Shown here in pieces: positions 1 through 64,000 of a DNA stretch of 64,000 nucleotides. The notes beneath the pieces are model-generated. The model saw only the letters and a program-made list of their open reading frames with translations. It had not been told where the DNA came from and did no database searches. A program made the translations under genes and the position numbers. How positions within the stretch are numbered: the stretch's first letter is position 1; every line of letters starts with the position of its first letter. This stretch comes from Oceanispirochaeta sp. (GTDB taxonomy: Bacteria > Spirochaetota > Spirochaetia > DSM-2461): positions 96,001-160,000 of the forward strand of contig CAXXOA010000001.1 of NCBI GenBank assembly GCA_963666275.2, given 5' to 3'.

Positions 1-2
1 AG

Positions 3-995
3 GAGGAAACCTGGTTCGACGCCGGCTCTCCGGGGCTGTCTCTGCTTGTAAATCCCTATTTTCTGGAACAGGCAAAGCACTCCCGGCCTCTCAGGTCCCA
101 GTGTATTCCTACAGGGAATGAGCTGAAAAAGGCGGAAGGGGAGAGCCCCGATCCTCTGACCGAAGCGCCCTATTCCCCTGTTCCCCGGATGATTCACCGC
201 TATCCCAACCGGGTGGCCGTTCTGACTACCGACCAGTGCGCCATGCACTGCCGGCACTGTTTCCGGCGGAGTTTTACAGGCAAAGGGAATCCTCCGCTGA
301 AAGAGGCGGAGCTGAAACCCATGGGGGATTACATTACCGCCCATCCTGAAATCCGGGAGATTCTCCTGACAGGAGGGGATCCTCTGACAATGGAGACCGG
401 GCTTCTTCTGAGGATGATCAGGCAGTTCCGGGAACTGTCCGACTCCCTGGTGATCCGCCTGGCCACAAGGACTCCCTCTGTTCTGCCCGGAAGGATCGAT
501 TCCGAGCTCGCCCGGGGACTGGCCGGATGCGGGCCTCTGTGGGTCATCACCCAGTTCAATCATCCCGACGAACTGACACAGGAAAGCCGGCAGGCTCTGA
601 AACATCTCCGGGAAGCGGGACTCCCTCTGCTGAGTCAGACTGTCCTTTTGAAAGGCATCAATGATGATGCGGAGGTCCTGGGTGAACTTTTTCAGATGCT
701 GCTTGTGGAAGGGGTGAAGCCCTACTACCTTTTTCAGGGAGATCTGGCGGAAGGCACCTCCCATTTCAGAACGTCCCTGGAAAAGGGATGGGAGATTATG
801 GCCCGGTTGAGACAGACCATTTCCGGGCTGGCCATGCCGGTTTACGCCGTGGATCTGCCCGGGGGGGGAGGGAAGATCCCCCTGAGTGAATCTCTTCTGG
901 TGGAAAAAAATGCTTCCGGTTATGTCTTCAGGAATCCCGCGGGAGATCTGTATACCTATCCCGATGAAAGGAGTGATGTGAATGAACGGAACTGA
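3..995 (+). CDS. KamA/EpmB-family radical SAM protein (lysine 2,3-aminomutase-like), 5'-truncated by the window edge
   Basis: CxxxCxxC motif (CAMHCRHC), plus HRYP, LTGGDPL, FNHP, QTVLLKGIND, PYYL and PGGGGKIP family motifs. The frame is open from base 3, so the true start lies upstream of the window. Confidence 0.85.
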   Translation, partial: EETWFDAGSPGLSLLVNPYFLEQAKHSRPLRSQCIPTGNELKKAEGESPDPLTEAPYSPVPRMIHRYPNRVAVLTTDQCAMHCRHCFRRSFTGKGNPPLKEAELKPMGDYITAHPEIREILLTGGDPLTMETGLLLRMIRQFRELSDSLVIRLATRTPSVLPGRIDSELARGLAGCGPLWVITQFNHPDELTQESRQALKHLREAGLPLLSQTVLLKGINDDAEVLGELFQMLLVEGVKPYYLFQGDLAEGTSHFRTSLEKGWEIMARLRQTISGLAMPVYAVDLPGGGGKIPLSESLLVEKNASGYVFRNPAGDLYTYPDERSDVNERN

Positions 996-1554
996 TGAGA
1001 ATAAAGCCCTTGTCTGGAAAGAAACAGGAAAAAAAAGGGTTGTCTATAAAGGACCTATCTTTGAAATAGATCAGGTGGAGAGAGTCTCCCCCGAAGGGAA
1101 TTCCTATCCTTTTGTGATCTGCCGGACTCCCGACTGGGTGACAGTCATACCCGAACTCCCCGGGGCAGAGGATTTCCTCATGGTCCGGCAGTTCCGACAT
1201 GGATCGGGGGAGCTCACAATGGAGTTTCCTGCCGGTGTGGTTGATCCGGGGGAGGAGCCTTTAACCGCTGCCATAAGGGAACTCCGGGAAGAAACGGGAT
1301 ATGAGGCAGAGCAAATGATCCTGATCGGCAAAATCAATCCCAACCCGGCCTTTATGAGCAATACCTCCTGGACTTACCTGGCCCGGGGACTGAAGAAAAC
1401 CTCCGTCCTGGATCTGGACGACTCCGAATTTATCCAGGGAAAAACCGTTGACAAGACCACTGTGGACCGGGAGATGGGACGGGGTGAGTATGACAGTGCC
1501 ATTATGGTCCAGGCCTGGTTCTGGTACGGGAAGTTTACTGAACAGGAGAGCTGA
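982..1554 (+). CDS. NUDIX hydrolase (ADP-ribose pyrophosphatase-like)
   Basis: Nudix box EFPAGVVDPGEEPLTAAIRELREETGY; RBS aggag upstream. Confidence 0.9.
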   Translation: MNGTDENKALVWKETGKKRVVYKGPIFEIDQVERVSPEGNSYPFVICRTPDWVTVIPELPGAEDFLMVRQFRHGSGELTMEFPAGVVDPGEEPLTAAIRELREETGYEAEQMILIGKINPNPAFMSNTSWTYLARGLKKTSVLDLDDSEFIQGKTVDKTTVDREMGRGEYDSAIMVQAWFWYGKFTEQES

Positions 1555-1560
1555 AGAGAA

Positions 1561-2424
1561 TCAGTACCTTTTCTGTTTGAGGATTGCTTTGCCCTTCTGA
1601 ATCTGGCCGGAACGCATCTTGTAGTCGCCGGCCACAATGGCAATCTGGATAAAACTCAGAACGCACAGTTCACTGATCCGCGCCGCCGGGAGGTCGCTCA
1701 TTTTTTTCGAGTCCCAGGCTCCGGTATAGAGAATAATGTCGGAATGTTTTGTAATGGGCGACTGGGAATAACCGGTCAGGCAGATGGTTGTTGCTCCTGA
1801 TTCCTTTGCTTTCTGCAGAGAATCAACCGTGTTGATACTGCTCCCGCTGTAACTGATGGCCAGGGCCACATCACCGGGTTTCAGCTGGCAGGCGGCGGTC
1901 ATTTCCATGATCGGGTCCTTGTAGTACTTGCAGTTGATGCCGATCTGCATCAGCTGGTTTATGAAATTCTGAGCTGTAATTCCCGATCCGCCTTCGGCGT
2001 ATATGTCGATCCTGTTGGCCTGAATAATGGCGTCAATCGTTTTCTGGAGAGCTTCGTCATCCAGGATGTTCTGTGTTTCTTCGATGATATGGCGGTTAAA
2101 CCGGAAAATCTTCTCTTTCAGTTCCGGGATACTGTCGTCTTTATGGATTTCAATGATTTCAGATGACGGAGAGAGCAGCTCCTTTTCTATATAGAATTTC
2201 AGATCCAGGTAGCCTTTAAATCCCAGTGTCCGGCAGAAGCGCACAACCGCGGCGGCGCTGGTTCCTGTGGCTCTTCCCACATCCTGGGTGGTTTTATTCA
2301 GGATCTCACCTTTCAGTTCCATTACATAGCGGGCTATCTTTTTTTCTGTGCTGTTCAGTGAGTCGAACTGGCTGTATATATGGGTAAAGTCACTGTAGGT
2401 TTCCAGAGCTTCTTTCTTTTCCAT
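1561..2424 (-). CDS. RpiR/MurR-family transcriptional regulator (copy A)
   Basis: N-terminal HTH (TSAAAVVRFCRTLGFKGY) plus SIS domain (ISYSGSS, TICLTG). Start uncertain (2424 or 2433). Confidence 0.9.
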   Translation of the reverse strand: MEKKEALETYSDFTHIYSQFDSLNSTEKKIARYVMELKGEILNKTTQDVGRATGTSAAAVVRFCRTLGFKGYLDLKFYIEKELLSPSSEIIEIHKDDSIPELKEKIFRFNRHIIEETQNILDDEALQKTIDAIIQANRIDIYAEGGSGITAQNFINQLMQIGINCKYYKDPIMEMTAACQLKPGDVALAISYSGSSINTVDSLQKAKESGATTICLTGYSQSPITKHSDIILYTGAWDSKKMSDLPAARISELCVLSFIQIAIVAGDYKMRSGQIQKGKAILKQKRY

Positions 2425-2564
2425 GAAATGCATTTTACCATATTTTAAAATTAATGAAACAAATTTCAAAAAAAAGTTGACAGCTCAGAAAAGTGGGTTT
2501 AATGTGGTCCTACGGTTGTGAAATGCGTTTCAATAAACGCTCAATTCAGCTGATATATATTTCA
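2424..2564. promoter_or_regulatory. Divergent promoter region: sigma70-type promoter for the operon and repeated TGAAA-N4-TTTCA palindromes (putative RpiR operators)
   Basis: TTGACA at 2477-2482 followed after N17 by TAATGT. Palindromes TGAAACAAATTTCA (2455-2468), TGAAATGCGTTTCA (~2519) and TGATATATATTTCA (~2551). The same arrangement recurs in copy B. Confidence 0.65.
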
Positions 2565-2576
2565 TTGGAGAAAAGT

Positions 2577-3332
2577 ATGACATTAACTGATAGAGTTGCC
2601 ATTGTAACAGGCGCCGGTTCTCCCAAGGGGATCGGAAGAGCTATCGCTCTGACCCTGGCAAAATACGGAGCCAACATTGTAGTCGCCGACCTGGATCTGG
2701 AAGGGGCGGAAAAAGTGGCCGCAGAGATCAAAGCTCTCGGACAGAAAGCTCTGGCTGTAAAGGTCAATGTAATTGATAAAAAAGCCATCGATGAAATGAT
2801 GGATAAAACAGTCGCCGAATTTGGAAGACTGGATATTCTTGTGAATAATGCCGGTATTACCCAGCCTGTCAGTGTAGCCAACACCACGGAAGCTGACTGG
2901 GACAGAATCATTGCGGTTAACCTGAAGAGTACTTTCCTCTGTTCTCAGGCAGCTGTAGAGATAATGAAAAAGAACAAGTACGGACGGATCGTCAATATGA
3001 GTTCCGTTTCGGGAAAGCAGGGCGGCGGCGTTTTCGGCGGTGCACACTATTCTGCAGCCAAAGCGGGGATCCTGGGATTTTCCAAAGCCCTTGCCAAAGA
3101 AGTGGTTCTGGACGGTATTACAGTGAACTCAGTCGCTCCCGGTGCCGTGGCTACAGAGATCCGCAAGGGAATCTCTGATGAAAAAGAAAAGGCTATCGCC
3201 GATGGGATTCCCATGAAGAGAGTGGGAAAGCCTGAAGAGATTGCTTTTACAGTCGCATTCCTGGCAGCTGATGAAGCCGCCTACATCACCGGTGAAGATA
3301 TTGATATCAACGGTGGATCTTTTATCGATTAA
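2577..3332 (+). CDS. Short-chain dehydrogenase/reductase (copy A)
   Basis: TGAGSPKGIG, NNAG and YSAAK motifs; ATG at 2577 with GGAG RBS matches the paralog's start. Confidence 0.9.
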   Translation: MTLTDRVAIVTGAGSPKGIGRAIALTLAKYGANIVVADLDLEGAEKVAAEIKALGQKALAVKVNVIDKKAIDEMMDKTVAEFGRLDILVNNAGITQPVSVANTTEADWDRIIAVNLKSTFLCSQAAVEIMKKNKYGRIVNMSSVSGKQGGGVFGGAHYSAAKAGILGFSKALAKEVVLDGITVNSVAPGAVATEIRKGISDEKEKAIADGIPMKRVGKPEEIAFTVAFLAADEAAYITGEDIDINGGSFID

Positions 3333-3380
3333 GTAATAATTTTTGACCAAATTAAAATATAAACAGAAGGACTTTAATAC

Positions 3381-4373
3381 ATGAAAAAAATTACAGCACT
3401 ACTTTTGACAGCTTTTTTAATGACAGGAATCATCTTTGCCGAAGGTCAGCAGGATAGCGGATCCAAGGTGATAAAACTGAAATTAGGCTATGGAGGTCCC
3501 ACATCCAATCCCCGGCATATCGTAGCTGAGCAGTTCGCTCAGTGGGTTTCCGAAGAGTCTGAAGGCCGTGTGCAGATCGATCTCTATCCTTCTGAAATGA
3601 TCGGAACAGATAGACAGATGGCAGAGATGGTTTCCATGGGAACTCTGGATATGTCGATCAATGCTCCCGGTGTGGTTGCCAGCTATGAACCTAAGCTGGC
3701 TGTTATTGAGCTTCCTTTCCTTTTCAGCTCTCCCGATAAAATCGGTCCGGTTCTGGACGGTCAGATCGGTGAACTGATCGCTCAGGATCTTCCTTCCAAA
3801 GGGATGAGAATCCTGGCGTACTGGGAAAACGGTCTGAGACAGATCACCAACAGTGTTCGTCCTGTAGAGGCTCCTGCGGACCTTGAAGGTCTGAAACTGA
3901 GAACTCCCGAGAACAAAATGACTCTCTCCATTTTCAAGTCTCTGGGAGCCAGTCCTGCCCCCCTGGCATTTTCCGAGCTTTATATGGCCCTTTCCCAGGG
4001 TGTCTTTGATGGTCAGGAAAATCCCATTACCAACATCCACTCTGCCAAGTTTGATGAAGTTCAGGGATACATTTCCATTACGAATCACAAGTACGAAGCT
4101 CTTCCCTTTATCATAAGCGAAAGTGTGTATCAGAAACTGCCTGCGGATATTCAGGCCATCCTGAAAGAGGGTGCAGTGAAGTTTGCCCAGGCTCATAGAG
4201 CCATGGTTCAGGAAAATGAAGCCAAACTGCTGTCTGACCTGGAATCCAAGGGTATGAAAGTTTCCCGTCCTGACATCGTTCCTTTTCAGGAAGCCACAGC
4301 GGGAGTCTATAAAGAATGGGAAAGTGTTCTGGGAGCGGATCTTATTGAGATGATTCGCGCTGAGGCACAATAA
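3381..4373 (+). CDS. dctP: TRAP transporter substrate-binding protein (copy A)
   Basis: Signal peptide; WENGLRQITN, DLEGLKLRTP and GVFDGQENP motifs. Confidence 0.92.
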   Translation: MKKITALLLTAFLMTGIIFAEGQQDSGSKVIKLKLGYGGPTSNPRHIVAEQFAQWVSEESEGRVQIDLYPSEMIGTDRQMAEMVSMGTLDMSINAPGVVASYEPKLAVIELPFLFSSPDKIGPVLDGQIGELIAQDLPSKGMRILAYWENGLRQITNSVRPVEAPADLEGLKLRTPENKMTLSIFKSLGASPAPLAFSELYMALSQGVFDGQENPITNIHSAKFDEVQGYISITNHKYEALPFIISESVYQKLPADIQAILKEGAVKFAQAHRAMVQENEAKLLSDLESKGMKVSRPDIVPFQEATAGVYKEWESVLGADLIEMIRAEAQ

Positions 4374-4381
4374 TATAAGTT

Positions 4382-4420
4382 TTGAGCGCTTATCAGGTTT
4401 ATTTCCCTGTAAGCGCTCAA
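4382..4420 (+). terminator. Intercistronic hairpin after dctP (mRNA stability or partial terminator)
   Basis: TTGAGCGCTTA...TAAGCGCTCAA inverted repeat. Confidence 0.55.
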
Positions 4421-4437
4421 CAACTAAGGAAGTAGAT

Positions 4438-4941
4438 ATGAATGTAATACATAAACTGAACGACATTGTTATTAAGATTGTCACAGCTATCAGCCTGAGT
4501 CTCCTTAGTTTGTTAACCATCGGCACCATGGGCGGAGTCATATTCCGGTATGTACTGAAGAGTCCTGTTGTCTGGCTGTATGAGGCTGTTGTGCTGATTT
4601 TCGCCTGGGCTGTTTTCAGCGGAGTTGTTCTGGCCTATTCCAAAAAGGAACATATCCATCTGACCTTTGTAATGAATGCTCTTTCTGCAAAAGGAAAAGC
4701 AGTTCTGGCTCTGGTGATTGATATTATCAATTGCGCTTTTATTCTGATGGTTATCTTCTATGGGTTCAAACTCGTCAAGAGTACGTCCATGCAGACCTAT
4801 AACACGATTCCCGTTTCCCTGGGATGGTTTTACGCCTCCTTTCCGGTTATGGGGATCCCTATGGTTATCACACTGATAGACAGGTCTATCCGGCGGTTTG
4901 AAAAATCTGAAATGCTAAATACAAATGAGGAGGCCGCCTGA
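4438..4941 (+). CDS. dctQ: TRAP transporter small permease (copy A)
   Basis: Four hydrophobic segments, VIFRYV motif, position between dctP and dctM. Confidence 0.9.
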   Translation: MNVIHKLNDIVIKIVTAISLSLLSLLTIGTMGGVIFRYVLKSPVVWLYEAVVLIFAWAVFSGVVLAYSKKEHIHLTFVMNALSAKGKAVLALVIDIINCAFILMVIFYGFKLVKSTSMQTYNTIPVSLGWFYASFPVMGIPMVITLIDRSIRRFEKSEMLNTNEEAA

Positions 4942-6221
4942 TGGGTTTTATTCTTTTAATCTGTTTCGCCGTTCTGATGGCCATAGGAGTGCCCATTGCG
5001 GTATCCCTGGGACTGAGTACGGCCCTGTCGATCATGATTACCGGTCAGTATAACCTGATCACGGTATTTCACCGGGCTATCAGCGGTGTGGATTCCTATA
5101 TCCTGCTGTCTATCCCCTTCTTTATCCTGGCGGGACAGCTTATGAACACCGGGGGAATCACCCGGAAGATCTTCAAATTCGCCACCTGCCTTGTGGGGCG
5201 TATCCCCGGAGGTCTGGGGCATGCGAACATCGTTGCCAGTATCATCTTTTCGGGCATGTCCGGTTCGGCCGTTGCCGATGCGGGCGGTCTGGGACAGATC
5301 GAAATGCAGGCCATGACCGATGAAGGGTATGATCCCGAGTTCAGTGCGGCGGTCACCACCGCTTCGGCCACCATAGGTCCGATCATTCCGCCCAGCATCC
5401 CCATGGTTGTCTACGGTGCAGCCGCAGAGGTCTCTGTGGGAGCCCTGTTCCTGGGCGGTTTTATCCCCGGTATTCTCCTGGGGCTGACCTCCATGGTTCT
5501 TGTACTGATCATATCCCTGAAACGGGGCTATCCCCGGAGCGATTACTTCAGTTTCAAGGAAGTTGCGATCTCCTTCAAAGAGTCCTTCCTGTCCCTGCTG
5601 ACGCCTGTGATCATCATCGGAGGAATCCTGGGGGGAATCTTTACTCCCACCGAAGCCGCCGTTGTGGCCACAGTCTATGCCTTTGTACTGGGAGTGTTTG
5701 TCTACAGAGAGATCAAACTGAAGGATCTGGCGCAGATCATGATCAGTACGATCATCACCGCCTCTTCGGTTATCTTCATCATCTCGGCGGCGACCTCTTT
5801 CAGCTGGCTGATCGCCATGGAAGGGATCACCATGAAGGTGGCCAACTTCCTGCTGTCTGTGACCACAAACAAGTATCTGATCCTGCTTCTTCTGAACCTG
5901 ATTTTCCTTGTTCTGGGAATGTTTATGGAGAGCCTTTCGATCCTGCTGATTACGGTTCCCTTCCTGATGCCCCTGATCACCCAGGTGGGACTGAACCCTG
6001 TTCATATGGGAGTTGTACTGGTACTGAACCTTATGATCGGTCTGTCCACGCCGCCTGTGGGAATGTCGCTGTTCGTTTCGAGCAAGATAGCCAAGGTGAG
6101 TCTGGAGAGCCTGTACAAGGAGATCCTGCCGTTCCTGATTCCCCTGATTCTGGTACTGCTTGTGATTACCTATGTGCCTGACACGGTTCTCTGGCTGCCC
6201 AGGGTGGTTTTCGGATACTGA
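4941..6221 (+). CDS. dctM: TRAP transporter large permease (copy A)
   Basis: AIPFF-like, SGSAVAD, IIPPSIP, TPTEAA and TPPVG motifs. Confidence 0.95.
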   Translation: MGFILLICFAVLMAIGVPIAVSLGLSTALSIMITGQYNLITVFHRAISGVDSYILLSIPFFILAGQLMNTGGITRKIFKFATCLVGRIPGGLGHANIVASIIFSGMSGSAVADAGGLGQIEMQAMTDEGYDPEFSAAVTTASATIGPIIPPSIPMVVYGAAAEVSVGALFLGGFIPGILLGLTSMVLVLIISLKRGYPRSDYFSFKEVAISFKESFLSLLTPVIIIGGILGGIFTPTEAAVVATVYAFVLGVFVYREIKLKDLAQIMISTIITASSVIFIISAATSFSWLIAMEGITMKVANFLLSVTTNKYLILLLLNLIFLVLGMFMESLSILLITVPFLMPLITQVGLNPVHMGVVLVLNLMIGLSTPPVGMSLFVSSKIAKVSLESLYKEILPFLIPLILVLLVITYVPDTVLWLPRVVFGY

Positions 6222-6335
6222 TAGATTTCCGGGATTCCCGGGGAGGCTGCCGAGAGGAGGTTCTGACGGAAATCCCGGATGATATATTTTTTGAGATGGT
6301 AAACAAAGTTATACGATATTGATTGGAGAATAATT

Positions 6336-7169
6336 ATGAACAATGAAGAAAAAGTTGCCTACCTGAAAGGTAAGGCCAAAGAGCTTCGAAAGACGGCATT
6401 GACCATGATTCATACCGCTCAGTCAGGACACCCCGGTGGATCCCTGTCTGCTGCAGACTTTATGGCGGCCCTCTATTTCGATGAGCTGAATATCAATCCC
6501 AAAGACCCCAAATGGGCCGACCGGGACCGCTTCGTCCTTTCAAAAGGGCATGTCTGTCCCATCCTGTACTCCTCTCTGGCTCTGAGAGAGTACTTCCCCT
6601 ATGACACCATCTACACCCTGAGAAAACAGGGCTCCATTCTGCAGGGCCACCCTGACATGAAGGTCTGCCCCGGTGTGGATATCTCCACAGGATCTCTGGG
6701 ACAGGGCCTGTCCACCGCCGTGGGAATGGCCATAGCGGGAAAACGGGACAAAAAAGACTATCGTGTTTTCTGCCTTGTAGGAGACGGGGAGTGCCAGGAA
6801 GGTCAGATCTGGGAAGCCGTGATGACCGCTGTGAAATACAAACTGGACAACCTGGTGATCCTTGTGGACAACAACAATCTGCAGAACGACAACACCTGTG
6901 ACGTGGTTATGCCTACGGGAGACCTGAGACTGAAGTTCGAGGCCTTCGGCTGTGAGGCAGTACGGATCAACGGACACGAAATGTCTGAAATCGTGGATGC
7001 CCTGGATATGGCAAGAAAGCAGAAAGATAACGGAGTTCCCAAAGTGATCGTGGGAAATACAGTGAAAGGCAAGGGCGTTTCCTTTATGGAAGGTGTTGTC
7101 ATGTGGCACGGTGTTGCCCCGGACAAAGAACAGTTCGCCCAGGCAGTAGAAGAAGTGGAGGCCATGTAA
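6336..7169 (+). CDS. Transketolase, N-terminal (TPP-binding) subunit of a split enzyme (copy A)
   Basis: SGHPGGSLS, DRFVLSKGH, GSLGQG and GDGE...N motifs. Confidence 0.93.
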   Translation: MNNEEKVAYLKGKAKELRKTALTMIHTAQSGHPGGSLSAADFMAALYFDELNINPKDPKWADRDRFVLSKGHVCPILYSSLALREYFPYDTIYTLRKQGSILQGHPDMKVCPGVDISTGSLGQGLSTAVGMAIAGKRDKKDYRVFCLVGDGECQEGQIWEAVMTAVKYKLDNLVILVDNNNLQNDNTCDVVMPTGDLRLKFEAFGCEAVRINGHEMSEIVDALDMARKQKDNGVPKVIVGNTVKGKGVSFMEGVVMWHGVAPDKEQFAQAVEEVEAM

Positions 7170-8098
7170 TGGAAGGAAAAGCAACCAGAGACGCCTACGG
7201 AGAAGAAATCCTGGCCCTCGGAAGAGAAAATAAAAATATCTATGTCGTAGACGCGGACATCGGAAAGTCCTGTAAAACCGTTCCCTTTTCACAGGAGCTG
7301 CCTGATCAGCATGTGAATGTGGGAATCGCCGAGCAGAATGCGGCGGGCGTGGGAGCCGGACTGGCCACCACAGGAAAAATCCCCTTTGTCACCACCTATG
7401 CAATCTTCGGCTCCATGAGGATGGGCGAACAGATCCGACAGGAAATCTGCTATCCCAAACTGAATGTGAAGATAGCCTGTTCCCACGGAGGATTCACTCC
7501 CGCCAACGACGGTGCAAGCCATCAGGCCATCGAAGATATGGGAATCCTCAGAACCATTCCCAATATGACAGTCATCATGCCCGCCGACTACTATGCGGCA
7601 AAGAAACTGGTAAGAGCGGCGGCCGAGTACTACGGCCCTGTCTACCTGCGGTTTACCCGGGACCCGATCCCCTTTATCTACGACGAAAGTGTGGAACTGG
7701 AAATCGGAAAGGCCCACCAGATCAAAGACGGAAAAGACGTGGCCATCATTGCCAACGGCGATATTATGAGCCGGGCCGTGAAAGCGGCGGAGGAGCTGGA
7801 AGCCAAAGGGATCTCTGTAAGAGTCCTGGATATGCACACCATCAAACCCCTGGATGAGGAAGCGGTGGGAGCCTGTATCGATGAGATCGGTAAGATCATC
7901 ACCGTGGAGGATCACAACATCCTGAACGGTCTGGGAAGCGCCGTCTGTGAAATGGTAGCCGAGAGAGGCGTGGGACAGGTGACCCGGATCGGAATCCGGG
8001 ACCAGTTCGGAGAGTCCGCTCCCTATGACTATCTGCTTGAAAAGAACGGCGTCACCGTAGAGAATATAGTCGCTTCCGCAGAGGCCCTGCTGAAGTGA
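7169..8098 (+). CDS. Transketolase, C-terminal subunit (copy A)
   Basis: NVGIAEQN, DGASHQ, GPVYLR and TIKPLD motifs; ATG overlaps the upstream TAA (taATG). Confidence 0.93.
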   Translation: MEGKATRDAYGEEILALGRENKNIYVVDADIGKSCKTVPFSQELPDQHVNVGIAEQNAAGVGAGLATTGKIPFVTTYAIFGSMRMGEQIRQEICYPKLNVKIACSHGGFTPANDGASHQAIEDMGILRTIPNMTVIMPADYYAAKKLVRAAAEYYGPVYLRFTRDPIPFIYDESVELEIGKAHQIKDGKDVAIIANGDIMSRAVKAAEELEAKGISVRVLDMHTIKPLDEEAVGACIDEIGKIITVEDHNILNGLGSAVCEMVAERGVGQVTRIGIRDQFGESAPYDYLLEKNGVTVENIVASAEALLK

Positions 8099-8109
8099 TT
8101 TGGCATGTT

Positions 8110-8217
8110 CCCTCTCCCTTTGGGAGAGGGCAAGGGTGAGGGTTGGATAGAGGCTGTTTCATTTGGCCGGTTCCCCCCCCTCTCCCCCCTTAATCCCCTC
8201 TCCCAGAGGGAGAGGAG
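8110..8217. repeat. REP-like palindromic intergenic element (CCCTCTCCC..GGGAGAGGG pair)
   Basis: Two GC-rich hairpins, ccctctccctttgggagaggg and cccctctcccagagggagagg. Also present at ~19421-19569, with a related fragment at ~35166-35200. Confidence 0.7.
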
Positions 8218-8241
8218 GAGATTCTTTATAAGGATAGAAAC

Positions 8242-9198
8242 ATGAAAATAGTAGTATTAGACGGATACACTCTGAACCCGGGAGACCTTTCCTGGGAGGG
8301 AATGGAAGCTCTGGGTGAGTTTACCTGTTATGACCGGACCAAACCTGAAGAGATCTTGAGCCGTATTGGAGATGCCGATGCGGTGATTACCAACAAGACG
8401 CCTCTCAGCAGAGAAACCCTGGAGGCCTGTCCTTCCATTAAATACATCGGAGTGCTTGCCACAGGGTACAATGTGGTGGATGTGGCAGCTGCCGCTGAGA
8501 AGGGGATTCCCGTGTGCAATATCCCCACCTACGGAACCACCGCGGTGTCCCAGTTTGCCTTTGCTCTGCTGCTGAATATCTGCCACCATGTGCAGGACCA
8601 CTCCAATTCGGTATACGCCGGAGACTGGGCGAACTGCAGTGACTGGACCTACTGGAACTTTCCACTCACCGAGCTGGCGGGTAAGACTATGGGAATCATC
8701 GGTTACGGCCGGATCGGCCAGGCAACGGGAAAGATTGCTCAGGGATTCAGCATGAATGTGCTGGCCTTTGATGAGTATCAGAACAAGGATCTGGAGTGCG
8801 AGACCATGTCCTACGGGACTCTGGATGAAGTTCTCAGTCAGTCCGATGTGATTTCCCTGCACTGTCCTCTCTTTCCCTCAACCGAAGGGATTATCAACAA
8901 AGAGAACATTGCCAAAATGAAAGACGGTGTGATTCTTCTCAATACCTCAAGAGGTCCTCTTGTGGTGGAACAGGATCTGAAAGAGGCCCTGGACAGCGGC
9001 AAGATCCGGGCGGCCGGTCTGGATGTGGTCTCCACCGAGCCGATTAAGAGCGACAATGTTCTTCTGAAGGCAAAGAACTGCTTTATTACTCCCCATATCG
9101 CCTGGGCTCCCATTGAAGCCCGTTCCCGGCTGATGAACATCGCCGTGGACAATCTGAAGGCCTTTGTGGATGGTAAGGTTATCAATAAGGTGAATTGA
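8242..9198 (+). CDS. D-2-hydroxyacid dehydrogenase (glycerate dehydrogenase/hydroxypyruvate reductase-like, copy A)
   Basis: MKIVVLDGYTLNPGD, GIIGYGRIG, SLHCP, NTSRG and TPHIAW motifs. Confidence 0.92.
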   Translation: MKIVVLDGYTLNPGDLSWEGMEALGEFTCYDRTKPEEILSRIGDADAVITNKTPLSRETLEACPSIKYIGVLATGYNVVDVAAAAEKGIPVCNIPTYGTTAVSQFAFALLLNICHHVQDHSNSVYAGDWANCSDWTYWNFPLTELAGKTMGIIGYGRIGQATGKIAQGFSMNVLAFDEYQNKDLECETMSYGTLDEVLSQSDVISLHCPLFPSTEGIINKENIAKMKDGVILLNTSRGPLVVEQDLKEALDSGKIRAAGLDVVSTEPIKSDNVLLKAKNCFITPHIAWAPIEARSRLMNIAVDNLKAFVDGKVINKVN

Positions 9199-9229
9199 AC
9201 CTGAAATTATAGGAATCTTTTTACAACTC

Positions 9230-9273
9230 AGGCTGCAGGCAGTTTTCCTCCTTTCTGTCTGCAGCCTCTTTTT
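9230..9273 (+). terminator. Rho-independent terminator
   Basis: AGGCTGCAGGCAG stem, TTTTCCTCCTTT loop, CTGTCTGCAGCCT stem, then a T run. Confidence 0.8.
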
Positions 9274-9335
9274 ATTTGTATTAACAGAATATTTTTCAGT
9301 GAAGCCTGAATGACCTCTGATGAACTTCTTGCGTC

Positions 9336-10289
9336 TTACTTAAGAAAATCAAGGATATCCTGAACTTTTTCCGGAGGAACCAGCTCATAGGGAACATCCA
9401 CATAGGAGGGGAGGGATTGTTTCTGAATCAGCTGATAGGCGGACTTTGCTGCTGTATAACCCTGCATCAGCCCATTCTGAAACACGGTAACATTCAGACG
9501 GCCTTCCTGCATCATCTTGAGAGCAGCCTCTGTTGCATCAATTCCGCCGAACAGCATCTGTCCGGCCTCACCGGCTTCTTCATAGGCTTCCACCGCTCCG
9601 ATAATCATCTCGTCGTTGTCTCCCATGACAATATCCACATCCAGATCAGCATCGATCCAGGAACGGGCGATGTCTCTCCCCCTGTCCCTGTCCCAGAAAC
9701 CTACGATTTCAGCGATGATTGTCATTTCCGGGTACTGGGCTATCACCTCCCGGAAACCATCGGTCCTGTCTCTGGCGGCGTCATGGGATGGGTCTCCCAC
9801 AAGGATGGCAACATTCCCTTTGCCTCCGGATTGTTCCGCCAGATATTTCGCCTGTGCCACTCCCATGGCTTTATTGTCTGAACCAACGTAGGTGTCACTG
9901 GGAGAATTGATTTCTGAATTCACAGCAATAAGGGGAATCCCTGCTTCCATACAAGCTTCCGAGATGGGTTTTGTCGCATCCGGGTCGGTCGTTTTTATGA
10001 TTACCGCATCAAATCCTCTGTCTATAAAATCTAAGGTGTGCTTTACCTGTGTTTCGGCATCATAATCGGCATCCAGGACCTCAATCGTCAGGTTTGAGGT
10101 TTCCCCGGCGAATTGCTGCAGTCCCTTATCAACGTAGGCTAAAAATGCGTCCTTTGTTTCCAGGGTGACTCCTATACGGATCTGCCCGCCCCTGCCTGAG
10201 GCTTCCGTGCTGCCGCCGGCAGAAACGGGGAAAGGAAATGTGATTGCCATGAAAGCAATGACTCCAATAAAACGGAAACTCCTTAACAT
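9336..10289 (-). CDS. Sugar ABC-type periplasmic binding protein (RbsB-like), orphan
   Basis: Signal peptide ending SAGGSTE; YVGSDN, RTDGF, NDEMIIGA, GIDA and TVFQN motifs; ATG at 10289 with GGAGG RBS. Confidence 0.85.
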   Translation of the reverse strand: MLRSFRFIGVIAFMAITFPFPVSAGGSTEASGRGGQIRIGVTLETKDAFLAYVDKGLQQFAGETSNLTIEVLDADYDAETQVKHTLDFIDRGFDAVIIKTTDPDATKPISEACMEAGIPLIAVNSEINSPSDTYVGSDNKAMGVAQAKYLAEQSGGKGNVAILVGDPSHDAARDRTDGFREVIAQYPEMTIIAEIVGFWDRDRGRDIARSWIDADLDVDIVMGDNDEMIIGAVEAYEEAGEAGQMLFGGIDATEAALKMMQEGRLNVTVFQNGLMQGYTAAKSAYQLIQKQSLPSYVDVPYELVPPEKVQDILDFLK

Positions 10290-10496
10290 TTTAGCCTCCT
10301 TTAGAATGGTAATTCTGATTCCCGGATACTTATCAAAAAATACGACACTCTGGAATGTGATTTCAAGAAAAAACGAAATATTCATTTTTTTTCTTTTATT
10401 AAAATGCTATCTGTGCATTTTTTACTCTATTGTATTAGTCTTTAAAATAATTAATCGTATTTGGAATTCGAAACGTTGAATAAAAGGAGTTGGGGT

Positions 10497-12503
10497 ATGT
10501 TTCAGGAATGGAAAGTTCGAACAAAACTGCTGGTCGGTTTTTTTCTTTTGGTTGCATTTACTCTCTCCGTGGGCATATCAGGTATTTTCGGGATAAACAG
10601 AATCATTCATCAGATGAATATCAGCAATCTTTCCAACAGCAGTATTGCGGATGCCCAGGATGCCCAGACTAGCTCTCTGCGGTATATGATTTATAACGAT
10701 TTTAAATATTACATTCAGGTCAAGGATAAATACCGGACCGTCATGGAGCAGGCTAAAGAGGTGGAATCTCTCATGCGGGACGAGGAAAGCAGAAAAATTA
10801 CCCAGGACTTGATGAATAACATGGTCTCCTATAATCAGGCAAATCAGAAATATTTTAATAATACCTATCAAAGGAATTCTGCTGAAAGAATCCGCATGGA
10901 GACGTTTTCCCGTATGCAGCAAAAGCTGGAATCCATTGTTTCCATAGGGAATTCAGCACTTAAGCAGGAAATGCGATCCCCTGGAAATAATCTTATGCTC
11001 CTTCAGATGGATCTGGCAAAAATGTCTAACCTCATTACCCGGTTAAATACCAATGCCCTGATGTATAGCTTGAACTCCCAGGTTTCCGATAAAGACAAGT
11101 TTGTTCAGGACTGGGTGGAGGCCTATAAGAATTCCTCGGAAACGATTGCCGATATCATTCCAGAATTTAAAAATGACTCGGAGGTTCTAACAGTTCTGGA
11201 ATCTATCATCAGTGATCTGAAAACCTATCAGTACAATCTGGAAGTTTACAGAAATCTGGATGCCGAAATGAGCAGCATTCAGGATGCCCAGATGAATGCC
11301 GCCCTCTCGGTTGTAGAGAGCTCCCGGGAGGTTCAGGGTTCTGTCGCTTCTGTGATACAGGGGATAACACGGCAGAATACTGTTATCACTATCGTCTTTT
11401 CCCTTGTCGCCGCTCTCCTCGGGCTTCTTGTCGCCATGCTGATTACCAACTCCCTTGCAGTGCAGCTTGGAGGCGAACCACACGAAATCCAGCATATTAC
11501 GTCACAGATCGCCAGCGGTGATTTAAATCTGATTTTCCCCGATCGGAAACTTACGGGAGTATATGCGTCGATGAAGGTGATGACAGAAAAACTCTCCGAG
11601 ATCGTCCGCCATATCATTACCGCGGCTGATCAGGTTACTAATGGGAGTCAGCAAATCTCCGCCTCATCACAACAGATCTCATCCGGAACAAGCGAACAGG
11701 CCTCCAATATGGAGGAGGTCTCTGCATCCATAGAGCAGTTGAACTCCAATATTCAGCAGAACACATCAAATGCGCAGCAGTCGAATGCGATGGCTAAAAA
11801 AGTTGCCGACGACTCACAGGAGGGAAGTCATGCCGTTTCCGATGCTGTAGAGGCTATGACTGAAATAGCTGAGAAAATATCGGTTATTCAGGAAATCGCC
11901 CGGAGTACCAATATGCTCGCCCTGAATGCGGCCATAGAGGCGGCCAGGGCCGGAGAAGCGGGTAAAGGTTTTGCTGTTGTGGCTTCAGAAGTCAGGAAGC
12001 TGGCCGAGTCCAGCGGTGCGGCAGCAAAGGAGATTACGAATATTACCCATGACAGTGTAGAGCGTGCGTCTGTTGCTCAGCAGAAAATTACAGATATCGT
12101 CCCGTCAATGCAGAAAACAGCCGATCTGGTGGAGGAAATTTCCAGTGCCAGTATGGAGCAGAGTAAGGGGGCTGAGCAGATCTCTTCGGCTATCAATCAG
12201 CTGGATATGGTGGTACAGCAGAACGCCTCTTCATCGGAAGAACTGGCATCCATGTCGGAAGAGCTTTTTGCCCAGGCCATGTCGATGAAGGAGACCATCA
12301 GTTTTTTTCGTGTAAGAGGTTCCGATTTGAACTCCGGCTACGACGTTGAAAGAAAAGCAGCCCCTCCGAAGGCATTGTCGCAAAGGCCTTTCAGGAAATC
12401 AATTCCTCCGCAAGGAGTGGAAAAAGCGGATCCGTACAGGGACGCTGATAGACTCCTTTCCAAACCCGAAAATGTAGATGGGGAAGAATTTGAGGAATTT
12501 TGA
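10497..12503 (+). CDS. Methyl-accepting chemotaxis protein
   Basis: Two TM segments and signalling domain [34 protein letters not shown]-terminal FEEF (NWETF-like tether). Confidence 0.95.
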
Positions 12504-12553
12504 AGCACCCGGGAAAGGGGGGGGATACCCGAGTGAAGTGGGACCGAGGGAGC

Positions 12554-13426
12554 CTAGTACCTTTTCAGTTTAAGGATTTCCTTCCCCTTCTGTATCTGAC
12601 CGGAATGCTTTTTATAATCGCTCACAACCAGTGAAATCTGAATCACACTGAGGATGCACAGTTCGCTGATCCTGGCAGCAGGCAGATCGCTCATGACATC
12701 GGATTTTCTGGCACAGGTATGAAGGACTATATCGGAGCACTCTGTTATAGGGGAGTTGGCAAATCCGGTGATACAGATTGTTGTGGCTCCCTGTTTTTTG
12801 GCTTCTCTGAGAGAATCCACAGTATTTTTGGATCGTCCGCTGTATACCACAGCCAGGGCCACATCGCCCTTATGAAGCTGTGATGCCGCTGTGATCTCCA
12901 TAATAGGATCATTATAATAGTTGCAGTTAATACCTATCTGCATAAGGAGATTGAAGGCATTCAGGGCAGACGCACCTGATCCTCCTTCTCCGTAGATATC
13001 GATCCGGTTGGCATGGATAATTGCCTGGATTGTTTCTTCCAGAGCCTGATCATTCAGTATGTTCTGGGTTTCATCTATCACCTGTTTGTTGAACTGAAAA
13101 ATTTTCTGCTTCAGCACTTTGACAGAATCGTTCCTGTTGATCTGGATCACTTCGGAAGAGGGAGACAGCAGTTCCCTTTCTATATAGAATTTGAGTTCCG
13201 TGTATCCCTTGAAACCCAGTGTTCTGCAGAAACGGACAACCGTAGCGGCACTTGTCCCTGTTTCATCTGCAATATCCTGAGTTGTCATTTTAAGGATTTC
13301 AGTCTTCTGTTCCATCACATAGTCGGCAATCTTTTTTTCTGTTTCGCTCAGATTCTCATAGTGACTGGTGATCCTCGTCATATACTCATATTTTTCAATA
13401 GGTTCGTTATCGCTCATGAAATGCAT
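12554..13426 (-). CDS. RpiR/MurR-family transcriptional regulator (copy B)
   Basis: HTH plus SIS; clear but diverged paralog of 1561-2424. Confidence 0.9.
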   Translation of the reverse strand: MHFMSDNEPIEKYEYMTRITSHYENLSETEKKIADYVMEQKTEILKMTTQDIADETGTSAATVVRFCRTLGFKGYTELKFYIERELLSPSSEVIQINRNDSVKVLKQKIFQFNKQVIDETQNILNDQALEETIQAIIHANRIDIYGEGGSGASALNAFNLLMQIGINCNYYNDPIMEITAASQLHKGDVALAVVYSGRSKNTVDSLREAKKQGATTICITGFANSPITECSDIVLHTCARKSDVMSDLPAARISELCILSVIQISLVVSDYKKHSGQIQKGKEILKLKRY

Positions 13427-13765
13427 TTTACAATGGTTTTTTGGATTTAGAAACAGATTTCAGAAAAATACTGAAGTACATGGAATGAAAATAAATTTCA
13501 AATAAACAAAATAAAAGTTGAAAAAACTTTCATACTGGAGTATTCTGTTTGAGAAAGCAGCATTTAAAGGGTATTTCTTCCCGGTAAATCCGGACTTTCC
13601 GGTGCCGTGAAGTTCTGTAATGAAATATGTTTTATGAGACTTCGAAATATGAGGAAATATATTTCAAAAAAAAGTTGACAGCTGAAAAAACTGGGGTTAC
13701 TGTAAACATAAGACACATGAAATACATTTCATAAAAATAAAAAATTACTGATATATAGTTTCATA
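13417..13765. promoter_or_regulatory. Divergent promoter region with multiple TGAAA-N4-TTTCA-like operators
   Basis: TTGACA at 13675-13680 followed after N17 by TACTGT. Sites include TGAAATACATTTCA (~13719), TGAAAAAACTTTCA (~13519), AGAAACAGATTTCA (~13449) and GGAAATATATTTCA (~13653). Confidence 0.65.
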
Positions 13766-13796
13766 TAACTTGAGTAAGTGAGGAAGAGGAAAGCTT

Positions 13797-14552
13797 ATGA
13801 CACTGACTGATAGAGTAGCTATAGTTACCGGTGGCGGATCACCTAAAGGCATCGGGCGTTCAATTGCTCTGACCCTGGCGAAATACGGCGCCAGCGTTGT
13901 CGTTGCAGACCTGGATCTGGAAGGGGCACAGAAAGTGGCTGAAGAGATCAAGGCTCTGGGCCGTAAAGCCCTGGCTGTAAAGGTTAATGTAACAGATAAG
14001 AAAGCGATAGACGAAATGATTGCCAAAACAGTGGCTGAATTCGGCAAGCTGGACATTCTGGTTAACAATGCCGGTATTACTCAGCCTGTCAGCGTAGCTG
14101 ATACGACAGAAGCCGACTGGGACAGGATCATAGCGGTCAACCTGAAGAGCACATTTCTCTGTTCTCAGGCTGCTGTTGAGGTCATGAAAAAGAATAAATA
14201 CGGACGGATCGTCAATATGAGTTCCGTTTCGGGAAAACAGGGGGGAGGCGTTTTCGGCGGAGCCCATTATTCGGCCGCTAAAGCGGGAATCCTGGGATTT
14301 TCCAAAGCCCTGGCAAAAGAGGTTGTAAGCTACGGAATTACTGTGAACTCTGTTGCTCCGGGTGCGGTTGCCACAGAGATCCGGAAAGGGATCTCGGATG
14401 AAAAGGAAAAGGCTATTGCCGATTCCATTCCCATGAAAAGGGTGGGGAAGCCGGAAGAGATCGCTTTTACAGTGGCATTTCTTGCAGCTGATGAAGCTGC
14501 CTACATTACAGGAGAAGACATCGATATTAACGGTGGTTCTTACATAGATTAG
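13797..14552 (+). CDS. Short-chain dehydrogenase/reductase (copy B)
   Basis: Close paralog of 2577-3332 with many synonymous differences. Confidence 0.92.
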   Translation: MTLTDRVAIVTGGGSPKGIGRSIALTLAKYGASVVVADLDLEGAQKVAEEIKALGRKALAVKVNVTDKKAIDEMIAKTVAEFGKLDILVNNAGITQPVSVADTTEADWDRIIAVNLKSTFLCSQAAVEVMKKNKYGRIVNMSSVSGKQGGGVFGGAHYSAAKAGILGFSKALAKEVVSYGITVNSVAPGAVATEIRKGISDEKEKAIADSIPMKRVGKPEEIAFTVAFLAADEAAYITGEDIDINGGSYID

Positions 14553-14580
14553 GAAATTATTTTTTTTAAAGGAGAATTTT

Positions 14581-15588
14581 ATGAAAAGATTGTTAGCATT
14601 GGTAGTAATGGCTGCAGTTCTGACAGGTGGTGTATTTGCCGCTGGTCAGCAGGAAGGCGGAGCTTCCGGTGGTGGAGATGAGAAAATCGTTCTGAAACTC
14701 GGATACGGTGGACCTACCACCAACCCCAGGCATATGGTTGCAGAACAGTTCAAGGCTGCCGTAGAGAAAGAAAGCAATGGTAGAGTTCAGATCGACCTGT
14801 TTCCTGCTGAAATGATTGGTACTGACAGACAGATGGCTGAAATGGTTTCCATGGGAACCCTGGACATGACCATTAATGCTCATGGTGTTATTGCATCCTA
14901 CGAGCCCAAGCTGGCTGCCCTGGAACTTCCTTTCCTTTTTACCTCCAATGAAAAAGTGGGACAGGTTCTTGATGGACCCATGGGTGAAGAAATTGTAAAA
15001 GATCTGCCTGCCAAAGGGATGAGAGTTCTGGCATTCTGGGAAAATGGTCTGAGACAGATCACCAATAGTGTAAGACCTATCGAAAAACCCGAAGATCTGA
15101 AGGGACTGAAACTCAGAACTCCTGAAAACCCCATGACACTGGCTATTTTCAAAGCCCTTGGAGCAAGCCCCGCTCCCCTGGCTTTCTCTGAACTCTACAT
15201 GGCTCTGTCTCAGGGTGTGTTCGACGGACAGGAAAACCCCGTTGTAAATATTCACGCAGCCAAGTTTGACGAAGTTCAGAAATACATTTCCATTACTAAT
15301 CATAAATATGAAAGCTGTCCTTTCGTAGTGAGTGAAGCTGTATGGCAGGACCTTCCTGCTGACGTTCAGGTTATCCTGAAAGAAAATGCGGTTGAGTTCG
15401 CCGGTGTTCACAGACAGACTGTAGCTGATGGGCAGGCTAAACTTCTGGCTGAACTGGAATCCAAGGGAATGCAGGTCAGTCGTCCTGACACCGCTCCTTT
15501 CCAGGCTGCTACTGCCAGTGTATATGCTGAGTATGAGAAAAAACTCGGAAAAGATCTGGTTGACGGCGTGAGAGCTGCAGCAAAATAA
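14581..15588 (+). CDS. dctP: TRAP substrate-binding protein (copy B)
   Basis: Same motifs as copy A but clearly diverged. Confidence 0.92.
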   Translation: MKRLLALVVMAAVLTGGVFAAGQQEGGASGGGDEKIVLKLGYGGPTTNPRHMVAEQFKAAVEKESNGRVQIDLFPAEMIGTDRQMAEMVSMGTLDMTINAHGVIASYEPKLAALELPFLFTSNEKVGQVLDGPMGEEIVKDLPAKGMRVLAFWENGLRQITNSVRPIEKPEDLKGLKLRTPENPMTLAIFKALGASPAPLAFSELYMALSQGVFDGQENPVVNIHAAKFDEVQKYISITNHKYESCPFVVSEAVWQDLPADVQVILKENAVEFAGVHRQTVADGQAKLLAELESKGMQVSRPDTAPFQAATASVYAEYEKKLGKDLVDGVRAAAK

Positions 15589-15678
15589 TCAGCTTTAATC
15601 AGGGAAAATATTTGATGGGGTTGTTTCTATTACTTATAGTTTTAGGAAACAACCCCATTTTTAAGGAAAAAACACACA

Positions 15679-16167
15679 ATGAGTTTCATTCATAAAGTAA
15701 ATGAGCTGGTGATCAAAGCTGTAACCGCTCTAAGCCTTGTTTTACTCGGAATACTGACAGTGGGTACCATGGGCGGAGTCATATTCCGGTATGTACTGAA
15801 GAGTCCTGTGGTCTGGTTATACGAATTTATAGTTCTTATCTTTGCCTGGACTGTTTTCAGCGGCGTTGTCCTGGCATACTCTAAAAAAGAAAATATACAT
15901 CTGACCTTTGTTATGAATGCTCTTTCCCGCAATGGAAAGAGGATTCTGGCTCTGATCATAGATCTTATAAATATGATATTTCTCTTCATGGTTGTTTTCT
16001 ACGGTTTTAAGCTTGTGAAAAGTACATCCATGCAGACCTATAATACAATTCCCGTTTCGCTGGGATGGTTCTATGCCTCCTTTCCGGTTATGGGGATTCC
16101 AATGATTATTACCATCATAGACCGGGCGGTTAGCCGGTTTGAAAAAACTGACAGGGAGGCCGCCTGA
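15679..16167 (+). CDS. dctQ: TRAP small permease (copy B)
   Basis: Paralog of 4438-4941. Confidence 0.9.
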   Translation: MSFIHKVNELVIKAVTALSLVLLGILTVGTMGGVIFRYVLKSPVVWLYEFIVLIFAWTVFSGVVLAYSKKENIHLTFVMNALSRNGKRILALIIDLINMIFLFMVVFYGFKLVKSTSMQTYNTIPVSLGWFYASFPVMGIPMIITIIDRAVSRFEKTDREAA

Positions 16168-17447
16168 TGGGTTTTATTCTTTTAATCTGTTTCGCCGTTC
16201 TGATGGCCATAGGAGTGCCCATTGCGGTATCCCTGGGACTGAGTACGGCCCTGTCGATCATGATTACCGGTCAGTATAACCTGATCACGGTATTTCACCG
16301 GGCTATCAGCGGTGTGGATTCCTATATCCTGCTGTCTATCCCCTTCTTTATCCTGGCGGGACAGCTTATGAACACCGGGGGAATCACCCGGAAGATCTTT
16401 AAGTTCGCCACCTGCCTTGTGGGGCGTATCCCCGGAGGTCTGGGGCATGCGAACATCGTTGCCAGTATCATCTTTTCGGGTATGTCCGGTTCGGCCGTTG
16501 CCGATGCGGGCGGTCTGGGACAGATTGAAATGCAGGCCATGACCGATGAAGGGTATGATCCCGAGTTCAGTGCGGCGGTCACCACCGCTTCGGCCACCAT
16601 AGGTCCGATCATTCCGCCCAGTATTCCCATGGTTGTCTACGGCGCCGCCGCAGAAGTCTCTGTGGGAGCCCTGTTCCTGGGCGGTTTCATTCCCGGAATC
16701 CTTCTGGGGCTGACCTCCATGGTTCTTGTACTGATCATATCCCTGAAACGGGGCTATCCCCGGAGCGATTACTTCAGTTTCAAGGAAGTTGCGATCTCCT
16801 TCAAAGAGTCCTTCCTGTCCCTGCTGACGCCTGTGATCATCATCGGTGGAATCCTGGGGGGAATCTTTACTCCCACCGAAGCCGCCGTTGTGGCCACAGT
16901 CTATGCCTTTGTACTGGGAGTGTTTGTCTACAGAGAGATCAAGCTGAAGGATCTGGCGCAGATCATGATCAGTACGATTATCACCGCCTCTTCGGTTATC
17001 TTCATCATCTCGGCGGCGACCTCTTTCAGCTGGCTGATCGCCATGGAAGGGATCACCATGAAGGTGGCCAACTTCCTGCTGTCTGTGACCACAAACAAGT
17101 ATCTGATCCTGCTTCTTCTGAACCTGATTTTCCTTGTTCTGGGAATGTTTATGGAGAGCCTTTCGATCCTGCTGATTACGGTTCCCTTCCTGATGCCCCT
17201 GATCACCCAGGTGGGACTGAACCCTGTTCATATGGGAGTTGTACTGGTACTGAACCTTATGATCGGTCTGTCCACGCCGCCTGTGGGAATGTCGCTGTTC
17301 GTTTCGAGCAAGATAGCCAAGGTGAGTCTGGAGAGCCTGTACAAGGAGATCCTGCCGTTCCTGATTCCCCTGATTCTGGTACTGCTTGTGATTACCTATG
17401 TGCCTGACACGGTTCTCTGGCTGCCCAGGGTGGTTTTCGGATACTGA
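16167..17447 (+). CDS. dctM: TRAP large permease (copy B)
   Basis: Translated sequence appears identical to copy A. Confidence 0.95.
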   Translation: MGFILLICFAVLMAIGVPIAVSLGLSTALSIMITGQYNLITVFHRAISGVDSYILLSIPFFILAGQLMNTGGITRKIFKFATCLVGRIPGGLGHANIVASIIFSGMSGSAVADAGGLGQIEMQAMTDEGYDPEFSAAVTTASATIGPIIPPSIPMVVYGAAAEVSVGALFLGGFIPGILLGLTSMVLVLIISLKRGYPRSDYFSFKEVAISFKESFLSLLTPVIIIGGILGGIFTPTEAAVVATVYAFVLGVFVYREIKLKDLAQIMISTIITASSVIFIISAATSFSWLIAMEGITMKVANFLLSVTTNKYLILLLLNLIFLVLGMFMESLSILLITVPFLMPLITQVGLNPVHMGVVLVLNLMIGLSTPPVGMSLFVSSKIAKVSLESLYKEILPFLIPLILVLLVITYVPDTVLWLPRVVFGY

Positions 17448-17453
17448 CAGGAG

Positions 17454-17631
17454 GGGCTGCGGATCTGCATTCTCTGTCGGAATTTTTAATTTTAATTGCA
17501 GAAGGGGACGCAGATCTGCGTCCCGTACTGCATAGGTAAATCGAATGGACAGGTAATTCCTATAAATTGATGATTTCTGAAAGTGAAATGTTATGCGAAA
17601 TCATTATGGCAAAGGCTGCCGATCTGCAGCC
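17454..17631. repeat. Cluster of three related short palindromes (REP-like)
   Basis: Perfect 20-bp palindrome GGGACGCAGATCTGCGTCCC at 17505-17524; degenerate relatives at ~17454 (GGGGCTGCGGATCTGCATTC) and ~17614 (GGCTGCCGATCTGCAGCC). Confidence 0.6.
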
Positions 17632-17646
17632 GTAAAGGAGAATAAT

Positions 17647-18480
17647 ATGAATAAGGAAGAAAAAGTTGCCTATCTGAAAGGTAAGGCCAAAGAGCTTCGA
17701 AAGACGGCATTGACCATGATTCATACCGCTCAGTCAGGACACCCCGGTGGATCCCTGTCTGCTGCAGACTTTATGGCGGCCCTCTATTTCGATGAGCTGA
17801 ATATCAATCCCAAAGACCCCAAATGGGCCGACCGGGACCGCTTCGTCCTTTCAAAAGGGCATGTCTGTCCCATCCTGTACTCCTCTCTGGCTCTGAGAGA
17901 GTACTTCCCCTATGACACCATCTACACCCTGAGAAAACAGGGCTCCATTCTGCAGGGCCACCCTGACATGAAGGTCTGCCCCGGTGTGGATATCTCCACA
18001 GGATCTCTGGGACAGGGCCTGTCCACCGCCGTGGGAATGGCCATAGCGGGAAAACGGGACAAAAAAGACTATCGTGTTTTCTGCCTTGTAGGAGACGGGG
18101 AGTGCCAGGAAGGTCAGATCTGGGAAGCCGTGATGACCGCTGTGAAATACAAACTGGACAACCTGGTGATCCTTGTGGACAACAACAATCTGCAGAACGA
18201 CAACACCTGTGACGTGGTTATGCCTACGGGAGACCTGAGACTGAAGTTCGAGGCCTTCGGCTGTGAGGCAGTACGGATCAACGGACATGAAATGTCTGAA
18301 ATCGTGGATGCCCTGGATGTGGCAAGAAAGCAGAAAGATAACGGAGTTCCCAAAGTGATCGTGGGAAATACAGTCAAAGGCAAGGGCGTTTCCTTTATGG
18401 AAGGTGTTGTCATGTGGCACGGTGTTGCCCCGGACAAAGAACAGTTCGCCCAGGCAGTAGAAGAAGTGGAGGCCATGTAA
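17647..18480 (+). CDS. Transketolase N-terminal subunit (copy B)
   Basis: Near-identical to copy A (visible differences N3K and M->V near the C-terminus); ATG at 17647 with AAGGAG RBS. Confidence 0.93.
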   Translation: MNKEEKVAYLKGKAKELRKTALTMIHTAQSGHPGGSLSAADFMAALYFDELNINPKDPKWADRDRFVLSKGHVCPILYSSLALREYFPYDTIYTLRKQGSILQGHPDMKVCPGVDISTGSLGQGLSTAVGMAIAGKRDKKDYRVFCLVGDGECQEGQIWEAVMTAVKYKLDNLVILVDNNNLQNDNTCDVVMPTGDLRLKFEAFGCEAVRINGHEMSEIVDALDVARKQKDNGVPKVIVGNTVKGKGVSFMEGVVMWHGVAPDKEQFAQAVEEVEAM

Positions 18481-19409
18481 TGGAAGGAAAAGCAACCAGA
18501 GACGCCTACGGAGAAGAAATCCTGGCCCTCGGAAGAGAAAATAAAAATATCTATGTGGTAGATGCGGACATCGGAAAGTCCTGTAAAACCGTTCCCTTTT
18601 CACAGGAGCTGCCTGATCAGCATGTGAATGTGGGAATCGCCGAGCAGAATGCGGCGGGCGTGGGAGCCGGACTGGCCACCACAGGAAAAATCCCCTTTGT
18701 CACCACCTATGCAATCTTCGGCTCCATGAGAATGGGCGAACAGATCCGACAGGAGATCTGCTATCCCAAACTGAATGTGAAGATAGCCTGTTCCCACGGA
18801 GGATTCACTCCCGCCAACGACGGAGCGAGCCATCAGGCCATCGAAGATATGGGAATCCTCAGAACCATTCCCAATATGACAGTCATCATGCCCGCCGACT
18901 ACTATGCGGCGAAGAAACTGGTAAGAGCGGCGGCCGAGTACTACGGCCCTGTCTACCTGCGGTTTACCCGGGACCCGATCCCCTTTATCTACGACGAAAG
19001 TGTGGAACTGGAAATCGGAAAGGCCCACCAGATCAAAGACGGAAAAGACGTGGCCATCATTGCCAACGGCGATATTATGAGCCGGGCCGTGAAGGCGGCG
19101 GAGGAGCTGGAAGCCAAAGGGATCTCTGTAAGAGTCCTGGATATGCACACCATCAAACCCCTGGATGAGGAAGCGGTGGGAGCCTGTATCGATGAGATCG
19201 GTAAGATCATCACCGTGGAGGATCACAACATCCTGAACGGTCTGGGAAGCGCCGTCTGTGAAATGGTAGCCGAGAGAGGCGTGGGACAGGTGACCCGGAT
19301 CGGAATCCGGGACCAGTTCGGAGAGTCCGCTCCCTATGACTATCTGCTTGAAAAGAACGGCGTCACCGTAGAGAATATAGTCGCTTCCGCAGAGGCCCTG
19401 CTGAAGTGA
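18480..19409 (+). CDS. Transketolase C-terminal subunit (copy B)
   Basis: Translation appears identical to copy A. Confidence 0.93.
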   Translation: MEGKATRDAYGEEILALGRENKNIYVVDADIGKSCKTVPFSQELPDQHVNVGIAEQNAAGVGAGLATTGKIPFVTTYAIFGSMRMGEQIRQEICYPKLNVKIACSHGGFTPANDGASHQAIEDMGILRTIPNMTVIMPADYYAAKKLVRAAAEYYGPVYLRFTRDPIPFIYDESVELEIGKAHQIKDGKDVAIIANGDIMSRAVKAAEELEAKGISVRVLDMHTIKPLDEEAVGACIDEIGKIITVEDHNILNGLGSAVCEMVAERGVGQVTRIGIRDQFGESAPYDYLLEKNGVTVENIVASAEALLK

Positions 19410-19420
19410 TTTGGCATGTT

Positions 19421-19569
19421 CCCTCTCCCTTTGGGAGAGGGCAAGGGTGAGGGTTGGATAGAGGCTGTTTCATTTGGCCGGTTCCCCCCCCCTCTCCCCT
19501 TAATCCCCTCTCCAGTGGTTGCATTGGCGAGCAGGAAGCTTGCTTCCGACCAGCCCAAAGGGAGAGGAG
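19421..19569. repeat. REP-like element, as at 8110-8217 but carrying an extra ~41-bp hairpin insert
   Basis: Direct comparison with the copy A intergenic region. Confidence 0.7.
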
Positions 19570-19593
19570 GAGATTCTTTATAAGGATAGAAAC

Positions 19594-20550
19594 ATGAAAA
19601 TAGTAGTATTAGACGGATACACTCTGAACCCGGGAGACCTTTCCTGGGAGGGAATGGAAGCTCTGGGTGAGTTTACCTGTTATGACCGGACCAAACCTGA
19701 AGAGATCTTGAGCCGTATTGGAGATGCCGATGCGGTGATTACCAACAAGACGCCTCTCAGCAGAGAAACCCTGGAGGCCTGTCCTTCCATTAAATACATC
19801 GGAGTGCTTGCCACAGGGTACAATGTGGTGGATGTGGCAGCTGCCGCTGAGAAGGGGATTCCCGTGTGCAATATCCCCACCTACGGAACCACCGCGGTGT
19901 CCCAGTTTGCCTTTGCTCTGCTGCTGAATATCTGCCACCATGTGCAGGACCACTCCAATTCGGTATACGCCGGAGACTGGGCGAACTGCAGTGACTGGAC
20001 CTACTGGAACTTTCCACTCACCGAGCTGGCGGGTAAGACCATGGGAATCATCGGTTACGGCCGGATCGGCCAGGCAACGGGAAAGATTGCTCAGGGATTC
20101 AGCATGAATGTGCTGGCCTTTGATGAGTATCAGAACAAGGATCTGGAGTGCGAGACCATGTCCTACGGGACCCTGGATGAAGTTCTCAGTCAGTCCGATG
20201 TGATTTCCCTGCACTGTCCTCTCTTTCCCTCAACCGAAGGGATCATCAACAAAGAGAACATTGCCAAAATGAAAGACGGTGTGATTCTTCTCAATACCTC
20301 AAGAGGTCCTCTTGTGGTGGAACAGGATCTGAAAGAGGCCCTGGACAGCGGCAAGATCCGGGCGGCCGGTCTGGATGTGGTCTCCACCGAGCCGATTAAG
20401 AGCGACAATGTTCTTCTGAAGGCAAAGAACTGCTTTATCACTCCCCATATCGCCTGGGCTCCCATTGAAGCCCGTTCCCGGCTGATGAACATCGCCGTGG
20501 ACAATCTGAAGGCCTTTGTGGATGGTAAGGTTATCAATAAGGTGAATTGA
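19594..20550 (+). CDS. D-2-hydroxyacid dehydrogenase (copy B)
   Basis: Translation identical to 8242-9198 from MKIVVLD onward. Confidence 0.92.
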   Translation: MKIVVLDGYTLNPGDLSWEGMEALGEFTCYDRTKPEEILSRIGDADAVITNKTPLSRETLEACPSIKYIGVLATGYNVVDVAAAAEKGIPVCNIPTYGTTAVSQFAFALLLNICHHVQDHSNSVYAGDWANCSDWTYWNFPLTELAGKTMGIIGYGRIGQATGKIAQGFSMNVLAFDEYQNKDLECETMSYGTLDEVLSQSDVISLHCPLFPSTEGIINKENIAKMKDGVILLNTSRGPLVVEQDLKEALDSGKIRAAGLDVVSTEPIKSDNVLLKAKNCFITPHIAWAPIEARSRLMNIAVDNLKAFVDGKVINKVN

Positions 20551-20593
20551 ACAGGCTTTCGGCGCCCCGGAGAAACCGGGGTGCCCGGCTGTA

Positions 20594-21445
20594 TCAGATT
20601 TTCCGGCTGTCCAGAGCTGTACGGGTCTTTTTCATATTGGAGAGGGCCTTATCATAGTTCTGAAGGACCGTTCCCATGAAAAGGGCATCAATTATGGTCA
20701 GCTCTGCAATTCTGGAAGAGAGGGCTTCTGTTTTGAATTCCGTTTCGGCAGACGCTGTGAACAGGGGAATGTCACTGTACTTCAGGATCGGGCAGCGGCT
20801 GTAGTTGGTTATGGTTATGACTTTGGCTCCCGCTTCCTTGGCAATGGAGGCGACGTCAATAGTTGTTCCCGAAGCTCCCGAGTGGGAAATAGCTATGACC
20901 ACATCGTTCTTTCCCAGTATAGAGGCGGCCATGGCCTGTATGTTGGCATCTGTTGAAGAGATGGGAGGATAACCGATCCTGACAAATTTATGCTGACCGT
21001 CCTGGGCTATGATGTTGGAACCGCCCACACCGAAGAAGAGCAGCCGATCCGCCTGGATGATCAGATTTACGGCTTTTTCAATGTTCTTTTTATTTATCAC
21101 CGAAAGGGTATCTTTTAAAGCCTGCATGTTCGAGTGAAAAACTTTTTCAACAATAGTTGGGACTGTATCACCGGGTGCCAGCTTTTCAAAAATCTGCATG
21201 GAAGGTTCAATGACATCCTGAGCGATACTGATTTTCATGGCCTGGAACCCTTTGTATCCCAGTTTCTTTGCCAGTCTGACAAGTGAGGCTTCACTGGTGC
21301 TGCAGAGTTCAGCAACTTCTGTGATAGAGGAGTGGATAACATTTTTGCTGTTTTCCTGAATATAGGTACAGAGCTGTTTCTCCTTTGTACTCAGACTGTT
21401 CTGTTCCATAGAGATCCGGATGGCGAAACTCACTTTATCTGTCAT
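20594..21445 (-). CDS. RpiR/MurR-family transcriptional regulator (third, distinct)
   Basis: TSEASLVRLAKKLGYKGFQ HTH; FFGVGGS and AISHSG SIS motifs. Confidence 0.92.
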   Translation of the reverse strand: MTDKVSFAIRISMEQNSLSTKEKQLCTYIQENSKNVIHSSITEVAELCSTSEASLVRLAKKLGYKGFQAMKISIAQDVIEPSMQIFEKLAPGDTVPTIVEKVFHSNMQALKDTLSVINKKNIEKAVNLIIQADRLLFFGVGGSNIIAQDGQHKFVRIGYPPISSTDANIQAMAASILGKNDVVIAISHSGASGTTIDVASIAKEAGAKVITITNYSRCPILKYSDIPLFTASAETEFKTEALSSRIAELTIIDALFMGTVLQNYDKALSNMKKTRTALDSRKI

Positions 21446-21756
21446 GGCGTAAAGATCCTTCTAATATGAAAATTATTTTCAAGATTTATTCTTTTATATG
21501 GTACTGTCTCGAGGGATAGCTAAAGAAACTGTAGCTTTATTTCCCGGTTTTGACAATAAAAATCCCCGGGCTTCAGGGTATTTCTCCGGGATTTTGTAAA
21601 AAGGTGAAAATTTGAATCAGAAATAAGTGAAAAAAACTTTCGTAAAGGATGCCTTGCTATTGAAGAAATTTTAGTTATGATGTAGCTTTATATCAACAAA
21701 AACCCAGTGAATCTAATTTTAAAAGGATGCCCAGGAGCATTCTGTAGGAGATATTT

Positions 21757-22557
21757 ATGAGTGTTGGAAAGAAAGTAAGATTAGCAAGGCTTCTTCATGA
21801 AGAAAACGGCCGACTTCTGGCTATAACAATGGATCATCCCATTACCAGGGGTGTCCTGCCCGGTCTGGAAAATATCAGAAAAACGATGGAGCTGGTTGTC
21901 GCAGGCCGCCCCGATGCCATTACCATTCAGAAAGGAATCGCCAGGAGCGTATTCCCTCCCTATGCCGGTAAAGTGGCTCTGATTATGAAATCCACCAGTT
22001 ACTCTATCCCTTATCACCCCAATTTTGATACACCTGTAGCGGATGTGGAAGAAGCTGTGGAACTGGGTGCCGATGCCATTTCTGTGGGTATGATTATGGG
22101 CGGTCCCGAACAGGCTCAGCAGCTGTCCAATCTGGGACGGATCAGCAGGGAAGCGGAAAAAGCAGGAATGCCTCTGGTGGCCCATATCTATCCCAAAGGG
22201 TCAATGGTTCAGAATCCCAATGACGCGGATGCCCTGGCCTACTGTGTAAGAGCCGGTGCGGAACTGGGAGTGGATATTATCAAGACTCTCTGGAGCGGTT
22301 CTGCAGAGACTTTTCAGAAAGTTATTGAATCCTGTCCGGCAAAGGTCTGTCTGGCCGGAGGATCTGCCGGAAACGACCTGAAATCCTATCTGCAGATGAC
22401 CCGTGACGGTCTGGATATCGGCCTTGCCGGTGTTACCTACGGACGGAGCGTCTGGCAGGATCCCAACCCCACAGCGGTTGTGAAAAGTCTGAAAGCCATG
22501 ATCCATGACGATGTGACTGTAGAAGAAGCATTAGAAGTATATAATCAGAATAAATAA
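21757..22557 (+). CDS. Class I aldolase, DhnA/LsrF family
   Basis: MDHP, VEEAVELGADA, AELGVDIIKT (Schiff-base Lys), AGG and YGRSVWQ motifs. Confidence 0.88.
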   Translation: MSVGKKVRLARLLHEENGRLLAITMDHPITRGVLPGLENIRKTMELVVAGRPDAITIQKGIARSVFPPYAGKVALIMKSTSYSIPYHPNFDTPVADVEEAVELGADAISVGMIMGGPEQAQQLSNLGRISREAEKAGMPLVAHIYPKGSMVQNPNDADALAYCVRAGAELGVDIIKTLWSGSAETFQKVIESCPAKVCLAGGSAGNDLKSYLQMTRDGLDIGLAGVTYGRSVWQDPNPTAVVKSLKAMIHDDVTVEEALEVYNQNK

Positions 22558-22583
22558 TACTTTTCAGGAGTAGAAAACTGCCT

Positions 22584-23621
22584 ATGAAAGCCGGTGTATT
22601 TACACAAATAGATAAAATGGAAGTTCAGGAGTGGAAGAAACCTGTTATTGAATCGGGGGATGTCCTGATTCAGGTCAAAGCTGCGGCTCTCTGCGGCACA
22701 GATCTGAGAATCTTCCACGGGAAAAAGACAAAGGGCGTCCGGATGCCATCCATTATCGGTCATGAAGTTTCCGGTGTGGTTGTTGAAGCCGGAAAAGATG
22801 TTAAAACCCTTTCCGTCGGAGACAGAGTCTGTGTTGATCCTGTGCTCCCCTGCGGAGAGTGCGCCTATTGTATGAACGGAATGGAAAATGTCTGTCAGAA
22901 CAGGGTCGCCATTGGATATGAGTACGATGGATGCTTTGCCGAGTATATGCGTATACCCGGTCAGTTTATCAGACGGCAGAATGTACAGAAACTCCCCGAT
23001 TCGGTTTCCTGGATCGGCGGGGCTCTGGCCGAACCTCTCGGCTGTGTTATTAATGGCCAGAGAAAACTGAATATCACTCCCGGGGACAATGTGGTTATCC
23101 TGGGAACCGGACCTATCGGCCTGATGCACTGTATGCTGGCAAAAGCTTCCGGTGCGGCTAAAGTCTTTGTCAGTGAGCCGGCGGAAATGCGCCGGAATAT
23201 GGCTGCCGACTTTGGAGCGGATATTCTTGTAGATCCTCTGAAAGAGTCTCTGGAAGAGGTCGTTCTGGCTAATACCTCCGGATTGGGAGCCGACGTGGTT
23301 ATTATGGCCATCGGGATTCCCGCTCTGGCTAATGATGCCCTGAAAATCGCAAGAAAGGGCGGAAGGGTCAGTTTCTTCGCCGGCTTTTCCAAAGGGGATA
23401 TGCCTCCGGTGGATGTGAATCTGATCCATTACAATGAGCTGTATGTCTCCGGCTCCTCTTCTCTACAGAGGAAGGACCTGCAGACCGCCCTGGCTCTGAT
23501 TGCCAGTAAAGCCATAGATGTGGAAAAACTGGCAACCCATAAGTTTCCTCTGGATAAAATCGAAGATGCCTTTGCCGCTGCAGAAAGCGGGCAGGCTCTG
23601 AAGGTGATTCTGGAAGGATGA
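22584..23621 (+). CDS. Zinc-dependent (polyol/sugar) dehydrogenase
   Basis: LCGTD, GHE, structural Zn site CGECAYC...C and GTGPIG motifs. Confidence 0.92.
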   Translation: MKAGVFTQIDKMEVQEWKKPVIESGDVLIQVKAAALCGTDLRIFHGKKTKGVRMPSIIGHEVSGVVVEAGKDVKTLSVGDRVCVDPVLPCGECAYCMNGMENVCQNRVAIGYEYDGCFAEYMRIPGQFIRRQNVQKLPDSVSWIGGALAEPLGCVINGQRKLNITPGDNVVILGTGPIGLMHCMLAKASGAAKVFVSEPAEMRRNMAADFGADILVDPLKESLEEVVLANTSGLGADVVIMAIGIPALANDALKIARKGGRVSFFAGFSKGDMPPVDVNLIHYNELYVSGSSSLQRKDLQTALALIASKAIDVEKLATHKFPLDKIEDAFAAAESGQALKVILEG

Positions 23622-25108
23622 AAAAAAAGGCCCTCCTCGGTATTGATGCAGGCAGCAGCAGTGTAAAAATCTGTTCCTTTGCTCCGGACGGATCGATGCT
23701 TCAAAGCATTAATCGACCTGTTACGCTGCAGTTTGAACCGGGAGGGTCGGTTTCGTTTGAACCCGAAGCCTACTGGCATCTCTGCTGTTCTATTATAAAA
23801 GAGATGCTCTGTCCGGGTGATCTGGATGTTCAGGGAATCGGGTTCTCCACAGCCTGTCCATCCATGGTCTTTATGGATCATCGATTTGCTCCCGTTCGGC
23901 CCGGAATCCCCTATCTGGATAACCGGGCTTCCCGGCAGGTGAAGAGACTCAGGGAGAAGGGACTCCGTCTTGATAATCCCTACTCAGTCTCTTCCTGCAG
24001 CATAGCCAATGCCATGTGGGTCCGGGAGAATGAACCTGAAACCTGGGGGAACACTGATTCGGTCGGAATGCTCAACAGTTACCTTGCCGGTAATCTTACA
24101 GGACAGGCCGCTGTGGACTGGACTCAGGCTTCCTATTCGGGGATTTTTGATCTGAAAGCCCCCGGTCTCTGGGATCAGTCCTCTCTTGCCCTAACGGGAA
24201 TCGAAGAGGAAAAGCTCCTTCCCCCGGCAAAGCCCTTTGACAGGATAGGGACAGTGAACTCTGCCGCCTCCAGGCTTACGGGGCTTCCCGAAGGCTGCCC
24301 TGTAGCCTTAGGTGCCGCAGACACGGCGGCTGCCGCGTTTGCGGTGGGGCTGGAGGAACCCGGATGGGCCTTTGAGTCTGTGGGGACTTCGGGAGTTCTC
24401 ACTTTTGTTCTGGATAAACCGGATTTTGATCCGGTCTTTATGAACCGCTGTCATGTCTATCCCGGAAAATGGCTGGCCCACGGGGCTATGTCTCTTATGG
24501 GCGGAGCACTCGAGTGGGTGAGGAAAAAAATATGGGATGAGTATTCCACACCCTCCGAAATGGACGCGGTCCTCTCCGAATCCCGGCCCGGTGCGGGAGG
24601 CGTTGTGTTTCTTCCCTATCTGGCTGGAGAAAGGTCTCCTGTCTGGGATCCTGATGCCGTGGGAGTCTGGTACGGACTGACCCTGGCCTCGTCAAAAGCA
24701 GATATGATTGAGGCTGTTTATGAGTCTTCCGCCTACGGAATGAAGCAGATCCTGGATATAGCTTCAGAGAAGTTCGGCTGTCAACCGGGATCAATACTGG
24801 CTGTGGGAAACGGTACAAAAGGAGAATGCTGGAACCAGATCAAGGCGGATGTCCTTCAGGTGCCGTATTATCCCGTTCAAAATGCTGATGCTGCGGCTTT
24901 TGGCGCCGCTATGATGGGGGGAATTGCGTCCGGCCTGTTTTCGGGGCCTTATGATCCGCAGATACCCCAACTGCAGAAAAGCGGTAAAGAATACCTTCCC
25001 TGCGGCAACGACTTGTTCAGAGAGTATGAAAAGTCCTACAGGGTATACATCTCCCTTTACCCTGCCTTAAAGTCTATTCACGGGAATCCGGAAGAGCCGA
25101 CTTCATAG
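23618..25108 (+). CDS. FGGY-family carbohydrate kinase (xylulokinase-like)
   Basis: GIDAGSSSVK, GTSG and FLPYLAGERSP motifs. Confidence 0.9.
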   Translation: MKKKALLGIDAGSSSVKICSFAPDGSMLQSINRPVTLQFEPGGSVSFEPEAYWHLCCSIIKEMLCPGDLDVQGIGFSTACPSMVFMDHRFAPVRPGIPYLDNRASRQVKRLREKGLRLDNPYSVSSCSIANAMWVRENEPETWGNTDSVGMLNSYLAGNLTGQAAVDWTQASYSGIFDLKAPGLWDQSSLALTGIEEEKLLPPAKPFDRIGTVNSAASRLTGLPEGCPVALGAADTAAAAFAVGLEEPGWAFESVGTSGVLTFVLDKPDFDPVFMNRCHVYPGKWLAHGAMSLMGGALEWVRKKIWDEYSTPSEMDAVLSESRPGAGGVVFLPYLAGERSPVWDPDAVGVWYGLTLASSKADMIEAVYESSAYGMKQILDIASEKFGCQPGSILAVGNGTKGECWNQIKADVLQVPYYPVQNADAAAFGAAMMGGIASGLFSGPYDPQIPQLQKSGKEYLPCGNDLFREYEKSYRVYISLYPALKSIHGNPEEPTS

Positions 25109-25115
25109 ATAAGTG

Positions 25116-26303
25116 TTATCTCTGGGGAAATGTGAGAGTCGCCAGGCAGCCGTTTTCGCTGTTGATAATGGAAAAGTTCCCTTTGAATTCCTCTTTCATA
25201 AGAATCTCAACAGCTGTCAGTCCCAGTCCTATATGATTTTTTCTTGTTGTAAAGAAAGGCTGGGAAATCCTATGGGCATTGTCTTCGAGAAAGCCTCCCC
25301 CATTGTCCTGGAGGGTTATTTTCAGTTCCTTGTCGGCCCTCTCCATGGAAATCACAATGGCTGGCTCGGTATTGCGGAACCGGGCCGCATCCATGGCGTT
25401 GTCAATCAGGCTTAAAAGAACCTGCATAAACCTCTCTTCCGATCCGACCACATAGGGGTTGGAAAACTCATCAGGCTCAAAGTTTATATTCTCTGGAAAA
25501 GCGGAAACAAGTGTTTTCAGCATCGAGACAGGAAGTACATCCTGAACACCCGCCGTATAGTCTTCGGCTCTTATTTCTGAAGTCAGGTCCACAATTTTAA
25601 ACTGATTGTTCTGCATATCCTCATAGAGGGTATGCAGGATTCCGGTCAGATCCGGATTTGTTTTATCCTTGTTCACTTTATTCAGCTTGTCTTTTACAAG
25701 ATTCTGAGAGTTCGTATCCAGACTGAGAATCAGCTCCTCCATGTGGCTGATGTAATCAGTCAGGAGAGGCAGCGTCCGGGTGATGGTATTCAGCTGATCT
25801 TCCAGGTCATCCAGTTTTTCGCAGGTCCGGTTCTTGAAAAAATCGAAATAGAGTTTTGTGTTCTGGGTTCTATTATCGCAGAAAAGAGGGCAGTTCGCTG
25901 TATCAGACACGGCTCTTCCCGCAGTGGCCGTAGACGTTCCGGGGAGTACTTTTGCAATTCTCTCAGTGACTTCCTCTTTTTCAAAAGGTTTTAAAATATA
26001 CCCCTGTCCTCCCAGTTCGTAACTTTTTATAACACTCTGTTTGTCTGCCTTGGCTGTAATAAACAGGATAGGAATAGGGGCCAGGACAGGATTGCTTTTG
26101 ATCCTTTTACAGACTTCGAAACCATCCATTCCGGGCATCATAATATCGAGCAGAATGAGGTCAGGACGGGATTTCTCCAGAATTTTGAGGGCTTCGGCCC
26201 CGCTTGTGGCAAAACTCAGAGAATAGATATCCTGAAGCATATTCCCCAGAAGTTTCAGGTTGGGAACAGTATCATCAACAAGAAGCAGCTTTTTTTTAGG
26301 CAT
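25116..26303 (-). CDS. Response regulator receiver fused to a HATPase_c domain
   Basis: LLVDD...LLDIMMP...KPF receiver; DNAMDA, DNGGG, FFTT and GLGL boxes; ATG at 26303 overlaps the upstream gene. Confidence 0.85.
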   Translation of the reverse strand: MPKKKLLLVDDTVPNLKLLGNMLQDIYSLSFATSGAEALKILEKSRPDLILLDIMMPGMDGFEVCKRIKSNPVLAPIPILFITAKADKQSVIKSYELGGQGYILKPFEKEEVTERIAKVLPGTSTATAGRAVSDTANCPLFCDNRTQNTKLYFDFFKNRTCEKLDDLEDQLNTITRTLPLLTDYISHMEELILSLDTNSQNLVKDKLNKVNKDKTNPDLTGILHTLYEDMQNNQFKIVDLTSEIRAEDYTAGVQDVLPVSMLKTLVSAFPENINFEPDEFSNPYVVGSEERFMQVLLSLIDNAMDAARFRNTEPAIVISMERADKELKITLQDNGGGFLEDNAHRISQPFFTTRKNHIGLGLTAVEILMKEEFKGNFSIINSENGCLATLTFPQR

Positions 26304-29226
26304 GCATTTCTCCCCTTTGGTTTTCAAGATGTTCTGCCAGTTCATCCATCCTGGCATTCATTATCTCAATTTCAAATTCCTGCAGGGCATGGGATAGTTC
26401 TCCGGCAAACTGACGTACCTGATCATCCTTTTTCTCCATAAGTTCGATCATTTCCATTATATCACTGCTGTCTCTGCTGTCGAGAGCCCTTCTGACAATG
26501 GAAATCTCCTCTTTGCTGAAGCTCTGCAGATTCATCCTGTTGCGGGCGTTCATCTCAGGACGGAGTTCTGACAGGTAGGATCTGACTTTGGCTAAAAATT
26601 TGTATTTCGGAATGCCGTCGGCAATGGTCTTTGTATTTTTTGTGATTCTGATGGCGTCCTTCTCGCTGTCCGAGCAGACATAAATAACCGGTATTCCCGC
26701 CGGAAGAGTCTGTCCCTTTCTGTATCTTATAATAAGAAATCCGAAATTGTCTGGAAGGTTTTTCAGTCCCGGGATATCCTTTTCGTCAATTTTCCGGATG
26801 GAGAAGTCCCAATCTTCCGGCCGGGAGTCGGTTCCGCTAAAATCCAGAGTGCTGTAGCAAACCGGTGAATCCAGAAAGATCTCAGGCATGGATTCCCATT
26901 GTACTCCGGGGAGTTTGTTTTCTGAAGGCTCTTCTAAAGGAAGGGTCAGGTTAAAAGAGCTTCCTCTGTTCAGCTCGCTGCTGAGGGATATTTTCCCCTT
27001 CATAAGACTTATAAGCTGCTTTGTAATAGCCAGACCGAGACCGGTTCCTTCAAAATTCCTTTTATCCGCTTTTTCCTGCTGTTCAAAAGGATTGAAAATC
27101 ATTTCATGGTCCGATGGGGGGATACCGATTCCTGTATCGATAATCCTGATTTCCAGCAGCCTGTCACCGTCCCGGTAGGACAGTTCCACCGAAACAAAAC
27201 CGCTGGGTGTGAATTTCAGGGCATTTCCCACAAGGTTTATCAGGATCTGTCGGATTCGAACAGGATCATTGAGAAACGTTTCGGGAAGTCCCGCTTTCAT
27301 CAGGATCCGGAAGGAAAGATGGCGCTCTTTTGCCTGGAAGCTGAACATCTGGTAAATCTGCTCAAAGAATGTACGGGTTTCTATGGTGCTCCTGCTGATG
27401 GTCATCTTTCCCGCTTCAATTTTTGAAAAGTCCAGAATATCTGTGATCAGGCTCTTTAGAATTTCACTGCTGGATACCAGGTTTTTCAGGTATCCCTGTG
27501 CTTTGCCTTCGGTAATTTCTTCCGAGAGAAGTTTGGAAAATCCGATGATGCCGTTCAGTGGGGTCCGGATCTCATGGCTCATGTTGGCAACAAAGGAACT
27601 TTTCATGATAGAGGCTTTTTCGGCGTGATCTCTGGCGGAAATAATGGCCCTGCGGGCCTCTTTCATCTGGGTTATATCCAGACAGGTAAAGGCTATCCCC
27701 TCCGGATTAAGCGGATCTTCCCCATACATAACACTGTTCATTATGACAGTGAAGGGTTCCTGCATCATCGAGAGAAGATCCATTTCAATCTGTCCGGGAC
27801 TATGATCGCCTCTCTGGTAGGATATTCTGACGGACTCTTTGAGTTTTGCAAGGTTCTCACTGTCAAAGAGGATTTCAAGATTCTGTCCAGTCAGTGAGTA
27901 TTCGGGGTACTCGAAGAGTTCCTCCCAGTATCTGTTGCAGTAGTGGATCTGCCATTCCATATCAGTTATCAGGACTCCGTAGTTGGCGCTGTCGGCTACG
28001 GTTTTGAAGCGCAGGGCTTCTTTCTCACTTCTCCTCAGATCTGTGGTATTGATGAGGATAATCGTTACTCCGCTGATCTCTTTTTTTTCCGAATACAGGG
28101 GAGATATGATGGCGTCGTAGTACTGCTCGCTTCCGTTATCCAGAACATAGGAGAGCTCCGTATTGATAATCACCCCGTACAGAGCGTTCTGCAGATAATT
28201 TTTCATGTGGTTGTAGAAATCGGGATATCTCTGGATGCTTTCCAGATAGGAGGTCCCCTTTTCGGTTTCCACATTGAACTGCTTCTTCATAACATCCTGA
28301 TGATAGTGGTTGAATACCCGGTACCGGAAGTTCCTGTCCAGGGAAAAAATGCTCACTCCGATGGAGGTGTTCAGAATTGAGGATATTTCCGCTGTTGTCT
28401 CGTCCAGCTGCAGAGAGGTCTTTACAAGATTCTGTTCCAGTTTCTTTTTGTATTTTTCGAGTCTTCTGTCCTCAAGTCGCTGTTCTGTAATATCATCCAT
28501 AATACCCAGAATATTATTTATCTCGCTGGAGTCCTGTTTGATGGGGACAAGGTTCAGATTGAAATATCTTACTTTGGAATCGATGACAATTGTCAGTTCC
28601 GGCAGTTTGTATATCAGCCCTGTCCTTATGACTGATGAGATGGCATCGGAGATCTCATTGATTACACCTTCAAACGCAGGAACCTCAGCGAGGCTCTTTC
28701 CGAAAAGATCTTTCTCTTCAATGCCGAAGTATCTGACCATGGCAGGATTCCAGTGAGATATCTGAAATTCCCTGTCCAGAATGTCAATCAGAAGCACTCC
28801 GAGAGGGGTATGCCTTATGAGCTGGGAAAAAAACTGGATTTTCTGATTGAGTTCTCTCTTCTGAAGTTCCCTGTCGGTGATATTATGAAGAATTATGATG
28901 CTATGATCCACCACGGTCTTCTCGTACCGTGGAATGATCACCATATCCAGATAGGCCGGAGTGGAGAAGAGGGTAATCATAACCTTCTGATGCATTACTT
29001 TACCCGACTGGAAACACTCTTCAATGGGGGGGATAATCTGTTTCAGCTCATCCGGCAGGACGTCTCTGAGATCTCTTCCCGAAAAATCTCTACTGTCCTG
29101 AACCGTCAGCATCAGGAGGGTTTCAAAACTCTGATTTCCATAGCTAATAGAATATTCTCTGTTCACAACCAGTATGTGGTCATGAATAGAGTTTAATATA
29201 TCCTGGTAGAAATCCTGATGAGACAT
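26296..29226 (-). CDS. Multi-PAS cytoplasmic sensor histidine kinase
   Basis: Several PAS-like repeats; H-box MSHEIRTPLNG; NLVGNALKFT, DTGIGI and GTGLGL boxes. Confidence 0.92.
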   Translation of the reverse strand: MSHQDFYQDILNSIHDHILVVNREYSISYGNQSFETLLMLTVQDSRDFSGRDLRDVLPDELKQIIPPIEECFQSGKVMHQKVMITLFSTPAYLDMVIIPRYEKTVVDHSIIILHNITDRELQKRELNQKIQFFSQLIRHTPLGVLLIDILDREFQISHWNPAMVRYFGIEEKDLFGKSLAEVPAFEGVINEISDAISSVIRTGLIYKLPELTIVIDSKVRYFNLNLVPIKQDSSEINNILGIMDDITEQRLEDRRLEKYKKKLEQNLVKTSLQLDETTAEISSILNTSIGVSIFSLDRNFRYRVFNHYHQDVMKKQFNVETEKGTSYLESIQRYPDFYNHMKNYLQNALYGVIINTELSYVLDNGSEQYYDAIISPLYSEKKEISGVTIILINTTDLRRSEKEALRFKTVADSANYGVLITDMEWQIHYCNRYWEELFEYPEYSLTGQNLEILFDSENLAKLKESVRISYQRGDHSPGQIEMDLLSMMQEPFTVIMNSVMYGEDPLNPEGIAFTCLDITQMKEARRAIISARDHAEKASIMKSSFVANMSHEIRTPLNGIIGFSKLLSEEITEGKAQGYLKNLVSSSEILKSLITDILDFSKIEAGKMTISRSTIETRTFFEQIYQMFSFQAKERHLSFRILMKAGLPETFLNDPVRIRQILINLVGNALKFTPSGFVSVELSYRDGDRLLEIRIIDTGIGIPPSDHEMIFNPFEQQEKADKRNFEGTGLGLAITKQLISLMKGKISLSSELNRGSSFNLTLPLEEPSENKLPGVQWESMPEIFLDSPVCYSTLDFSGTDSRPEDWDFSIRKIDEKDIPGLKNLPDNFGFLIIRYRKGQTLPAGIPVIYVCSDSEKDAIRITKNTKTIADGIPKYKFLAKVRSYLSELRPEMNARNRMNLQSFSKEEISIVRRALDSRDSSDIMEMIELMEKKDDQVRQFAGELSHALQEFEIEIMNARMDELAEHLENQRGEMHA

Positions 29227-29292
29227 CTTTTACTTTTCTTCTTCTTTTCAAAAAAGTCTAATTGTTCATAGAGGGGAATGCAAATCCTCTCT

Positions 29293-30162
29293 TCAGATTT
29301 CTATACCGATAAATTCCTTGATGAGGATCCCGATCAGAAAGGACAGTGCGGCAATTCCCAGGGATATGCCCGCCATCTCAAGAAAGCGGCTTCTGAAGTT
29401 GTAATCTTTTGCAACAGAAATATAAAAGTTGAAACAGAAAATTATGAATACAGCCAGAAGGAGAGAGATCCCCAGGCAGATGAAAGGATTGAGAGACAGT
29501 GTAAAAGGAAAGACCAGGACTATGACTGTAAGGACATAGGCTATCCCTGTATAGAGGGAGGCCCTCCCCGCGTTTTCTCCCCCTTCATGGCGTGTCGATA
29601 GGTATTCGCTGGCCGCCATGGAAAAGGAAGCGCTGATTCCTGTAATGAGACCTGTCAATCCTATCAGTTTGGTATCCTGAAAGGCTATGGTATAACCGGC
29701 CAGAGCTCCCGTCAGTTCCACAAGGGCGTCATTAAGACCGAGGACGATAGATCCCACATATTTGAGTCTGTCCTCGTCGAGCATGTCAATCAGCTCCTGT
29801 TCATGCCTCTCCTCATCGGCTATCACATCGTTGAGATAGTTCAGGTTCCTGTCATGATCTCCATAATTCTCCTGGGCTTTTCCTTCGGCTTTTTCAAGCA
29901 TTTTTAAGCCGAAGGTCAAGCCGAAAAGGCGGACAAACCAGAAATGGAGCCAGACAAAAAATTTTCCAGGTTTCAGTTCCACTCCAGTGAGGGTTTTCAG
30001 CCTCTGGTAGTGTTTCATTTCATCTTTTGCAATATGTTCCAGAGTTTTCCGGTTATGACTGTCTTTTGTGACTCCGGCGATCCTTGTATACAAATGATAG
30101 GCATTGATTTCATCCTGCTGATCCTGGAGCAGCCATTTCATTACTTCCGGTTTTATATCCAT
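29293..30162 (-). CDS. Rubrerythrin/ferritin-like domain fused to a VIT1/CCC1 iron exporter
   Basis: ExxH di-iron motifs (DEMKH, DEERH); VLGLNDALVE and SMAASEYLS VIT1 motifs. Start inferred. Confidence 0.88.
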   Translation of the reverse strand: MDIKPEVMKWLLQDQQDEINAYHLYTRIAGVTKDSHNRKTLEHIAKDEMKHYQRLKTLTGVELKPGKFFVWLHFWFVRLFGLTFGLKMLEKAEGKAQENYGDHDRNLNYLNDVIADEERHEQELIDMLDEDRLKYVGSIVLGLNDALVELTGALAGYTIAFQDTKLIGLTGLITGISASFSMAASEYLSTRHEGGENAGRASLYTGIAYVLTVIVLVFPFTLSLNPFICLGISLLLAVFIIFCFNFYISVAKDYNFRSRFLEMAGISLGIAALSFLIGILIKEFIGIEI

Positions 30163-30319
30163 TCTAACAAACTCCCGAGGCAGAAAGCTGCCGTCTGTCA
30201 ATATTTGTTTTTTATTAAACGGGATTGAGATCTTCTTGGCAACCCCTCAGGGGGGCGGAAAAAAAGGGACCACATGGTGTGATCCCTTTTCTCATTCTAC
30301 TGCTGACTGGAGCAGAAGA

Positions 30320-31933
30320 TCAGACTGATTCCGCTGCCAGTTTCTGTTTCTGTCCGAAAAGGATCTTGTAGGATTCCTTGATAAGGACAAGAGCCAGAAT
30401 GAAAAGGACAACCGCAAAGAATACAAGCACATAGTTTCCGGCGGCAATGTTGTTTTTCGCCAGAATCACAAGTGCTGTCAGGGTCACAAGGAACATAAAA
30501 ATCATGGGTATTTTTACCATTCTGTTGTCTTTTCCTGTCTGAGCGAGCCAGGCTCCAATGGCCAGCAGGGCCAGTGCGGAAAGCAGCTGGTTGGCAGATC
30601 CGAAGATCGGCCAGATGGTGCGCCAGTCTGTAAAACCGACAGCTCCGCCTATGGCGACGGAAATGGCTGTTGCCACATACATGTTTGAAAGAACTTTTGC
30701 AGTGGCACTTTTCTCCTGCTCTGCCGCTTCCATAAAAAACTCCTGGAATACAAAGCGGGCAAGTCTTGTGGCTGTATCCAGACTTGTCAGAGCAAAGGCG
30801 GAGATTGCCAGGGCTACAAAGGGAACACCCACAGACATGGGCAGACCGAAGGCATTCATAAAGGTTCCGACACCCACAGAGAAGGTCTTAATCGCTCCGC
30901 CCTCCTGCATACCTACCGCACCGATGGCAATAAGGGCAATAACGGCCAGAACACCTTCAATCAGCATACCGCCGTATCCGATGAGTTTGGCATCGTCTTC
31001 CTTGTCTATCATTTTTGATGAAGTTCCGGATCCAACGAGTGAATGGAAACCGGAAATGGCACCGCATGCTACTGTTACAAACAGAATGGGGAACATCAAT
31101 GAACCTTTTATATTAAAGGCTGTGAAAGCAGGGACTTCGGTCATGCTGGGGGCTGCTATAAAAAGACCTAACAGAGCACCGCCGATCATCGCATAAAGGA
31201 GGAATGAGTTAAGGTAATCCCTGGGCTGGAGCAGGATCCATACAGGAGTGACAGAGGCTACGAAAATATAGGCCAGAAGGATCCACATCCAGGCTGTTAC
31301 AGACAGGGAAAGGGGAAAAAGCATTCCTATCCATATACAGATCACAAGGAGGATGGCTCCGATAATGCTGCTTATTATCAGATTGGTTTTTCTTCTGTAA
31401 ACGGAAAAACCGAAAAGAACAGCAACAATGATAAAAAGCATGGAGGCTGTAGCTGCCTGGGGGGTGGCGGCAAAGGTGACGGCAACAATATTCAGAAAAG
31501 CCGCAACAACAAGGATCAGAGTCAGCCAGGCAAAAATGGCGAAAAGTCTTTTGCCTCTTTTGCCAATATTCTTTTCTATAACTTCACCAATGGAATTCCC
31601 GTCATGTCTGATGGAGGCAACCAGAGCTCCGAAGTCATGAACGCCTCCGAAAAAGATGCTTCCCACAATAATCCAGAGAAGAACAGGTACCCATCCGAAG
31701 ATGGCTGCTGCGATTGGTCCGGTAATAGGGCCGGCGCCGGCGATGGATGCAAAATGGTGACCCAGAACAACCCCTTTTGAGGCCGGTACATAATCCACAC
31801 CATCTTCTTTCTCATGAGAAGGTGTAATCCGTTTGGGGTCGATACCCCACTTTTTGCAGAGCCAGCCGCCGTAGAAAATGTAGGCGACAACAAAGGCAGC
31901 TACAGCAAAAAGGATGATAATTAAAGAATTCAT
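30320..31933 (-). CDS. cstA: Carbon starvation protein A family transporter
   Basis: DGVDYVP, GHHFASIAGAGPI, LLQPRDYL, ACGAISGFH and FGSANQL motifs. Confidence 0.93.
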   Translation of the reverse strand: MNSLIIILFAVAAFVVAYIFYGGWLCKKWGIDPKRITPSHEKEDGVDYVPASKGVVLGHHFASIAGAGPITGPIAAAIFGWVPVLLWIIVGSIFFGGVHDFGALVASIRHDGNSIGEVIEKNIGKRGKRLFAIFAWLTLILVVAAFLNIVAVTFAATPQAATASMLFIIVAVLFGFSVYRRKTNLIISSIIGAILLVICIWIGMLFPLSLSVTAWMWILLAYIFVASVTPVWILLQPRDYLNSFLLYAMIGGALLGLFIAAPSMTEVPAFTAFNIKGSLMFPILFVTVACGAISGFHSLVGSGTSSKMIDKEDDAKLIGYGGMLIEGVLAVIALIAIGAVGMQEGGAIKTFSVGVGTFMNAFGLPMSVGVPFVALAISAFALTSLDTATRLARFVFQEFFMEAAEQEKSATAKVLSNMYVATAISVAIGGAVGFTDWRTIWPIFGSANQLLSALALLAIGAWLAQTGKDNRMVKIPMIFMFLVTLTALVILAKNNIAAGNYVLVFFAVVLFILALVLIKESYKILFGQKQKLAAESV

Positions 31934-31996
31934 TCAATCCTCCAGTTAAAACTTTTTTCTATGATAAAAAGGATCCATCAGGATAGATTCCTTCAA

Positions 31997-32554
31997 TCAT
32001 TCATCTGATGCCGCATTCATTTCGGGATGAAAAAATGCAGCGGTGCTCTGTATCTTTCTATTTGAGAAGACCCTATTGTCCTTGAGAGACACTGCGATAG
32101 GGGCAAGATCTGCCCATCCTTTGAATCCCAGCAGAAATCCCTTCTGGAAAAAATAGCGTTTTATGACTTTTTCCACTTCCCGGGTAAGAGGCTCTTCTGT
32201 GATGAAAACAGGAGAAATGTGGGTGGACATATGATCTTTGCCGGGGGCTGCGATATCCCGGATGCGGGATTTCAGAAATGAAAGTTCTTCCCGGATGATT
32301 TCAGCGGAAAGAGCGCCAGTCTTCTTAATATAGAAAATTTCGTTATTTTCAAAACCGTAGAGTTTGATATCCGGAGATAAAACAAATTTCTCATTTCGGA
32401 TATTCATTACAGCTTTTATGTCGTAATGGCGCGTATCCACTTCATGATTCTGCTGTAAATCAAAGGATTGTTTCAATCTGCTGATTAATGTTTCAAAATA
32501 GGAGTCAAAATCGGCCATGACAGGGATGATAACACGGGTTTTTTCCCGGTTCAA
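31997..32554 (-). CDS. Hypothetical protein
   Basis: ORF of about 170-185 aa with protein-like composition; start uncertain (possibly 32518). Confidence 0.6.
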   Translation of the reverse strand: MNREKTRVIIPVMADFDSYFETLISRLKQSFDLQQNHEVDTRHYDIKAVMNIRNEKFVLSPDIKLYGFENNEIFYIKKTGALSAEIIREELSFLKSRIRDIAAPGKDHMSTHISPVFITEEPLTREVEKVIKRYFFQKGFLLGFKGWADLAPIAVSLKDNRVFSNRKIQSTAAFFHPEMNAASDE

Positions 32555-32940
32555 ATATGAGCAAATGACAAGTAATTGGCTTTAATAGGAATAAAATAAT
32601 TATTTCTGTAAAAAAATATTTATTTTGTCTGAAAAAGATGTGAATACCAAAATAGGGAGTTCTTGTGTACTAGAATATCGGCCAGTTATTATTATGAGAG
32701 GTAGAATGTGGTGGGTCCTGATTTTATTTATATGGAAAAATAACAAAAAAAATACTGTTAATCGATTAAATAAATATTTTATAATCTTTTTCAGCCCTTG
32801 AAGGCCGTAAACCAGTCCGAACTCCGGGATCAGCCCTTCGGATACGAAAAACACCTGTTTCAAAGACTCATTTTGCTCAATCGGGAGAATCTATACCGGA
32901 AAAGTGAGGAATCGCGGCTTTTTGACGGGGGAGGCTGTGA

Positions 32941-33060
32941 TAAAAAATAGAAGGTTCAGAACCAACTGTACTTTTTTAGTTTTTCAAGGGACCGAGGGGG
33001 ACTCGCCATCCCTGGCCAGTTGCGCGGCAGGGATTCGCGCTGTAATACCGTTCTTATTGC
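32941..33060 (-). repeat. Degenerate tRNA-linked repeat unit downstream of tRNA-Cys
   Basis: Degenerate copy of the tRNA-Cys trailer and 3' end (accgagggggactc versus gccgagcggactc), followed by gccatccctggc..gcgc..ttcgcgc..ccg motifs shared with the tRNA-fMet repeats. Confidence 0.7.
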
Positions 33061-33108
33061 TTATAAAATAAAAAAGTCCAGCCTGAGCTGAACTTTTTTG
33101 TTTTTGAG

Positions 33109-33181
33109 AGGCGCCGAGCGGACTCGAACCGCTGAATGATGGATTTGCAATCCACTCCCTTAGCCGCTTGGGTACGGCGCC
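33109..33181 (-). tRNA. tRNA-Cys (GCA)
   Basis: GGCGCCG acceptor stem, GTGGA-TTGCAAA-TCCAT anticodon arm, GGTTCGAGTCC T arm, U73; CCA not encoded. Confidence 0.95.
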
Positions 33182-33270
33182 GTCTTGTGGGATGAAATAT
33201 AACAAATGCGGTGATGTTTGTCCAGCAGGATAGGCGAGTTTTTTTATAGACACATAATTTGTCTTGGCAT

Positions 33271-35139
33271 ATGATGATGCCCATGACAGAGAAGGAACTG
33301 ATTCAGATTTTAACAGAGGCGAAAGATGCCTATTATAATACGGATTCTCCCGTTTTAAGCGACGAGGAATTTGACCGGCTGGAAGAGGAACTGAGGATTT
33401 TAAACCCCCGGAGCGACTATTTTGCTGTTGTAGGCAGTGAAACCGCCGGAGGAGGAAAAATCCGTCATGAGGTTCCCATGCTTTCCATGGGAAAGGCCAA
33501 GAATATGGGGGAAGTGAAAAAGTGGATTACCCGGCTGAAAATTTCTGAAGATACCAGGTGGACGATGCAGCCCAAAATTGACGGGCTCTCCGCTTCCTGC
33601 TTCTACTCGGGGGGGGAGCTCCAGTATGTGGCTACAAGGGGCGACGGGGTTGTGGGCCAGGATGTGACATCCATTGCCTCCTATATTGATGATATTCCAG
33701 AGACAATTGATACAACAAAAGAGGATATCGAAGTGCGGGGCGAGCTCTATCTGCCGAAAGACACATCCTACGATACAAAAGGAAAGCCCCTAAGGAATAA
33801 CTGCGTAGGCCTGATAAACAGAAACGAAAACAGAGAGGATCTGAAGTATGTCCGTTTCGTCAGCTATCAGACAGCCCGGACACGCCCTTCGGGAAGTGAA
33901 GCCGGCATAATTGACTGGCTGAAAAGTTCAGGTTTTCATACTGTGGAATACTTTTCTGTCCGGGGGCTGGCCGAAATCGAAAAGGTCTACGACGCCTATC
34001 TGGAAGAGAAGAGGGATCAGTGGCTGTATGAAACCGACGGCCTGATTCTGACAGTGGATGACAACTCTCTCCATGAGGAAATTGACAGCCGCTGGGTTGT
34101 GGATCACCATCATCACTACGCTCTGGCCATAAAACCTCCGGCGGCATCGAGAAAAACCCGCCTTACGGGAGTGGAGTGGCAGGTCAGCCGTCAGGGGGCT
34201 CTGGTACCCGTAGCGGTTTTTGAACCCATCCTATTAGGGGGAGCCACACTGAACAGAGCCTCCCTTCACAATTATGCCTTTGTTCAGTCCATGGGGCTTC
34301 AGCTGGGGGATGAACTGCTCATAGAGCGGGCGAATGATGTGATTCCCTATGTAAGAGAGAATCTCTCTTCAGGGAGAAGGGAGGGGGAGCTGTTTTTCTC
34401 AGATGTTGCCCCTGATGCCTGTCCCGTCTGCGGCAGCCCTGTGAAAGAGGAGGGGGTGCATCTGAAATGTTCCAATTCAGAATGCCCTGAAAAGGAGATT
34501 CAGACCATAATCTACTGGGTCAAAGAGTCGGGAATGGAGCAGGTCGCTGAAGCGACGATCCGTCAGCTCTATGAAAAGGGGATCGCCCGGTCTGTGGGAG
34601 AACTGTACAGTGTGAGCCGGGAGGATCTATCCGGCCTGGAAGGATTCGGAGAGAAAAAAATAGGCAACTTTCTGGAACAGCTCGAAAGGGTCCGGGAGCT
34701 GACGGCCCCTGAACTGATCAGCCGCCTGGGGATTCCTCTTGTGCAGCAGAAAGCTCTGAAAAAACTGGGAATCCAGAGCATGGAGGATTTTCAGAATTTT
34801 TCCGACGAAACCTATGTGATCGGTCAGAATATCATTGCCTGGAAAAAGAAAGAAGAGAATCAGAAGCTTCTGGAGGAGCTGCTGGAGGCCGTGTCCATAC
34901 AGGATGCCGGCTCCGGAGAGTCTCGGGGGCAGGTCTCTATGACAGGAAAAGGGCCTATCGGGCGCAAGGAGCTTCAGAAGATTATTGAAGACAGGGGCTA
35001 TGAGTTCTCTTCTACAGTGACAAAAACAACGGATATCCTTCTCTGTGAAGATCCGGAAGGCACCAGTTCCAAACTTCAGAAAGCCAGGAAAAACGGAACC
35101 ACCCTCATGTCCTATGAGGATTTTCTCTCCCGGGAGTAG
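33271..35139 (+). CDS. ligA: NAD-dependent DNA ligase
   Basis: YY..D..SDEEFD, PMLSM, KIDG (KxDG), TRGDG, EVRGE and DG motifs; zinc finger CPVC..C....C; C-terminal BRCT-like domain. Start is one of several ATGs at 33271-33283. Confidence 0.9.
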   Translation: MMMPMTEKELIQILTEAKDAYYNTDSPVLSDEEFDRLEEELRILNPRSDYFAVVGSETAGGGKIRHEVPMLSMGKAKNMGEVKKWITRLKISEDTRWTMQPKIDGLSASCFYSGGELQYVATRGDGVVGQDVTSIASYIDDIPETIDTTKEDIEVRGELYLPKDTSYDTKGKPLRNNCVGLINRNENREDLKYVRFVSYQTARTRPSGSEAGIIDWLKSSGFHTVEYFSVRGLAEIEKVYDAYLEEKRDQWLYETDGLILTVDDNSLHEEIDSRWVVDHHHHYALAIKPPAASRKTRLTGVEWQVSRQGALVPVAVFEPILLGGATLNRASLHNYAFVQSMGLQLGDELLIERANDVIPYVRENLSSGRREGELFFSDVAPDACPVCGSPVKEEGVHLKCSNSECPEKEIQTIIYWVKESGMEQVAEATIRQLYEKGIARSVGELYSVSREDLSGLEGFGEKKIGNFLEQLERVRELTAPELISRLGIPLVQQKALKKLGIQSMEDFQNFSDETYVIGQNIIAWKKKEENQKLLEELLEAVSIQDAGSGESRGQVSMTGKGPIGRKELQKIIEDRGYEFSSTVTKTTDILLCEDPEGTSSKLQKARKNGTTLMSYEDFLSRE

Positions 35140-35206
35140 GGGGGCTTAAACTCTCTGTAGAATCTCCCCCCCCCTTATCTCATGGAGGGATTGGGGGGGA
35201 TAATGA

Positions 35207-36487
35207 TCAGCGTTTGAGAATCTCTTCCACCCGTTGGATATCTTCCGGGCGGATCCTGTTTTTATACCGTTCCAGAAAAGAGGGGTAGAGGGTTTCTCCC
35301 CCGGCCAGAACATAATGGGAGCTTATCGCTCTATTGGCGTTCCGGGAGCTGCTCTGCTGCTCTTCGATCAGAGTTCTGTACCGCCTGTAGGCCATCATAA
35401 TGGAAGACTCTATCTCCTCGGCCTGACCGCTTATATCGGGACGGGGCGGTATGAGAATGCTGTCTCCGGGATGAAGAAAATCCGGATCCGGGTAACTTTC
35501 CCGGTTGGTCCTGTACAGGTAGGGCCACAGATGGATGTTTCCCCACATGTCCCTGGCAATCACACTGAAGGAATCTCCGCTGCTAATGCTGTAAGGCTCA
35601 GAAGGCAGAGGTGCTGCTGTTTGGCTCTGTACCGCTACCGCGGGGTTTTCTGGTTCTACAGGCTCAGCCGCGGCCGATACCGGAGGCTCTGATTCCTCCG
35701 CCGGGGCTGCCCTTTCCGGCGGTGCTTCCTCCCGGGCTGTGTCTACAGGGGGCTCCGCTCTTTCTTCTGAGACTGATTCTGTCTGCTGAACCACGGTCCT
35801 GACCTCTACGGGAGCTTCCGTTTCTGATGAGGTCCCTCTTGTTCCCCAGTAGATTCCTCCCAGAAGGAGGACTATCGCCAGCAGGGCTCCGGCAGTATAG
35901 TAAATGCCTTTGCGGCTCTCTTTTTGGGATGTGGATGAAACGGCGTCAGCCAGGGCCCGGGTTTCTTCGTCCTGCTCCCGGCTTACCACTGTCAGAGCCG
36001 GCTGGGTTCCTTCTTCCACAGGGGCAATCACAGAGGTGCCGTGCACCATCGTATGGGGCTGAGTCATGGCGGCTTCACCGGAACTCTTTTTCTGATAATC
36101 CAGCTCATACTTCATGGCTTTTATAAGCAGGCCTTCGTGTTCCTCTTCCTCATCCTTCAGAATCTCATCGTCCAGGATGACAGGCTGAAGATTGCTGTAC
36201 TCTGAATTGATCCGTACAGCCAGGGCGGAAGCGGGTGAAAACTTGACTCTGAAGTGAGACGGGATAGTCAGGGGTTCTCCGGTCTGGGGGTTCCTGCCTG
36301 TGGACTCTTCCACAAAGGTTTTTTTAAAGGTCCCGAACCCGTAAAGGGCCATCCTGTCTGAAACTTTCAGCTGTTCTGTTATAACTGTAAAAAGCTCCTG
36401 AATCAGGTCTCTTGTGGTATCATGATCGGTTTCGACTTTATCAAGGATTCTCTGGACCAGTTTCTCCGGCGTAAGGGCATTACTCAT
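35207..36487 (-). CDS. HU/IHF-like DNA-binding domain, linker, single TM helix and LysM domain
   Basis: N-terminal GFGTF..GRNPQTGE..VKFSP; TM segment AGALLAIVLLLGGIYW; LysM YSISSGDSFSVIA..WG...W..LY..N...PD.L.PG..I.IP. Confidence 0.85.
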   Translation of the reverse strand: MSNALTPEKLVQRILDKVETDHDTTRDLIQELFTVITEQLKVSDRMALYGFGTFKKTFVEESTGRNPQTGEPLTIPSHFRVKFSPASALAVRINSEYSNLQPVILDDEILKDEEEEHEGLLIKAMKYELDYQKKSSGEAAMTQPHTMVHGTSVIAPVEEGTQPALTVVSREQDEETRALADAVSSTSQKESRKGIYYTAGALLAIVLLLGGIYWGTRGTSSETEAPVEVRTVVQQTESVSEERAEPPVDTAREEAPPERAAPAEESEPPVSAAAEPVEPENPAVAVQSQTAAPLPSEPYSISSGDSFSVIARDMWGNIHLWPYLYRTNRESYPDPDFLHPGDSILIPPRPDISGQAEEIESSIMMAYRRYRTLIEEQQSSSRNANRAISSHYVLAGGETLYPSFLERYKNRIRPEDIQRVEEILKR

Positions 36488-36755
36488 TGATCTGCTCCTT
36501 CAACTTGCTGGATGGTCTGAATTTCACTTTGCGTTTCTTCGGCAGGAGCATCTTTTTTTTCACAGCGGGATTGTAACTGATCCGGCCTTTTTGCAGATCA
36601 GTTTTGAAGGATCCGAAACCTGTCTGGCTGTAGCTCTTGTCTTCTTCCAGTATCAGAGTGATCTCTTCGAGAGTTGTATCAACTACGTTTTTTACGGTCT
36701 TCTGGGAGAGGGACAATCGTTCCGCAAGCTCCCTGACCAGCTCCTGTTTTGTCAT
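36480..36755 (-). CDS. HU family DNA-binding protein
   Basis: MTKQELV..LA; GFGSF; NP; VKFRPSSKLKE. Confidence 0.9.
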   Translation of the reverse strand: MTKQELVRELAERLSLSQKTVKNVVDTTLEEITLILEEDKSYSQTGFGSFKTDLQKGRISYNPAVKKKMLLPKKRKVKFRPSSKLKEQINE

Positions 36756-36867
36756 ATCCTGTCTTTCAAAAGGGATAATTCTATATTTAATAAGGAGATC
36801 CCTTTTTTATTACAATACATCTTTCCCCGTGGAACTTCAATCACAAAAAAATCAGGAGAAAAAAAAT

Positions 36868-37287
36868 CTAGAAAGTCACACCGGAATAGAGGATTATGTT
36901 GGCGTAGGGCTGAATTTCACCGGTTCTGACAACTGCCTTTGTCTGAGCCGTCGCCTTTTTGAAATCCTCGTGGGAAACAAAAATCATAGCCGGTTTGTAT
37001 CCCGATTCCTTTTCGTAGTCCGCCAGAATCTCAAGGATCTCCTCCAGGCCTTCGGGATTCGCCTCCCGGATCTCCTCGGCAAGCAGGACTTTCTCTACGC
37101 AGAGTTCTTTCAATACCGCTCCCAGGACCTGGGCAAACCGGGGGAGCTCCGGCTGGACCGCCAGATCAATCCTTTTTGTGCTCTCCGGAATGGGAAGCCC
37201 CGCATCGGCAATGGTCAGTCCGTCGGTATGTCCCATCCTGGAAATAACGGCGGAGATTTCAGAATTCAGTAACAAGCCTCTTTTCAT
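36868..37287 (-). CDS. rbsD: D-ribose pyranase
   Basis: LLNSEISAVISRMGHTD..IADAGLPIP..RIDLA; VSHEDFK; VRTGE..PYANIILYSGVTF. ATG at 37287 with GGAG RBS. Confidence 0.93.
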   Translation of the reverse strand: MKRGLLLNSEISAVISRMGHTDGLTIADAGLPIPESTKRIDLAVQPELPRFAQVLGAVLKELCVEKVLLAEEIREANPEGLEEILEILADYEKESGYKPAMIFVSHEDFKKATAQTKAVVRTGEIQPYANIILYSGVTF

Positions 37288-37381
37288 CGGTACTCCTGTT
37301 TCGGGGGATTTCTGATTGGAATTCCTCCTGTAGTTATAAGTATAACGCATTCTGTGAAAAAAAATCCCCGGGAAGTCCTTA

Positions 37382-37408
37382 TCAATCTCCTTTCCCCCTA
37401 CCGATAAT
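37382..37408 (+). promoter_or_regulatory. Possible sigma28 (FliA)-type promoter
   Basis: TCAA...ACCGATAA upstream of a small ORF; spacing slightly off consensus. Confidence 0.35.
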
Positions 37409-37470
37409 AGAAATATCCACATAATTAATGGGTCTGCCGGAATGTGAGCATCATAAGAAGGGAGACAATT

Positions 37471-37665
37471 ATGGATTTCGTTACCTATCTTGTTTATAAA
37501 GACTACATTCCCTTTCAAGTCGGACTGAATCTTCTGAGGAACTGTATAGCCGAAGAGCATCTGAATCAGGTGGTCGATGAGCTTGTATTAAGGAATATCC
37601 TCTCTTCCGAACAGGTGGAGGTTCTGCATCACGAATGGGAAGAGGTTGAGATAGAAGAGCAGTAG
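37471..37665 (+). CDS. Small acidic hypothetical protein (~64 aa)
   Basis: GGGAGA RBS before ATG at 37471; protein-like composition. Confidence 0.6.
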   Translation: MDFVTYLVYKDYIPFQVGLNLLRNCIAEEHLNQVVDELVLRNILSSEQVEVLHHEWEEVEIEEQ

Positions 37666-37792
37666 AATTAAAAAAGTATATATTTTTGATCTGGCTATCC
37701 TGAAGTGCTTTTGGGAGAAAAATAACAGGGAATTTGAGATCCTTCCCGGGCTCTATTATCCTTAATAGTGATATTTCTGTAAGGAGTCCTGT

Positions 37793-38134
37793 ATGTCAGA
37801 TGTATTTAGTCCTGTTTACACTATTGTATGGCTGATTTTCACCGTCATTCTTGTGGTCGCCAACTGGAAAATCTTTGTCAAAGCGGGAAAGCCCGGCTGG
37901 GCCATTCTCATACCGATCTACAATGTGATTGTTATGCTGCAGATTGTGAAAAAGCCCTGGTGGTGGCTGCTGCTTATGTTCATTCCCGTTGTTAATGTAG
38001 TGATAGCGATTCTTATCATCTACAATTTCGTCACAGTCTTCGGCAAACCCGGCTGGCACGTTCTCCCGGCCCTTTTTCTCAGCATCATCTATTATCCCTA
38101 TATTGCATTTTCTGACGCCCGATACGTGGGATAA
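37793..38134 (+). CDS. Small membrane protein (DUF5684-like)
   Basis: WKIFVKAGKPGWA.LIPIYN and FGKPG motifs; AAGGAG RBS. Confidence 0.8.
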   Translation: MSDVFSPVYTIVWLIFTVILVVANWKIFVKAGKPGWAILIPIYNVIVMLQIVKKPWWWLLLMFIPVVNVVIAILIIYNFVTVFGKPGWHVLPALFLSIIYYPYIAFSDARYVG

Positions 38135-38145
38135 CATTTTGGGCA

Positions 38146-38178
38146 TAAAAAAAGAGCAAGCTGATTGCTTGCTCTTTA
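38146..38178. terminator. Bidirectional terminator between the DUF5684-like gene and tRNA-Asn
   Basis: aaaaaaagagcaagctgattgcttgctcttt hairpin. Confidence 0.75.
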
Positions 38179-38180
38179 AG

Positions 38181-38253
38181 CTCCCCCGAACAGACTCGAA
38201 CTGCTGACATGGTGGTTAACAGCCACCCGCTCTACCGACTGAGCTACAGGGGA
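38181..38253 (-). tRNA. tRNA-Asn (GTT)
   Basis: TCCCCTG acceptor stem, GGTGG-CTGTTAA-CCACC anticodon arm, TTCGAGT T loop; TTGACA-N17-TATATT promoter upstream. Confidence 0.95.
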
Positions 38254-38351
38254 AAGTTAATTCTTGAAGAAATATATCTGTTTTGAACTTTTATGTCAAC
38301 AGGGTTTCTGTATTAAATACCCGGGAGCATATCTGATGAATTAAGTGGGGA

Positions 38352-38386
38352 TAAAAAAACCGCTCCCGAAGGAGCGGTTTTTTATT
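38352..38386 (-). terminator. Terminator of the glutamine synthetase gene
   Basis: aaaaaaccgctcccgaaggagcggtttttt. Confidence 0.8.
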
Positions 38387-38413
38387 AACTCTTTACCTTG
38401 TGGGAATATAATC

Positions 38414-40537
38414 CTACAGGTTGAAGAGCATATCCTCGTAGGAAGGATAAGGCCATCTGGCTTTATCTGTAATCTTTTCGAGGGTATCAGCGCAGGCTCT
38501 CAGCTCATCCATGGCAGGAATAACTTTTTCTCTGTAAGCCTTGGCCTGAACCAGAAGATCCTCTTCCAGTTCCAGAGCAGCTTCAATTTCTTTCAGCAGC
38601 ACGGCATTGGTTTTGATCATACATTCGACCTGACCGTTGATATTGTCCAGCAGAGATTCCTGTGCGGAAGTATCAGCAGTGGGCACAACAGCTTTAATAG
38701 AAGCAATGCCGTCGGCAATGGATTTTGCGTAGTCCATAACTGCGGGAAGGATCATTCTTCCGGCCATTTCATAGGCAACACCGGCTTCGATATTGATCTG
38801 CTTGCTGTAGTTTTCCAGGTAGGTATCGACACGGGAATCCAGCTCTTCCTTGCTGAGTACTTTGTATTTACCCATAAGGGCAACAGAGGATGCGTCGTTC
38901 ATAACAGGCAGGGCTTCTACAGTAGACTTCAGGTTGGGAAGTCCCCGTTTTGCAGCTTCTTCCAGCCAGTCGTCAGAATATCCGTTTCCGTTGAAAACAA
39001 TTTTGCTGTGCGCAGCATAGGTTTCTTTCACAATGGCCTGAATTTCGGCATTGATGTCAGAAGCTTTTTCCAGTCTGGAGGCAAACTCGTCCAGGATTTC
39101 CGCAACAGCTGTGTTCAGTACTACGTTGGGTCCGGCGATGGACTGGGTGGAACCGACCATTCTGAACTCAAACTTGTTACCTGTGAAGGCAAAGGGTGAG
39201 GTTCTGTTTCTGTCGGTCATATCCATGGGGAGGTCGGGAAGAGAAGTGGCTCCGATTACCATTTTCTTACCGTCTTTTGCTTCCACAGTTTTACCGGCAG
39301 CCAGTTTTTCCATGATGTCAGTCAGCTGATCACCCAGGAAGATGGAGATAACAGCGGGAGGAGCTTCATTGGCTCCCAGTCTGTGATCGTTTCCGGAGCT
39401 GGCAGCGGATGCTCTCAGCAGGGCTGAGTATTTATCTACCGCTTTGATGGTGGCAACACAGAAAAGCAGGAACTGGGCGTTCTGGTGAGGAGTATCGCCG
39501 GGGTTCAGTAGGTTGATGCCGTCGTCGGTAGCGATAGACCAGTTGTTGTGTTTACCGTTTCCGTTAACACCTGCAAAGGGCTTCTCATGAAGAAGACAGG
39601 CCAGACCGTGTCTGTCTGCAATCTTTTTCATCATTTCCATGGTGATCTGGTTCCAGTCAGTTGCCACGTTGGCTGAAGAGTAGATAGGAGCCAGCTCAAA
39701 CTGGTTGGGAGCCACTTCGTTGTGCTGTGTTTTTGCACTGATTCCCAGTCTCCACAGCTCTGTATTGAGTTCTCTCATGAAATCGGCGACTCTCTCTTTG
39801 ATAGCACCGAAGTAGTGGTCATCCAGTTCCTGTCCTTTGGCGGACATGGTTCCGAAAACAGCTCTTCCTGTCAGTTTCAGGTCAGGTCTTTTCAGGAAAT
39901 ATTCTTTGTCGATCAGGAAGTATTCCTGCTCGGGTCCTACAGAAGATACCACTTTTTTGGAAGTAGTATTTCCCATAAGTTTCAGAATCCTCATTGCCTG
40001 GTCGCTGACAGCGTCCATAGAGCGGAGAAGAGGAGTTTTCTTATCCAGAGCTTCTCCTGTATAGGATACGAAAGCTGTGGGAATTGTCAGTGTCAGTCCT
40101 GTGTTATCCACTTTCAGGAAGGCGGGTGATCCGGTATCCCATGCGGTATAACCACGGGCTTCAAAAGTCTGTCTCAGTCCGCCGTTGGGGAATGAAGACG
40201 CATCGGGTTCTCCCTGAATCAGTTCTTTACCGGAGAATTCCATCAGAACGGTTCCGTCGCCGACAGGGGCTATGAAAGAGTCGTGTTTCTCTGCGGTAAA
40301 ACCTGTAAGAGGCTGGAACCAGTGTGTGAAATGGGTAGCGCCCTTTTCAATGGCCCAGTCTTTCATGGCAGCTGCGATAACTTCTGCTACTTCCAGAGAA
40401 AGCTCGATTTCTCCGGTCTGTACTTTCTTGAATTCTTTGAAGACTGATTTAGGCAGTCTCTGTTTCATTACTGCTTCGGAGAAGCAGTACTCACCGTAAA
40501 TTGATTCCAGCGGTGTTTCTGAATAATTAATGCTCAA
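38414..40537 (-). CDS. glnA: Glutamine synthetase type III
   Basis: [52 protein letters not shown] and [18 protein letters not shown] motifs. Likely TTG start at 40537 with AAGGAG RBS. Confidence 0.95.
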
Positions 40538-40586
40538 GACTTTCTCCTTGAATATAAATTGCTTGTATAATATTTGCATATAAATA

Positions 40587-40604
40587 ATGCATTTTCTATG
40601 CCAA
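40587..40604 (-). promoter_or_regulatory. sigma54 (-24/-12) promoter of glnA
   Basis: Minus strand TTGGCATAGAAAATGCA: GG-N10-GC. Confidence 0.8.
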
Positions 40605-40822
40605 AATTAGAAAAAGCTGCCTGTGTGAAAGTTAAGTCTATTTATTATATGAAAATAGTCTGTTTTGTTAAGTTTGCATAATAGAGTTGTATGATCAGGG
40701 AATTTCATAATATCACATTAATGTATAAAAATATTTAAAAAATCACACATTTGTAGGCAAATGCTTCTAAAAGGGAGAAAAAAAGGCCCGGTTCAACCGG
40801 ACCTTTTCTCTGTAAATGGGGT

Positions 40823-41164
40823 TTAGCCGATAGCGGCTTCGCCTCTTTCTCCGCTTCTGATTCTGATGGAATCTTCAATGGGAAGTATAAAAATCTTTCC
40901 ATCTCCGATTTCACCGGAACGGGCTCCGCGGATAATGGCATCAACGGTGGGCTGTACAAACTTGTCAGTTACCGCGATTTCAATTCTGATTTTTTTCAGA
41001 AGGTTCACTTCCACATCTACACCACGGTAGGTTTCTGTATAACCCATCTGCTGACCGCATCCAAGAGCATTGGTTACAGAAATCTTGTGGATTTCATCTT
41101 TAAACAGTTCCTGTTTTACTGCATTCAGTTTTTCAGGCTGTATATAGGCAACAACTAATTTCAT
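40823..41164 (-). CDS. glnK: Nitrogen regulatory protein P-II
   Basis: T-loop YRG, KIRIEIAV, G.IGDGKIF, IRIRSGERG; follows amtB. Confidence 0.93.
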   Translation of the reverse strand: MKLVVAYIQPEKLNAVKQELFKDEIHKISVTNALGCGQQMGYTETYRGVDVEVNLLKKIRIEIAVTDKFVQPTVDAIIRGARSGEIGDGKIFILPIEDSIRIRSGERGEAAIG

Positions 41165-41236
41165 TTAAAGGATCTCCTTGTTAGGTTTTTCCGGGGGCGA
41201 TTAAACCTGCCCCCTGGTTAGTTCTTCTTGTCCGAA

Positions 41237-42547
41237 TTACATATTCTGGAAAATCTGGAAACCTGAGTAGGATTCCATTCCGTGTTCTTCGATGTCCAGA
41301 CCTCTCATTTCTTCTTCTACAGATACTCTCAGTCCGACAGTTTTCTTGATAATCATGAACAGAAGACCGGTAGTTACGGTAACCCATACGAATACGGCTA
41401 CAATACCCAGTGCCTGAACACCAATCTGACCGCCTCTGGAAAGACCGGATCCGATCATATCGAGATCTCCGAAGATACCTACAGCAAGGGTACCCCATAC
41501 ACCGCAGATACCATGTACAGATACAGCACCGACGGGATCGTCAATGTGGAGAACCTTGTCGATAAACTCAACAGAAGCAACAACCAGGATACCGGCTACA
41601 AGACCGATGATGATGGCAGCACCGTTTCCAACAACCCAACAACCGGCAGTAATACCAACCAGACCTGCAAGAGCACCATTCAGTGACATGGATACATCGG
41701 GTTTTCCGAAAGCAATCCAGGTAGTGAACATAGCGCCGATAGCACCGGCAGCAGCAGCCAGGGTCGTGGTTACAGCAACAGCAGTCATGCTCAGGTCAGT
41801 ACCGGAGAGGGTGGAACCGGCATTGAATCCGTACCAGCCGAACCACAGGATGAATACACCCAGGGCTGCCAGAGGCATGTTGTGTCCCATAATAGCTTTA
41901 ACAGCAACTTTTCCATTTACTTTAACATATTTACCGGTCCGGGGTCCCAGGATGATCGCTCCCATAAGACCTGCCCATGCACCGACAGAGTGAACAACAG
42001 TAGAACCGGCAAAGTCATGGAATCCCATAGCACTGAGCCATCCGCCGTTCCATATCCAGTGACCGGAAATGGGGTAGATCAGACCGGAAATTACAACAGA
42101 GTAGATCAGGTAGGATGAAAATTTTGTTCTTTCAGCCATAGCACCGGAAACAATGGTAGCAGCTGTTGCCGCAAAAACAACCTGGAAGAACCAGTTCATT
42201 GTGTCGCCACTGGCCAGGAAGAAATCACTTGTTCCGATAAAACCGCCTGCAGATTCACCGTACATAAGACCCCAACCGATTGCCCAGTAAAGGATCGCTC
42301 CTGCGGAGAAGTCCATCAGGTTTTTCATAATGATGTTTCCAGCATTTTTAGAACGGGTAAGACCGGTTTCAACCATAGCGAAACCTGCCTGCATAAAGAA
42401 TACCAGAGCTCCGCTCAGGAGCAGCCAGATTGCATCAAAGGCCGCTGAATATAAATCCAGTGAATCAGTAATTTCATCAGCATGTACGCTGACGCTTAAG
42501 AGTAAAGCGAGGATTGTGAAGATCAACATCTTCTTGCTTTTTTTCAT
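41237..42547 (-). CDS. amtB: Ammonium transporter
   Basis: FFMQAGFAMVETG, DFAGSTVVH, LWFGWYGFN, DDPVGAVSVHG and GLDIEEHG motifs. Confidence 0.96.
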   Translation of the reverse strand: MKKSKKMLIFTILALLLSVSVHADEITDSLDLYSAAFDAIWLLLSGALVFFMQAGFAMVETGLTRSKNAGNIIMKNLMDFSAGAILYWAIGWGLMYGESAGGFIGTSDFFLASGDTMNWFFQVVFAATAATIVSGAMAERTKFSSYLIYSVVISGLIYPISGHWIWNGGWLSAMGFHDFAGSTVVHSVGAWAGLMGAIILGPRTGKYVKVNGKVAVKAIMGHNMPLAALGVFILWFGWYGFNAGSTLSGTDLSMTAVAVTTTLAAAAGAIGAMFTTWIAFGKPDVSMSLNGALAGLVGITAGCWVVGNGAAIIIGLVAGILVVASVEFIDKVLHIDDPVGAVSVHGICGVWGTLAVGIFGDLDMIGSGLSRGGQIGVQALGIVAVFVWVTVTTGLLFMIIKKTVGLRVSVEEEMRGLDIEEHGMESYSGFQIFQNM

Positions 42548-42586
42548 TTAGGATACCTCTCCTGTTTTGTGTTCTGCCTATACTAT

Positions 42587-42603
42587 TGCAGGAGTTGTGC
42601 CAA
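42587..42603 (-). promoter_or_regulatory. sigma54 promoter of amtB-glnK
   Basis: Minus strand TTGGCACAACTCCTGCA: GG-N10-GC. Confidence 0.85.
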
Positions 42604-42753
42604 AAATAGAAAAGATGTGAAAAGGGCGGTTTAAATACATATGTATAAATGAAATAAAAAAGATAAAAAAAAGGGGGCCCCCGAGGGACCCCTGTGCAAG
42701 TGTAACTTTTTGGAAAAGTAAAAATACCAAAATGTAGTTAAAACATTCCCTGA

Positions 42754-44310
42754 TTACATATTTGTACGATAATTCTTGTAGTCTATGTCGTATTTCTTGA
42801 CCCGCAGCCCCATTATCCTTTCGGTAATGCCCAGTTTACGGGCTGCTTTTGCCATATTTCCTCTATTGGACTTCAGTGCCTCACTGATCAGTTCCTTTTC
42901 AAGATTGTCCACAGCATCCTGAAGGGTTGTATGAAAGCCCGTATTGGAAGATTCCGCCGATTGAAGGCTGGGAGGAAGATGGTAGGCATGGATCACCTGG
43001 TCTGTACTGAGCAGGGCCGCCCGTTCAATACAGTTTTCCAATTCCCTTACGTTTCCGGGCCAGTGATAGCTCATGATAAGGTCGATGGCGGAACTGGAAA
43101 TCCTTCTGATATGTTTCCTGTTTTTCTTGCTGTACTTTTCGGTAAAAAAATCTGCCAGGAGCATCAGATCAGTTTTTCTTTCTCTGAGAGGGGGTATGTG
43201 TATGGGAAATACATTGAGTCTGTAGTACAGATCTTCCCTGAATGTATTGGCGATGATTTCCTCTTCCAGGTTCCTGTTGGTAGCGGCGATCACTCTTACA
43301 TTAATCTTTATGGTCTCTGAACCGCCGACCCGTTCAATCTCTCTTTCCTGAAGCACCCTCAGGAGTTTCACCTGGGTCATGGGTGTGAGTTCTCCGATTT
43401 CATCCAGAAAGATTGTTCCGCCGTCGGCCATTTCAAACCGTCCTTTCCGGGTGCTCATGGCACCGGTAAAGGCCCCTTTCTCATGTCCGAAGAGTTCGCT
43501 CTCAATTACACTTTCAGGAAGAGCCGCGCAGTTTACCTTTATAAAGGGTTTTTCCGCTCTCAGGCTGTTATAGTGAATCGCGTGAGCCACAAGTTCCTTT
43601 CCGGTTCCGCTTTCTCCTCTGATCAGTACAGTGGCTTCACTTCCCGAAACCTGGGATATAAGATCGAAGACTTCCTGCATGGCCGGTGAATTTCCCACCA
43701 TATTGTCGGGCTGGAATTTATCACGTAATTCCTGCTGCAGGCGGGAGTTCTCCTCCAGAAGCTTCATCTTTTCCTCTTCTGACCGCTGCCGGAGCTTTAC
43801 CGCCCGGGCGATCATACTGGAAACAATAGTCAGCAGCCTCACATCATCATCCAGGTCCATTTCCGCTTTCTGATGAGGACGGTCAACACTGAATGTACCG
43901 ATCACTTCGTTTCCGCTTTTAATGGGAACGCAGATGAAGGAGGTTTTCCTGTTCCGCCTGGCACCTGTTCTGTCCAGAAAGGAGGGTTCATTTTCTATGT
44001 TGGGGATAATCCGTGGCTGACCTGTCTCTACGACTTTACCCGTGATACCCTCACCGATTTTATAGCGCCCTTTCTGCATTTCCGAATCGGAAAGACCATA
44101 GGCCGCTTCAATGGAAAGCTCTCCTGTCTTCCGGTTCAGAAGGGTGATCGTACCCCTTTCCATACCGATGTTTTCAGCCATGGATTCAAGAAGGGGGTAG
44201 GTTACTTCTTTCAGGTCGATATCTTCGTCCAGGATCTGGCTGATTTCGAATAAAAGAGTGAGCTCTTTGATTTTTCTTCTGTAGTGCTTTGAGTTTAATG
44301 CTTCGGACAT
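42754..44310 (-). CDS. GAF-AAA-HTH sigma54-dependent activator (NifA-like)
   Basis: N-terminal [35 protein letters not shown] and [10 protein letters not shown] motifs; Fis-type HTH. Start uncertain (44310-44361). Confidence 0.92.
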
Positions 44311-44369
44311 AGATGGATCATACATTTCTGTAGGAACCTGTGCAAGGGAAAAATGGTACATTTGCGTAA

Positions 44370-45131
44370 TTAATAGGCTTCAAAGAGAAAAAAAGGACGG
44401 AAATGTGAAAAAAGAGCCTTTTCGGAGAGAAGAATGGAGGCCAGAAACAGCAGCAGGGTGACAAAATATATCATATCCCTCCGGCAACTCCGGTTTTCGG
44501 GAGGCGTAGCCTCTTCGGAGAAAAGCCTGCTCTCCATGGCATCCGAAAGATCCTCAGCTTTAACAAGGATTCCCTCCAGAAGCGGCGTCCCCAGAAGAAT
44601 CATATTCCTGACCGGGTTTTTCCGGTTCTGACCGCAGCGGGAGTGCATGGCTTCCCGTATTTCTCCTATCTGATCAATGATGAGCGGAATCATAGTGAGG
44701 GTCAAACCCAGGGTTGTACTGATATTCCGGACAGGAAGAAAGGGGATATATTTCAGGATATGATAGACTCCGGAACTGATGGAGAGCGGATCTGTTGTAT
44801 AGGTGAAAATCAGTGCTGCCCAGAGAATAAAGAAGAACCTGGCCGTTTTTGCGGCTCCATTGAGCCAGGATCCGGTTCCCAGACGGTTGAAAATAAGAAT
44901 AATCAGTCCCATGAAAAAGAAGAAAGCCCCTTCCTTCAGAAATGGTCTGATTCTCATGGCTGAACTTCTGTGAAGATAGACAAAAAGCGGGAGCAGGACG
45001 AAAAGACGGTAAAAGCTGACAGGAAGCAGAATCAGGCTGATTCCAAGGAGACCCGCCAGTTTCAGGGGCACAGACATTCTGTGTATCCGGCTGCTGCCAT
45101 GCTGATAGTGAAAAATCAGGGTTTCAGCCAT
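44370..45131 (-). CDS. ECF transporter transmembrane (T) component
   Basis: Hydrophobic; AMHSR and AMESR conserved Arg motifs; in the bioY operon. Confidence 0.85.
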
Positions 45132-45862
45132 GTCATACTCTCAAGGGTGCGCTCTTTTCCCCAGGGACGGCGGATGCCGTAGTCTTCAAGCCGGTCCAGC
45201 AGGGATTCGGGTTTGCCAATGGCACAGATTTCTCCCCGGTTGAGAATGACAAGCTGTGTCGCATGGGCCAGAACTTTTTCAAGGTCGTGGGAGATCAGTA
45301 TGATTGTCCTCCCTTTTCTGTGGAGCGAGACGATATCCTTGAGAATTTCCTGTACACCCGGATAGTCCAGGCCTGTAAAAGGTTCATCCAGAACAATAAT
45401 ACTGGGATCCATGATCAGCACTGCCGCCAGGACCGCCCGACGCTTCTCTCCTCCCGAAAGGGTGTGAGGGCGGCGGTCTTTCAGATGAGTCAGACCCAGT
45501 TCTTCTGTTATTTCGGCTGTCTTTCTTTTGATTGTCTCCCGGGGCCACTTCAGGTTTTCCGGGCCGAAGGCAATATCCGAAGAAACTGTCTGTCCTACGA
45601 TCTGGGCATCCGCATTCTGGAACACCAGGCCGATATTCTGACGGGCTCTGTTCAGGTCCTTATGGATATCCTCTCCCCGGAAGAGAACCTCTCCCTCCTG
45701 GGGTTTTATCAGGCCGTTCAGGTGGCGCATTAGCTGTGTTTTGCCCGAACCGTTCGGTCCGGCAATGACAGTGAATGAACCATCGGGGAATGTTACATTC
45801 ACATCGTTGAGAACTTTTTCGCCTTCCCGGTAGCTTCGACTGAGGCCTCTGACTTCCAGCAT
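45116..45862 (-). CDS. ECF transporter ATPase
   Basis: GPNGSGKT, LSGGEKRR, LDEP and DIAFGPEN motifs. Confidence 0.9.
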   Translation of the reverse strand: MLEVRGLSRSYREGEKVLNDVNVTFPDGSFTVIAGPNGSGKTQLMRHLNGLIKPQEGEVLFRGEDIHKDLNRARQNIGLVFQNADAQIVGQTVSSDIAFGPENLKWPRETIKRKTAEITEELGLTHLKDRRPHTLSGGEKRRAVLAAVLIMDPSIIVLDEPFTGLDYPGVQEILKDIVSLHRKGRTIILISHDLEKVLAHATQLVILNRGEICAIGKPESLLDRLEDYGIRRPWGKERTLESMTWLKP

Positions 45863-45866
45863 GGGT

Positions 45867-46424
45867 TTATTCCGCCTCCAGGAACATCCGGAATCTCTCT
45901 TTCATGGTAAATCCCAGGGCAGCGGCGGCTGCGGCTTTCAGGATATCTCCCGGGATAAAGGGAATCAAACCGATCTGCAGGGCCCTGGTCCACTCCATGG
46001 AAAGTGAGTATTTGAGCCAGGGGAGTCCGGGGATATACACCATGACCGCCCCGATCAGTGCGGCTGCCGCCACCAGAATCCCTTTGAGGGCTAAGGGTGT
46101 TTTTTTGCTGCTTCTGTAGAGAAGACCCGCTGTGACTGAGGCGAGGAGATAGCCTATCAGGTACCCTCCTGTAGGTCCGGCAAGGACCGCAAACCCTCCG
46201 GCTCCTCCCGCAAAAACTGGAAGTCCCAGGACTCCCAGCAGAAGATACATGCCCACACTGTAAAGACCGATCAGTGCCCCGCCTAGGAGGCCGCTCAAAA
46301 GGACAAAAAAGGTGGTCAGTACAATAGGTACGGGCCCGATGGGAATAGCGATGTAGGCTCCCGCGGCAATCAGGGCTGTGAACACAGCGGTCAGGACTGT
46401 TGTTCTTATCTGTTTTTTATTCAT
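45867..46424 (-). CDS. bioY: Biotin transporter S component
   Basis: PVPIVL, GLPVFAGG, GPTGGYLIG and PFIPGDILK motifs. Confidence 0.93.
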   Translation of the reverse strand: MNKKQIRTTVLTAVFTALIAAGAYIAIPIGPVPIVLTTFFVLLSGLLGGALIGLYSVGMYLLLGVLGLPVFAGGAGGFAVLAGPTGGYLIGYLLASVTAGLLYRSSKKTPLALKGILVAAAALIGAVMVYIPGLPWLKYSLSMEWTRALQIGLIPFIPGDILKAAAAAALGFTMKERFRMFLEAE

Positions 46425-47230
46425 ACAGTTCTCTCCATTTTTTTCTGTATTTTCTCTTTTACCGTTTCCGGTGGAAGCTTCAGTATTTCTTCCCAGATCT
46501 CACTGAACCGTCTGATAAACTCCTTCCGGAGGATCTTCCGGCCGGTGAGATCTGAAATTGAGAAGAGCGGCGGCTGTTCAGATTCCACTGCGGCAGGCCC
46601 GTTGTCATTCAGGTGGATTCCTATTCCCAGTATGTACCAGAGGATTCCTTTTCCCCGTACCCTGTAGTCTTCCAGAATCCCCCCCACTTTTTTTCCTTTC
46701 AGGAGGATATCCCCGGGAGGACAAAAGCTGAGGCCTTCCATCCCGCAGGCTTCCAGAGTTTCAAGGGCAGCCATGGCTCCCCTCAGGGGAATTATCTCAG
46801 CCTCTGAAAGGGGCAGGGCTCTGTTCAGAACACAGGACATATAGATGCCTCCTTCCGGAGAAGACCAGTTGTCACCGGTCCTGTTTTTACCGGCCATCTG
46901 ATGATCCGCCAGAATAATATAGTCTCTGCTGTTCTCTTCTCCCTGAAGAATCTTACGGCCTGCCTCATCCATCGTGGATTCAAGCTCCCTGTAGAAATGG
47001 ATTTTCTCATCCTTATAAAAATCCAGGGCAGAGAGATTGTCTTTGACCCCTGCAATCCGGTAGCCTCTGGGACCGGACTGTATCGGGTACCCTTCCTCCC
47101 TGAGAATTTTGATATGTTTCCAGACTGCTACCCGGCTTATCCCGATCCGACCGCTCAAAGACTCTCCCGAGACCCAGCCGTCTGTTTTCTGCAGAGCAGT
47201 CAGTACGGATGATCTTTTATTGTTAACCAT
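46421..47230 (-). CDS. birA: BirA-like biotin repressor/ligase (HTH plus BPL domain, degenerate motifs)
   Basis: VSGE.L...GISRVAVWKHI..LR..GY HTH; STMD, W.SP.GG.Y.S and KVGGIL motifs. Confidence 0.8.
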   Translation of the reverse strand: MVNNKRSSVLTALQKTDGWVSGESLSGRIGISRVAVWKHIKILREEGYPIQSGPRGYRIAGVKDNLSALDFYKDEKIHFYRELESTMDEAGRKILQGEENSRDYIILADHQMAGKNRTGDNWSSPEGGIYMSCVLNRALPLSEAEIIPLRGAMAALETLEACGMEGLSFCPPGDILLKGKKVGGILEDYRVRGKGILWYILGIGIHLNDNGPAAVESEQPPLFSISDLTGRKILRKEFIRRFSEIWEEILKLPPETVKEKIQKKMERTV

Positions 47231-47251
47231 CTATGAATCAGAAGGTTAACG
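47221..47251. promoter_or_regulatory. BirA operator
   Basis: TGTTAACC-N15-GGTTAAC inverted repeat overlapping the birA start; matches the known BirA-box architecture. Confidence 0.8.
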
Positions 47252-47315
47252 AAGGAGGCAAAAAAAATCAAGACTTCCCGGGAAATACGCGGAATTTTCC
47301 CGGGGGAGTCCTGCA

Positions 47316-49154
47316 TTAATCGCCGATTTTAAAGCTGTCGATCATCTCAGCCAGTTTTTCAATCCCTTTGCTGTTCTCCTCGCTCAGATGATGGACATCC
47401 TGCATGGATTCCATTATCTCCCGGGATCCCAGGCCTATCTCATTGATGCTTCCCGAAACATTGTGTGTTACATCCCTGATTGTTTTTATTGATTTTTTAA
47501 TTGTTCCCGAACTCCGGGTAATCTCTTCGGAGGATCCTTTGATATTCATGGTTACGCTGTTGAGCTGTTCCGACGAGTGGACAATTTCATTACTGGATGC
47601 GGAGAGTTCCTCCATGCTCCGGTTTATCTCATTCAATGCTCCAGTTAGATCGTTAAGACCTGCCGACATCTCCCTGACTGCTGAGTAGCTGTCAGAACTG
47701 GCACTCATGGCCGTTTCAATCTCCTGGGAGATTGTCTTGAGAGTGCTGTCAATCTGATAGGCGTTCTGTGACGTGGATTCTGCCAGGGTTCGAATCTCTT
47801 CGGCCACCACGGCAAATCCCTTGCCGGCTTCTCCCGCATGGGCGCTTTCGATGGCCGCATTCATGGAAAGAATATTTGTCTGGTCGGAAATATCGTTGAT
47901 GATCTTTGTAATTTCCATAATGCTTTTCACGCTTTTGGATACTTTTTCAATGATCCTGTGGGATTCCTGTACTTTTTCCTCCCCTTCGCTAAGGTTTTCC
48001 AGGAGGCGGGAGGAACTTTCTTTTCCCCGTCCGGTCAGGCTGGTGACATTGTTTACAGACGATGAGATCTGATGAATTGCCGCAAGGTTGGATTCAAAGT
48101 GTTTGAACTGGGCCCTTATATTTTCATCAAGCTGTTCTATCTGAAGAGAAATCTGACTGATCGATGTATCTGTTTTGTCAGAATCGCTCTGGAGAGATTC
48201 TATGAGCCGTTCCAGGCTTGCTATATTCCGGGTTATTTCCTCAAGAGCTGCCAGAGACTGGGCTGTTCCCGATGCCAGAGACTCTTTCAGGTTTCTGGTC
48301 TGATCGGAAACTGTCATAACCTCCCTGACAAAGAGAGTCAGTGAGGAGGATACATTATTCATATTCCGCCCCAGTTCCCGGATCTCATAGCTGCCTTTCA
48401 GATCTGTCTGTATAGAGAGATCCTTACGGGAGAGACTGTTCATGGACTCAACCAGATTGTTCATGCTTCCTGTTATCTTCCTGCTGAAAATCAGTATGTA
48501 AATAATGGAAATAACTGTTATAAGAGCTATCTGAAGGATCATCTGGAGCATGGTGATCCGGTAATGGAATTCTGTATATTCAATAATCGTCCCTTCCAGG
48601 GTCCGCAGATTGCCGTTGATAGTGGAAACCCACTGTCCGGCTTCTTTTATGGCTGTCTCCAGACTGTTTAAATTGTCTTTCCATCGGGGGATCTCAGAGT
48701 CTTTGTGGCTGTTGAAGAAACGGAATATCCCGCTGTATCCCAGAAGCGACAGAAATTCACTGTCCTGGAGCATCTGCTCCATGGCTGATTCCACCGGGGG
48801 GAGATAGGTTTCCGACATACCTGCTGCACTCAGGAAAGAGGAGATGGATCTTTCCACGCTGTCTGTAAGGTTCAAAGAGTCCGCCTGATCAGCCAGATCG
48901 GATATTCTGAGATTAAAATCTTCGACAGCCGAATTCCAGTCTCTCCGAAGGGTTTCCAGCTGGTTCCGTTCCACAAGGATGCTTAAAGTCCGGCTTTCCA
49001 GATTATTGCTGCTTGATGTTGCCAGGGTGGTCATCTGCATCAGTTTCTGTACTTCCCTTAGCGTGCCGAGCTGGAGAAATATCAGGGAGAAAGATATTGT
49101 AAAAAGCAGAATCACAATTAGTGTATTCAGTAATAATTGCGTTTTCAGTTTCAT
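47316..49154 (-). CDS. Methyl-accepting chemotaxis protein
   Basis: Two TM segments, HAMP, and [35 protein letters not shown]. Confidence 0.93.
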
Positions 49155-49464
49155 TTCAGTACCTGTATTATGATTTTTGTAATGATTCTTATCCTAGATG
49201 AGGTTTTATTATGTGTAAACGTAAAAAATTTGAAATAGGAAAAAATGCTTCAATAAATGAAAGAAATCATGACCTTTTTGTACAATAAGGTATAAAGAGC
49301 ATTTTCAGAAGGATGCTTCTCCCACACATTTTCTGTTTTTTGGCACTTATTAGATTATGAACTATCCTTGAATTCACAGGAGCTTCTGTGGTTCACAGTG
49401 TAAAACTTTGATAAATTCTTTAAAAAAATATCACTTTTAGTTCTAAAAGGTGTTACAGGTTTAT

Positions 49465-50667
49465 ATGAAAAAAATACGTGTTATTACAGTTTGTCTTTTC
49501 TTTCTCTCTTTTGCCCTGAATGCGGAAGTCCTGCGGGAACTTCAGGTGGAGGGACTGAATAAAACCAGGATCTCTACTGTGAAGGGGATCATCGGTTATG
49601 ATATCGGGGACCAGATCGATAAGGCCGGGAAAGAGGATATCCGGCAGAATCTCCTGAAGTCGGGACTCTTTATAAATGAAACAATTAAGGTGGATCTTAC
49701 AACAAGCGGTGACGATGCCTATCTGAGAATATCTCTTCATGACAGGATCACCCTTCTGCCCATTCCCATAGCCAGTGTGAGCGACGGCAGCTACAGCGGA
49801 GGCCTTTTTGTCATGGACAGGAATTTTCTGGGGCTGGGGCATCAGCTGTTTGCCGGGGGGATGATCAGTTCGGATGACAGAATGTTTATGCTGGGCTACA
49901 CAAATCCCTCGCTGAAAAGGAGTGCTTTTCAGGCGGGAGGCAGTATGAGTGCTTTTATGGCGGATGAAACAGTGACAGATATCAGCGGAAAGGATGATCT
50001 GGCCGAATATGAATACCAGACTGTGAGCGGAGGGATCTCTGCCGGCTGGGAATCCGGTTCCATACGCCTGGGGCTGCAGTCCAGGGTGTATTTTCTGGAT
50101 GTTTCTTTTTCCGATCAGGATGCTTTTGTGTTTCATCCCGAAGTATCAGCGGAATACAGCAACTTATATTATGATACCTACTTCGATAGGGGTGTGAAAG
50201 CGTCGCTCTCCTATGGGATTGACAGCTATACGGATGTATTTGATTTTACCCAGACGGCAGAGGCTCAAATCTCCTACCATCACCTGCTGCATCCGAAATG
50301 GCAGGTTCAGTTCAATGGAGATATGGCAATTTCAGAAGGAGATCCTCTTCAGTCTCTCTCCCTGGGCCAGGGCTCCTGCGGCTCCATTCTTCCTGATACT
50401 GTTCTGGCTGACCGGTTTGTACAGGGAAATCTCAAGCTGATGTATGCGGCTCTGGATTTTTCCTGGGGATACATTGCCGTTCCTATGGCCTATCAGGTGG
50501 GGATCCTGGATGGGATGAGCGGAGACAATGCGTTCTATCACGGGCCTTCAGCAGGAGTGTCTCTCTATCTGAAAAAGGTTGCGATTCCGGCTATGTCCAT
50601 TCAGTATGCTTCAAATATAGAGACAGGGAAGGGGCTTTTTTCCTTCAGTATAGGAATGGAGATGTAA
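49465..50667 (+). CDS. Outer-membrane protein with one POTRA-like domain and a beta-barrel (Omp85/BamA-like)
   Basis: Signal peptide; V.GL.KTR POTRA-like start; DRNFLGLG motif; alternating aromatic beta-strands; C-terminal FSFSIGMEM. Confidence 0.7.
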   Translation: MKKIRVITVCLFFLSFALNAEVLRELQVEGLNKTRISTVKGIIGYDIGDQIDKAGKEDIRQNLLKSGLFINETIKVDLTTSGDDAYLRISLHDRITLLPIPIASVSDGSYSGGLFVMDRNFLGLGHQLFAGGMISSDDRMFMLGYTNPSLKRSAFQAGGSMSAFMADETVTDISGKDDLAEYEYQTVSGGISAGWESGSIRLGLQSRVYFLDVSFSDQDAFVFHPEVSAEYSNLYYDTYFDRGVKASLSYGIDSYTDVFDFTQTAEAQISYHHLLHPKWQVQFNGDMAISEGDPLQSLSLGQGSCGSILPDTVLADRFVQGNLKLMYAALDFSWGYIAVPMAYQVGILDGMSGDNAFYHGPSAGVSLYLKKVAIPAMSIQYASNIETGKGLFSFSIGMEM

Positions 50668-50696
50668 TTTTCCTTTCTAGTTGTGTATGAAAAAGA

Positions 50697-51131
50697 GGTT
50701 ATAAAAGCTAAAGGGACCCTTGCGGATCCCTTTGGTTTTCTCTTTTTAGCAGGGGTAGGACTCCTGTCCAGTCATTGGATCGTGCCGATTCCTTCCCAGC
50801 CGGCTTCATAGACTAAATCGACGTCCTGTCGATTTGCGCTCCAGGTATTCGCGCCGTCTATTCCGCTTCGAGTCCTACCCCGTAAATTGGTTATAAAAGC
50901 TAAAGGGACCCTTGCGGATCCCTTTGGTTTTTTCTTTTTAGCAGGGGTAGGACTCCTGTCCAGTCATCGGCATCGTGCCGATTCCTTCCCAGCCGGCTTC
51001 ATAGACTAAATCGACGTCCTGTCGATTTGCGCTCCAGGTATTCGCGCCGTCTATTCCGCTTCGAGTCCTACCCCGTAAATTGGTTATAAAAGCTAAAGGG
51101 ACCCTTGCGGATCCCTTTGGTTTTTTCTTTT
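50697..51131 (-). repeat. Tandem tRNA-linked repeat array 1 (two ~192-193-bp units plus the tRNA trailer)
   Basis: Units begin at 50697, 50889 and 51082. Each has the terminator hairpin aaagggacccttgcggatcccttt and 17 nt of the tRNA 3' end; the two full units continue with the payload and an inverted T-arm copy. Confidence 0.95.
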
Positions 51132-51204
51132 TAGCAGGGGTAGGACTCGAACCTACGGCCTTCGGGTTATGAGCCCGACGAGCTGCCAACTGCTCCACCC
51201 TGCG
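51132..51204 (-). tRNA. Initiator tRNA-fMet (CAT), copy 1
   Basis: C1:U72 mismatch, three G-C pairs in the anticodon stem (TCGGG-CTCATAA-CCCGA), A73; own TTGACG-N17-TATATT promoter. Confidence 0.95.
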
Positions 51205-51578
51205 TCGTGTGTCACATGAATATATAGATAATAGGAATTCTCGTCAAGAGAAAGTTTGAAAAAAGTTTTTTCTGCTGATGAAAGAGAGATCTAAATGCAT
51301 ATTCAGATTAAAATTAAACAATAAAAAAAGTGCGACTCCCCTGCTTCAGGAAAGTGCACTGATTCTGTTCTGTGAAGACAGATTACTTGACTATCGTATC
51401 AACATACAGTCTGTGGAGGCATTGTTGCTTTCATCATCATTCATATCATCATTCTCTGAAAACACATGGGTGTCATAAGAAACAAGATTCCCATCTTCAA
51501 AATAATTATTTTTGCTGTTATGTGATGATGAAGAAAAACCCCGGTCCCTGAACGGAGCCGAAGGGCTCTCTGTTTTTA

Positions 51579-52072
51579 TTATAAAAAGCAAAAGGGACCC
51601 TTGCGGATCCCTTTGATTTTTTGTTTTTAGCAGGGGCTTATTTTATGGTTTCGGCAAAGGAATTGCAGACTCGCTTTTATTCGTCGGCATCGTGCCTCCT
51701 CATAAAAGCCGTCTCCGGGGTATTCGGCCATCCCTGGCCTCAGCGCTCCAGTGGAGATCGTTCCTCGGTGCCCTGCGGTACGACTCCTTTTCGCGCAAAC
51801 CCCTCCGCTTCGAGTCCTACCCCTGGGGTTGGTTCTAAAAGCAAAAGGGACCCTTGCGGATCCCTTTGTTTTTTTGTTTTTAGCAGGGGTAGGACTCCTG
51901 TCCAGTCATCGGCATCGTGCCGATTCCTTCCCAGCCGGCTTGATAGACTAAATCGACGTCCTGTCGATTTGCGCTCCAGGTATTCGCGCCGTCTATTCCG
52001 CTTCGAGTCCTACCCCGTAAATTGGTTATAAAAGCAAAAGGGACCCTTGCGGATCCCTTTGTTTTTTGTTTT
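51579..52072 (-). repeat. Tandem tRNA-linked repeat array 2 (one divergent ~250-bp unit, one standard 193-bp unit, trailer)
   Basis: Units begin at ~51579, 51831 and 52024. Confidence 0.93.
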
Positions 52073-52145
52073 TAGCAGGGGTAGGACTCGAACCTACGGC
52101 CTTCGGGTTATGAGCCCGACGAGCTGCCAACTGCTCCACCCTGCG
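52073..52145 (-). tRNA. Initiator tRNA-fMet (CAT), copy 2
   Basis: Identical to copy 1; own TTGACT-N17-TACCCT promoter-like sequence. Confidence 0.95.
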
Positions 52146-52206
52146 TCGTGTCTGGAGAGGGTATAGGTTTCGGCATTTTTAGTCAAGGGTTCTGAGTTTT
52201 TTCTTT

Positions 52207-52908
52207 TCAGGACCGGAAAAACCGGTGGTCTTCGTCGATCGCTCCCTGCAGTACTTTTTTGGCATGAAAAAAGAGCACCACAAGGAGGGGGAGGCTCAGC
52301 CAGGCAAGGGGGCCGCCATAAAAGAGAAAGAAATCATACAGTCCATGGTAAAGAACCGCCAGAAAGAGCCCCAGAGGGATGAGGGGAAGATTATCCATTT
52401 TGGCTTTGCCTATGTAATATCCCATCAGGCCGGAAGTCAGGCCGTGAAGAGGCACGGCGGTAACCCCTCTTGTGAGAAGCACGGCAATGGAGTTGTAACT
52501 GTTCATGCTGTATATGATATTTTCCAGAAAGGCAAATCCCAGACCTGCTGCCATGGTGTATATGATTCCGTCGGTCACCTCATCGAACTCCGGATGAGGG
52601 TAGATATACCTTTTGACGACAAAGAGTTTACAGCTCTCTTCCACAAGGCCGGCTACAATAAAGGCCCGGAAGGCAATGAGCATTAGGGGAGACAGGCCGT
52701 AAGGGGTCATCCTGCCCAGCATCAGTTCAATGATGATAGCCGGTATGGTGGAGAGGATCCCCAGGAAGAATGCTTTCATGACGATGCGTCCGGGTTCCGG
52801 CCGGGGATCTCTTTTATAGAAATAGTTCAGAAGCAGGAGCGCAGGAATCAGAGCGAGGAGGAAACTGATTACCTGCGGGAGCAGGAGCAGGTAAAGGAGA
52901 AAAGTCAT
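52207..52908 (-). CDS. PrsW-family intramembrane glutamic protease
   Basis: D..PEP, AGLVEE..K, GLGFAFLEN, R.VTAVPLH and HGLYD motifs. Confidence 0.9.
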   Translation of the reverse strand: MTFLLYLLLLPQVISFLLALIPALLLLNYFYKRDPRPEPGRIVMKAFFLGILSTIPAIIIELMLGRMTPYGLSPLMLIAFRAFIVAGLVEESCKLFVVKRYIYPHPEFDEVTDGIIYTMAAGLGFAFLENIIYSMNSYNSIAVLLTRGVTAVPLHGLTSGLMGYYIGKAKMDNLPLIPLGLFLAVLYHGLYDFFLFYGGPLAWLSLPLLVVLFFHAKKVLQGAIDEDHRFFRS

Positions 52909-53969
52909 TGACTCTCCTTAAGGCACTGCTGCAGTATGCGTATGAATTCCCTGTTCTGGTCTTCCGTCCCAATGGTATAGCGGATCCACTTGTCCATGGT
53001 AAATGATCCCAGGGGGCGGATCGCCATGCCCTGATCAAGGAAGTAGTCAAATACACCCTGGCTGTCTATTCCTGTTTGAATACAGAGGAAGTTTGCCTGA
53101 GTCGGGTAGTAGAAAATGCCCATCGCATCCAGTTCTCTGTAAAGGTACTCCTTTCCCTTCCGGCAGAGTTCCATGGTCCTTTCGATAAAATTCCTGTCCT
53201 CCAGAGCGGCGACTCCTGCCGACTGGGCCAGTTTATTCACGTTGAAGGCCTGTTTTGTCCTGAGAATCTGATCGATGATCTCCGGATGAGCCATTCCGAA
53301 GCCGATTCTCAAACCGGCCAGACCGTAGATTTTGGAAAAGGTATGTGTGACGATGATTCTTTTATTTTCCATAATGAGTTCATCCCCGAAGGGGAAGTCT
53401 CCGGCTGTTACAAATTCACTGTAGGCTTCATCCAGGATAACGAGCACATGAGAGGGAAGGGCCTTCAGCAGTTCATCCAGTTCTGTCCTGTTCAGATAGG
53501 TTCCTGTGGGATTGTTCGGATTGGCAATAAAAAGAAGCTTTGTTTTACTGCAGACAGCTTCCCGCAGAGCTTTCGTGTCAAACCTGCCCTCTCTGAGAGG
53601 AACTTTTTTGACTGTACCGCCGAAAAGGAGCCCTGAAAAATTATATTCTGAAAAGGTTTCCACTGCGGTAACAACTTCATCCCCCTCTTCCAGATAGGTT
53701 CCGGAGATCATGGCCAGGATCTCATCAGAACCGTTCCCTGCAATAAAACACTCTTCGGGTAGTCCATAGTGCTTTGCCAGAGCCGACCGAAGATCTCCTG
53801 ACATCCCGTCGGGATAGCGGTGGAGATGATTCAGTTCCTGCGTTATGGCGGATAGGGCCCGGGGAGATGGTCCCAGGGGATTTTCATTGGAAGAGAGTTT
53901 GACAGCTCCCGGACGGGATTTACCCGGGCTGTACAGCTTTACGGATTCAAGAGTTCTGCGGATTTTCAT
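52905..53969 (-). CDS. hisC: Histidinol-phosphate aminotransferase
   Basis: KLSSNENP.G, GNGSDE, NPNNPTG, DEAY and TFSKIYGLAGLRIG motifs. Confidence 0.92.
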   Translation of the reverse strand: MKIRRTLESVKLYSPGKSRPGAVKLSSNENPLGPSPRALSAITQELNHLHRYPDGMSGDLRSALAKHYGLPEECFIAGNGSDEILAMISGTYLEEGDEVVTAVETFSEYNFSGLLFGGTVKKVPLREGRFDTKALREAVCSKTKLLFIANPNNPTGTYLNRTELDELLKALPSHVLVILDEAYSEFVTAGDFPFGDELIMENKRIIVTHTFSKIYGLAGLRIGFGMAHPEIIDQILRTKQAFNVNKLAQSAGVAALEDRNFIERTMELCRKGKEYLYRELDAMGIFYYPTQANFLCIQTGIDSQGVFDYFLDQGMAIRPLGSFTMDKWIRYTIGTEDQNREFIRILQQCLKESQ

Positions 53970-53996
53970 ATGGTCTCCCGGATGGTCTGGATTATT

Positions 53997-55409
53997 TTAA
54001 GCCATTACATATTTATGCAGGATTTTTTTAAGGTCAATAGGGCTCACGGGTTTCCCCAGAAAATCATCAATTCCCGCATTGAGAATCTTTTCCTTGTCTT
54101 CCGCCAGTGCCAGAGCTGTCAGGGCTATAATGGGAACGGGGGTTTTCGTCTGTCCTTCGAGCTTCCGGATTTCTCTGGCCGTGTCATATCCATCCATAAT
54201 GGGCATCTGAATATCCATCAGTACAATATCCGGGGAATTTTCCCTGTAGAGCTGAAGCCCCTCTTTGCCGTTTTCCGCTGTGATCACCTGATATCCGGCT
54301 TTTTCCATGGTACGGACTGCAAGGAGCTGGTTGACCCTGTTGTCCTCCATCAGGAGAACCAGGGGGCCGTTCTGGTGGGAGTGTCTGATCTTTTCCTGTT
54401 CCAGTTCTTCCTTATGGGTTACGGGAAGCAGATCACTCTGTACCGGTCCGGGGGACTCCAGGGGTAGAAAAAACCGGAAGGTGCTTCCTTTATTCGCCTG
54501 GCTGCGAACGTCGATCATGCCTCCCATGCTGCTTGTTAAATAGGCGCATATGGCCAGTCCCAGTCCAGTCCCTCCGTATTTTCTTGTGGTGGAAGAGTCC
54601 ACCTGAGTAAAGGACCGGAACAGCAGATGCTGCCTGTTCAGAGGAATCCCTATCCCCGAGTCGGCGATGTAGAAGTAGAGGCGGGGAGGTTCTGTTTCCG
54701 GATCAAGACAGGTGGATATCTCTATGTACCCTTTTTTTGTGAACTTCAAGGCATTGCTCAGAAGATTCATAATGATCTGACGGATCCGGACAGGGTCTCC
54801 TATCATCTGCCGGGGTATATCCGGAGACGGGTTGTAACGGAATTCCAGCCCTTTGGATTTCACCTGGGGGGTAAAAATCCTGATAATGTCATCCATGAAA
54901 TTTTTATAGTCAAATGGAATGCTTTCAATCGTAAGTTTGCCTGATTCAATTTTCGAATAGTCCAGAATATCATTTATAACCCGCATCAGCGAATCAGCCG
55001 AAAGCCGGATGACTTCCATATACTCCCTGAGGACGGGGGACATCTCCTCTTCCATCGCCAGGTCTGTCATGCCGACAATCCCGTTCATGGGTGTCCGTAT
55101 CTCATGGGTCATGGAGGCGAGGAATGTACTGCTTGAATTTCTGTCTTCCGTCGTGGTCGCCCCTGATTTCTGAAGGCGCCACATAATGAGTCCTCCCCCC
55201 CCCTCATGGGAGATCTCCTCCAGCTGTATCTCTCCCTGTTTCGGAGTGAGAAGAGCATGAATGTGCCTGTCTTTCAGATCCTTTTTACTGATATTCAGCA
55301 GATCCTGAGCATTGGAGTTAGCTATTTTTATTATCCCTGCTTCGTCGGTAATCATCAGGGCTTCTTTCATTTTATCAAAGAGTTCTGTCAATTGATGAAT
55401 CTTGATCAA
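53997..55409 (-). CDS. Hybrid sensor kinase (PAS-HisKA-HATPase-REC)
   Basis: MTHEIRTPMNG, NLLSNALKFT and GGTGLGL boxes; C-terminal receiver LMDIQMP; TTG start coupled to the upstream stop. Confidence 0.92.
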   Translation of the reverse strand: MIKIHQLTELFDKMKEALMITDEAGIIKIANSNAQDLLNISKKDLKDRHIHALLTPKQGEIQLEEISHEGGGGLIMWRLQKSGATTTEDRNSSSTFLASMTHEIRTPMNGIVGMTDLAMEEEMSPVLREYMEVIRLSADSLMRVINDILDYSKIESGKLTIESIPFDYKNFMDDIIRIFTPQVKSKGLEFRYNPSPDIPRQMIGDPVRIRQIIMNLLSNALKFTKKGYIEISTCLDPETEPPRLYFYIADSGIGIPLNRQHLLFRSFTQVDSSTTRKYGGTGLGLAICAYLTSSMGGMIDVRSQANKGSTFRFFLPLESPGPVQSDLLPVTHKEELEQEKIRHSHQNGPLVLLMEDNRVNQLLAVRTMEKAGYQVITAENGKEGLQLYRENSPDIVLMDIQMPIMDGYDTAREIRKLEGQTKTPVPIIALTALALAEDKEKILNAGIDDFLGKPVSPIDLKKILHKYVMA

Positions 55410-57595
55410 AAACTTCCTCCGTATTTGAATATCTGGTAGGTAAAATAGACCGCAGCCAGAGTATTGGACGGATCTGCCAGTTCCAGATTAAAATTTTCTA
55501 TTGCCTTTACCAGAGGCAGCCGGGTCCCCGAGAAATCGGCCTTATTCAGTTCCTCCCGGCACCAGATCCAGATGCCCGAATAATCCTTCTGACTGAAACA
55601 CTCATCCATCCAGGATCTTTTATTATGAAAAAACTGCATCTCTCTGGCTTCGTCCAGCAGAATTGCCATTCCTTCTCCGGGAACATCGTTGTTCTTCTGA
55701 TAAATCCATCCCAGCGGGGGATTCAGATTTATCTGCCGGGACGCCAGGGTTGTCATATTCTGAAAATAGGTTTCTCCCTGTCTGAGGCATCTTTCATCAA
55801 ACAGGATTTCAATCCAGTCTCCCTTAGGTTGTATTTTATGCAACGCGATCAGATAATTCAAATCAGATTTCAGAGACTTTCCCAATCCTTTGAGGAATCG
55901 TTCCCATATATCCCTGTAGTATTCGTTCACTCCGATCCTTGCCAGGGATTTGGCTGCATTGGAGGCCATCAGGTTGTCCGGATCACCAAGTAGTCTCAGA
56001 AGCAGTTCTTTTACCCGGTCATCAGGGTAGGCTCCCAGGGCAAAAAGAGCCTCTTCTCTGTTAAAACCCATGGGATCTTCCGCTTCTCTCATCAGTTCCG
56101 GGAGGAGATCGGGTCTCTTTTTTTCAAACAGGGTCTTGATGATCTCTCCCCGTTCATCCGAAAGGGGCTGAAGGAAGATCTGCCGGATCTCATCATCCGC
56201 CAGGGAGGACCCGGAATACCCCAGGGAGAGGAGAAGGGACTTCCGTTTCAGAGTGGAATTGTAGGTATTCAACCGGTTAATATCCCGGAAAGTCCGCAGA
56301 TGATCCACAGAAAGGAGCATCGTCCAGGCCTGCTTTAATGAAACGCTGCCGGCTTCTTCAAACCGGGATGCCGTTATGGTAATGATCAGGCTTAAAATAA
56401 CGCCGATGAAGAAGGTCAGACCGTAAACGTTCAGAAACGGGAGAGTTCCCAGTTCGGAAAAGTCCGCCAGGGCCCCCCCCAGGAAGCCGAGGATAAAGGC
56501 CAGGATTGAGGTGATAAAAACATCCATAGAGGTAAAACTTATGGAATCTGTTTCCGGTATGGACTGAATGAAGAGCCTGGAAGCCAGCAGAACCAGCATG
56601 TTCTGGGCCATCACGGACAGGAACCCCATAATGTAGAAAAACTCAACACTTCTGTCGGTATGAGCAGTCATCCAGATAATCCAGAGCACAGACGTGGCAA
56701 CCGCTGTGGGAAGAATGAAGGGACGGCTTCCGAGCCTGTCTGCGAAAGGACGGATAAGCTGGGCTCCTATGATGGCAGCCAGGGTGATGATGATGGAATA
56801 GAGGAACACCATAGGGGCGGAAAAGCCCGCGTATTTTCTCAGAAAGGGGATTGTCATGCCTCCCAGGATCTCGATGCCGACACTGCACCAGCGGATAATC
56901 AGGATCCTTCTCTCCCGGGGAGATTTCATATTCTCCAGGAAAAGGCTTCCCACATGACGGCCTTTCTTGTGCTCAATAATTTCCCGGCTGGGAATCTTTT
57001 TGAAGGCTGCAAAGGAGAATGTATTGGAAATGAAGCCCAGAACCTGGAGGAAGAGGATCTCTGTCAATTCGGAAAAGTAGCTTGTCATCGTTACCAGATA
57101 GCTGAAAATCCTTGAAAAAATTGCCACCGTGTTGAACCGGGTTGAGGAGGTCATGACAACCTCTCCCCTGGTTCTGCTTGTGGAGATCATCTGCTGGATA
57201 TTCTGCTGCACTGCGACGCCCAGGGTCCTTGAAATACAGAAAAGGGTGTAGATCGTCAGAATCAGGTAGACCGCTTTCTGACCGGAAAGGAACGGGAGGG
57301 CAAGGTAGCCCAGAGCGGTGGTCCCCCGGAAGAACCAGGCGGTTGTTCCGACGGATTTAATGGATTTACCGTTAAAAATCCTTGTATAGAAGAGCAGGGA
57401 CAAGCCTGTGATAAACATAACCGAAGAGATATAGCCCAGCTGGGTATTATTGGCACCGTAAAGTATGGCCATCAGGTAAACTGTTGTATTGCCCAGAAAA
57501 CTGAAGCCCATACCGTTCAAACCGGCAAATCTGTAAAAATACCGTCTTCCTGTCTCACGCTCAGCCTGAGACAGGTATTTTGTTTTCTTAATCAT
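55406..57595 (-). CDS. MFS-like transporter fused to a C-terminal HEAT-repeat domain
   Basis: About 12 hydrophobic segments with FADRLGSR MFS motif; C-terminal REEALFALG and ASNAAKSLARIG HEAT-like repeats. Confidence 0.75.
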   Translation of the reverse strand: MIKKTKYLSQAERETGRRYFYRFAGLNGMGFSFLGNTTVYLMAILYGANNTQLGYISSVMFITGLSLLFYTRIFNGKSIKSVGTTAWFFRGTTALGYLALPFLSGQKAVYLILTIYTLFCISRTLGVAVQQNIQQMISTSRTRGEVVMTSSTRFNTVAIFSRIFSYLVTMTSYFSELTEILFLQVLGFISNTFSFAAFKKIPSREIIEHKKGRHVGSLFLENMKSPRERRILIIRWCSVGIEILGGMTIPFLRKYAGFSAPMVFLYSIIITLAAIIGAQLIRPFADRLGSRPFILPTAVATSVLWIIWMTAHTDRSVEFFYIMGFLSVMAQNMLVLLASRLFIQSIPETDSISFTSMDVFITSILAFILGFLGGALADFSELGTLPFLNVYGLTFFIGVILSLIITITASRFEEAGSVSLKQAWTMLLSVDHLRTFRDINRLNTYNSTLKRKSLLLSLGYSGSSLADDEIRQIFLQPLSDERGEIIKTLFEKKRPDLLPELMREAEDPMGFNREEALFALGAYPDDRVKELLLRLLGDPDNLMASNAAKSLARIGVNEYYRDIWERFLKGLGKSLKSDLNYLIALHKIQPKGDWIEILFDERCLRQGETYFQNMTTLASRQINLNPPLGWIYQKNNDVPGEGMAILLDEAREMQFFHNKRSWMDECFSQKDYSGIWIWCREELNKADFSGTRLPLVKAIENFNLELADPSNTLAAVYFTYQIFKYGGSF

Positions 57596-57784
57596 TCCCT
57601 AATCCATGAAATTGATTGATAAATGGTTGTTTTACAACTATAGGTTGTCCTCACTTCCGGGTAAAGATCATTTTTATTAAAAAATTATGTAACCCCCTGT
57701 GGTGAGAACAGTTTTTCTATTGAGAGCGCAGCTTAAGGCTCTTAAACAGCTTTTTTTCTTTTTTGATGAATTTCTCCAATTCAA

Positions 57785-57822
57785 GCCCCCGGTTTTCCTC
57801 CTTTTCCGGGGGCACTTTTTTT
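57785..57822 (+). terminator. Plus-strand terminator with no upstream plus-strand gene
   Basis: GCCCCCGG-TTTTCCTCCTTTT-CCGGGGGC followed by a T7 run. Confidence 0.7.
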
Positions 57823-58004
57823 ATAAGTCAAAATAAACGGCTGCCAACGGGGACTGATTGGAGATTCAGGCTGTTACAGGATTCTCCGATAGGCCATACA
57901 ATATTTTTACCGGATTCACTGCAGGGGGGGGCAATTTTTCTTTCATTTTTCTCTTTTTATTCTGTCCCACTCGGGAGGGATATTTTCTGTCATTAGAATG
58001 GGGC

Positions 58005-58041
58005 AAAAAAAGCCCCCGGGAAAAGGAGGAAACCCGGGGGC
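58005..58041 (-). terminator. Minus-strand terminator, near-identical to the one at 57785
   Basis: Minus strand GCCCCCGGG-TTTCCTCCTTTT-CCCGGGGGC followed by T7. Confidence 0.75.
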
Positions 58042-58150
58042 GAAGAAAAAAAAATGAAACTACAAACCCAAAAGAAATCTTTGCTATTTAACCCTAAAAC
58101 AGAACTCTCCCCGGGAGGGTTACACTTTTTTTTCAGTTTTTTTATTTTCT

Positions 58151-60115
58151 TCAGTCCGCGGCGGAGAAGAAATTCTGGAACTCATCATCGGCCTGACGGA
58201 TATAACCTGCCAGGCATTCGTCGCTGCAGGAGGCCATCTCCTCGAAGGTACAGCTGATATCCGTATTGATATCTTCACTGTGCCGGACATAGGTCGTCTG
58301 ATAGAGGGAAAGCTTTTTTGTCCTGTGTATTCCGATTTCAAGGAGTTTCCTGGCTCCCTGACGGATAAGTTTCAGTTTTTCCAGCAGGTCTTCATGGGAT
58401 TCGATGCTCCAGACCCCCAGGAATATAGGCTGGTTGTCATTGTTGATATCTCCCAGAAATTCCCCTCTCAGGCATTTGTTCCGGTCGCTTTTCAGGTAGG
58501 GGACAAAATCAAGATGTTCCGCCAGTTTTCTGTCGGTTGCAAGGAAGTCCCCAGTTGCGGGATTCAGGGTAAAGATAATCACATTTTCAAGGGCCTGGCC
58601 GTAGCTTTTGAACAGAGCTCCCAGGTAGTCTTTCCTTTCTATCGCCAGGAAGAGTTTATCCCTTTTTTCTTTGATGGCATCGGCTATTTCAAGGAGCCAC
58701 TGCCTCATCGCATCGTATTCACAGCGGTAGGTTTCCACTTCGCCTGCAAAGGCTGACCTGTCTACAGCTCCCTGCAGATAGGAGAGAACGGTCCTGTAGA
58801 TCATTCTTATGTTGTGAAATTTGCTGAATTTGAGTATAAGGTCAAAAAGGAAAATCTCCATTTTCCGGAGCTGCCAGATAGAGGCTATATAATCAGTCCT
58901 TTCAGCATCATCATTTTTTACAGGCTCCTCCCAGAGTATCTTGAACTCATTGAGCCTTCTGTCCATCTGAATATACCATTTATCCATGGGGCCGGAGACT
59001 TTGGTGAGTGTGATATACCAGGTGGTGCCTTCTCCCTCGACACTTTCAATCTGAATGTTCCGGGCACCGAAGGTGGAGTAGATCTGCCGGGTTCCAAGGC
59101 CCTCTCCCGTCTTTTTTCCTTTGGTGGTCACTCCCACAAAGGCGGGAATCCCTTCGGCATTCCTGACTAGCTTTTCCGGGGGGATCCCTTCGCCGTTGTC
59201 TTTCAGCATAAGGTGTACCAGGTCCTCTTTCCGGCTGATGCTGATCTCAATGACCCCTCTCCGCCCTGTTTCGCTGATCGACTCCAGGGAGTTGGAAACC
59301 ATATTGATCAGGGCTCTTCCCATATCCATGTAATATCCCCTCACCATGGGCATCCTTGAGCTGAGCTTCAGGTGAAGTTCGCAGGGGATGGTGGAGGCCT
59401 CAATGTAGGGAACGATCCTGTCCAGGATCACTTCCTGAATATTCACCTTATGGACTATCTGCATGGAGTCGCGGAAAGAGTTGAGCATATTGATAAGGGT
59501 GGTGGTTTCCCTGTTGATATCCTCGATGATCCTGTCTCCGTTGTCCACCGAAAGCATATCGACCATGCTGCTCATGAGCCGGAGGATCTTGCGGGCATCA
59601 TGTCTCGTCTTCCCGATCTCCTCATCGGATTTCTGAAAGCCCTTCTCTTCTGTGGACGTCTGGACAAGGATCGCCTCTTTTTCCGCATACAGATGGTTGT
59701 ATATCAGGTTCCTGTAGACAATCGGATCCTCTGAGAGAAACCCTTTGCTGTGGAAGAACTCTATGGTATCAATCTGTTTTTCCCATATGTAGACGTAGAC
59801 TCTGGACTTCTCGGGGATGCTGCGGGAGAGGTGCTCGATGAAGCTTGTTCCGATCCCTCTGCCCCGGCCGAAGGGACTGGTGACTATTTTATAAATCAGG
59901 AAGCTTTTCTTTTCCCGGTCCGAATAGACAATCATATACCCCAGGATTTCGCCTTCATCGATCCAGACGGCACTGAATTCCCTGTCTTTGCTTATTTCCG
60001 GGTCCTGTACGTAGGGGGAGGGGATAATGAATGTGTCGATATTCAGCAGAGGATTCTGCAGAACCTGATCCTCTATCTCCTGTGTGAGGGGCCGGATATG
60101 ATGGTGCTGACTCAT
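58151..60115 (-). CDS. GNAT domain, histidine-kinase-like module and unknown C-terminal domain
   Basis: GRGRGIGT acetyl-CoA motif and F.HSKGF; RHDAR H-box-like; NMVSNS, DNGEGI, TTK and GEGLG HATPase boxes. Confidence 0.8.
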   Translation of the reverse strand: MSQHHHIRPLTQEIEDQVLQNPLLNIDTFIIPSPYVQDPEISKDREFSAVWIDEGEILGYMIVYSDREKKSFLIYKIVTSPFGRGRGIGTSFIEHLSRSIPEKSRVYVYIWEKQIDTIEFFHSKGFLSEDPIVYRNLIYNHLYAEKEAILVQTSTEEKGFQKSDEEIGKTRHDARKILRLMSSMVDMLSVDNGDRIIEDINRETTTLINMLNSFRDSMQIVHKVNIQEVILDRIVPYIEASTIPCELHLKLSSRMPMVRGYYMDMGRALINMVSNSLESISETGRRGVIEISISRKEDLVHLMLKDNGEGIPPEKLVRNAEGIPAFVGVTTKGKKTGEGLGTRQIYSTFGARNIQIESVEGEGTTWYITLTKVSGPMDKWYIQMDRRLNEFKILWEEPVKNDDAERTDYIASIWQLRKMEIFLFDLILKFSKFHNIRMIYRTVLSYLQGAVDRSAFAGEVETYRCEYDAMRQWLLEIADAIKEKRDKLFLAIERKDYLGALFKSYGQALENVIIFTLNPATGDFLATDRKLAEHLDFVPYLKSDRNKCLRGEFLGDINNDNQPIFLGVWSIESHEDLLEKLKLIRQGARKLLEIGIHRTKKLSLYQTTYVRHSEDINTDISCTFEEMASCSDECLAGYIRQADDEFQNFFSAAD

Positions 60116-60681
60116 GGTTCCCCGGCCAGGTCCAGTTCGGCGGCGGCTTTCCGCATTCCCTCAATGGTCATGGTTATGAGTTCGGTCAGTTCCATTCCCA
60201 GCATTTCAGCGCCTTTTTCAATGATCCCTCTGTCGACTCCTGCAGAAAACTGTTTGGCTTTCCATTTCTTTCTGACCGATTTCGCTGTCATATCCAGAAT
60301 GCTTCTGGAAGGGCGTACCAGAGCCGTGGCTGTGATAAGTCCTGTCAGCTCGTCTGTGGCAAAAAGTACTTTTTCCATCTCCTCTACCGGTTCGACATCA
60401 CTGCAGATTCCCCAGCCATGAGAAACAACCGCATGAATATACTCTTCCGGCCATCCCCTCTCTTTCAGGATCTGTTCGCTCATCGTGCAGTGCCGGTCCG
60501 GGTACATCTCATAATCCAGATCGTGGAGTAGCCCTATGACGCCCCATTTTTCAGGATCTTCCCCTTTTATCTGCGCCGCATGCTTCATCACGGCTTCAAC
60601 TGCCAGGGCATGTTTATACAAACTGTCGGATTTGTTGAACTCTCTGAAAAGTTCCAGTGCCGCCTCTCTGTCAATTTTCAC
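60112..60681 (-). CDS. HD-domain (HDIG) hydrolase
   Basis: KHALAVEA, GLLHDLDY, SHG and DELTG motifs; GTG start. Confidence 0.88.
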   Translation of the reverse strand: MKIDREAALELFREFNKSDSLYKHALAVEAVMKHAAQIKGEDPEKWGVIGLLHDLDYEMYPDRHCTMSEQILKERGWPEEYIHAVVSHGWGICSDVEPVEEMEKVLFATDELTGLITATALVRPSRSILDMTAKSVRKKWKAKQFSAGVDRGIIEKGAEMLGMELTELITMTIEGMRKAAAELDLAGEP

Positions 60682-62392
60682 TGCTGTCCCCCTGTTTCTG
60701 ACGCATTTTCCTCTCCTTATCCAGAAGATCCTTTATCTGTTTATCTGTAAATCCGCCTTCGGTCTGCCAATCCTGAAGATTCAGATCCTCCAGCTTTACA
60801 AGAGGTTCTTTTTCAATATACAGGAGCATTTCATCAGTCAGGCTGTTCATCCTGTTTTTCTCTTCAGGGTTCATTATCTTTTTGTGAAAAGCCGGAAATC
60901 TGTTCTGCCTCTTGCTCTGGGCCGGGGCATCATTGAGCTTTATGAACACCCCGTCCTGCAGGCAGCCCTCAGGGCCCCAGTCCTTTTCAAACTGCATCAG
61001 CCGGGAGCGGAGCATCTCGCAGACCTCCTGTATGGCCGGATCCTCCCGGCTCTCTCCAAAGAGGATATTTGTCTGCTCCGAAGGATCTTCCTTCAGGTCA
61101 AAAAGCTCTTCGTAGCCGCCGTTGTAGTAGTAATTGTATTTGTAGAGCTTTGTTCTCAGAGAAATCCATCTTCTCAGCCCGGCAGAGTACTCCACGTATT
61201 GAACGGACCTGTCCTTCCGGACCTGATCCGCTCCCGCAAGAAGGCTTTCTCCGGGAAAGGTTGTGTTCTTATAGGATATGTTGATCCCCGCGGCATCCAT
61301 GATCGTGGGAAATACATCGTTCAGGTCGGCAAAGCTGTTCTCCACTTCTCCCGGAGGGATGGTTCCGGGAAAGCTGAGGATAAACGGGATCCGGGTACAG
61401 CTGTCATAGGGTAGCCCTTTTTCAAGGGCGCCGTGGTCTCCCAGCATCTCGCCATGATCGCTTGTAAACAGGATCAGTGTATTGTCTCTCTGGCCTGTTT
61501 TCTCCAGAGCATCCAGTATCCGGCCCAGGTTGTAATCCATCTGGCTGATAGAGGAGTAATAGAGCTGACGGTACCGTTTCTGAAGTTTATCCGACAGCCC
61601 TTCCGTTAGTTTCACATTTTCCATGGTCGGCTTGGAAAGAGGCGTGTTGGACCGGATCGGTTCGGGAAGTTCCACGTCCGTATAGATATCGGCAAACCGG
61701 GCGGAAGGATTCTGGGGAGGATGGGGGGAGAGCCAGCTGACCTTCATCAGCCAGGGATGACGTCCACCGTTCTCTTTCAGAAAGTTTATGGCCCTGTCGG
61801 CAACCCAGGTATCCCCTTTCAGTTCTTCGGGGATGATGGCCTGCTGGGGGATGTGAAAGAGGAGGTTCTCACAGCCGTGGAGATTCAGGATGTGCCCCCA
61901 TCCGGCTTCTTTCAGAGACAGGGCATAGTCATCCTGTTCCCTGTATTCGGGACAGCTCTCCATAAGGAGCATTCTGTCATAACCGTGATGCCTCCGGGGA
62001 GGGAGAAACTGGTTTTTTCCGATGGTGACCGTTTCATAGCCGTGGTCCGACAGAACTTTGGGAAAGGTATTGATCCACCCGGGCATGCTGTAGCCCTTGT
62101 TGTTTTCCGTATAGCCATGAACTTTTCCCGTCAGTCCGGTCAGAATGTTGTGTCTTGCGGGCATGCCGTCGGGAACAGGGGTATAGGCATGGGTATACAG
62201 ACGGCCCGATGCTGCGAGTCTGTCCAGGTTCGGGGTGTACATGTGGGGATTTCCCGCTGCGGCGATCGTATCAAAACGCATCTGATCCGTCAGGAGAAAG
62301 AGAATATTGGGACGGTTCTCATCGCGGCTTATCTCTGAATGCTTTTCGTCGTAGGGTATTGTAACAGTTCCGTTGTCTGCAGGGTTTGCCAT
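60671..62392 (-). CDS. Sulfatase-family protein with Gly in place of the catalytic Cys/Ser
   Basis: PNILFLLTDQ, TPNLDRLA, PHPP, FTSDHGEMLGDH and ELFDL..DP.E motifs; signature reads G-M-P-A-R. Start at 62392 inferred from GGAGGA RBS. Confidence 0.85.
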   Translation of the reverse strand: MANPADNGTVTIPYDEKHSEISRDENRPNILFLLTDQMRFDTIAAAGNPHMYTPNLDRLAASGRLYTHAYTPVPDGMPARHNILTGLTGKVHGYTENNKGYSMPGWINTFPKVLSDHGYETVTIGKNQFLPPRRHHGYDRMLLMESCPEYREQDDYALSLKEAGWGHILNLHGCENLLFHIPQQAIIPEELKGDTWVADRAINFLKENGGRHPWLMKVSWLSPHPPQNPSARFADIYTDVELPEPIRSNTPLSKPTMENVKLTEGLSDKLQKRYRQLYYSSISQMDYNLGRILDALEKTGQRDNTLILFTSDHGEMLGDHGALEKGLPYDSCTRIPFILSFPGTIPPGEVENSFADLNDVFPTIMDAAGINISYKNTTFPGESLLAGADQVRKDRSVQYVEYSAGLRRWISLRTKLYKYNYYYNGGYEELFDLKEDPSEQTNILFGESREDPAIQEVCEMLRSRLMQFEKDWGPEGCLQDGVFIKLNDAPAQSKRQNRFPAFHKKIMNPEEKNRMNSLTDEMLLYIEKEPLVKLEDLNLQDWQTEGGFTDKQIKDLLDKERKMRQKQGDSSEN

Positions 62393-62591
62393 ATGATCCT
62401 CCCGGGAGTGTGCTGACTCTCCGTAATTGTAACGCCTTTTCGCCGGATCATTCAATCATTCCTCAGGAGCCTTAAAAATTCTCATAGAAACCCGGGAGAA
62501 ATTCCATTAGTATAAAGATTCTATTAGTATAATGATATTAATAAACCAGCATAAAAAAATAAATAAACGAAACGAAAAAAGGGAACTGATT

Positions 62592-64000
62592 ATGACAATA
62601 AGAGGGAAATCGATTGCATCTGTCGTTTTTACATCCATTGGGGGAACAGCCTTCCTGTGGCTATTCAATATTTTTTATGTTTTGAGAAACTGGTCTCTTT
62701 TAACAGAGGGCCTGGCCGTATTTGCTTCTGTGGTTATCGGCCTTATGATTGTTGTGTCTCTGGGGGTGGCAAGATTTCTGCGGCCTCTCCTTGAGGCACA
62801 AAAGCAGGTGGAATCTTCCGGAGTCCTGACAGAGGATACAGACAGGAAACTGGGAAGGATTATCAAGAAACTCCCTGTTGTCCTTACCGTCATAAACGGG
62901 GTTGCCTTTTTTCTGGGGCCCCTTGTCAAACATGTGATCTCGCGCATCGCCGTGGGTGAAAATCCATTCAATTTCGGCATGCTTACATCCATTCTCTATT
63001 CCGTTTCTATCGGTGTCTATGTGGCTTTTATCGAATCAAGGCTGATTGAGATGTACCTTCACCCCCTGAAAATGGCAAGGAAGAGAAATTTTCTGGATAA
63101 TGAAAACAGGAAGAAATGGCTGGTCCGGCAGCTGCTGCTCAGCTCAACAATCCTGGTTCTTGCTTTCGGATTGTTCTTTTCCGCAGGAAAAGGGTATCTG
63201 ACGGAGGAACTGCTGGCTCCTTCCAAAATGGATGCTTTATCGGGAGCATCTGAAGCGAATGATGCCCGTTCCGGCTACTGGGCGTCCGCACTGGAGGGCC
63301 GCTCTGTAAACCTGACTGAAAACAGCCCCTATATCCTGGCCAGGCAGGGGGAATATTATCTGAAAATGTTCATTCTGGGCCTGATTGTCACAGCCGCTTC
63401 TCTGCTGGCGGGATATCTGGAAAACCGCCCGCTTGAATCACGGCTGTATGAGATGAACAGACGCCTGAAGGAACTGGCCCGGGGGGAGGGGCATTCGGAA
63501 GAGAAGCTGGTGATCCTTCAGGATGATGAACTGGGGGAAGCTGTCCACTGGATAAACACCTTTATAGACAGGCAGGCCGAACTCATGAACACCATCAGAA
63601 ATTCCATCTCCAGTCTTGCCGCCATATCCAGTGAATTGTTTGAAATGGATCAGTTTGCCCAGTCCCTGGGGGAGGGGATGTCCCGGGGCGTTTCCCTGGT
63701 TCAGAAAAACCTGGAGATTCAGAGGACCGCTCTGGAAGGGGTCAAAAGCGATGTGGAGAGTTTAAGCTCCAATATCACCTTTACGGCCGGGAATATCCGG
63801 GAGCAGAACGATGCCATGAGCAGCAACTCCACCTCGGTTGAAGAGATGACAGCCAATATCGGTTCGGTTTCCAAAAACGCCCAGGGTGTTTATGACAGGA
63901 CTCAGAACCTGAAGATCAAAGCCGAAGACAGCAGCAGGGAGATGCTTGAAATGATGAACGGCATCCGTAACGTGGTAGCGTCGGCGGAAGAGGTGGCCCA
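62592..64000 (+). CDS. Multi-TM methyl-accepting chemotaxis protein, 3'-truncated by the window edge
   Basis: Not in the ORF track because there is no stop in the window. ATG at 62592 opens MTIRGKSIAS..., several TM segments, HAMP-like QDDELGEAVHWINTF and spirochaete-type SVEEMTANI. Confidence 0.8.
   Translation, partial: MTIRGKSIASVVFTSIGGTAFLWLFNIFYVLRNWSLLTEGLAVFASVVIGLMIVVSLGVARFLRPLLEAQKQVESSGVLTEDTDRKLGRIIKKLPVVLTVINGVAFFLGPLVKHVISRIAVGENPFNFGMLTSILYSVSIGVYVAFIESRLIEMYLHPLKMARKRNFLDNENRKKWLVRQLLLSSTILVLAFGLFFSAGKGYLTEELLAPSKMDALSGASEANDARSGYWASALEGRSVNLTENSPYILARQGEYYLKMFILGLIVTAASLLAGYLENRPLESRLYEMNRRLKELARGEGHSEEKLVILQDDELGEAVHWINTFIDRQAELMNTIRNSISSLAAISSELFEMDQFAQSLGEGMSRGVSLVQKNLEIQRTALEGVKSDVESLSSNITFTAGNIREQNDAMSSNSTSVEEMTANIGSVSKNAQGVYDRTQNLKIKAEDSSREMLEMMNGIRNVVASAEEVA

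Follow-up and report, generated by a model that had tools for sequence, protein, structure and literature searches.

A folded non-coding unit with tRNA-matched ends behind many spirochaete tRNA genes, and its remnant at a tRNA-Cys locus of Oceanispirochaeta sp.

Integrative elements that target tRNA and tmRNA genes (prophages, islands and their gene-less derivatives) insert at the 3' end of the host gene, which is rebuilt by a copy of that end borne by the element; a direct repeat begins in the T-loop, the gene's original 3' end and terminator come to lie further downstream and elements accrete in tandem. All these features are shared by the element described here, part of which can be recognised in a window of 64,000 nucleotides of Oceanispirochaeta sp. 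(contig CAXXOA010000001.1). It differs in that the whole insert measures merely 160–190 bp, leaving no room for an ORF and carrying no integrase or recombinase gene of its own, in that a single core family serves about 25 targets, and in that the tRNA end is present as a direct and an inverted copy, which pair with each other around an interior with a covariation-supported fold. In the attP hairpin of CTX-type phages and in the attC sites of integrons, folding of the two inverted arms gives a duplex copy of the chromosomal target, the stems conserve structure over sequence and arrays are formed, as is the case for the present cassette, but the latter has no known Xer or IntI involvement, its target is a tRNA 3' end instead of dif or attI and its loop carries a large conserved multi-helix core. 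MITEs are likewise short, non-coding and multi-copy with inverted ends and frequent decayed copies, whereas each tRNA-linked unit has inverted ends of its own, identical to the neighbouring tRNA, its conservation lies in the interior and the sites are not dispersed.

Two groups of bacterial RNAs also invite comparison. CsrB and RsmZ carry several GGA motifs in hairpin loops fitting the SELEX consensus, and the unit may resemble them in its two GGA-type loops about 45–50 nt apart, which are multiplied in arrays; on the other hand it gives no Rfam Csr/Rsm match, it has two hairpin sites per unit, one of them often without GGA, and its complex conserved core and tRNA-derived closing helix have no counterpart there. 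According to excerpts of PMC4201824, YrlA is a non-coding RNA of about 100–150 nt with paired ends and tRNA-like features, and the unit is of like size, has paired ends and borrows tRNA features; however, YrlA mimics the D and T arms and adjoins a Ro60 gene, while the unit copies the 3' strand of the acceptor/T-region alone and has its core in place of the T-loop. No match to Ro60/TROVE (PF05731) was found in the genome (97% complete).

In the window the tRNA-Cys (GCA) gene, the host gene of the remnant, is located at 33108..33181 on the minus strand (ARAGORN; Rfam tRNA 60.7 bits) with a sigma-70-like promoter at 33224-33196. Immediately 3' of it, on the same strand, lies a terminator-like hairpin with 13 pairs and a T run behind it (T1, 33070..33099), a type also situated 3' of tRNA-Cys in three other genomes of the genus (G003, G004 and G010). 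It is followed by an A/T-rich spacer (33041..33069, minus strand) and then by the site at which the 5' arm and the beginning of the unit are lacking; sequence inspection of 33041..33069 revealed no complement of the tRNA-Cys T-loop, such as exists at the Cys locus of G003, G004, G005, G007, G008 and G010. Next comes a remnant of the structured unit (33000..33040, minus strand, found with model R1), consisting of hairpin P3, with GCGC stems and an 11-nt loop, and hairpin P4, with a loop of the CA(N)GGAYG type, and thereafter a decayed direct arm (32985..33004, minus strand) which, when aligned, corresponds to tRNA-Cys positions 57–73 with several changes and a 1-nt indel. The last feature is a decayed second terminator (T2, 32941..32984, minus strand), which could be aligned with T1, has a core stretch in common with the terminators behind tRNA-Cys in G007 and G004 and is probably the older, displaced native terminator.

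The preliminary description of this locus had read 32941-33004 as a decayed duplicate of the tRNA-Cys terminator and 3' end, broken at the same T-loop position as the units behind the tRNA-Met genes (fMet in that description). This was borne out, as the local score against 33060-33128 was 36, a value reached in 0 of 2000 shuffles (mean 12.3, maximum 24), and as the Cys copy begins at G57 (gactc on the plus strand). The proposed alignment of the adjoining stretch with the fMet payload holds as well, 33005-33050 being homologous to it with P3 matching P3 and the Cys P4 matching P4 of a variant unit at 51656-51823. R1, a covariance model made from nine other units of the genome with the Cys locus left out, matched 33000-33040 (minus strand) with 23.1 bits and an E value of 9.5e-5 (64-kb window, filters off), the next best unrelated match in the window having 10.9 bits (E 0.25). 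Over the whole 5.27-Mb genome the E value of the Cys match is 0.0078, and with a sequence-only profile it is merely 0.33. The idea of the same payload between Cys-specific ends therefore stood with regard to the homology of the payload but not to its completeness: the match spans model positions 28–68 of 138, that is P3 and P4, the 5' arm, P2, P5 and P6 are missing and P4 directly abuts the decayed 3' arm, which makes the Cys copy a fragment fused to an arm and not a whole unit. This truncated state was absent from the preliminary description, as were the covariation-supported fold and the end-to-end pairing of the unit. Since only P3 and P4 are kept and the closing helix P1 cannot form, the Cys copy is almost certainly a dead, non-functional remnant.

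Complete units are present in the same window behind two tRNA-Met (CAT) genes, all on the minus strand. The gene at 52073..52145 (copy b; ARAGORN/Rfam-type tRNA calls) is followed by a full unit at 51880..52016 (b1, R1 144.9 bits), whose arms of 15 and 17 nt match tRNA-Met, and by the variant unit at 51656..51823 (b2, R1 57.1 bits; inverted repeat I1/I2) with an insertion of ~40 nt in the P3 loop, a 5' arm of 17 nt and a degenerate 3' arm. Behind the gene at 51132..51204 (copy a, same tRNA calls), which has a promoter-like site at 51247-51219, two full units are found, a1 at 50938..51074 (R1 146.9 bits; RNA fold of -63.3 kcal/mol, z -6.8) and a2 at 50746..50881 (R1 130.9 bits). One terminator hairpin (repeat family D2) occurs in six copies within 50710..52060 on the minus strand, one after each tRNA-Met and each unit (52037-52060, 51844-51867, 51591-51614, 51095-51118, 50902-50925 and 50710-50733), and the region contains 11 terminator-like sites, with 2.4 expected, as well as tandem 193-nt repeats downstream of both tRNA-Met genes. 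The tRNA-Asn gene (38180..38253, minus strand), correctly reported earlier to be without a unit, served as a negative control within the window.

When nine full units of the genome were placed in a reference alignment, RNAalifold proposed 40 pairs, 27 of which show compensatory changes. The unit has a length of ~135 nt and consists of the closing helix P1, a short P1b, P2, which encloses the hairpins P3 and P4, and a second domain made up of P5 and P6; the 11-nt loop of P3 is near-invariant and the loops of P4 and P6 are alike, both being of the CA(N)GGAYG type. Searches with the model gave 106 matches from 77 sources, corresponding to 98 distinct rows, in which 88.6% of the cells are paired compared to 64.2% in shuffles (0 of 500 as high) and at most 41.8% in slid-partner controls, an alignment fitted to the model favouring structure while the margin is still large. 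Changes on both sides were seen at 36 of the 40 modelled pairs in the 98 distinct rows. Rfam 15 at its gathering threshold recognised four tRNAs in the window and nothing else, and with E up to 10 over 50600-52200 it gave no above-noise match on any unit. The hammerhead and other known ribozymes were considered as well and gave no Rfam match.

Intact cassettes directly follow the discriminator base (N73) of their host gene. In the direction of the tRNA they begin, as a rule, with their own terminator, after which come an A/T-rich spacer, a 5' arm, a core of ~110 nt (P2–P6) and a 3' arm, and the two arms pair to give P1. The cassette's own terminator then serves the tRNA, and the displaced native terminator of the host stands 3' of the 3' arm. 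When the 1500 nt beyond each of the 61 tRNA genes in the 5.27-Mb genome were scanned, copies of the gene's own 3' end came to light for Met, Gly-CCC, a second Met species, Asp, Gly-GCC and others, together with inverted copies, and a profile search added one further unit, behind the tmRNA gene. All 12 matches of R1 in the genome lie just 3' of a tRNA or tmRNA. Across genomes the hosts are tmRNA and tRNAs for 13 amino acids (Cys, Met, Gly, Asp, Leu, Arg, Ser, Glu, Pro, Val, Ala, Thr and Gln), which supports the earlier claim of one payload family behind different tRNAs. A tRNA or tmRNA called by ARAGORN on the same strand is found upstream of 91 of the 106 matches, in 61 of these within 80 nt; among the other 15, a tRNA or tmRNA 3' end is visible upstream on inspection in 13 (the gene being cut by the fetched piece, masked or, for tRNA-Leu, uncalled by ARAGORN) and two are within a MITE of genome G024, which is ~290 bp long with 19-bp terminal inverted repeats and is present in at least 25 copies.

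The unit was found in 29 of 41 related genomes, the present one (G000) included and 23 of the 24 others of its family among them, and a single genome holds as many as 32 matches. In an even sample of the phylum it was detected in 9 of 150 further genomes, other classes included (E up to 1e-5), and at all 11 loci fetched from distant families or classes it follows a tRNA or tmRNA of like orientation at a distance of 18–79 nt. When 185,579 species genomes were scanned with a pattern, 105 stretches matched and 80 loci were listed, of which 32 match the model; among the listed loci the strong model matches all bear Spirochaet- names or the name Salinispira. Two weak model matches outside the spirochaetes (21.6 and 19.3 bits) were treated as chance.

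The distribution bears on whether the units have ever moved. They might be tRNA-linked RNA genes with a function for the host and no mobility, of ancient origin, whose arms follow the tRNA by gene conversion or selection and which have been subject to losses only. The strong conservation of the fold agrees with this, and so do orthologous unit–tRNA pairs common to species of the genus (Asp, Leu-CAG, Val, Gly-GCC and Leu-GAG). We nevertheless regard such immobile genes as very improbable, because the cores resemble one another much more closely than do the tRNAs upstream of them, the distribution in the phylum sample is patchy, a core lies inside the G024 MITE and the tmRNA locus (see below) is a clean repeat-bounded indel with a foreign terminator. 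A further argument against them is the partial clustering of cores by genome in a core tree (103 rows and 109 columns, three short rows dropped; weak, being made from a short alignment); the same tree mixes tRNA types within genomes and suggests possible transfers between tRNA loci.

To characterise the ends, the arms were compared with the tRNAs. The 3' arm repeats positions 56/57–73 of the neighbouring tRNA, i.e. its last 17–18 bases, and ends at N73 plus 0–2 nt. The direct arm has a median of 17.5 nt identical to the adjacent tRNA while the maximum in the control, in which units were paired with other tRNAs, is 11, in agreement with the earlier reading of ends that are specific to the adjacent tRNA; for the inverted arm the mean is 10.2 identical nt and the control mean 6.1. 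Among the 61 units whose direct arm measures 12 nt or more, it starts at position 56 in 35 and at 57 in 18 (53 together), at 55 in one, at 59 in five and at 60 in two, in agreement with the T-loop junction of the preliminary description. The 5' arm is complementary to tRNA positions 54 to about 63–70, beginning with the complement of the whole T-loop and running outward. Counted from position 57, P1 of the 61 first units has a median of 11 bp (range 6–18) and comprises in total 595 Watson-Crick pairs, 29 G.U pairs and 36 internal mismatches; long 5' arms of 15–19 nt occur. Being uneven and containing wobbles and mismatches, the 5' arm looks more like an arm adjusted by evolution or decayed than a freshly templated one.

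Other origins of the arms were considered too. A copy of the tRNA's own 5' strands is disfavoured by one informative case, tRNA-Leu-CAG, where the tRNA has G49.U65 and the 5' arm carries the Watson-Crick complement. The idea of a primer-binding site was rejected since the 5' arm does not cover positions 69–76, and an origin by fold-back as a giant palindrome was rejected as well, the sequence before the 5' arm (spacer and terminator) not being the reverse complement of the sequence after the 3' arm.

The history of the insertions can be followed at orthologous loci. The tRNA-Cys locus, with ligA on its other side, was compared in ten other genomes of the genus and carries full units with Cys-matched arms in two (G007 and G010), remnants in four and no unit in four (G001, G002, G006 and G009), which makes the locus in G000 a fifth remnant. 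The four remnants are each different and consist of the 5' arm with the beginning of a variant unit (G004), the 5' arm and a divergent unit (G008), a partial arm and half of P3 (G003) and the 5' arm alone (G005). At the tmRNA locus the empty site of G004 has the order tmRNA, native terminator and flank, while in G000 a new terminator, a spacer, the 5' arm, the core and the 3' arm stand, in this order, between the tmRNA and that native terminator with its flank, which amounts to 160 extra nt bounded by a 19-nt repeat of the tmRNA 3' end. One site of a tRNA-Met pair in G004 is empty and the other holds a stub (terminator, spacer and a 17-nt 5' arm, then flank). Full, decayed and empty states were thus all found when comparing occupied and empty orthologous loci (Cys, Met and tmRNA), and this excludes simple slippage. 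Stubs also occur at the ends of some arrays of G000 (Met species c and Gly-CCC) and behind tRNA-Arg-CCG, and their breakpoints cluster at the junction between 5' arm and core. An array in genome L032 contains at least 10 units with a period of 180 nt.

The tmRNA pair fits equally well with duplication of the target and with an att-type crossover in which the tRNA 3' end was already carried by the incoming cassette. Our preferred explanation, on which we are about evenly divided between belief and doubt, is of the latter kind and reads 32941-33107 as the wreck of an undescribed family of small non-coding cassettes at tRNA and tmRNA 3' ends of the Spirochaetota, with att-type movement, a core acting as RNA and selection on P1. 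A cassette would enter and leave by recombination within the 17–20-nt repeat of the tRNA 3' end, in the manner of the att sites of tRNA-integrating elements, and, the cassette being gene-less, the agent would be an enzyme acting in trans or the homologous recombination of the host. Unequal crossing-over would let arrays grow, stubs and fragments like the Cys copy would result from deletions, and selection for P1 would keep the 5' arm complementary to the tRNA-derived 3' arm. The folded core would work as RNA, transcribed with the tRNA or just behind it, its role being, as a best guess, the binding of a protein (CsrA). No recombinase was identified. An att-type model needs lineages pre-adapted to each of at least 25 targets and leaves the acquisition of new targets unaddressed.

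The preliminary description had instead favoured a target-templated movement. The T-loop junction and the tRNA-matched ends speak for it, and a target-templated reading of the ends is possible, but the equal fit of the tmRNA pair to an att-type crossover and the uneven 5' arm detract from it. In its fuller form, which we regard as rather unlikely, the element would be templated or guide-directed, its mobile part being the core with a short 5' arm complementary to the T-loop, an arm that would pair with the T-loop/T-stem strand of a tRNA gene, and it would insert after N73 and duplicate positions 56/57–73 as a long target-site duplication, so that the 3' arm would in every case stem from the target and any tRNA could be targeted. 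It would explain why almost every intact unit has a 3' arm identical to the neighbouring tRNA and why both boundaries of the repeat are on tRNA landmarks (56/57 and N73 plus 0–2 nt). The inner 9–10 nt of the 5' arm are the complement of the near-universal T-loop and many P1 helices have only 6–8 bp, so one arm could serve several tRNAs; seven genes of the genome share the T-loop and first T-stem bases of tmRNA. The mixing of tRNA types in the core tree also speaks for such an element, as does the gathering of stub breakpoints at the arm/core junction, which hints at a specific cutting or joining site that the att-type model does not need. It is opposed by the facts that neither an enzyme nor a catalytic motif was identified, that the insert includes a terminator and a spacer of non-target origin, that 5' arms of 15–19 nt must then have been templated or have evolved later, and that no unit was found whose arms mismatch its tRNA as in a fresh mis-targeted insertion. 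Transposases are not known to produce a target duplication of 17–20 nt with fixed ends, which also counts against this element. Taken by themselves, the uneven, wobbling 5' arm leans toward att-type crossover together with selection on the arm and the clustered breakpoints lean toward duplication or templating.

A special case, which we hold to be unlikely, is a protein-less, pairing-guided cassette, in which the 5' arm would pair with the T-loop/T-stem strand of the tRNA gene or transcript, the core would set its 3' end at 56/57 and insertion after N73 would copy the last 17–18 nt. If true, such a cassette would re-arm for each target and represent a naturally programmable insertion system at tRNA 3' ends.

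The pair statistics address in which nucleic acid the fold acts. In a wobble test, made outside the unvalidated P1b/helix 2, G.U combinations were no commoner than other mismatches (94 G.U and 80 A.C), P1 has 14 of the G.U type and 9 of the A.C type, and neither an RNA wobble signature nor a strand asymmetry was seen in the pair statistics. The missing excess of G.U over A.C or other mismatches is as expected for DNA pairing and agrees with a fold acting in single-stranded DNA, where P1 would rebuild the duplex of the tRNA gene and a host tyrosine recombinase or an HUH enzyme would exchange one strand; by the logic of the tmRNA locus, one top-strand exchange within 57–73 yields exactly the observed order. 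Tandem arrays are in accordance with this as well, and the genome has seven Y1 (HUH) transposase-like genes, while in G003 a Y1 gene is located just downstream of the truncated unit of the Cys locus. We still judge a single-stranded DNA element to be improbable. No similarity between the units and the surroundings of the Y1 genes came to light in a test by position, in which no profile or model match lay near any of the seven genes; this positional result also bears on PATEs, the derivatives of IS200/IS605. The unit was absent from the phage and plasmid records searched (blastn, distant mode), and eight pattern matches in viral contigs included no real unit and none near a tRNA. Retargeting is the same problem as for the att-type model, and the constant co-orientation with the tRNA and the terminators behind the units fit transcription. 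Retrons and other RT-linked non-coding RNAs were also looked for, and the 12 RVT_1 matches of the genome lie away from units.

Expression of the units remains putative, since no full sigma-70-like promoter was found in front of the units and 53 of 63 first units are preceded by a T-run of at least 5. The units are always co-oriented with the tRNA, a terminator stands after each unit and at some loci the gap between tRNA and unit is short and without a terminator, all of which favours transcription.

With regard to a function as RNA, the loops of P4 and P6 drew attention to CsrA. Excerpts of PMC7652899 give RUACARGGAUGU as the SELEX consensus of CsrA, with GGA in a hairpin loop, and state that a CsrA dimer is able to bridge two sites 10–63 nt apart. 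When scoring the closing pair and the loop, CA(N)GGANG fits P4 in 76 and P6 in 43 of 98 rows, 30 of the 98 P6 loops being CACGATG without GGA, and there are 6.8 GGA per unit compared to 4.2 in shuffles. A csrA gene is found in the genome and in 36 of 41 related genomes irrespective of the unit, and no match to csrA was obtained in two genomes that carry the unit (85% and 95% complete). Judging from their sequence, the P4 and P6 loops may resemble high-affinity CsrA sites and arrays could act as CsrA sponges, a tentative proposal with well under an even chance of being right. CsrA binding offers no explanation for the near-invariant loop of P3.

The element is thus a folded unit behind many spirochaete tRNA genes that is undescribed in Rfam 15 and in the main texts searched, among them papers on structured-RNA discovery and on Y RNAs. 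It adds to the phylum a widely spread folded element that is multi-copy in many genomes and falls outside the RNA database families, and it accounts for the odd "pseudo-tRNA ends" and repeated terminators behind spirochaete tRNA genes. The question it poses is how a gene-less cassette of 160 bp comes to stand behind some 25 tRNAs with its arms matched each time. FliW is an antagonist of CsrA discussed for the phylum. Should the unit act as RNA, it may supply the RNA antagonist of CsrA that this flagellated, FliW-bearing phylum has been missing, or be a new mimic of tRNA ends; should it be a DNA element, it may disclose a new way of directing insertions to specific sites at tRNA genes.

A variant of the unit, the folded element of ~135 nt found 3' of tRNA and tmRNA genes, is located at 51656–51823 of the window; its P3 loop contains an insertion of ~40 nt. 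This variant type is also present at locus L144 of the related genome G004, 3' of tRNA-Cys; the two cases concern different genomes and different tRNAs. In another relative, G033, three identical units (L186, L187 and L188) were found behind three copies of tRNA-Ala-TGC, which suggests that the unit is situated there within a repeated spacer of the rRNA operon.

Further remnants were revealed in the Oceanispirochaeta sp. genome itself. A heavily decayed unit with a direct arm of 16 nt lies 3' of the second tRNA-Gly-GCC (contig C2, 974872–975023) and was missed by the covariance model, built from nine units of this genome with the Cys locus excluded. Stubs retaining the 5' arm but lacking the core are present on C1 after 2236648 and on C2 before 1445580, behind tRNA-Arg-CCG and possibly tRNA-Arg-TCT. 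At many tRNA loci of this genome, with or without a unit, a TTATAA-like motif often follows the T-run of the terminator, including the unit-free genes for tRNA-Val-TAC, tRNA-Asn, tRNA-Leu-CAA and tRNA-Leu-GAG; it could be the footprint of a lost unit, a -10-like element or merely a part of the terminator.

Upstream of units in the relatives several tRNA-Leu genes of note were observed (L190, L192, L033, L027 and L184), none of them called by ARAGORN. Their 3' half is normal, with variable arm, T arm and acceptor, and is preceded by 150–250 nt of conserved non-tRNA sequence; the genes may be intron-containing or split.

In the Oceanispirochaeta sp. genome, 12 matches to the reverse-transcriptase domain RVT_1 were found, all outside the window (C1:1038709-1061022, C3:188423-192273 and C3:270738-275274), in open frames of ~445–473 aa. 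Eight of them are clustered in a stretch of 22 kb, and some of the scores are identical; the matches probably represent group II introns, or else a different repeat that carries an RT. At L146 in G003, 3' of tRNA-Cys, short G-rich tandem repeats lie downstream of the truncated unit, and beyond them is an ORF whose product has a HUH motif of IS200/RAYT-like type; the Oceanispirochaeta sp. genome has seven Y1_Tnp matches at other loci. In G024 a copy of the unit core (helices P2 to P6) resides within a MITE of ~290 bp with 19-bp terminal inverted repeats (L030, 1374–1665), which recurs at no fewer than 25 further sites of that genome; ~20 shorter derivatives lack the core.

Follow-up and report, generated by a model that had tools for sequence, protein, structure and literature searches.

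What are the near-identical repeats that follow two tRNA genes in a spirochaete genome, and how did they come to copy the end of the gene behind which they lie? The window analysed here is the whole 64,000-nt stretch of an Oceanispirochaeta sp. contig (GenBank assembly GCA_963666275.2, CAXXOA010000001.1, positions 96,001 to 160,000). It contains an identical pair of 73-nt tRNA-Met(CAT) genes on the minus strand (52073-52145 and 51132-51204), both of which are initiator tRNA genes, as their mismatched first pair and three G:C anticodon-stem pairs show in the light of established knowledge. Each is followed by two repeat units, A1 and B after gene 1 and A2 and A3 after gene 2, four altogether, and TRF reported a period of 193 with 2.3 copies at 50697-51148. 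A1, A2 and A3 are near-identical and 192-193 bp long, whereas B measures 253 bp; the tandem ~193-bp units that a model-made first-pass annotation had described at both genes are thus the A units, B being a variant. A unit consists of a terminator-like hairpin, an inverted 15-17-nt copy of the tRNA (54-68/70), a payload and a direct 17-nt copy (tRNA 57-73). The same parts had been listed before, with a payload of ~105 nt, and that description fits the A units (payloads of 103-104 nt) and fails for B, which has a different, longer payload and a broken direct copy. Six terminator-like hairpins occur across both arrays, and the features are, in the order of transcription:

52073..52145, minus strand: tRNA-fMet gene 1, the target gene; 56/57-73 is the proposed cassette-borne restoring copy
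52037..52060, minus strand: terminator-like hairpin, trailer of unit A1
52002..52016, minus strand: inverted copy of tRNA 54-68 ahead of payload A1, its final 5 nt (TYGAA) near-invariant family-wide
51898..52001, minus strand: payload A1, 104 nt, with two three-way junctions
51881..51897, minus strand: direct copy of tRNA 57-73 after payload A1
51844..51867, minus strand: terminator-like hairpin, trailer of unit B
51809..51825, minus strand: inverted copy of tRNA 54-70 ahead of payload B
51674..51808, minus strand: payload B, the longer variant, whose first loop contains an additional hairpin module (model scores 43 and 55 bits)
51628..51673, minus strand: outermost direct copy of array 1, damaged (56-61, ~30 nt of other sequence, 65-73)
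51591..51614, minus strand: terminator-like hairpin, end of array 1
51219..51247, minus strand: sigma-70-like promoter of tRNA-fMet gene 2 (10/12 matches; consensus match only)
51132..51204, minus strand: tRNA-fMet gene 2
51095..51118, minus strand: terminator-like hairpin, trailer of unit A2
51060..51074, minus strand: inverted copy of tRNA 54-68 ahead of payload A2
50956..51059, minus strand: payload A2
50939..50955, minus strand: direct copy of tRNA 57-73 after payload A2
50902..50925, minus strand: terminator-like hairpin, trailer of unit A3
50867..50881, minus strand: inverted copy of tRNA 54-68 ahead of payload A3
50764..50866, minus strand: payload A3, whose last hairpin has a single deletion and a single substitution relative to A2
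50747..50763, minus strand: outermost direct copy of tRNA 57-73 in array 2
50710..50733, minus strand: terminator-like hairpin, end of array 2, just before the stop of a convergent Omp85-like gene

The six neighbouring proteins scanned were Omp85-like, PrsW, a class I/II aminotransferase, an MCP, a histidine kinase and BirA. PF00589 (integrase), PF01797 (Y1 transposase), PF01541 (GIY-YIG) and PF00078 (reverse transcriptase) had no match anywhere in the window, in agreement with the earlier remark that no integrase or transposase lies nearby. The arrays are very unlikely to be an assembly artefact, because their copies differ (A1 from A2 at 5 positions, A2 from A3 at 2). Logan contigs of runs X1 and X2, which may represent the source sample, cover unique junctions and show a payload depth of about twice that of the flanks (25.8 versus 11.6-14.1 in X1). 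Runs X3 and X4, from two other studies, carry variant units behind the same tRNA.

A spirochaete family with a conserved fold

The payload had not been recognised at first reading, and an Rfam search of 50400-52400 likewise returned nothing other than tRNA above the gathering threshold. Elsewhere in the same genome, related payloads lie behind tRNA-Gly(CCC), tRNA-Gly(GCC), a second tRNA-Met, tRNA-Asp (two payloads, unlike each other), tRNA-Leu(CAG) and tmRNA, and in each case copies of the respective host gene frame the payload. The covariance-model survey that the first-pass annotation had proposed placed 12 of 12 matches in this genome behind t(m)RNA genes, as did a sequence-profile search (again 12 of 12, mostly the seed itself). 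Beyond it, model R1 matched 37 of 61 genomes (this one included) and 9 of 141 phylum-wide, and model R2 matched 41 of 60 relatives, with copy numbers ranging from 0 to >20. A payload pattern gave 35 matches in the genome collection, 33 of them titled spirochaetes; the genomes behind the two non-spirochaete matches gave no model match, and locus L138 was a chance match in coding sequence.

Over 96 sources, R1 yielded 128 matches, 8 of which fall within a MITE of the relative G024. Among the remaining 120, a T-arm lies ≤1300 nt upstream in 113; each of the other 7 either borders the end of a contig or follows a displaced tRNA tail. Loci were read from the listed, mostly stronger matches out of 208 R1 matches, and all 18 distant matches read stand behind a tRNA or tmRNA gene. 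A metagenome scan returned 115 stretches, with at least 74 R2 matches among the 80 stretches listed; 22 metagenome loci showed no sign of a tRNA, and 17 of them had no model match either; the other five include four with tRNA tails, the fifth being L297. The family spans >20 tRNA types and tmRNA, and it appears uncatalogued.

The payload homologue in the G024 MITE sits away from tRNAs, and the 20 stretches read for this MITE contained no autonomous IS. In the class of G200, and likewise in the phylum of G201, R2 matched none of the 151 genomes searched, in scans of limited sensitivity that scored 25 candidates per genome and had no positive control. With one payload as query, phage and plasmid collections gave no match (blastn, E up to 1); four viral pattern scans produced 22 loci, none with a model match; and the loci read held no gene-bearing version of the element.

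As proposed earlier, the predicted fold of the unit is closed by a 12-bp stem, and none of 200 shuffles folded equally well (z = -6.5 as RNA and -6.4 as DNA). Across 117 distinct sequences, 89.3% of cells are paired, compared with 62.8% when shuffled and 23-41% in slid controls, figures that lean towards the proposed structure because a previous version of it guided the alignment. Two-sided changes occur at 32 of 32 pairs in the same 117 sequences. The feature is real, and the structure of the payload is under selection. The fold itself is strand-specific. It branches at two three-way junctions, has internal loops that are rich in purines and closed by G-A pairs, and contains a pair of hairpins whose loops read CA(N)SGAYG.

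Payload pairs include 90 G-U and 54 A-C per 3056 Watson-Crick cells, as against 37 G-U and 2 A-C per 535 in tRNA stems of the same genome, counts that are not independent observations; by one folding method, the G-U share is 3.6% in payloads versus 10.6% in terminators. Within payload helices, Watson-Crick pairs are replaced by tandem G-A pairs. The scarcity of G-U together with tandem G-A leans towards single-stranded DNA rather than RNA. The payload may also resemble the single-strand origins of plasmids and the sites of primosome assembly. PMC5737381 describes RNA and single-stranded DNA motifs as hard to separate and low G-U as no reliable discriminator.

Ends matched to the host gene and signs of movement

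Ends were compared in 101 of 113 units, after removal of duplicates and of units without a GAA start. The inverted copy agrees with the local tRNA at positions 57, 59 and 63 in 97, 96 and 87% of the 101 units and with other tRNAs in 47, 52 and 33%; whether the flanks always match the local tRNA was a check that the first-pass annotation had proposed. Metagenomic units, all of one subtype chosen by the search pattern (55 of 74 matches), gave 98, 98 and 95% for the local tRNA versus 53, 23 and 44% for others. The match fades past position 65. The local rather than the alternative allele is found in 105 of 133 cases, and at 54 positions (within 57-65) where the gene differs from the downstream direct copy, the inverted copy follows the gene at 43, the direct copy at 7 and neither at 4. 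It is therefore the match to the gene, and not the closing stem, that is best preserved, which qualifies the earlier emphasis on that stem. The stem usually reaches no further than position 63-65 and thus does not restore the acceptor stem.

Among the 73 units in which the direct copy was located, its match starts at position 56 in 38 units and at position 57 in 20; T54 is matched in 3% of the 73 and T55 in 5%. Among 44 metagenomic units of one pattern-selected subtype, position 56 matches in 95% and positions 52-55 in 0%. The TYGAA of the inverted copy is 96-99% conserved and is complementary to TTCRA. The cassette is probably to be read from the T-loop onwards, terminator included, a phase different from that first assigned to the units. 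P4-type att cores also begin near position 57; that a start at 56/57 does not match the geometry of a 7-bp T-loop crossover counts against a cassette.

The first-pass annotation had suggested a non-autonomous mobile element that targets tRNAs, and the fixed boundary together with tailored ends at >20 tRNA types and tmRNA argues for it. The distribution among relatives does so as well: the 26 tRNA-fMet genes of 13 relatives comprise 10 filled sites, 3 with an inverted copy only and 13 empty ones, and in one relative (G004) a terminator nearly as in the window and an inverted copy are present, the payload being absent. The outermost target copy is the damaged one, direct copies being damaged or missing in 46 of the 90 terminal units as against 4 of the 38 internal ones.

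Payloads are nearest neighbours of others at the same tRNA type across genomes 27 times (5.6 expected) and of others in the same genome across tRNA types 18 times (7.4 expected). The payload tree, which is poorly resolved, implies 55 tRNA-type changes (minimum 21, shuffled mean 72). Trailers of Leu(GAG) units are common to G001, G002 and G007, in differing order. Local amplification, as first envisaged, is visible in the arrays; it is not the whole history, given the trailers common to species and the many switches of tRNA type. Payloads at different tRNA types reach at most 84% identity and none are near-identical, so that there is no fresh retargeting event in hand. The first trailer resembles the next one in 37 of 109 first units, and a T-run is absent in 31 of 109, observations that fit equally well with local copying, possibly via RNA, and with an arriving cassette.

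Routes of insertion and rival explanations

It is quite probable that the units are a gene-less, site-specific mobile cassette, and if they are, a route through folded single-stranded DNA is the likelier one. The specific account to which we give slightly better than an even chance is that of a protein-less ~190-bp cassette which inserts just before T-loop position 56/57, probably as a folded single strand served by a borrowed enzyme. The cassette unit would consist of tRNA 56/57-73, the trailer, the inverted copy and the payload. On insertion into the T-loop, the gene would be restored by the cassette's own 3' copy and the old 3' end displaced outward; because each insertion would push the old end outward, arrays are proposed to grow from the tRNA side. 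In a putative circular single-stranded intermediate, the inverted copy may pair with the cassette's own tRNA copy to form a duplex half-site, and the invariant TYGAA may recognise the TTCRA that T-loops have in common. Retargeting would require that the inverted copy be re-templated on the new gene, and the terminator present in most units may serve to keep the antisense stretch out of the pre-tRNA.

No enzyme for the element was found, which weighs against a mobile cassette. Y1/HUH proteins (PF01797) were found in 6 of 36 family genomes, compared with model matches in 32 of 36, and were missing from G001, G005, G007, G017 and G028; a co-occurring HUH protein, for which the first-pass annotation had proposed to look, is thus not borne out, and in this genome none of the eight Y1/GIY-YIG flanks read held a payload. 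The integron integrase occurs in 23 of the 38 genomes that have the element and in 7 of the remaining 22, kin among which are not independent, and is missing from G028 in spite of 22 element matches; in the present genome, IntI is located elsewhere and does not adjoin the units. A DDE transposase of IS1182 type close to units in G028 lies inside trailer hairpins and looks like a later insertion. Further points against the mobile cassette are that neither a circle nor an excision was observed, that the loci read held no gene-bearing form and that the G024 MITE holds a payload homologue away from tRNAs. The collections searched contained no viral, phage or plasmid carrier.

Copying through RNA is an unlikely rival. 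A read-through or processed transcript would pair with the T-arm, and a reverse transcriptase acting in trans would copy the payload, the local tRNA 3' end and the terminator. This would accommodate the first trailers that resemble the next (37 of 109, 13 of these without a further inverted copy), the units which, inside tRNA operons, can be as free of a terminator as the sequence around them (no T-run in 31 of 109; L243), the inverted copy tracking the allele of the gene, and the linkers of array L207, which form a perfect fold-back palindrome. Reverse transcriptases (PF00078) are also at hand, with 12 matches in a search of this genome to multi-copy genes of ~450 aa, several of them clustered beside the integron integrase; these are probably group II introns, however, which detracts from that support. 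Some duplications extend ~8-13 nt beyond the U-tract, past the end of a terminated transcript (L018, L062 and L093, by eye), and the trailers common to several species in differing order and the scarcity of G-U pairs likewise speak against an RNA template.

We regard as similarly doubtful the possibility that the units encode a functional RNA, either RtT-like and released from the pre-tRNA or acting as a CsrA sponge, which would be selected and spread by ordinary host recombination. A precedent is rttR of E. coli, an annotated 171-nt RNA of the same architecture that ends at the direct tRNA copy, and the strand-specific fold agrees with it. A sponge is suggested by the GGA that 86 of 101 payloads have in the first loop, in most cases within CA(N)GGAYG, by a mean of 5.9 GGA versus 0.8 TCC per payload, by the resemblance of the loops to the CsrA SELEX consensus (PMC7652899), and by the presence of csrA in this genome. 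The second loop, however, contains GGA in 48 of 101 payloads and is of the CACGA type, without GGA, in 38 of 101, whereas the SELEX ligands (PMC7652899) have 100% conserved GGA in hairpins with short stems. Nor did co-occurrence with csrA discriminate: 57 of 68 genomes have the gene, and four genomes with the element, G012 (95% completeness) among them, yielded none. Any functional RNA would also have to be reconciled with copy numbers of 0 to >20 among relatives, with an inverted copy that tracks the gene over the direct copy (43 versus 7 of 54), and with the lack of promoter-like sites, no sigma-70-like promoter having been found inside the units and an internal TATAA showing no enrichment (28 of 101 payload units versus 5 of 27). 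The tRNA-mimic non-coding RNA that the first-pass annotation offered as its second option is weakened by the same promoter and allele results and by the acceptor stem that is not rebuilt, and is left with the annotated RttR in its favour.

Finally, it is highly improbable that the units are remnants of att sites of integrase islands, arose by passive duplication or are an artefact of assembly: integrase islands do exploit these tRNA 3' ends, where they leave fragments in direct orientation (PMC4383910), and islands and units alternate at L103, L211 and L305/L306, but this reading is largely refuted by covariation at 32 of 32 pairs in 117 distinct sequences, and it is opposed by the differing copies, by the variants from two other studies and by the Islander signature, which has no inverted copy and rejects inverted fragments.

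Relation to known systems

Repeats at the E. coli tyrT locus (178 bp; RtT) have been known for decades and were named in the first-pass annotation as a precedent for repeats that include a tRNA 3' end. The likeness is closer than that comparison claimed, the tyrT repeats having an inverted copy as well, of 10 bp, together with 91 nt of payload and a direct copy that starts at A58 in the T-loop and runs to the 3' end. Both elements are arranged in tandem behind a tRNA gene, with an inverted T-arm/acceptor copy, a branched payload and a direct 3' copy that closes the stem; the Rfam entry RtT (RF00391) is itself curated with a closing stem and a three-way junction, and a GAGCGA-AGCGAG loop and a GAGAA start recur, by eye, in some spirochaete variants. 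Particular to the spirochaetes are the second junction, the CA(N)SGAYG loops, usually one terminator per unit, and the occupation of >20 tRNA types and tmRNA. The RF00391 model had no match in the window (E up to 10) or in nine variant loci (E up to 1), and the spirochaete model scored at most 5.3 bits on the tyrT region; since neither model detects the other element, we keep the spirochaete family outside RF00391. The available part of 10.1101/2024.07.17.603846 presents RtT as an RNA, calls its mode of action unknown and does not describe it as a mobile cassette. Our literature search found no description of the architecture as a mobile cassette, and older tyrT papers, Williams 2002/2003 and Bosl and Kersten 1991 may note the inverted copy.

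Islander tDNA islands resemble the units in the restored target, the displaced 3' fragment, the tandem arrays, the damaged fragments and the T-arm subsite (PMC4383910). Such islands are ≥2 kb long (2-200 kb) and contain a tyrosine integrase, whereas the units are 193-253 bp, are without PF00589 and combine an inverted copy with a conserved fold; no arm-type sites were seen in them.

Integron cassettes and attC sites are also small or gene-less arrayed units, in which an inverse core and a core close a single-strand fold, and in both systems the newest unit would lie next to the fixed site. The integron core consensus is GTTRRRY / RYYYAAC. A boundary of this kind is missing from the spirochaete units, whose direct copy lacks T54-T55; moreover, their fold is branched, their target is a tRNA gene, and IntI does not adjoin them and does not clearly track them.

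With IS200/IS605 and REP/BIME elements the units share single-strand hairpins and perhaps also a short sequence at the hairpin foot that is complementary to bases 5' of the insertion point, loosely like the IS608 guide (PMC5934647). Unlike these elements, the spirochaete unit carries and restores a copy of its target, and Y1 is absent from most carriers. Engineered IS608 pairs upstream, whereas the extended complementarity of the unit lies 3' of the cut.

CsrA-sequestering RNAs of the CsrB/RsmZ type have comparable GGA hairpin loops, of the CA(N)GGAYG kind; the payload differs from them in that it has two such loops only, of which one often lacks GGA, its stems are long and stable, no promoter was found for it and its ends are matched to the tRNA.

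The spirochaete family thus presents the layout of RtT at >20 tRNA types; its alleles may be filled, scarred or empty, its boundary is defined and a covariance model of it is available, all of which makes the old RtT puzzle testable both in a laboratory strain and by comparison. A broader proposal, which we advance tentatively and consider less probable than not, is that these are self-retargeting cassettes, in which a folded strand pairs with the universal T-loop, inserts harmlessly and has its targeting end rewritten, and that the same enzyme system would explain RtT. In practical terms, the elements make tRNA fragments that confuse island and att-site calls. If the cassette reading is true, they would constitute a further site-specific recombination system that targets tRNA genes by base-pairing, relevant to genome evolution and possibly useful as a safe-harbour integration tool.

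Mobile elements that carry or adjoin the payload

L041-L048 and L195-L200 (genome G024): a family of MITEs whose terminal inverted repeats are 15 bp long
L101, 2694-4259, and L104, 4269-5834 (genome G028): DDE transposase, 521 aa, with DUF772 and DDE domains, IS1182-like

The payload of the protein-less tRNA-linked cassettes has a homologue (55 bits) in a MITE family of G024, whose ends gave 237 matches within this single 3-Mb genome. The family occurs in two size forms, of ~160 and ~285 bp, and it is the long form that harbours the homologue, adjoining a small T-loop-like fold-back hairpin; among the 20 stretches read, an autonomous partner of the MITE was not found. At two tRNA loci of G028, the 521-aa DDE transposase immediately precedes the units, apparently sitting as an insertion within trailer hairpins.

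Arrays and short inserts at tRNA genes

L207 (genome G016), about 600-1200, minus strand: four-payload array behind tRNA-Met
G000:C1:1764491-1764565 (genome of the window): tRNA-Leu(GAG), 75 nt, called by ARAGORN

No terminators separate the four payloads of the G016 array, and one of its linkers is a perfect palindrome, which differs from the host tRNA past position 62 and consists of a direct core, a 2-nt loop and the inverted copy of the core. Short inserts separating a tRNA gene from the direct copy of its 3' end were found at L150 (about 1330-1400) and L126 (about 1640-1740), with no match to the payload model in either. The tRNA-Leu(GAG) call is followed by an unusual trailer and, 103 nt downstream, a partial T-arm copy; it may represent a different RNA or a pseudogene.

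Enzyme genes and palindromes in the genome of the window

G000:C1:1038709-1064701: integron integrase (TIGR02249) with multi-copy RT genes clustered next to it
Window 51540-51565: REP-like palindrome; its pattern is matched 24 times across the whole genome

We infer that the RT genes beside the integron integrase probably represent group II introns lying within an array of cassettes. RAYT-like Y1 transposases are represented by seven PF01797 matches (e.g. C2:585130 and C1:510108), with the GGGACGGAGG motif no more than 260 nt upstream in six of the seven loci. Palindromes related to the REP-like one flank a GIY-YIG gene of 127 aa (G000:C1:1676797).

Inserts within payloads

Window 51759-51785: extra hairpin module within payload B, the longer variant behind tRNA-fMet gene 1

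Other species have this module in their payloads too (L213, L126 and L132), and G000 contains six further copies, in either orientation, which seem to lie in the leaders of rRNA operons and in one spacer. At five metagenome loci (L277, L286, L293, L310 and L320), the hairpin loops of the payload hold another small element, about 60-70 nt long, which is inserted exactly, with a 3-bp ATG duplication; this second element is a parasite of the cassette.
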